NCBI GenBank assembly: GCA_027031765.1
Contig: JALVPN010000049.1
Span: 1 to 17,547 of the forward strand
Direction of reading: 5' to 3'
Length of the DNA stretch: 17,547 nt
Source: Promethearchaeota archaeon
GTDB lineage: Archaea > Asgardarchaeota > Thorarchaeia > Thorarchaeales > Thorarchaeaceae
The position numbers and the translations under genes were made by a program. The notes under the pieces are model-generated. The model saw nothing but the letters and a program-made list of their open reading frames with translations. It was not told the origin of the DNA and ran no database searches. Numbering within the stretch: the first letter of the stretch is position 1; every line of letters starts with the position of its first letter. Below, one piece after another: positions 1-17,547 of the stretch.

Positions 1-288
1 GCCATAGGAGAGGCAATCAACCTTGGCACCGGCAAGGAGGTGTCAATCAGACAACTCGCAGAAATGGTCGTCGAGATCACGGGCAGCACAGGTGGGATAC
101 AGTACGCCCCGAAGCGGGAGTGGGACAAGTCCACACGGAGGCGTGCATCCATCGAGAAGGCAAGGCGGCTCATCGGGTACGAACCCAAGACCGAGTTCAG
201 GGATGGGCTCGAGAACGTGTACAGGTGGTTGGTGGAGCACCGCGAAGACATAGAGCGTTCCGTACCACCAAGCATGCGACTCTGGTGA
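1..288 (+). CDS. NAD-dependent epimerase/dehydratase (extended SDR), C-terminal part; 5' end outside window
   Basis: Frame 1 is open from base 1: AIGEAINLGTGKEVSIRQLAEMV...IEKARRLIGYEPKTEFRDGLENVYRW, the typical C-terminus of sugar-nucleotide epimerases; TGA at 286-288. Confidence 0.88.
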   Translation, partial: AIGEAINLGTGKEVSIRQLAEMVVEITGSTGGIQYAPKREWDKSTRRRASIEKARRLIGYEPKTEFRDGLENVYRWLVEHREDIERSVPPSMRLW

Positions 289-380
289 GCAGTCCCTGCA
301 GGATACAGGCCGGGCATCGCCAACAACGCACGCCGCGTCAGGAGTAAGCCCGACAAGCTAGACACAGGAGGGGCACACTA

Positions 381-393
381 GAGAGAGTTATAA
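381..393 (+). promoter_or_regulatory. Putative BRE/TATA box for the glycosyltransferase
   Basis: Purine run GAGAGAG followed by TTATAA (388-393), about 44 nt upstream of ATG 437, in otherwise GC-rich DNA. Confidence 0.45.
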
Positions 394-436
394 GCCGCGG
401 GCAGTTGCACACGGTGCCGCACACACGGGAGAAGAC

Positions 437-1714
437 ATGGCTCTCGGAGAGGCCACAGACATGCGAGTAGTCATCATCTCACAGTATTTCCCCCCGGACA
501 TGGGAGGGGGTGCAACGCGGGCACAGAATGCGGCCCGTGGACTGACCAGCGTGGGCTGCGACGTGACGGTTGTGGCGGCCGTGCCACACTATCCCAGAGG
601 TGATATCCCTAAGAGGTACAGATGGAAGCCACTCGTGATTGAGAACCATGACGGCATCACGCTCATCAGGACGTTCGTACCACCAGTCAGTTCACAGGGA
701 CTGCTGAGGCGCATCATCCTGTTCTTATCATTCGTCTTCTCGTCGTTGCTGGCGCTCTTCTACATCAGGAGACCCGATGTCGTATGGACCGCCAACCCCA
801 ATGTGATATCGGTGTTTCCTGGAGTGGTATACCGCAAGCTGTTCGGGTGTCTGTTGGTACAGAACGTCGACGACCTGTGGCCGGAGGCACTTGCCGACCT
901 TGGGACAAAGAACGGCGTCCTCATCGACAGCATTGGGCCTGCTGTTGCGCAGATGGCGTACAGCCTCGTCGATGGGATCACACCAATAAGCGAAGGGTAC
1001 GTGAGCACCCTGACTGACAAGTACCATGTGCCGCCCCAGAAGATCCGTGTGGTGAAAGCGGGTGTTGATATTGATAGGTTCTGTTGTCATGACGAGGGGA
1101 CAGCGGGAGGTGCTGACCTCTTCAGGGTGCTGTATATTGGGGCCTTCTCACCAGCGTATAACTTCGAGCAGGTGTTTGAGGCAGCAAGACAACTCTCGGC
1201 CCATGAGGACATCGTGTTCACGGTACAGGGCGGCGGCGAGGAGGCAGCCAGACTCAGGAGGCTTGAGGAGCAGGCCGGTGTAGCGAACATCCATGTGGTC
1301 GAGAAGATTGTCAGTCGCGAGGAAGTGGCGAGAGAGCTGGTGGGTGCAGATGCACTGTTGTTGCCCCTGTGCGGTGTCGGCTCCATAGAAATGGGGATAT
1401 CGTCCAAGCTGTACGAGTACCAGGCGGCGGGAAAGCCAATCCTCTGCTGTTCCAGTGGCCAGCCAGGTGCCTATGTACTGGAGAGCAGGTCAGGCATAGT
1501 CATTGAGCCGGGGAACGCCAAGGCCCTTGCAGAGGCCGTGCTGTTCCTGAAGCAGAACCCTGAACGGGCCAGACAACTAGGTGAGAACGGGCGCAGGTAT
1601 GTTGAAGAGCACCTGACGGTCGATGCAATTGGTAGACAACTAGCAGAGTTCTTCGAGTGGCTGGACAGTAGACGAGGCGGCAACAAGCGGCCAGAACGTC
1701 GCACGAGCCGTTAG
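437..1714 (+). CDS. Glycosyltransferase family 4 (GT-B, WbuB/WcaI-like); alternative start ATG 461
   Basis: MRVVIISQYFPPDMGGGATR N-terminus, NVDDLWPE motif, KLYEYQAAGKPIL donor-binding motif, LGENGRRYVEEH C-terminal helix. Confidence 0.93.
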   Translation: MALGEATDMRVVIISQYFPPDMGGGATRAQNAARGLTSVGCDVTVVAAVPHYPRGDIPKRYRWKPLVIENHDGITLIRTFVPPVSSQGLLRRIILFLSFVFSSLLALFYIRRPDVVWTANPNVISVFPGVVYRKLFGCLLVQNVDDLWPEALADLGTKNGVLIDSIGPAVAQMAYSLVDGITPISEGYVSTLTDKYHVPPQKIRVVKAGVDIDRFCCHDEGTAGGADLFRVLYIGAFSPAYNFEQVFEAARQLSAHEDIVFTVQGGGEEAARLRRLEEQAGVANIHVVEKIVSREEVARELVGADALLLPLCGVGSIEMGISSKLYEYQAAGKPILCCSSGQPGAYVLESRSGIVIEPGNAKALAEAVLFLKQNPERARQLGENGRRYVEEHLTVDAIGRQLAEFFEWLDSRRGGNKRPERRTSR

Positions 1715-1896
1715 TGACCGGTCTTGTTGGTCAGGCCCGGGTGTGTGGTCAAAGGGGCTAGCAGGGGGCGTGCTACGGCGGGTATGGTCTGTTACGACGT
1801 GGCGACAGGACACGGCAGTGATGACAGCTGTACCAGTGCAATTCTGTCTTCCTGCGGGTCGCGCGAGTGGAAGACCAGCATACTATGGAGATGGCA

Positions 1897-1920
1897 GGAC
1901 AGACAGACGGACGGACGGAC
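1897..1920. repeat. Tetranucleotide microsatellite (RGAC)x6
   Basis: GGAC AGAC AGAC GGAC GGAC GGAC, continuing as GGAAGAC to 1927, in the gap between convergent genes. Confidence 0.8.
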
Positions 1921-2025
1921 GGAAGACACTGGCTGCGGACACCGCGAGGGTGGCAGCCCAGACCTAGACGTGGCTTAGTGGTGCACCCGTGTGCTCCTGT
2001 ACGAGGGCCTGTAGCAAGGCGACTG

Positions 2026-3027
2026 CTAATGTGCAGCTGCCACCCCATGGTGCGTATTGGAGTACGTGGGCTCAAACGGGTCTGTGACCACACCATCTGT
2101 CAGCATGCTGAGGACATCCCTGACGGACTCGTGGAGCCTGAACCTAGGCACGAACCCGGTGGCAAGGAGTTTGCCAAAGTCCACCCGATATGAGCGGAGT
2201 GGGTGTCGGCTGCCGGTGCAGTTGACCTCCACATCGCCCACGACCTCTGCCACCAGTCCTGCAAGGTCACAGATCCGCATGTTGCCCGACTCGTGTCCGA
2301 CGTTGAACAGCTCGAACGGGCTGTCTGTACGGTAGTCCATGAGGTGGACAATGGCACGGGCAGCGTCCCGGACATCGAGCAGGGGACGCCACTGACGGCC
2401 GCCATACACCGTGACTGCCCGTTCACAGTAGGCTGAGGCGGTCATCCGGTTCAGGACAAGGTCGAAGCGCATGCGTGGGGAGGGCCCACATAGCGTGGAC
2501 AGACGCAGGACAACACGTTCCATATCTGTGTCAAGGTGGTGGAGGCCCCTCTCACACTGGAGCTTCGCCTTGGCATAGCAGGAAAGGGGGTGCGGAGTGG
2601 TACGCTCATCGACCAGATGGTCACCCGAGTTGCCGTAGACAGAACATGACGATGCGAACACGAAACGGGCAACGCCTGCATGTGCAGCCTCCTCAGCAAG
2701 GAGCAGTGAGGCGCGGAGGTTTGTGTCTATGCATGTGGTACGGTCGAACTGGCACGCGGGGTCACCTACAATCGCAGCAAGGTCAACAACAGTGTCCACA
2801 CCATGTACTGCCTGCCTGACAGTGTTGCGGTCACGCTTGTCACCAACAATCACTGAGAGGCACTGGTCGTGCAGGTCAGAGAGGGAGTCTTGTGAATACA
2901 TCAGGTTGTCAAGGACAACCACCCTATGCCCACTCTCAAGGAGCTGGCGTACCAGTACCGAGCCGAGGTAGCCCGCACCCCCTGTCACAAGTACCCCACG
3001 TTCCCTTCCACTGTTCAAGACGTGCAC
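2026..3027 (-). CDS. NAD-dependent epimerase/dehydratase (extended SDR)
   Basis: VLVTGGAGYLG (TGxxGxxG), FVFASSCSVYG, catalytic YAKAK (YxxxK), and an SPRMRFDLVLN subfamily motif; GTG start. Confidence 0.93.
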   Translation of the reverse strand: MHVLNSGRERGVLVTGGAGYLGSVLVRQLLESGHRVVVLDNLMYSQDSLSDLHDQCLSVIVGDKRDRNTVRQAVHGVDTVVDLAAIVGDPACQFDRTTCIDTNLRASLLLAEEAAHAGVARFVFASSCSVYGNSGDHLVDERTTPHPLSCYAKAKLQCERGLHHLDTDMERVVLRLSTLCGPSPRMRFDLVLNRMTASAYCERAVTVYGGRQWRPLLDVRDAARAIVHLMDYRTDSPFELFNVGHESGNMRICDLAGLVAEVVGDVEVNCTGSRHPLRSYRVDFGKLLATGFVPRFRLHESVRDVLSMLTDGVVTDPFEPTYSNTHHGVAAAH

Positions 3028-3050
3028 CGCGTCGGGCCACTCATACGGGT

Positions 3051-3058
3051 CAATATAA
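3051..3058 (-). promoter_or_regulatory. Putative TATA box (leaderless transcript) for the second epimerase
   Basis: TTATATTG on the minus strand ending 24 nt before GTG 3027. Confidence 0.55.
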
Positions 3059-3229
3059 GGCTACTCTGTACGGAAGCCGGGCTGTGTCAACACCAGCTCC
3101 ACGGTCGACAGCCGGGCACCAACACGCGCCGACCAGATGCATGCATGGCAACCCAAGGCACCACCAGCCTCACACTACAACGAGTTGACTGGACACTGGG
3201 CAGCTGGCTGGCGACGGGCACTGGAACGC

Positions 3230-4705
3230 TCAGAACACATCTCGCGACAGGAATGTACTGCCCACGCGCAGGTATGGCCCAGCTACGACGAGCCACCCGC
3301 GGTTGATGGCCATCTGGACGAGCACAATCAGCTTCCCGAGTGGCATGCCCTCGAAAGCGGGGATTTCGGCCCGCTGGACTCGTCTGGCGAAGTAGTAGCG
3401 GCCCCTAGTGATGATGCTGGGATGAGAGCGTAGGTATGACTCCAGCGCGTCCCACTGTTCTCCTGTGAACTCCTCGTCCTTCTCCGGGTCAAAGTACTCG
3501 AACTCGCCTGCTGCTGGAAAGATGACCCGCCTGCCGCCACGCATCATGACCATGACCCTGCCCTCACCCCCAGCGGCTGCGATGAGCGAGTCAAAGGAGT
3601 CAAACCCGGAGTGTTCGATACGCCAGCCCCCGCCGAGCTCTGTCATGCGGCCAATCACAGCCCGGTCAGTGGGCATGATCATGTCGTCACGCAGGCTCTC
3701 AAGAGCGCGGTCGAGCAGTGCAAGGGCCTGCACCTTCCTGTTGTCATGGGGGACGCGGCGGTCGTGTGTCTTGAGCGAGACATAGTTCTGGAGGCCGTCT
3801 GCACGGACGGTCACGATGCCGGCGGCTTGGGCCTCGAGCACGTATTCTTTGAGCCTGGAAACGCCGAGGGCCTTCAGTGGGTCTGGGAGGTGCTCCCTGA
3901 GCCTGATGCCAACAAGTGCCAGTTCAGCCTCGGCATAGCCCTCTTCGTGCAGGTCATCCAGGACTCTGACGAGGGGTTCGAAGCGGTCTTCCAGTGAGAC
4001 CTGCTCCTCAGCGGCCGCGCCCTCCTCGCGCAGCATGACGACTGTAGTGTCATCGCTCCGCTGGACAATGACCCAGCCGTCGTCCTCAGCACTCTTGAGG
4101 TAGTCGTTGAGGTTGTCGAAGGTGGAGGTCTGCCGCCAGTTCGGGTACTTCTCATCGAGGTAGTCGGCGACGGTCTCGCGAGTGGGCTGGGCCTGGCCCT
4201 TGTCTGCGAGCTCCCGCAGGGTGACCAGGAGCGGCTCGTAGCGCAGGGCCTTGCCCTCTTCACGGACGCCGGTGCCCATGATGTCGACCCATTCGAGCAC
4301 AAAGTCAGCGATGTCAATGAGGTCCTTGTTCGCACCGACCGGTGGCAGCACGAGGCCCACCCTATAGCCCCTGAGTTTCAGCCGTGAGAGTGCATAGACA
4401 TAGTCGATGTCACCGGCCACCAGCACAATCGTCTGTGGGGGTGGGTTGTCAAATGCGAACATCACCATGTCGGTGACAATCATGAAGTCGGCCACATCCT
4501 TGCGGCCCGTGTGTGGCGTGTCGATGAGGTGCACACCTGACCGTTGCAGGCCTACGCGGAGCAGCTGAGGGAACTCTGACAGCTCACCGTAGGCATAGAC
4601 CTGACGGATAGCCCCACGCTCCTGCAGGTGGCTGCGCAGCCGGTCAATCACGAGGGTACCTCGCATGCCCTTTGGTGGCGGACAGTTCTCAATGTCCCAG
4701 AACAC
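3230..4705 (-). CDS. NYN-domain ribonuclease (limkain-b1/MARF1-type) with LOTUS/OST-HTH-like repeats and an OHA-like C-terminal domain; start may extend to 4726
   Basis: (V)FWDIENC, GRKDVAD and VAGDID NYN acidic motifs; winged-helix-like repeats at about aa 155-226, 241-312 and 326-397; C-terminal RGRY...LGKLIVLVQMAI motif. Confidence 0.88.
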   Translation of the reverse strand: MFWDIENCPPPKGMRGTLVIDRLRSHLQERGAIRQVYAYGELSEFPQLLRVGLQRSGVHLIDTPHTGRKDVADFMIVTDMVMFAFDNPPPQTIVLVAGDIDYVYALSRLKLRGYRVGLVLPPVGANKDLIDIADFVLEWVDIMGTGVREEGKALRYEPLLVTLRELADKGQAQPTRETVADYLDEKYPNWRQTSTFDNLNDYLKSAEDDGWVIVQRSDDTTVVMLREEGAAAEEQVSLEDRFEPLVRVLDDLHEEGYAEAELALVGIRLREHLPDPLKALGVSRLKEYVLEAQAAGIVTVRADGLQNYVSLKTHDRRVPHDNRKVQALALLDRALESLRDDMIMPTDRAVIGRMTELGGGWRIEHSGFDSFDSLIAAAGGEGRVMVMMRGGRRVIFPAAGEFEYFDPEKDEEFTGEQWDALESYLRSHPSIITRGRYYFARRVQRAEIPAFEGMPLGKLIVLVQMAINRGWLVVAGPYLRVGSTFLSRDVF

Positions 4706-4874
4706 AGCGACCGATGCAGACTCTATGGTTGGTCACCCCAGCCTCTCTTGCAGGCAGCATGCGTGCACTACCACTAATAGTTTGCCCGTTGGTACCCCGC
4801 TGGTGTGAGAGAGCGGCAGCCTGCGTGGTGCTGTCGATGCGGGCTCAGGAGATGGCACGGTGACAGGTGGCGCC

Positions 4875-5987
4875 TCAGCCACTGCGGCGCAGCTTTGTCT
4901 CAAGGGCGCTGAGCGGCGTGTCCACCATCCAGTCGTGGTCGGCACGCCACGCCTGCTGGCTGGTGTCATAGTTCTTGGGGTAGAACCAGTACATGCAGCT
5001 GTGCTGGCCCACGGTGTCCACTGTGAAGACACGCAGCCTCGGCAGGTGCTGCCACAGCGTGTAGAACAGGCTGTGCTCATGTGACGGCGGCATCCGACCC
5101 CAGACCATTATGTCACCACCTTCGAGGAGGTCGATGGCCAGCGGAAAGGGTGGCACCGACGGCGACGAGAAGGCATTGAAGACACGACCGCAGGTGGCCT
5201 CGTCGACGCCCGGTGCATACAGGAGCTTTGTCGACACGACATCGAACTGTGCGCGGTCAATCTGAGCCCTCACAGACTCTATGAACTCGCGCATGATCCG
5301 GAGGACCTTCCTGCTTGTAGTGCTCTGGGAGAGTGACAGCTCCCGCTGGAGCTCGCTCTGTGGGATGTTGGCATTGGCCGTGAGCGCCCTCAGTATCTCA
5401 AGGTCCACCTCGCTGAGAGAGAGGCTGTCCGGGCGCGGTGATGGGCGGGGAGGGAGTGTCGGGTCTGCACTCGCAATCGCCCTGCCCCACTCTTCCCAGG
5501 AGTATTCCCAGGTGCGTGTCTTGAGGTCGAACGCCTCGAGGTTCGTCGGGGAGTGGGCCCTGTGGCCGGTACTGGCCCGGACGACGGTGCTCTCTGCCAG
5601 GCCAAGATCCGAGAGGCCCTGTAGGAACTCTTCGAGCAGCGCCGTGGAGCCCGGGGGGACGTCGAACTGTGAGAAGAGGCCGGGGAATGGGCCGTACACG
5701 CGCGCACGGTAATGGGTGTACGGGTGCAGGTCGCATGCCACCTCGAGGCCACGCAGCTGTTCCTCGGTACCCGCACCCATGAGCACGACATGCCGCTGGA
5801 GGCCGAGGGCGGAGGGGTCAAACACGGCCACAGGGTCAGACAGTACCCCTTCCTTCCGGAGCTTCTTCAGGTGTCTGTCAGCAGTGATCCAGCTGACACC
5901 AGCCCTGCGTGCGAGCTCCTGCGTCGTTATCGTCGGCTGCAGCTCGACGAGGTGGAGGATGCGGATGTCGATGTCCGAGAGGCGCAT
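4875..5987 (-). CDS. Tandem (double-HTH) Lrp/AsnC-like transcriptional regulator
   Basis: Two AsnC-type HTH segments (LSDIDIRILHLVELQPTITTQELARRAGVSWITADRHLKKL; LSEVDLEILRALTANANIPQSELQRELSLSQSTTSRKVLRI), each followed by a putative effector/ferredoxin-like region. Confidence 0.8.
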   Translation of the reverse strand: MRLSDIDIRILHLVELQPTITTQELARRAGVSWITADRHLKKLRKEGVLSDPVAVFDPSALGLQRHVVLMGAGTEEQLRGLEVACDLHPYTHYRARVYGPFPGLFSQFDVPPGSTALLEEFLQGLSDLGLAESTVVRASTGHRAHSPTNLEAFDLKTRTWEYSWEEWGRAIASADPTLPPRPSPRPDSLSLSEVDLEILRALTANANIPQSELQRELSLSQSTTSRKVLRIMREFIESVRAQIDRAQFDVVSTKLLYAPGVDEATCGRVFNAFSSPSVPPFPLAIDLLEGGDIMVWGRMPPSHEHSLFYTLWQHLPRLRVFTVDTVGQHSCMYWFYPKNYDTSQQAWRADHDWMVDTPLSALETKLRRSG

Positions 5988-6069
5988 GTCCGGTCGACCT
6001 CATATTCCCTGACTGTTGGTGGCCCTGTCTTACACCAGGTCAAGACCGGGGGCAGAGGGCCAACACAGA

Positions 6070-6561
6070 CTACGCAGCTACCACCAGTGCAGCACACGGG
6101 TCAGAGTCGCCAGAGCCACCCGGTGGGTCGAACTCGTAGGCCACCGAGCCGTCCGCTACGCCGCCAACATGGGACACTATGTGTGCATGGAACACGTAGT
6201 CGCCGGCCTCAACAGCATGGTTATAGAAGTGCATCGTGCACTCCAGCAGCGAGAGCCGCGTGTTGACAAGGTATGTGTACGAGTACTCGTTGCCAGACGG
6301 TAGCACCAGCGACAGCGTCAGCTCAAGGCTGTAGCGCTCTTTCCCGCTCAGCTGTATCTCAAAGTATGCTACGACATCGTCCTCCAGGCCGTCATCGTCA
6401 GCATCGAGGTACTGAGCACTAAGGATGGTAAGAGTGACACACACCTGCTTGTTGGTGCTCCGTACCGATACCTCAGAGGCGGCCACGGGGACGGTCACAG
6501 AGGCCATCGTCGCCAGCACAAGGCCCACAAGCAAGAGTACAGTGGCCGTGTTCCTCGGCAT
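6070..6561 (-). CDS. Secreted hypothetical protein (163 aa) with a Dx[DN]xDG-type Ca-binding motif
   Basis: Start re-set to ATG 6561 (MPRNTATVLLLVGLVLATMASVTVPVAA, signal peptide), with a TATA box 30 nt upstream; YLDADDDGLEDD motif, beta-rich body, C-terminal FDPPGG. Confidence 0.75.
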   Translation of the reverse strand: MPRNTATVLLLVGLVLATMASVTVPVAASEVSVRSTNKQVCVTLTILSAQYLDADDDGLEDDVVAYFEIQLSGKERYSLELTLSLVLPSGNEYSYTYLVNTRLSLLECTMHFYNHAVEAGDYVFHAHIVSHVGGVADGSVAYEFDPPGGSGDSDPCAALVVAA

Positions 6562-6590
6562 TTCAATCGGGCCCCCTACCGCATGACACC

Positions 6591-6598
6591 TATTTAAA
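6591..6598 (-). promoter_or_regulatory. TATA box for the secreted hypothetical protein
   Basis: TTTAAATA on the minus strand, 30 nt upstream of ATG 6561. Confidence 0.6.
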
Positions 6599-7055
6599 CT
6601 ATCGGCTGAGAGGGTTAAGAGCCCACCCACACATGGCCCACCAAAGGGCCACCGGAGCCCACAGTACATGCAGTCGCAACACATGAGACGCATACACTGT
6701 CCGTGCACCCAGACCCAGGTGCAGTCAGACCAAATCACAGGGATACCCGTGATGCGCCGTCCATCGCTGCCACTACCCGGACAAGGGTCTCTGTACAGAT
6801 CCGGCCTCCAGCAACAGACCGGATGACTGCTGTGTGGCAATACCAGCACCACGGGAGGGCTGGCCTATCTCGGTCTAGGTCGGGCCCTCACACAAATGGA
6901 CCTCCACCCGGTTGTTGCCGGTCGACAGCAGCAGGTAGGAGCAGGCAGAAATGGGAAACGAACGACGGGTATGTGGGCAAGTCCGACGCCGGCACCGGTG
7001 CGCATGCTCTCTGGGTGAAGTCTATAGTAAAAGGTATCTGGTGTTAATAGCCGAC

Positions 7056-7069
7056 CCAAAGTTTATTAG
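7056..7069 (+). promoter_or_regulatory. BRE/TATA box for the S8 protease
   Basis: CCAAAG followed by TTTATTAG, about 70 nt upstream of the proposed TTG start. Confidence 0.55.
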
Positions 7070-7139
7070 GAGCGGCGCGGATGTGGCGCCGCAAGGTGGT
7101 GGCGGTCTGTCGCCACCCCATCCATTACAGGTGAAGAAG

Positions 7140-8189
7140 TTGCGAAGGAAAAGCTCCACCGGCCTGATGCTGCTATTGCTGCTGGTCGCGGCATTCCCAA
7201 TAGTGGTGTCAGTGACCGCTGCCGACCGTCATGATGGTAGTTTTGTGCTGGTTGGCCCTCCCCCGTGGGTGGGTGGTGGCGGTGATGATGACACCACATA
7301 TCCGTGGCAGGACGACGACCCTGAGACACCATGGGGTATTGAGCGTGTCTTCAACGGTCAGTACTATGGCGACCAGTACACCACATCGGTCCAGGTGGCA
7401 ATACTTGACACGGGAGTTGACCTGGACCACCCCGACCTGGCAGCCAACATCGTATGGGCGGTAGACGCGACTGGTGGCAGGAGTGCGGACGACAAGAACG
7501 GTCATGGTACCCACTGTGCCGGCACCATTGGTGCGGTCAGGGACAACGCCGGTGTCGTCGGCATGTATGCCAACGTTGAGATCTACGCCATCAAGGTGCT
7601 GGGCAACGGTGGTCGTGGTGACTGGGCCGACCTTGTGAACGGGATATACCTTGCCTGCCAGGGCCCTGATGGGGTGGAGGGCACAGCAGATGACGCCGAT
7701 GTCATCAGCATGAGCCTTGGAGGCTCCTCGGCCCCGCAGGAGGTGCACGATGCCATCATCCATGCCTACAACCTCGGCATTGTGATTGTGGCGGCAGCAG
7801 GGAACGAGGGCGATGGCGATGCGTCAACGGACGAGATCTCGTACCCCGCAGCATACCCCGAAGTGATTGCTGTGGGCGCGACAGACAAGGACGACACCAT
7901 CGCATCATTCTCTAACAGCGGCCCGTACATCGAGGTCGCTGCACCCGGGGTCAACATCTACAGCACGTACAAGGGTGGTGGCTATGATACTCTCTCCGGC
8001 ACATCAATGGCCTGTCCTCACGTGGCCGGACTCGTCGCACTGATAATCGCGGTCCATGGCAAGATGCCCGTGGGCACGTTTGACGACACCGGTCAGGAGA
8101 CAGTCCGCGGCTACCTCCACAGTACGGCCCTTGACCTCGGCCCATCAGGATGGGACCCGGCATACGGCTATGGCCTGGTCCAGGCATGA
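7140..8189 (+). CDS. Secreted subtilisin-family S8 serine protease, Tk-subtilisin-like; start TTG 7140 (alternative GTG 7131)
   Basis: Catalytic motifs ILDTG, NGHGTH and GTSMACPH; oxyanion-hole AAGNEG; AGGTGA RBS at 7129-7134; signal peptide MRRKSSTGLMLLLLLVAAFPIVVSVTA; C-terminal PVGTFDD...TVRGYLHSTALDLGPSGWDPAYGYGLVQA closely resembles Thermococcus Tk-subtilisin as recalled. Confidence 0.95.
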   Translation: MRRKSSTGLMLLLLLVAAFPIVVSVTAADRHDGSFVLVGPPPWVGGGGDDDTTYPWQDDDPETPWGIERVFNGQYYGDQYTTSVQVAILDTGVDLDHPDLAANIVWAVDATGGRSADDKNGHGTHCAGTIGAVRDNAGVVGMYANVEIYAIKVLGNGGRGDWADLVNGIYLACQGPDGVEGTADDADVISMSLGGSSAPQEVHDAIIHAYNLGIVIVAAAGNEGDGDASTDEISYPAAYPEVIAVGATDKDDTIASFSNSGPYIEVAAPGVNIYSTYKGGGYDTLSGTSMACPHVAGLVALIIAVHGKMPVGTFDDTGQETVRGYLHSTALDLGPSGWDPAYGYGLVQA

Positions 8190-8249
8190 GGTGTGCGTGC
8201 ACAAGGACACCTCTCACTCGGGACAGATAGGGGTCTGATGGCCCCACTG

Positions 8250-8263
8250 TCCTCCTCTTTTTC
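8250..8263 (+). terminator. Possible pyrimidine/oligo-T terminator of the protease gene
   Basis: TCCTCCTCTTTTTC about 60 nt after the stop codon. Confidence 0.3.
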
Positions 8264-8604
8264 GGTCCCAGTACTCTCTCTGTCATGCCACTCCTGTCTG
8301 GCCGACCAGCTCGGGGCCCAAGCGGACAGCGTGATATGGCAATGGGGCTACAGAGAGCACCCGGGAGAGTCCTGCCAACACTCATGGTATCATCATGCAG
8401 TCCAGATCCCGGGTATCCTGTGACTGTACGGCCCGGACTGACGGTGCCACAAGGTGGCCCACGGCGCAAATGGCGCAGTCACGACTGGGCGGGCAGACCG
8501 GGCTGACAGGCCGGACAGAGGACTGGTCACGGTGGCCGCGTCCAGCACTGGCAATACCGCGGGTCTCTGTTGTGGCGCTCGCAGTAGACGGACATGCTCG
8601 CACG

Positions 8605-9570
8605 TCAGTCGCGCGCCGTGATACTGCACCTCAGGCCGACCCCGCATGGTACAAATGCGTCCGGCAGTGCCCTCTCAAAGGCCCGCTGTGCCGCGTGGCC
8701 GGAACAGTGGCACGGCACCACAAGGGTGGGACCGAACGACCTGACATCGCTCACCGTGCGGGCAGTCCTGGTCTCAGCACCACGGCCAACAAGGTGGAGG
8801 CCGCCGACGACTCCATACACAGGGGCCCCGGTCAGACGCCTCACCTCGTGGAGGATGTTGACGATACCGGCATGACTGCAACCTGTAACGACCACTGCGC
8901 CGCGACCACGGACGACCCCCACGAGGAACCTGTCGTCGGGAATCCGTTCGTCCGGCACCCAGCGCCCCCTCTCATAGGCAACATGCCCCTTGAAGCCCTG
9001 TTCGTACTCTGTGACCCTTGGGACCGGGCCACTGGCCAGAAGCGTACCGCCCGCCAGGGGTACGGGCCCCTCGCGTGTGTCAAGTCTCACCGACGGCTGC
9101 TCGATGCTATCGGGGCCGGGTATGGGGTCGAGTTCACGGAGCCGCTGCCTGCCGCCCGACTCCTCTACAACCGCCCGTCGTCTGAACGCTGTGGCCATGA
9201 TGTAGACTGTGGTGGGGCGCGACACCTGAGAGACCACCCACTCAAGGCCGCCCATGTGGTCCCAGTGGCCGTGCGAGACCACGACCGCCTCGATATCACT
9301 GAGGTCGATACCGAGCACATCCACGTTGTGTGATATGACCTGCGGACTTGGGCCCGTGTCGTACAGTACCCTGTGCACCTCCCCGTCGGTCTGGGTCGTC
9401 ACGAGGGCTGCAAAGCCGTGTGCAGCGATGAGCCTGCCAGTCTTGCGTCCCTGCGCCCATGAGCCCGGGGCCGCTACATTGGGGTGTGTCCGTGGCGCGC
9501 CCACGGAGACCACATTGTCAACGAGTACTGTGACCTCAATCGAGTCGACCGTGCGCAGGGCCGTGCCCAC
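8605..9570 (-). CDS. MBL-fold metallo-hydrolase, DHPS-like (MJ0301/EC 2.5.1.105-like) subfamily
   Basis: VTVLVDN, AHGFAALV, VLYDTG, SHGHWDHMGG (HxHxDH), TGCSHAG, GGLHL and PCHCSG motifs; GAGGAGGGG RBS before GTG. Confidence 0.88.
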   Translation of the reverse strand: MGTALRTVDSIEVTVLVDNVVSVGAPRTHPNVAAPGSWAQGRKTGRLIAAHGFAALVTTQTDGEVHRVLYDTGPSPQVISHNVDVLGIDLSDIEAVVVSHGHWDHMGGLEWVVSQVSRPTTVYIMATAFRRRAVVEESGGRQRLRELDPIPGPDSIEQPSVRLDTREGPVPLAGGTLLASGPVPRVTEYEQGFKGHVAYERGRWVPDERIPDDRFLVGVVRGRGAVVVTGCSHAGIVNILHEVRRLTGAPVYGVVGGLHLVGRGAETRTARTVSDVRSFGPTLVVPCHCSGHAAQRAFERALPDAFVPCGVGLRCSITARD

Positions 9571-9581
9571 ACACCCCCTCC

Positions 9582-10004
9582 TCAGAGCACCATATGGTCC
9601 AGGCCCATCTCCCGCAGTACCTCTGGAAAGACCTTGAACAACGGCTTGATCTTGGACAGCAGGCCGAGTGCCTTTGCGACAGACCCCTGGAGCTTGACCT
9701 GTCCGCGGGCCATCGCGAGCGTGGTGTTGAGCTTGCCCTGCCAGAACCTGTTCGTGGTCTCCGAGGTGCTCCAGACGGCAATCTCCGGCTCGATATCGGA
9801 GTCGAAGGACATTGTCCCGACGTTGCCGTCCTCATCAGGGTCACGGAAGTTGATTGTGACATGCAGCTCTGGCTGTTCGATATCGAAACGCACGACGACC
9901 CGTGACTTCCGGAGCTTCTCCATTACGTCCGCGTGCTCCTGGGCACGCTCCCAGAACCTCTCAAAGACCTCTCTCAGTTGTTCGCTGCTCTCAAAGTACG
10001 GCAA
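9582..10004 (-). CDS. Stand-alone SCP2 sterol/lipid-binding domain protein (140 aa); start re-set to TTG 10004
   Basis: MPYFESSEQLREVF...FWQGKLNTTLAMARGQVKLQGSVAKALGL is the SCP2 C-terminal signature; GGTGGA RBS-like sequence upstream of TTG. Confidence 0.82.
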   Translation of the reverse strand: MPYFESSEQLREVFERFWERAQEHADVMEKLRKSRVVVRFDIEQPELHVTINFRDPDEDGNVGTMSFDSDIEPEIAVWSTSETTNRFWQGKLNTTLAMARGQVKLQGSVAKALGLLSKIKPLFKVFPEVLREMGLDHMVL

Positions 10005-10045
10005 GGTAGTCCACCATATCCATGACCATAGTGACACCGGTGGGT

Positions 10046-10058
10046 TGAAAGTCTTTCG
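10046..10058. promoter_or_regulatory. 13-bp palindrome TGAAA-GTC-TTTCG, putative Lrp/FFRP operator upstream of the SCP2-MBL operon
   Basis: Same GAAA-N3-TTTC core as the sites at 11640-11652 and 11681-11693; 42 nt upstream of the SCP2 start. Confidence 0.5.
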
Positions 10059-10281
10059 AGTCGGGAAAGCGGCTGGGCACTGCTGCCACAGGCAAGTGCA
10101 CATGGGAGGAGAGCAACAGGCCCATGTAGACGCAAGTGGCTGCGGAGACCGCATCCGTGTGAGACGTACGATGTCAGTGACAGCAGGCAGCTGCTGGGGA
10201 CGAGGCCTCTACGCGGTGGCCGCCGGAAGGGGCGTTCGCCTGCCGACCGACCACCACAGGCACACGCCTGGAGCAGAGGCC

Positions 10282-11592
10282 TCAGTTGAGCAACAGGTAA
10301 CGTCCAATCTCCCAGCGGGTGGTGTCTGTAGCGTTGTGACCTCCAGAGGCAAGGTACTCGTCATATTCTCGCCGCTTGAGCCTGATGAAGGTCTCGACCA
10401 GTGGTGCACCCAGCGCATCCCTCAGGACAGTGTCCTCCGAGAGGGCATCGAGGGCCTCTGGCAGGGCCGATGGCAGTCCGTCGGCGCCTGGGACCTCACT
10501 ATGGTAGAGGTCCTCGGAAGTGGGTTCGGGCGGCTCCAGCTCTTCACGCACACCGTGCAGTCCTGCAGCCAGTGTTGCTGCCATTGCCAAGTGCGGGCTG
10601 CACAGTGGGTCCGGACACCTGATCTCCACCCTGACAGACGAGGAGGCTCGGGCATAGGGTACACGCACCAGGGTCGTCCTGTTCCGGGGGCCCCACGCAA
10701 TCCTTGTGGGTGCCTCGAAGCCAGGTGCGAGCCTCTTGAAGGAGTTCACAGTGGAGGACAGGAGTGCAGCCAGGGCCGGTGCGTGTTCCAGGATGCCTGC
10801 CACATAGTGACGGGCAAGTGGAGAGAGAGCGGGCCGCCCGTCGGTTGCGAACAGGTTCGTCCGCATGTCGGTGGTCCACAGGCTCTGGTGCATATGGAGG
10901 CCACTGCCGTTCATGTCAGGGAAGGGCTTTGGCATGAATGTTGCAATGAGGCCCTGTCTTGTTGCCAGCTCGGAGATCACAATCCGTGCCAGCAGCAGCC
11001 TGTCAGCAGTGGTCTTGAAGCCATCATGACGTATCCCTATCTCGTGCTGGCCCATGGCGACCTCGTGGTGGTGGCCTGTGGTCGGGACGCTCATTGCGTG
11101 GAGCGTGCGCACTGCAAGGCGTCTGAACTCCACACCCCCATCTAGAGGGGGCGTGACGAAGTATCCCCCACGGTCTGCTGGTACGACTCCGGCCTCGGAT
11201 CTGCGCACGAGGAAGAACTCGAGCTCGCAGCCCGCGACTGGTGACACACCGAGCTCTCCGGCCTCCTCCAGCACCCGGCTGAGGACGTTGCGGGGGTCAC
11301 AGGGATGGGGACGACCATCGACACCGTACACCGAGCACAGGGCCACCGATACTGAGGGGTCCCAGGGCAGCGTCAGGAGCCCTTTCCGTTCCACCCTGAG
11401 CATGAGGTCGCTGGCGTTCACATCCGCATAGCCCGGGATGCTTGAGCCATCGAAGAATACGTAGTCATCGTCGAGGGAGTCGAAGTGGTCGCGCGACATC
11501 TCGACATTCCTCGCACAGCCGACAATGTCACTGAAGACCAGCTCCACAAAGTCCCGACATGCTTGACTGTGAAATGGTGTGTCCTGTGGCAT
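10282..11592 (-). CDS. glnA: Glutamine synthetase type I (alpha-like); start ATG 11592 (alternative GTG 11598)
   Basis: FDGSSI, ELEFFL, GGYF, HHEVAMGQHEI, ATFMPKP..NGSGLH, NSFKRLAPGFEAP, NRTTLVRVP and RVEIR motifs, with the catalytic and metal ligands intact. Confidence 0.85.
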   Translation of the reverse strand: MPQDTPFHSQACRDFVELVFSDIVGCARNVEMSRDHFDSLDDDYVFFDGSSIPGYADVNASDLMLRVERKGLLTLPWDPSVSVALCSVYGVDGRPHPCDPRNVLSRVLEEAGELGVSPVAGCELEFFLVRRSEAGVVPADRGGYFVTPPLDGGVEFRRLAVRTLHAMSVPTTGHHHEVAMGQHEIGIRHDGFKTTADRLLLARIVISELATRQGLIATFMPKPFPDMNGSGLHMHQSLWTTDMRTNLFATDGRPALSPLARHYVAGILEHAPALAALLSSTVNSFKRLAPGFEAPTRIAWGPRNRTTLVRVPYARASSSVRVEIRCPDPLCSPHLAMAATLAAGLHGVREELEPPEPTSEDLYHSEVPGADGLPSALPEALDALSEDTVLRDALGAPLVETFIRLKRREYDEYLASGGHNATDTTRWEIGRYLLLN

Positions 11593-11616
11593 ATTCACGT
11601 GAGCGACGGAGCACCG

Positions 11617-11693
11617 TATAATATTTTCCCACGAAATGCGGAAAATATTTCAATTGTGTTCGGTACTTCAGGCCCATGACCGAAAACATTTCG
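11617..11693. promoter_or_regulatory. Divergent glnA/Lrp promoter region with a 10-bp inverted repeat and Lrp-type palindromes
   Basis: AT-rich island; AATATTTTCC (11620-11629) and GGAAAATATT (11640-11649) form a perfect inverted repeat; GGAAA-ATA-TTTCA (11640-11652); CGAAA-ACA-TTTCG (11681-11693); TATA-like TATTATA on the minus strand about 25 nt before ATG 11592. Confidence 0.7.
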
Positions 11694-12182
11694 AGAGCCC
11701 TGGACGAGTGCGACCTCCAGATACTGGCCCTCCTCCAGGAGGACTGCAAGATGGGGATGGCCGAGATTGCACGTCGTGTCGGCAAGGGGGTCTCGACAGT
11801 GCACTCGCGGATAAAGGCCATGGAAGAGAGCGGGGTGATCCGCAAGTACACTGCAGTCCTCGACCCCACTGCACTTGGCCGCTCGACGCTCGCCTTCATC
11901 TTCATCAGGATACGCTACAGGGTGCCGGGACAGCGCTCACTCGTGTCCCAGAGGGAGTTCTGTGAGAACATTGCAAAGGAACCTCTCGTACAGGGAGTGT
12001 ACATTGTGAGCGGCGAGTACGACGTGATGCTGAAGGTGCGTACAAGAGATGTCGCCGAGATGAACAGTTTCATTGTGGACAAGCTGCGTGGGATCCCAGC
12101 TGTCGAACGTACGCTCACAATGTTCGTCATGGACAAGTACCTGGAAACGCTGGAGGTGCGTGGGCTGGGCGACCTGCCGTGA
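11676..12182 (+). CDS. Lrp/AsnC family transcriptional regulator
   Basis: LDECDLQILALLQEDCKMGMAEIARRVG..STVHSRIKAMEESGVIRKYTAVLDP HTH, and a C-terminal RAM domain (VSGEYDVMLKVRTRD...LRGIPAVERTLTMFV). Confidence 0.95.
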   Translation: MTENISRALDECDLQILALLQEDCKMGMAEIARRVGKGVSTVHSRIKAMEESGVIRKYTAVLDPTALGRSTLAFIFIRIRYRVPGQRSLVSQREFCENIAKEPLVQGVYIVSGEYDVMLKVRTRDVAEMNSFIVDKLRGIPAVERTLTMFVMDKYLETLEVRGLGDLP

Positions 12183-12213
12183 CAGGCCCGGTCAGCCCGA
12201 CTGACACGCACGC

Positions 12214-13191
12214 CTAGAGCTGTTCCTTGGCCTCCTTCCGGGACACGCCCTTGTAGAGGAGGACAAGCCCCAGCAGTGACAGCATGCCTCCAGAGACCAC
12301 GCCCCCAGCAGGGAACAGCGTGGTGCCGAACACTCCGAACGCGAGGCCCAGGAGACCGCCACCGACACCAAGTAGCACGAGGCCGGAGAGTATAGCGGCA
12401 GCCCTGAACGTCACAGAGCGCGGGTACTTGGCCTCGATGACGTAGCCGGTCGCCGCTGAGACCGAGGCCCTGTACTTACTGTTGCCGTACCTGTAGGTCA
12501 GCTCCCAGACAGGGACGTGGATGAGGTGGGTCTCACCGACATCGATGTCGTCGTGTCGCGAGTCGACCTGGACGACCTCGTCCATTATCAGTGCGGTCTG
12601 GAGGTCGAACGCCCTCTTGCGTGCAAACTCCCGTGCCTGTTCCTCGGAGACCTGGCTGTGGAGCACCTTGCCGTCGAACTCCTCGGCATGGGCATGGCTG
12701 AAGTACTCTTTGGCCCGGGTGGGGATTGGGAAATTGGCGACGTCCTCGTCTATGTCCTTGACGGCTGGGAGGACGATCTCATAGCGCCTGGTGAACTCGC
12801 CGGACTCGGGCTTCAGGAAGAAGTCGATGCGCTTGTAGGCCCCGGGCCTCTGTGGCCACTCGTCGTAGAACCGTGCGTCACGACCAAAGCCCTTGTACCT
12901 GGAGTGTGCGTCGACACGGCTCACCCAGAAGGGATAGAACACGAGCTCGCTCTTGACGAACCGTGCCCGCGCTGCCAGGTCTTCGGGGGCGCCCAGCTGT
13001 TTCGACACCCAGTCCAGGAGCGTGGTCTGTGCCTCGCTCTGGTCGAAGTGGACACGGATCATGTAGTGGTCCTTGAACTTGGCACCCTTGACCGTCTGGG
13101 CAGTCCCACAGTACGGGCACACCAGGAGCAGGTCGCCAGGGCCAGCCTCGAAATCAGCATCACAGAATGCACACCTTGCCATTTCAGTCAC
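12214..13191 (-). CDS. Double Zn-ribbon protein with two C-terminal transmembrane helices (paralog B); alternative start ATG 13182
   Basis: CAFC and CPYC Zn knuckles, FYPFW and HVPVW motifs, hydrophobic C-terminal hairpin, strong RBS. Confidence 0.8.
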   Translation of the reverse strand: MTEMARCAFCDADFEAGPGDLLLVCPYCGTAQTVKGAKFKDHYMIRVHFDQSEAQTTLLDWVSKQLGAPEDLAARARFVKSELVFYPFWVSRVDAHSRYKGFGRDARFYDEWPQRPGAYKRIDFFLKPESGEFTRRYEIVLPAVKDIDEDVANFPIPTRAKEYFSHAHAEEFDGKVLHSQVSEEQAREFARKRAFDLQTALIMDEVVQVDSRHDDIDVGETHLIHVPVWELTYRYGNSKYRASVSAATGYVIEAKYPRSVTFRAAAILSGLVLLGVGGGLLGLAFGVFGTTLFPAGGVVSGGMLSLLGLVLLYKGVSRKEAKEQL

Positions 13192-13216
13192 CTACCTCCT
13201 TCTACACCTCCATCGT

Positions 13217-14245
13217 CTACCCCTTCTTCTCCCTCTGCGTCATCAGCAGCACCCTGAAGCCAAAGACCCCCATCAGCACACCGAGCAGCGCAAGGCCGCC
13301 GCCCAGCGCAGTGGTCGCCATCTCGTCGGCTGCGAGTGCCCAGTATGCCATTTCCGCACCATAACCGGCCACTATGACGCCCAGGAAGCCGACAATGGTC
13401 CACAGTGCACGCTGGCCCTTTGTGATGGGTATCTCACCGACGACCACGCGTCCCGTGCGGCCGTCAATGGCACACTTGTACAGGTCACCCTGGAACTTGT
13501 AGCGGATAAGGGAGAACGGCGCCTGGAGGTATGTCGTCCCACGTACCTGGGTCTCAGTGCGGCAGTCGAAGAGCTCAGTGAGGCCCGCCTTTGCCTCTGC
13601 GCGGTGCCTGTCAGCCACCCTGCTGTGCACTGCCTTCTCGAACTCCTCCTGGCCAATCTCGGCATTGAGCATCGTTGGCTCGAGATCCTTTATCTTGTTG
13701 AAGTCGTAGGGCTCGGTCTCGCTGATGTCGATTGTCTCAAGGTACTCTTCGAGGCCGTAGAAACGTGCGCCCTTCCTTGCAAGCAGGCTCTCCTGGGTGT
13801 CCGTGTTGATTGTGTCCTCGACGGGCACGTACCCTGTTTCATAGTCCGTATAGGTCTCGGTCCTCGTCCTGCCATCAGCATCAGTGACCGTACGGGTCTT
13901 TGTCACAGGTACCTGCACGGTCTTGTAGCCCTTGTACCAGGTATTGGCCTTCACCCTAGCGGTCCACACGGGGACGTAGATCAGACGGTTCTCTACCACC
14001 TCGGCCTTCTTGGGCAGAGACTTGTTGAACCCCTTGTTCTTGTCCAAGAACTCTCGGAAGCCCGCCTCACGCCTGCTCGCGTCCACGGCGGTCTCCATAA
14101 GGTGGTCACCAATCGCCTTGCCCTCGATGGTAGTCGTGCTACCACAGTAAGAGCAGGTGATCACAACGTCGTCAGGTCCCACCTTTACATTACCATTGCA
14201 GACGGGGCATTTGAACACCTTGCCCACTTGCGACTCGGAACCCAT
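13217..14245 (-). CDS. Double Zn-ribbon protein with two C-terminal transmembrane helices (paralog A)
   Basis: CPVC and CSYC knuckles, IYVPVW motif, YKFQGDLYKCAIDGRTGRVV motif, two C-terminal hydrophobic helices. Confidence 0.8.
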   Translation of the reverse strand: MGSESQVGKVFKCPVCNGNVKVGPDDVVITCSYCGSTTTIEGKAIGDHLMETAVDASRREAGFREFLDKNKGFNKSLPKKAEVVENRLIYVPVWTARVKANTWYKGYKTVQVPVTKTRTVTDADGRTRTETYTDYETGYVPVEDTINTDTQESLLARKGARFYGLEEYLETIDISETEPYDFNKIKDLEPTMLNAEIGQEEFEKAVHSRVADRHRAEAKAGLTELFDCRTETQVRGTTYLQAPFSLIRYKFQGDLYKCAIDGRTGRVVVGEIPITKGQRALWTIVGFLGVIVAGYGAEMAYWALAADEMATTALGGGLALLGVLMGVFGFRVLLMTQREKKG

Positions 14246-14539
14246 TTGTGCATGTGCTCCAGAACAGTTTCTCAGTGGTAGAGACGTGCGCCACGCTATT
14301 ATTGGTTGCGGTGACCAATCCGCCAGTGCTGACGGGCCCTACTACCATGGTCGTGACTGGTACGTGCCCATGCATGCACCAGTCGGCACTGGCATCATGA
14401 CAGAGGGCCCACCACCTGGACCGCGCGGATGGCTGCCGTGCCTGTCCGTGTACGTCTGCTGGACGCACCGGCCGACAGCTGCGATAGAGGGGGCGTCCAC
14501 ACACGTGTGGCGCGGGGCATGCGGCCTGACACTGGTCGG

Positions 14540-15481
14540 CTATAGGACAGACCCAAATATGTCGGCCAGCAACTCGAGCTGATGTACCTCGTCACCGTGA
14601 GGGAACATCATGATGAGGTGCTCAATGTCGACATCTGCGTACTCTCCGAGCCTGGCCTCCACCTCGTCGGGGGTCCCGTACAGGCCGCCTGACGTCCTCC
14701 GGAGGTACGCGTCCACAGACATCCCCTTTGCCCTTGCAGCCCTCTCGACATAGGCGTCCATCTGCGAGCTGTCTTCAAAAATCCTCGTCCAGACGCCGAT
14801 AGACCGTTTCAGTGCATGCTCACGACCATACTTGTCGGCATACGCATCGAGCTCCTCGAAGATGCGCCTGCAGTCCCCGGGCGAGAACGACCATGCGACA
14901 TTTAGGCCATCAGCATGACGGGCAGCGACCTGGAGCATCATTGGTCCAGCCCTCATCGTGCCCACCCAGACCGTGGGGTGTGGTCTCTGGTGCGGCTTGG
15001 GTACAGATACGAGGTCTTCGACAGAGTAATACCTACCGGTGAACGAGAAGCGCTCCTCGGTTCACGCACCCTTGATGACGTGTAGGGCCTCGTCCAGCTG
15101 TTCGATGCGCGTCCTTGCTGGGGGGAACGGGTAACCGTACGTGCGGTAGTCGAGCTCTTTCCAGCCGGCACCAATCCCGAACTCGAGACGTCCACTGGAC
15201 AACACGTCAATGGTCGCACACATCTTTGCAAGGAGTGCCGGGTTGCGGTATGAGTTGCAGAACACAAGGCCCCCCACCCGGACCTCTCGGGCATCTCTCG
15301 CGAGGGCTGTCATGAGGAGCAGCGGGTCTAGCAGGACCCTGTCCGTGGCATCCCTGTCCAGCAGGAGGTGGTCCGAGAACCAGATGTTGAAGACCCCGAC
15401 CTTCAAGGCCAGGTCTGCAATCGCCAGCACTTCCCCGTACTCGAAGCCGAACTGCGGCTCGATCTGCACGCCGAGTCTCAT
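14540..15481 (-). pseudogene. LLM-class (probably F420-dependent, Rv1855c-like) oxidoreductase interrupted by an in-frame TGA at 15062-15064
   Basis: MRLGVQIEPQ, WFSDHL, CNSYRNPALLAKMCATIDVLSSGRLEFGIGAGW; after IKGA-TGA the same frame continues TEERFSFTGRYYSVEDLVSVPKPHQRPHPTVWVG into ORF 14540-14965. Confidence 0.85.
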
Positions 15482-15511
15482 CCATATCCCCTTGCCGTGC
15501 ACGCGGCAGGG

Positions 15512-15525
15512 CAATAATGCTTTCG
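15512..15525 (-). promoter_or_regulatory. Putative BRE/TATA box for the LLM gene
   Basis: CGAAAG CATTATTG on the minus strand about 30 nt upstream of ATG 15481. Confidence 0.45.
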
Positions 15526-15572
15526 GACACACAGGGGGCAACTACCAGCAACACGACTGTACTGTTGTCCTG

Positions 15573-15678
15573 CATCCCGGGTGGCGGTCGCACCCTTGGG
15601 ATGGCTATGCGCACCCTGGGGATGTATGTCCCGAGAGGCGGGGACAGGACCGGGACGCTCCGTCGCACCCTGGGGATG
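15573..15678. repeat. Array of 15-bp CGCACCCTKGGGATG repeats (three direct copies plus one imperfect inverted copy)
   Basis: Copies at 15589-15603, 15610-15624 and 15664-15678; inverted imperfect copy CATCCCGGGTGGCG at 15573-15586. Confidence 0.85.
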
Positions 15679-15801
15679 GACATACGAGTGGCGGCACCAC
15701 TGCGCTGGGGTCCGGTGACCGTCTGCACGTAGACGTACGCCGATATGACGGGAGGGAGAACCCACACGGCCGTGCGGGAAACGTCATGAAGGAAGAGAAT
15801 G

Positions 15802-15807
15802 TATAAG
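15802..15807 (+). promoter_or_regulatory. Possible TATA box for the thiolase-DUF35 operon
   Basis: TATAAG preceded by purine-rich GAAGAGAA, about 77 nt upstream of ATG 15884. Confidence 0.35.
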
Positions 15808-15883
15808 TAGGCGGGAACAGAAGGCGGCGGTGGAGGACTATACAGTCGCCATCTGGCGGAACACCACTCGTAGTGGTGATAGG

Positions 15884-17146
15884 ATGACGCGAAAGGTGTG
15901 TATAGCGGGCGGTGCGACGACCCCCTTCGGTTACCCCATGCACATCACACCCGAGGCGATGATTGCCAACTGTGTCGTAGAGACCCAGAACGACATCCCG
16001 GACTTTCACCTCCGGGACCTTGAGTTCATGGTGTACTCACACTTCAGCGTGCACTTTGGCAAGCAGCTGTGCCCCGAGTGGATAGTGCATGACCACCTCG
16101 GACTGGTCGGAGTACCGCACTTCCGCGTGGAGAACGGAGGGAACACGGGCGGGTCGGCGCTGTACGCAGCGTTCCTCGCTGTGAAGTCGGGCCTCTTCGA
16201 TGTCGTTGGTGTTGCCGGCTGGGAGACCATGGACAACGTCACCCAGTCGCAGGGCTCGGAGTTCATCGCGCTGGCCTCGGACACACGGTACGAGGCGTTG
16301 GCCGGGGGGATATACCCCATATACTATGCTGCGATGGCCTACAAGTTCATGAAGGAGCACGACCTCACCGAGGAGGACTTTGCGCTGGCGGCCCTCAAGA
16401 ACAGGAACTATGCTGCTGACAACCCCAAGTCGCAGTGGTACCGTGGAGAGTACAAGAAGTACAAGCGCGACCTCACAGTGGACGACATCATGAACAGCAG
16501 GCTGATAAGCTACCCGTTGAAGCGGTACGACTGCTGTCTGATGAGCCGTGGTGGGGCATTTGCGCTGGTGACCACGGAGGAGTGGGCAAAGAAGCACAGC
16601 GATGGCAAGTACGTGGTAATCGACGGTGCCGGTCTGAGCAGCTGTACAATCCGTGCCGGTGACAGGCTGGCGTTCCCCGGCTGGACCGAGCGGTACGGTG
16701 CCGGCTACCCGGACATGACAGAGTTCGCTGCGTGCCGGCGTTCTGGTGAGATGGCCTACGACATGGCAGGGATAGAGTACAAGGACGCCCTGAAGGAGAT
16801 TGATGTCGCAGAGATCCACGACGCCTTCAGCTCGTCGGAGGTACAGATATACAAGGCGCTGTACTGGTGTGACGAGAGCAACATAAAGGAGTTCGTCAGG
16901 GAGAAGAGGACGTTCATGGAGGGCGACCTGCCAGTGAACCCAGGTGGCGGCCTCATGGGCTTCGGCCACCCGGTGGGTGCGACAGGTATCATGTCTGCTG
17001 TGGAGTGCTACTACCAGCTGACCGACCAGATACCGAAGAAGCACCTGAGCTCCAAGACCTACGTGAGAGACGCCGAGACCGGCCTCGTGAACAGCCACGC
17101 GGGCACCGGGACCAGCATCTCGAACTTCATCCTCAGGAGGCCATGA
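15884..17146 (+). CDS. SCP2-thiolase-like (thiolase-fold) protein lacking the canonical nucleophilic Cys; start re-set to ATG 15884
   Basis: MTRKVCIAGGATTPFG, RVENGGNTGG, YDCCLMSRGG, EIHDAF and GHPVGATG motifs; GGTGAT RBS at 15875-15880. Confidence 0.9.
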   Translation: MTRKVCIAGGATTPFGYPMHITPEAMIANCVVETQNDIPDFHLRDLEFMVYSHFSVHFGKQLCPEWIVHDHLGLVGVPHFRVENGGNTGGSALYAAFLAVKSGLFDVVGVAGWETMDNVTQSQGSEFIALASDTRYEALAGGIYPIYYAAMAYKFMKEHDLTEEDFALAALKNRNYAADNPKSQWYRGEYKKYKRDLTVDDIMNSRLISYPLKRYDCCLMSRGGAFALVTTEEWAKKHSDGKYVVIDGAGLSSCTIRAGDRLAFPGWTERYGAGYPDMTEFAACRRSGEMAYDMAGIEYKDALKEIDVAEIHDAFSSSEVQIYKALYWCDESNIKEFVREKRTFMEGDLPVNPGGGLMGFGHPVGATGIMSAVECYYQLTDQIPKKHLSSKTYVRDAETGLVNSHAGTGTSISNFILRRP

Positions 17147-17148
17147 AG

Positions 17149-17547
17149 ATGGTTGAAGACAAGAGGCTACACAGGATTCCCGACGAGGTCGAGTACACGG
17201 ACAAGCACTCCAATGACTTCCGGGGCGATGTCCGGGAACACGGCTTCCACTTCTGTGGCTACGACTGGGACCCCAAGGAAGAACAGTTCAAGGTCTATCT
17301 CCACTACGACCAGCTCTACTACTGGAAGCTTGCGGAGATCTCCAAGATGGGCCGGGGCTTCCTTGACGGAGAGCTCTGGGGCACACAGTGTCCAAAGTGC
17401 GGCGACAAGTTCTTCCCACCGCGGGTGAACTGCTGGAACCTCGACTGCAACCTTGAGAAGACCGAGTGGGTCAAGCTCAAGCCCGAAGGACATGTCCACA
17501 CCTTCACCGTTGCTGGCTGGAGCGGCAAGTCGTCACTGAAACGCCTG
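17149..17547 (+). CDS. DUF35 Zn-ribbon/OB-fold protein (thiolase partner), 3' truncated by the window end
   Basis: Missing from the ORF track because it has no stop. My translation: MVEDKRLHRIPDEVEY...LWGTQCPKCGDKFFPPRVNCWNLDC...EWVKLKPEGHVHTFTV. AGGAGG RBS at 17135-17140; an upstream ATG 17143 overlaps the thiolase stop (ATGA). Confidence 0.88.
   Translation, partial: MVEDKRLHRIPDEVEYTDKHSNDFRGDVREHGFHFCGYDWDPKEEQFKVYLHYDQLYYWKLAEISKMGRGFLDGELWGTQCPKCGDKFFPPRVNCWNLDCNLEKTEWVKLKPEGHVHTFTVAGWSGKSSLKRL

What the first reader, a model, noticed from the sequence alone, without database searches (positions are those of the whole stretch)
3266..3730. C-terminal module resembling the eukaryotic OST-HTH-associated (OHA) domain
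Seen: LLDRALESLRDDMIMPTDRAVIGRMTE...FEYFDPEKDEEFTGEQWDALESYL...RGRYYFARRVQRAEIPAFEGMPLGKLIVLVQMAINRGWL. Knowledge, recalled and unverified: OHA-region proteins of fungi and alveolates carry a pattern like SLyxDxixP...RlxE, then DP...W..f..yL, then GRYxxA..L...sLGxl.hlVQlAi. I know this domain only from eukaryotes, and its function is unknown. Inference: a NYN + LOTUS + OHA fusion in an archaeon would place the whole RNA-processing architecture before eukaryogenesis, or indicate eukaryote-to-archaeon transfer.
Basis: partly seen in the sequence, partly recalled or inferred. Interest (0 to 1): 0.75.

Follow-up and report, generated by a model that had tools for sequence, protein, structure and literature searches.

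The report
Archaeal RNase with eukaryote-type OHA tail
An Asgard (Thorarchaeota) archaeon encodes an RNA-cutting enzyme whose tail is a two-part winged-helix module (including the "OHA" domain) so far discussed only in eukaryotes, and the same tail also sits on a different nuclease in Thermoplasmata archaea, so the module is not eukaryote-only, though which side had it first stays open.

Summary
Confirmed. Window 3230-4705 (-) encodes a 491-aa protein. Residues 430-473 match Pfam OHA above its curated cut-off (36.4 vs 26.1 bits). It models as a rigid pair (pLDDT 97.5, pTM 0.89) and superposes on predicted eukaryotic OHA proteins (TM 0.80-0.82).

Upstream lie a MARF1-type NYN nuclease with its acidic active-site positions kept, and two further winged-helix repeats.

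The host is Thorarchaeota by the names of its homologues. The gene is rare: 6 of 400 Asgard species genomes and 0 of 401 Pseudomonadota. It sits in a variable spot with no conserved neighbours.

New here: a family labelled Thermoplasmata carries the same three-winged-helix tail on a Zc3h12a-type NYN head (hhalign 99.65%, E 3.9e-25). So OHA exists outside Asgard.

In the module tree, Asgard and Thermoplasmata are each one clade, next to nuclease-bearing eukaryotic forms. An archaea|eukaryote split is not rejected (AU p 0.68), so direction is unresolved.

Most likely role: a substrate- or partner-targeting tail of an Mg-dependent endoribonuclease (inferred).

The scan noted this gene before (e1-5455595), and a like one on other DNA (e1-925225).

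The parts
3230..4705 (-). Whole gene, 491 aa plus stop. GTG start; an in-frame TGA lies 10 codons upstream.
   Evidence: ORF list and translation. 13 full-length homologues at 36-47% identity.
4271..4705 (-). NYN (PIN-like) nuclease domain of the MARF1/limkain-b1 type, aa 1-145. Acidic positions D4, E41, D73, D99 and N7 are kept.
   Evidence: Pfam NYN E 3e-23. Family profile vs PDB: MARF1 NYN E 3.5e-17, against 0.74 for LabA-like 2qip. Foldseek: 6fdl/5yaa TM 0.84-0.86, rmsd 1.8-2.0. Catalytic residues D178/D215/D246/D272 from PMC6217404, mapped by me through the alignment.
4010..4258 (-). Winged-helix repeat 1 (LOTUS-like), aa 150-232; strongly acidic.
   Evidence: AF2 secondary structure. Repeat 1 vs repeat 2: hhalign 98.9%, E 1.9e-17. 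Net charge -7 here, -3 to -13 in the family.
3770..4000 (-). Winged-helix repeat 2 (LOTUS-like), aa 236-312.
   Evidence: This repeat is also conserved in the Thermoplasmata family.
3506..3742 (-). Winged-helix repeat 3 (DUF7602/DUF7625-equivalent), aa 322-400; first half of the bipartite module.
3260..3493 (-). OHA domain in the wide sense, aa 405-482. The Pfam core is aa 430-473 = nt 3287-3418.
   Evidence: Pfam OHA 36.4 bits, above the 26.1 cut-off. Genome search places it at 3287-3418. Conserved W418, G435-R436-Y437, A440, L456-G457, Q464. DSSP order H-E-H-H-E-E.

Best explanation
The flagged stretch is the C-terminal targeting tail of a stand-alone archaeal endoribonuclease. It consists of two winged-helix domains, a DUF7602-like one and the OHA domain, that pack into one rigid unit. 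It is homologous to the DUF7602/DUF7625 + OHA unit of eukaryotic RNA-metabolism proteins. The N-terminal MARF1-type NYN domain would cut single-stranded RNA with Mg2+/Mn2+. The four winged helices, above all the conserved tandem tail, would choose what is cut, either by binding a structured or specific RNA or by docking a partner.

Shown: the homology, the domain order, the retained catalytic residues, and the confident rigid tandem model.
Inferred: nuclease activity, and RNA or partner recognition by the tail.

My odds: homology with eukaryotic OHA about 0.95; 'targeting tail of an active RNase' about 0.6; direct RNA binding by the tail about 0.4.
For: OHA is above Pfam's cut-off in all 13 family members.

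The module models at pLDDT 97.5 and pTM 0.89. It superposes on Atlas models of eukaryotic OHA clusters at TM 0.82 over 153 aa (Ciliophora) and TM 0.80 over 151 aa (Streptophyta 'MARF1-like', NYN+OHA).

In 146 hits of the L3+OHA profile among the 204 proteins then held, the match spans both halves, so the two halves travel together.

The same three-winged-helix tail is fused to a different PIN-like nuclease head (Zc3h12a type) in a Thermoplasmata-labelled family: hhalign 99.65%, E 3.9e-25, 235 columns. A constant tail on swapped nuclease heads argues that the tail serves nucleases.

In 104 non-archaeal OHA proteins the co-occurring domains are RNA-related: OST-HTH, NYN, RRM, KH, GYF, Cid1 poly(A) polymerase.

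The NYN domain is closest to MARF1. MARF1's cleavage needs its four aspartates and its LOTUS array (PMC6217404). The matching positions here are D4, E41, D73 and D99.

Conserved basic or polar positions lie in the helix-turn-helix parts of the tail: R353 (97% K/R), R436 (99%), Y437, Q464, R469 (90% K/R).
Against: No experiment exists for any OHA domain.

The protein is acidic overall (net -18) and repeat 1 is very acidic, which does not favour unspecific RNA binding.

The OHA half alone was never put through a fold search; all VIA-align rows cover only the first half. Foldseek vs PDB gave no match at E <= 0.001 for the pair.

Sequence profiles do not link OHA to repeats 1-3 (hhalign probability <= 3%).

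There is no conserved gene neighbourhood to hint at a pathway.

The start codon leaves no N-terminal lead before strand 1, unlike the homologues.
Confidence: 0.6

Rival explanations
1. The tail is a protein-docking adaptor, not an RNA binder. It would recruit a helicase, an RNase P-like enzyme or a decay complex to the nuclease, as extended LOTUS domains recruit Vasa and as MNU2 is reported to contact PRORP1.
For: Some LOTUS domains bind proteins rather than RNA (Oskar-Vasa, mentioned in PMC6217404; PMC5458760 listed). Md1 (LOTUS+OHA) sits among RNP-granule proteins, DEAD-box helicases and CCR4-NOT by proximity labelling (PMC9750867). MNU2 is reported to interact with PRORP1 (PMC9181182). The acidic net charge of the winged-helix array fits.
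Against: No partner gene is linked in any locus. The conserved R/Y/Q in helix-turn-helix positions fit nucleic-acid contact equally well. MARF1 LOTUS domains bind ssRNA and dsRNA.
Confidence: 0.3
2. Evolutionary rival: the gene is a secondary acquisition. A eukaryotic NYN-WH-OHA gene moved into an Asgard archaeon and then spread laterally among Asgard lineages, so it says nothing about eukaryogenesis.
For: It is present in only 6 of 400 Asgard species genomes, 4 of 86 in its own family. It lies at a synteny break: the S8-orf6070-HTH block is shared with 13 relatives, but the side holding this gene is different in each. In G019 the gene is 1.2 Mb from the HTH orthologue. Proteins labelled Odin- and Hodarchaeales are 74% identical, against about 45% within Thorarchaeota. 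Eukaryotic range is broad (Amoebozoa, Ichthyosporea, alveolates, plants, ciliates), so the module was probably in early eukaryotes.
Against: Asgard sequences form one clade (SH-aLRT 94), not nested in any one eukaryotic lineage at the resolution obtained. A tree holding Asgard and Thermoplasmata together against all others is not rejected and is slightly better (delta lnL 6.6, AU p 0.68). A second archaeal phylum has the tail on another head. No GC anomaly: gene region 0.61-0.62 against 0.58-0.64 across the window.
Confidence: 0.35
3. The gene is an accessory conflict or defence nuclease (toxin-like RNase) of the flexible genome, rather than a housekeeping RNA-processing factor.
For: Patchy occurrence and a variable genomic location. 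The Thermoplasmata-labelled counterpart in L014 lies next to a TnpB-like gene and a PIN gene. PIN/NYN nucleases are common in such systems (general knowledge).
Against: No antitoxin-like small partner, no defence genes and no mobile-element genes flank it in the window; the neighbours are an epimerase, a glycosyltransferase and an HTH regulator. PADLOC was not searched. Eukaryotic relatives act in mRNA and organellar RNA metabolism.
Confidence: 0.1
4. Artefact: a chance low-complexity match, or a eukaryotic contaminant contig binned into the archaeal genome.
For: Nothing specific. The assembly is a 229-contig draft with 1.38% estimated contamination.
Against: Scores are above the curated cut-off and hold family-wide. 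The contig carries intron-free archaeal-type genes (glnA, Lrp, subtilase) syntenic with 13 related genomes. Homologues lie on Asgard contigs of 1.55 Mb and 327 kb.
Confidence: 0.02

Closest known systems
Arabidopsis MNU1/MNU2 (mitochondrial NYN nucleases) and the Streptophyta 'MARF1-like' NYN+DUF7625+OHA cluster
   Same: Same order: NYN head, winged-helix/LOTUS repeats, OHA at the end (PMC9181182). The predicted tail superposes at TM 0.80, rmsd 2.3, over 151 aa.
   Different: The plant proteins add a WW domain and organelle targeting. Their repeats are recognised by Pfam OST-HTH or DUF7625, while those here are not. No nuclease activity has been shown for MNU1/2 either.
Uncharacterised eukaryotic NYN-WH-OHA proteins: Chromosphaera perkinsii P0028, Clastostelium recurvatum P0021, P0046, P0094
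   Same: Full-length similarity: P0021 BLASTP E 4e-34, NYN about 36% identical, tail about 30%. The Asgard domain profiles hit NYN at 1e-53 and repeat 2 at 6e-18 in P0028. They group with the archaeal tails against all other OHA proteins (100*).
   Different: They are longer, with disordered inserts, duplicated DUF7602+OHA units and C-terminal AMPK glycogen-binding modules. P0094's gene has an intron and lies beside a split Aquarius gene.
Mammalian MARF1 / limkain b1
   Same: Nearest solved NYN domain (E 3.5e-17; TM 0.84-0.86) with the FWDIENC motif and the acidic tetrad. It is a nuclease plus a winged-helix array that is needed for cleavage.
   Different: MARF1 has RRMs and eight canonical LOTUS domains and is not reported with OHA. 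One catalytic Asp (D215) is Glu here (alignment).
Plasmodium Md1 and other alveolate LOTUS+OHA proteins
   Same: They carry the DUF7602+OHA unit and have an RNP-granule association.
   Different: They have no nuclease domain. They belong to the other major branch of the module tree.
Thermoplasmata Zc3h12a-type NYN + three winged helices + OHA family (alignment A4; e.g. P0098, P0194, P0195)
   Same: The tail is homologous over repeat 2, repeat 3 and OHA (hhalign 99.65%, E 3.9e-25). It is similar in size (437-503 aa) and is also archaeal (exosome, proteasome and SBDS genes on the contig).
   Different: The head is the Regnase/Zc3h12a kind of NYN (PF11977), not PF01936. Pfam OHA is at or below its cut-off (26.4, 21.8 or no hit). 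It forms a separate clade (100*).
Bacterial LabA-type NYN + OST-HTH proteins
   Same: The general idea of a PIN-like nuclease with a winged-helix RNA-binding tail (PMC5499597 and PMC2848206).
   Different: No OHA. The NYN here is far closer to MARF1 than to LabA-like 2qip (E 3.5e-17 vs 0.74). 0 of 401 Pseudomonadota genomes match the module.

Membership tests
OHA (Pfam PF14418) | Score above Pfam's gathering cut-off (26.1 bits) | tested here: met
   36.4 bits, E 4.8e-9, aa 430-473, profile positions 7-50 of 77; 38.3 bits in the six-frame search; 13 of 13 homologues match. Only about 57% of the model length is covered.
OHA (Pfam PF14418) | Conserved motif residues (W in helix 1; G-R-Y and A in helix 2; L-G and V-Q-L-A in helix 3) | tested here: met
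   W418, G435, R436, Y437, A440, L456, G457 and Q464 are present. These columns are at least 90% conserved in A3 and 77-99% in A5. The common His (74%) is Val461 here.
OHA (Pfam PF14418) | Preceded by a DUF7602/DUF7625-type winged helix, forming one unit | tested here: met
   Pfam DUF7602 is only weak (E 0.046, below cut-off). But the joint profile spans both halves in 146 hits, and the two-domain model matches eukaryotic models at TM 0.80-0.82.
OHA (Pfam PF14418) | Winged-helix fold of the OHA half itself | tested here: inconclusive
   The DSSP order H-E-H-H-E-E fits a winged helix.
NYN (PF01936), MARF1/limkain type | Pfam match above cut-off and nearest solved relative is MARF1 | tested here: met
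   83.4 bits against a 24.2 cut-off. 5yaa/6fdl E about 4e-17. Foldseek TM 0.84-0.86.
NYN (PF01936), MARF1/limkain type | Four acidic active-site residues (mouse MARF1 D178, D215, D246, D272) plus N181 | tested here: met
   D4, E41 (Glu for Asp), D73, D99 and N7, mapped through the alignment. D73 and D99 are invariant; D4, E6 and N7 are at least 90% conserved. Residue list from PMC6217404.
LOTUS / OST-HTH (PF12872) | Sequence match to the Pfam model or to solved LOTUS domains | tested here: not met
   No PF12872 hit at E <= 10 in the protein or in any of 13 homologues at E <= 0.1. No hit in the whole genome. The profile of repeats 1+2 finds no LOTUS chain in the PDB at E <= 10.
LOTUS / OST-HTH (PF12872) | LOTUS-type winged-helix fold | tested here: inconclusive

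The most novel reading that the evidence does not exclude
The DUF7602+OHA tandem winged helix, together with a preceding LOTUS-like repeat, is an archaeal invention: a nuclease-targeting tail present in at least Asgard and Thermoplasmata lineages. Eukaryotes inherited the MARF1-type NYN + tail gene from their archaeal ancestor. They later detached the tail and reused it in RNP-granule, organellar and germline/sexual-development RNA regulators (MNU1/2, Md1).
Probability: 0.35. Interest if true: 0.7.

Novelty: new member of a known kind. Interest (0 to 1): 0.55.

Why it matters
OHA is a poorly studied domain. The searchable literature holds only a handful of mentions, all eukaryotic (Md1 in Plasmodium, MNU1/2 in plants). 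No paper in that library links Asgard archaea with OST-HTH, MARF1 or an OHA-bearing NYN nuclease.

Compact, intron-free 440-560-aa archaeal versions have one nuclease head and one tail. They offer a simple system for finding out what the OHA unit binds.

The family would also be a candidate addition to the list of eukaryote-like proteins in Asgard archaea. That candidacy is tempered by its rarity, by its position in the flexible genome, and by the Thermoplasmata family found here, which shows the tail is not Asgard-specific.

Tried and rejected
1. The search for related loci with the OHA-only alignments A3 and A2 failed because no stretch was conserved enough. The whole-protein alignment A1 was used instead, and its search patterns lie in the NYN domain.

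2. The word-index search with the OHA profile found only the Asgard family. The exhaustive search was needed to reach eukaryotes and Thermoplasmata.

3. Foldseek of the tail against the PDB gave no match at E <= 0.001. Only single winged helices and tandem-WH proteins (SelB, Egalitarian, ESCRT-II) appeared, at E 0.01-0.2 with poor rmsd for the pair.

4. hhalign of OHA against repeats 1-3 was not significant (probability <= 3%). I therefore do not call OHA a fourth LOTUS repeat.

5. The profile of repeats 1+2 against PDB sequences gave nothing meaningful.

6. The feature-based Atlas search scored 0.84 at best, below the trust level. It was used only as a lead.

7. NCBIfam gave nothing above noise.

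8. Looking for conserved neighbours gave none among the nine other Asgard loci compared.

9. The Thermoplasmata genome behind L025 is not held, so that phylum could not be surveyed.

10. Contamination and chance were rejected (see rivals).

11. Not tried: PADLOC scan, RNA-seq evidence, complex prediction.

Full report
**1. The observation**

The finding lies in one ORF, window 3230-4705 on the minus strand. It encodes 491 aa from a GTG start. An in-frame TGA lies 10 codons upstream, so the protein begins directly at strand 1, 'FWDIENC'.

Pfam gives three matches:
- NYN, aa 1-134, E 3e-23.
- OHA (PF14418), aa 430-473, 36.4 bits against a curated cut-off of 26.1, E 4.8e-9.
- DUF7602, aa 327-358, weak, E 0.046.

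A six-frame search of the 2.95-Mb genome (95% complete) finds OHA once, at 3287-3418.

**2. Anatomy**

AlphaFold2 on 13 homologues gave pLDDT 82.8. It shows:
- an alpha/beta NYN domain (aa 1-145);
- three helix-helix-helix-strand-strand units (aa 152-225, 240-311, 320-397);
- a last unit, aa 415-481, with the order H-E-H-H-E-E.

Repeats 1 and 2 are clearly homologous (hhalign 98.9%, E 1.9e-17). Repeat 3 is related to repeat 1 (90.6%, E 1.3e-6). OHA is not linked to any of them by sequence (probability <= 3%).

I refolded the tail, aa 322-482, with a 92-sequence alignment of archaeal and eukaryotic modules. This gave pLDDT 97.5 and pTM 0.89, so the two domains form a fixed pair.

The whole pair matches ESM-Atlas models of two eukaryotic OHA clusters:
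- TM 0.82 over 153 aa (Ciliophora; OHA 100%, OST-HTH 40%).
- TM 0.80 over 151 aa (Streptophyta 'MARF1-like'; DUF7625, NYN, OHA).

Against the PDB the pair has no significant match.

Pfam OST-HTH does not recognise any repeat, and a profile of repeats 1+2 finds no solved LOTUS domain. I therefore call them LOTUS-like winged helices, not LOTUS domains.

**3. The nuclease head**

The family profile hits the MARF1 NYN crystal structures at E about 4e-17, against 0.74 for the bacterial LabA-like 2qip. Foldseek gives TM 0.84-0.86.

Mouse MARF1 needs D178, D215, D246 and D272 for ssRNA cleavage, and it needs its LOTUS array (PMC6217404). Through the alignment these correspond to D4, E41, D73 and D99. 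All are conserved in the family. An active Mg-dependent RNase is therefore the natural reading, but this is an inference.

**4. Who has it**

Full-length homologues (36-47% identity) are named Thor-, Odin-, Hod-, Heimdall- and Hermodarchaeota. Some lie on contigs of up to 1.55 Mb.

Counts in species-representative genomes:
- Asgard phylum: 6 of 400 carry the module, with the Pfam model or with my wider profile A5.
- Own family: 4 of 86.
- Pseudomonadota: 0 of 401 with A5. The same query scored E 1e-43 to 1e-49 in two positive genomes.

An exhaustive HMMER search of 1.84 billion representative proteins with the Asgard OHA profile gave only 419 hits at E <= 1e-3. The domain is therefore rare overall and certainly not common in bacteria.

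Every hit outside the archaeal families for which a source gave an organism name is eukaryotic:
- Clastostelium and Soliformovum (Amoebozoa).
- Chromosphaera (Ichthyosporea).
- Polykrikos and Gymnodinium.
- Chromera.
- Plasmodium.

One unnamed hit (P0094) sits on a contig with a split Aquarius gene and has an intron in its NYN domain.

Of 104 non-archaeal hits, 101 match Pfam OHA and 39 match DUF7602. Partner domains are OST-HTH, NYN, AMPK-CBM, SAM, GYF, RRM, KH and Cid1 poly(A) polymerase.

**5. A second archaeal family**

Five hits of 445-503 aa carried a Zc3h12a-type NYN domain (PF11977), with OHA at or below Pfam's cut-off. Their relatives number 21 clusters. Two of these NCBI names 'Thermoplasmata archaeon'.

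One such gene lies on a 92-kb contig beside the exosome Rrp4, SBDS and proteasome-alpha genes, an archaeal signature. Another lies among radical-SAM, TnpB-like and PIN genes.

Profile-profile comparison of the Asgard and Thermoplasmata families gives 99.65% probability, E 3.9e-25, over 235 columns. The aligned region covers repeat 2, repeat 3 and OHA.

So the three-winged-helix tail occurs in two archaeal phyla on two different PIN-like heads. I could not check the phylum label independently.

**6. Evolution**

I built a maximum-likelihood tree of the 160-aa module from 92 rows (LG+C20, quick search). It shows:
- A 100%-supported split between two groups. One holds Asgard 16, Thermoplasmata 16, the six nuclease-bearing eukaryotic proteins and three others. 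The other holds 51 other proteins, which include the named alveolates.
- Asgard as one clade (support 94) and Thermoplasmata as one clade (100).
- No resolved order among these clades and the eukaryotic NYN forms.

Holding Asgard and Thermoplasmata together gives a slightly better likelihood, and the constraint is not rejected (AU p 0.68). A clean archaea|eukaryote split therefore remains possible. So does a root inside the eukaryotes.

Several observations argue against simple vertical descent within Asgard:
- The gene is rare.
- The S8-orf6070-HTH block next to it is syntenic in 13 related genomes, but the side that holds this gene differs in each of them.
- In G019 the gene lies 1.2 Mb away from the HTH orthologue.
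- The Odin- and Hod-labelled proteins are 74% identical.

No neighbour is conserved among the Asgard loci.

**7. Mechanism**

Best reading: an Mg-dependent endoribonuclease whose winged-helix array, and above all the rigid DUF7602-like+OHA pair, selects the substrate or docks a partner.

For:
- The tail stays constant while the nuclease head is swapped.
- The eukaryotic partner domains are RNA-related.
- MARF1 depends on its winged-helix array for cleavage.
- R353, R436, Y437, Q464 and R469 are conserved in helix-turn-helix positions.

Against direct RNA binding:
- The net charge is -18 and repeat 1 is very acidic.

The adaptor rival is therefore kept at 0.3.

**8. Known or new**

Each domain family is known, and the order NYN / winged helices / OHA is that of plant MNU1/2. 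What is new is the phyletic range.

The literature I could search treats OHA only in eukaryotes. Two relevant statements stand in the papers I read: one calls archaeal OST-HTH 'very rare' late transfers from bacteria (PMC2848206), and one calls the MARF1-type NYN.1 cluster eukaryote-specific (PMC5499597). No paper in the library combines Asgard with MARF1 or OST-HTH.

Public precomputed Pfam tables already tag these archaeal proteins with PF14418.

This scan had already reported the same gene (e1-5455595) and a similar one in another genome (e1-925225). Their conclusions agree with mine. What I add is the Thermoplasmata family, the bipartite and rigid nature of the module, the AU test and the synteny break.

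**Verdict**

A real, ordinary-looking but phyletically unexpected member of a known family. Interest is moderate (0.55).

Noticed in passing
L014:8001-9512 and L025:10001-11317 (metagenomic / MAG contigs, not the window): A family of 437-503-aa archaeal proteins labelled Thermoplasmata. It has a Zc3h12a/Regnase-type NYN head (PF11977) and the same LOTUS-like + DUF7602-like + OHA tail. This head type is best known from eukaryotic Regnase-1.
   Followed up: partly
L025:7985-8818: An Arrestin_N / Arrestin_C-like protein is encoded two genes upstream of the Thermoplasmata NYN-OHA gene, on a contig that also carries exosome, SBDS and proteasome genes.
   Followed up: no
L012:5751-6716 (Heimdallarchaeota MAG b1.sp2_bin.26): The same MAG that holds a full-length copy (L011) has a second match covering only query aa 1-313. 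The longest ORF there is 154 aa, so it may be a truncated or decayed paralogue without the OHA tail.
   Followed up: partly
P0012 vs P0016 (proteins from Odinarchaeota- and Hodarchaeales-labelled MAGs): They are 74% identical over the full length, far above the roughly 45% seen among Thorarchaeota copies. This suggests lateral transfer between Asgard classes or inconsistent MAG labels.
   Followed up: partly
window 4706-4735 (-), upstream of the GTG start: An in-frame TGA lies 10 codons upstream of the GTG, so the protein starts directly at strand 1 of the NYN fold. Homologues have 6-70 extra N-terminal residues. The start may be leaderless or mis-set.
   Followed up: no
window 4875-8189 and loci L028-L040: The block subtilase (S8) / orf 6070-6852 / double-HTH regulator is syntenic in 13 related Thorarchaeaceae genomes. 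The DNA on the regulator's other side differs from genome to genome, so it is a local hot spot of gene turnover.
   Followed up: partly
L015:1612-2095 (eukaryotic metagenome contig): The eukaryotic relative P0094 has its NYN domain interrupted after the first 11 matching residues by about 80 nt, presumably an intron. It lies beside an Aquarius gene that was called in four pieces.
   Followed up: no
L024 = G009:C1:554433-554624: There is a weak hit (E 6.6e-4) of only the first, winged-helix half of the module inside a 685-aa open frame of a related Thorarchaeaceae genome. It may be a different winged-helix protein.
   Followed up: no
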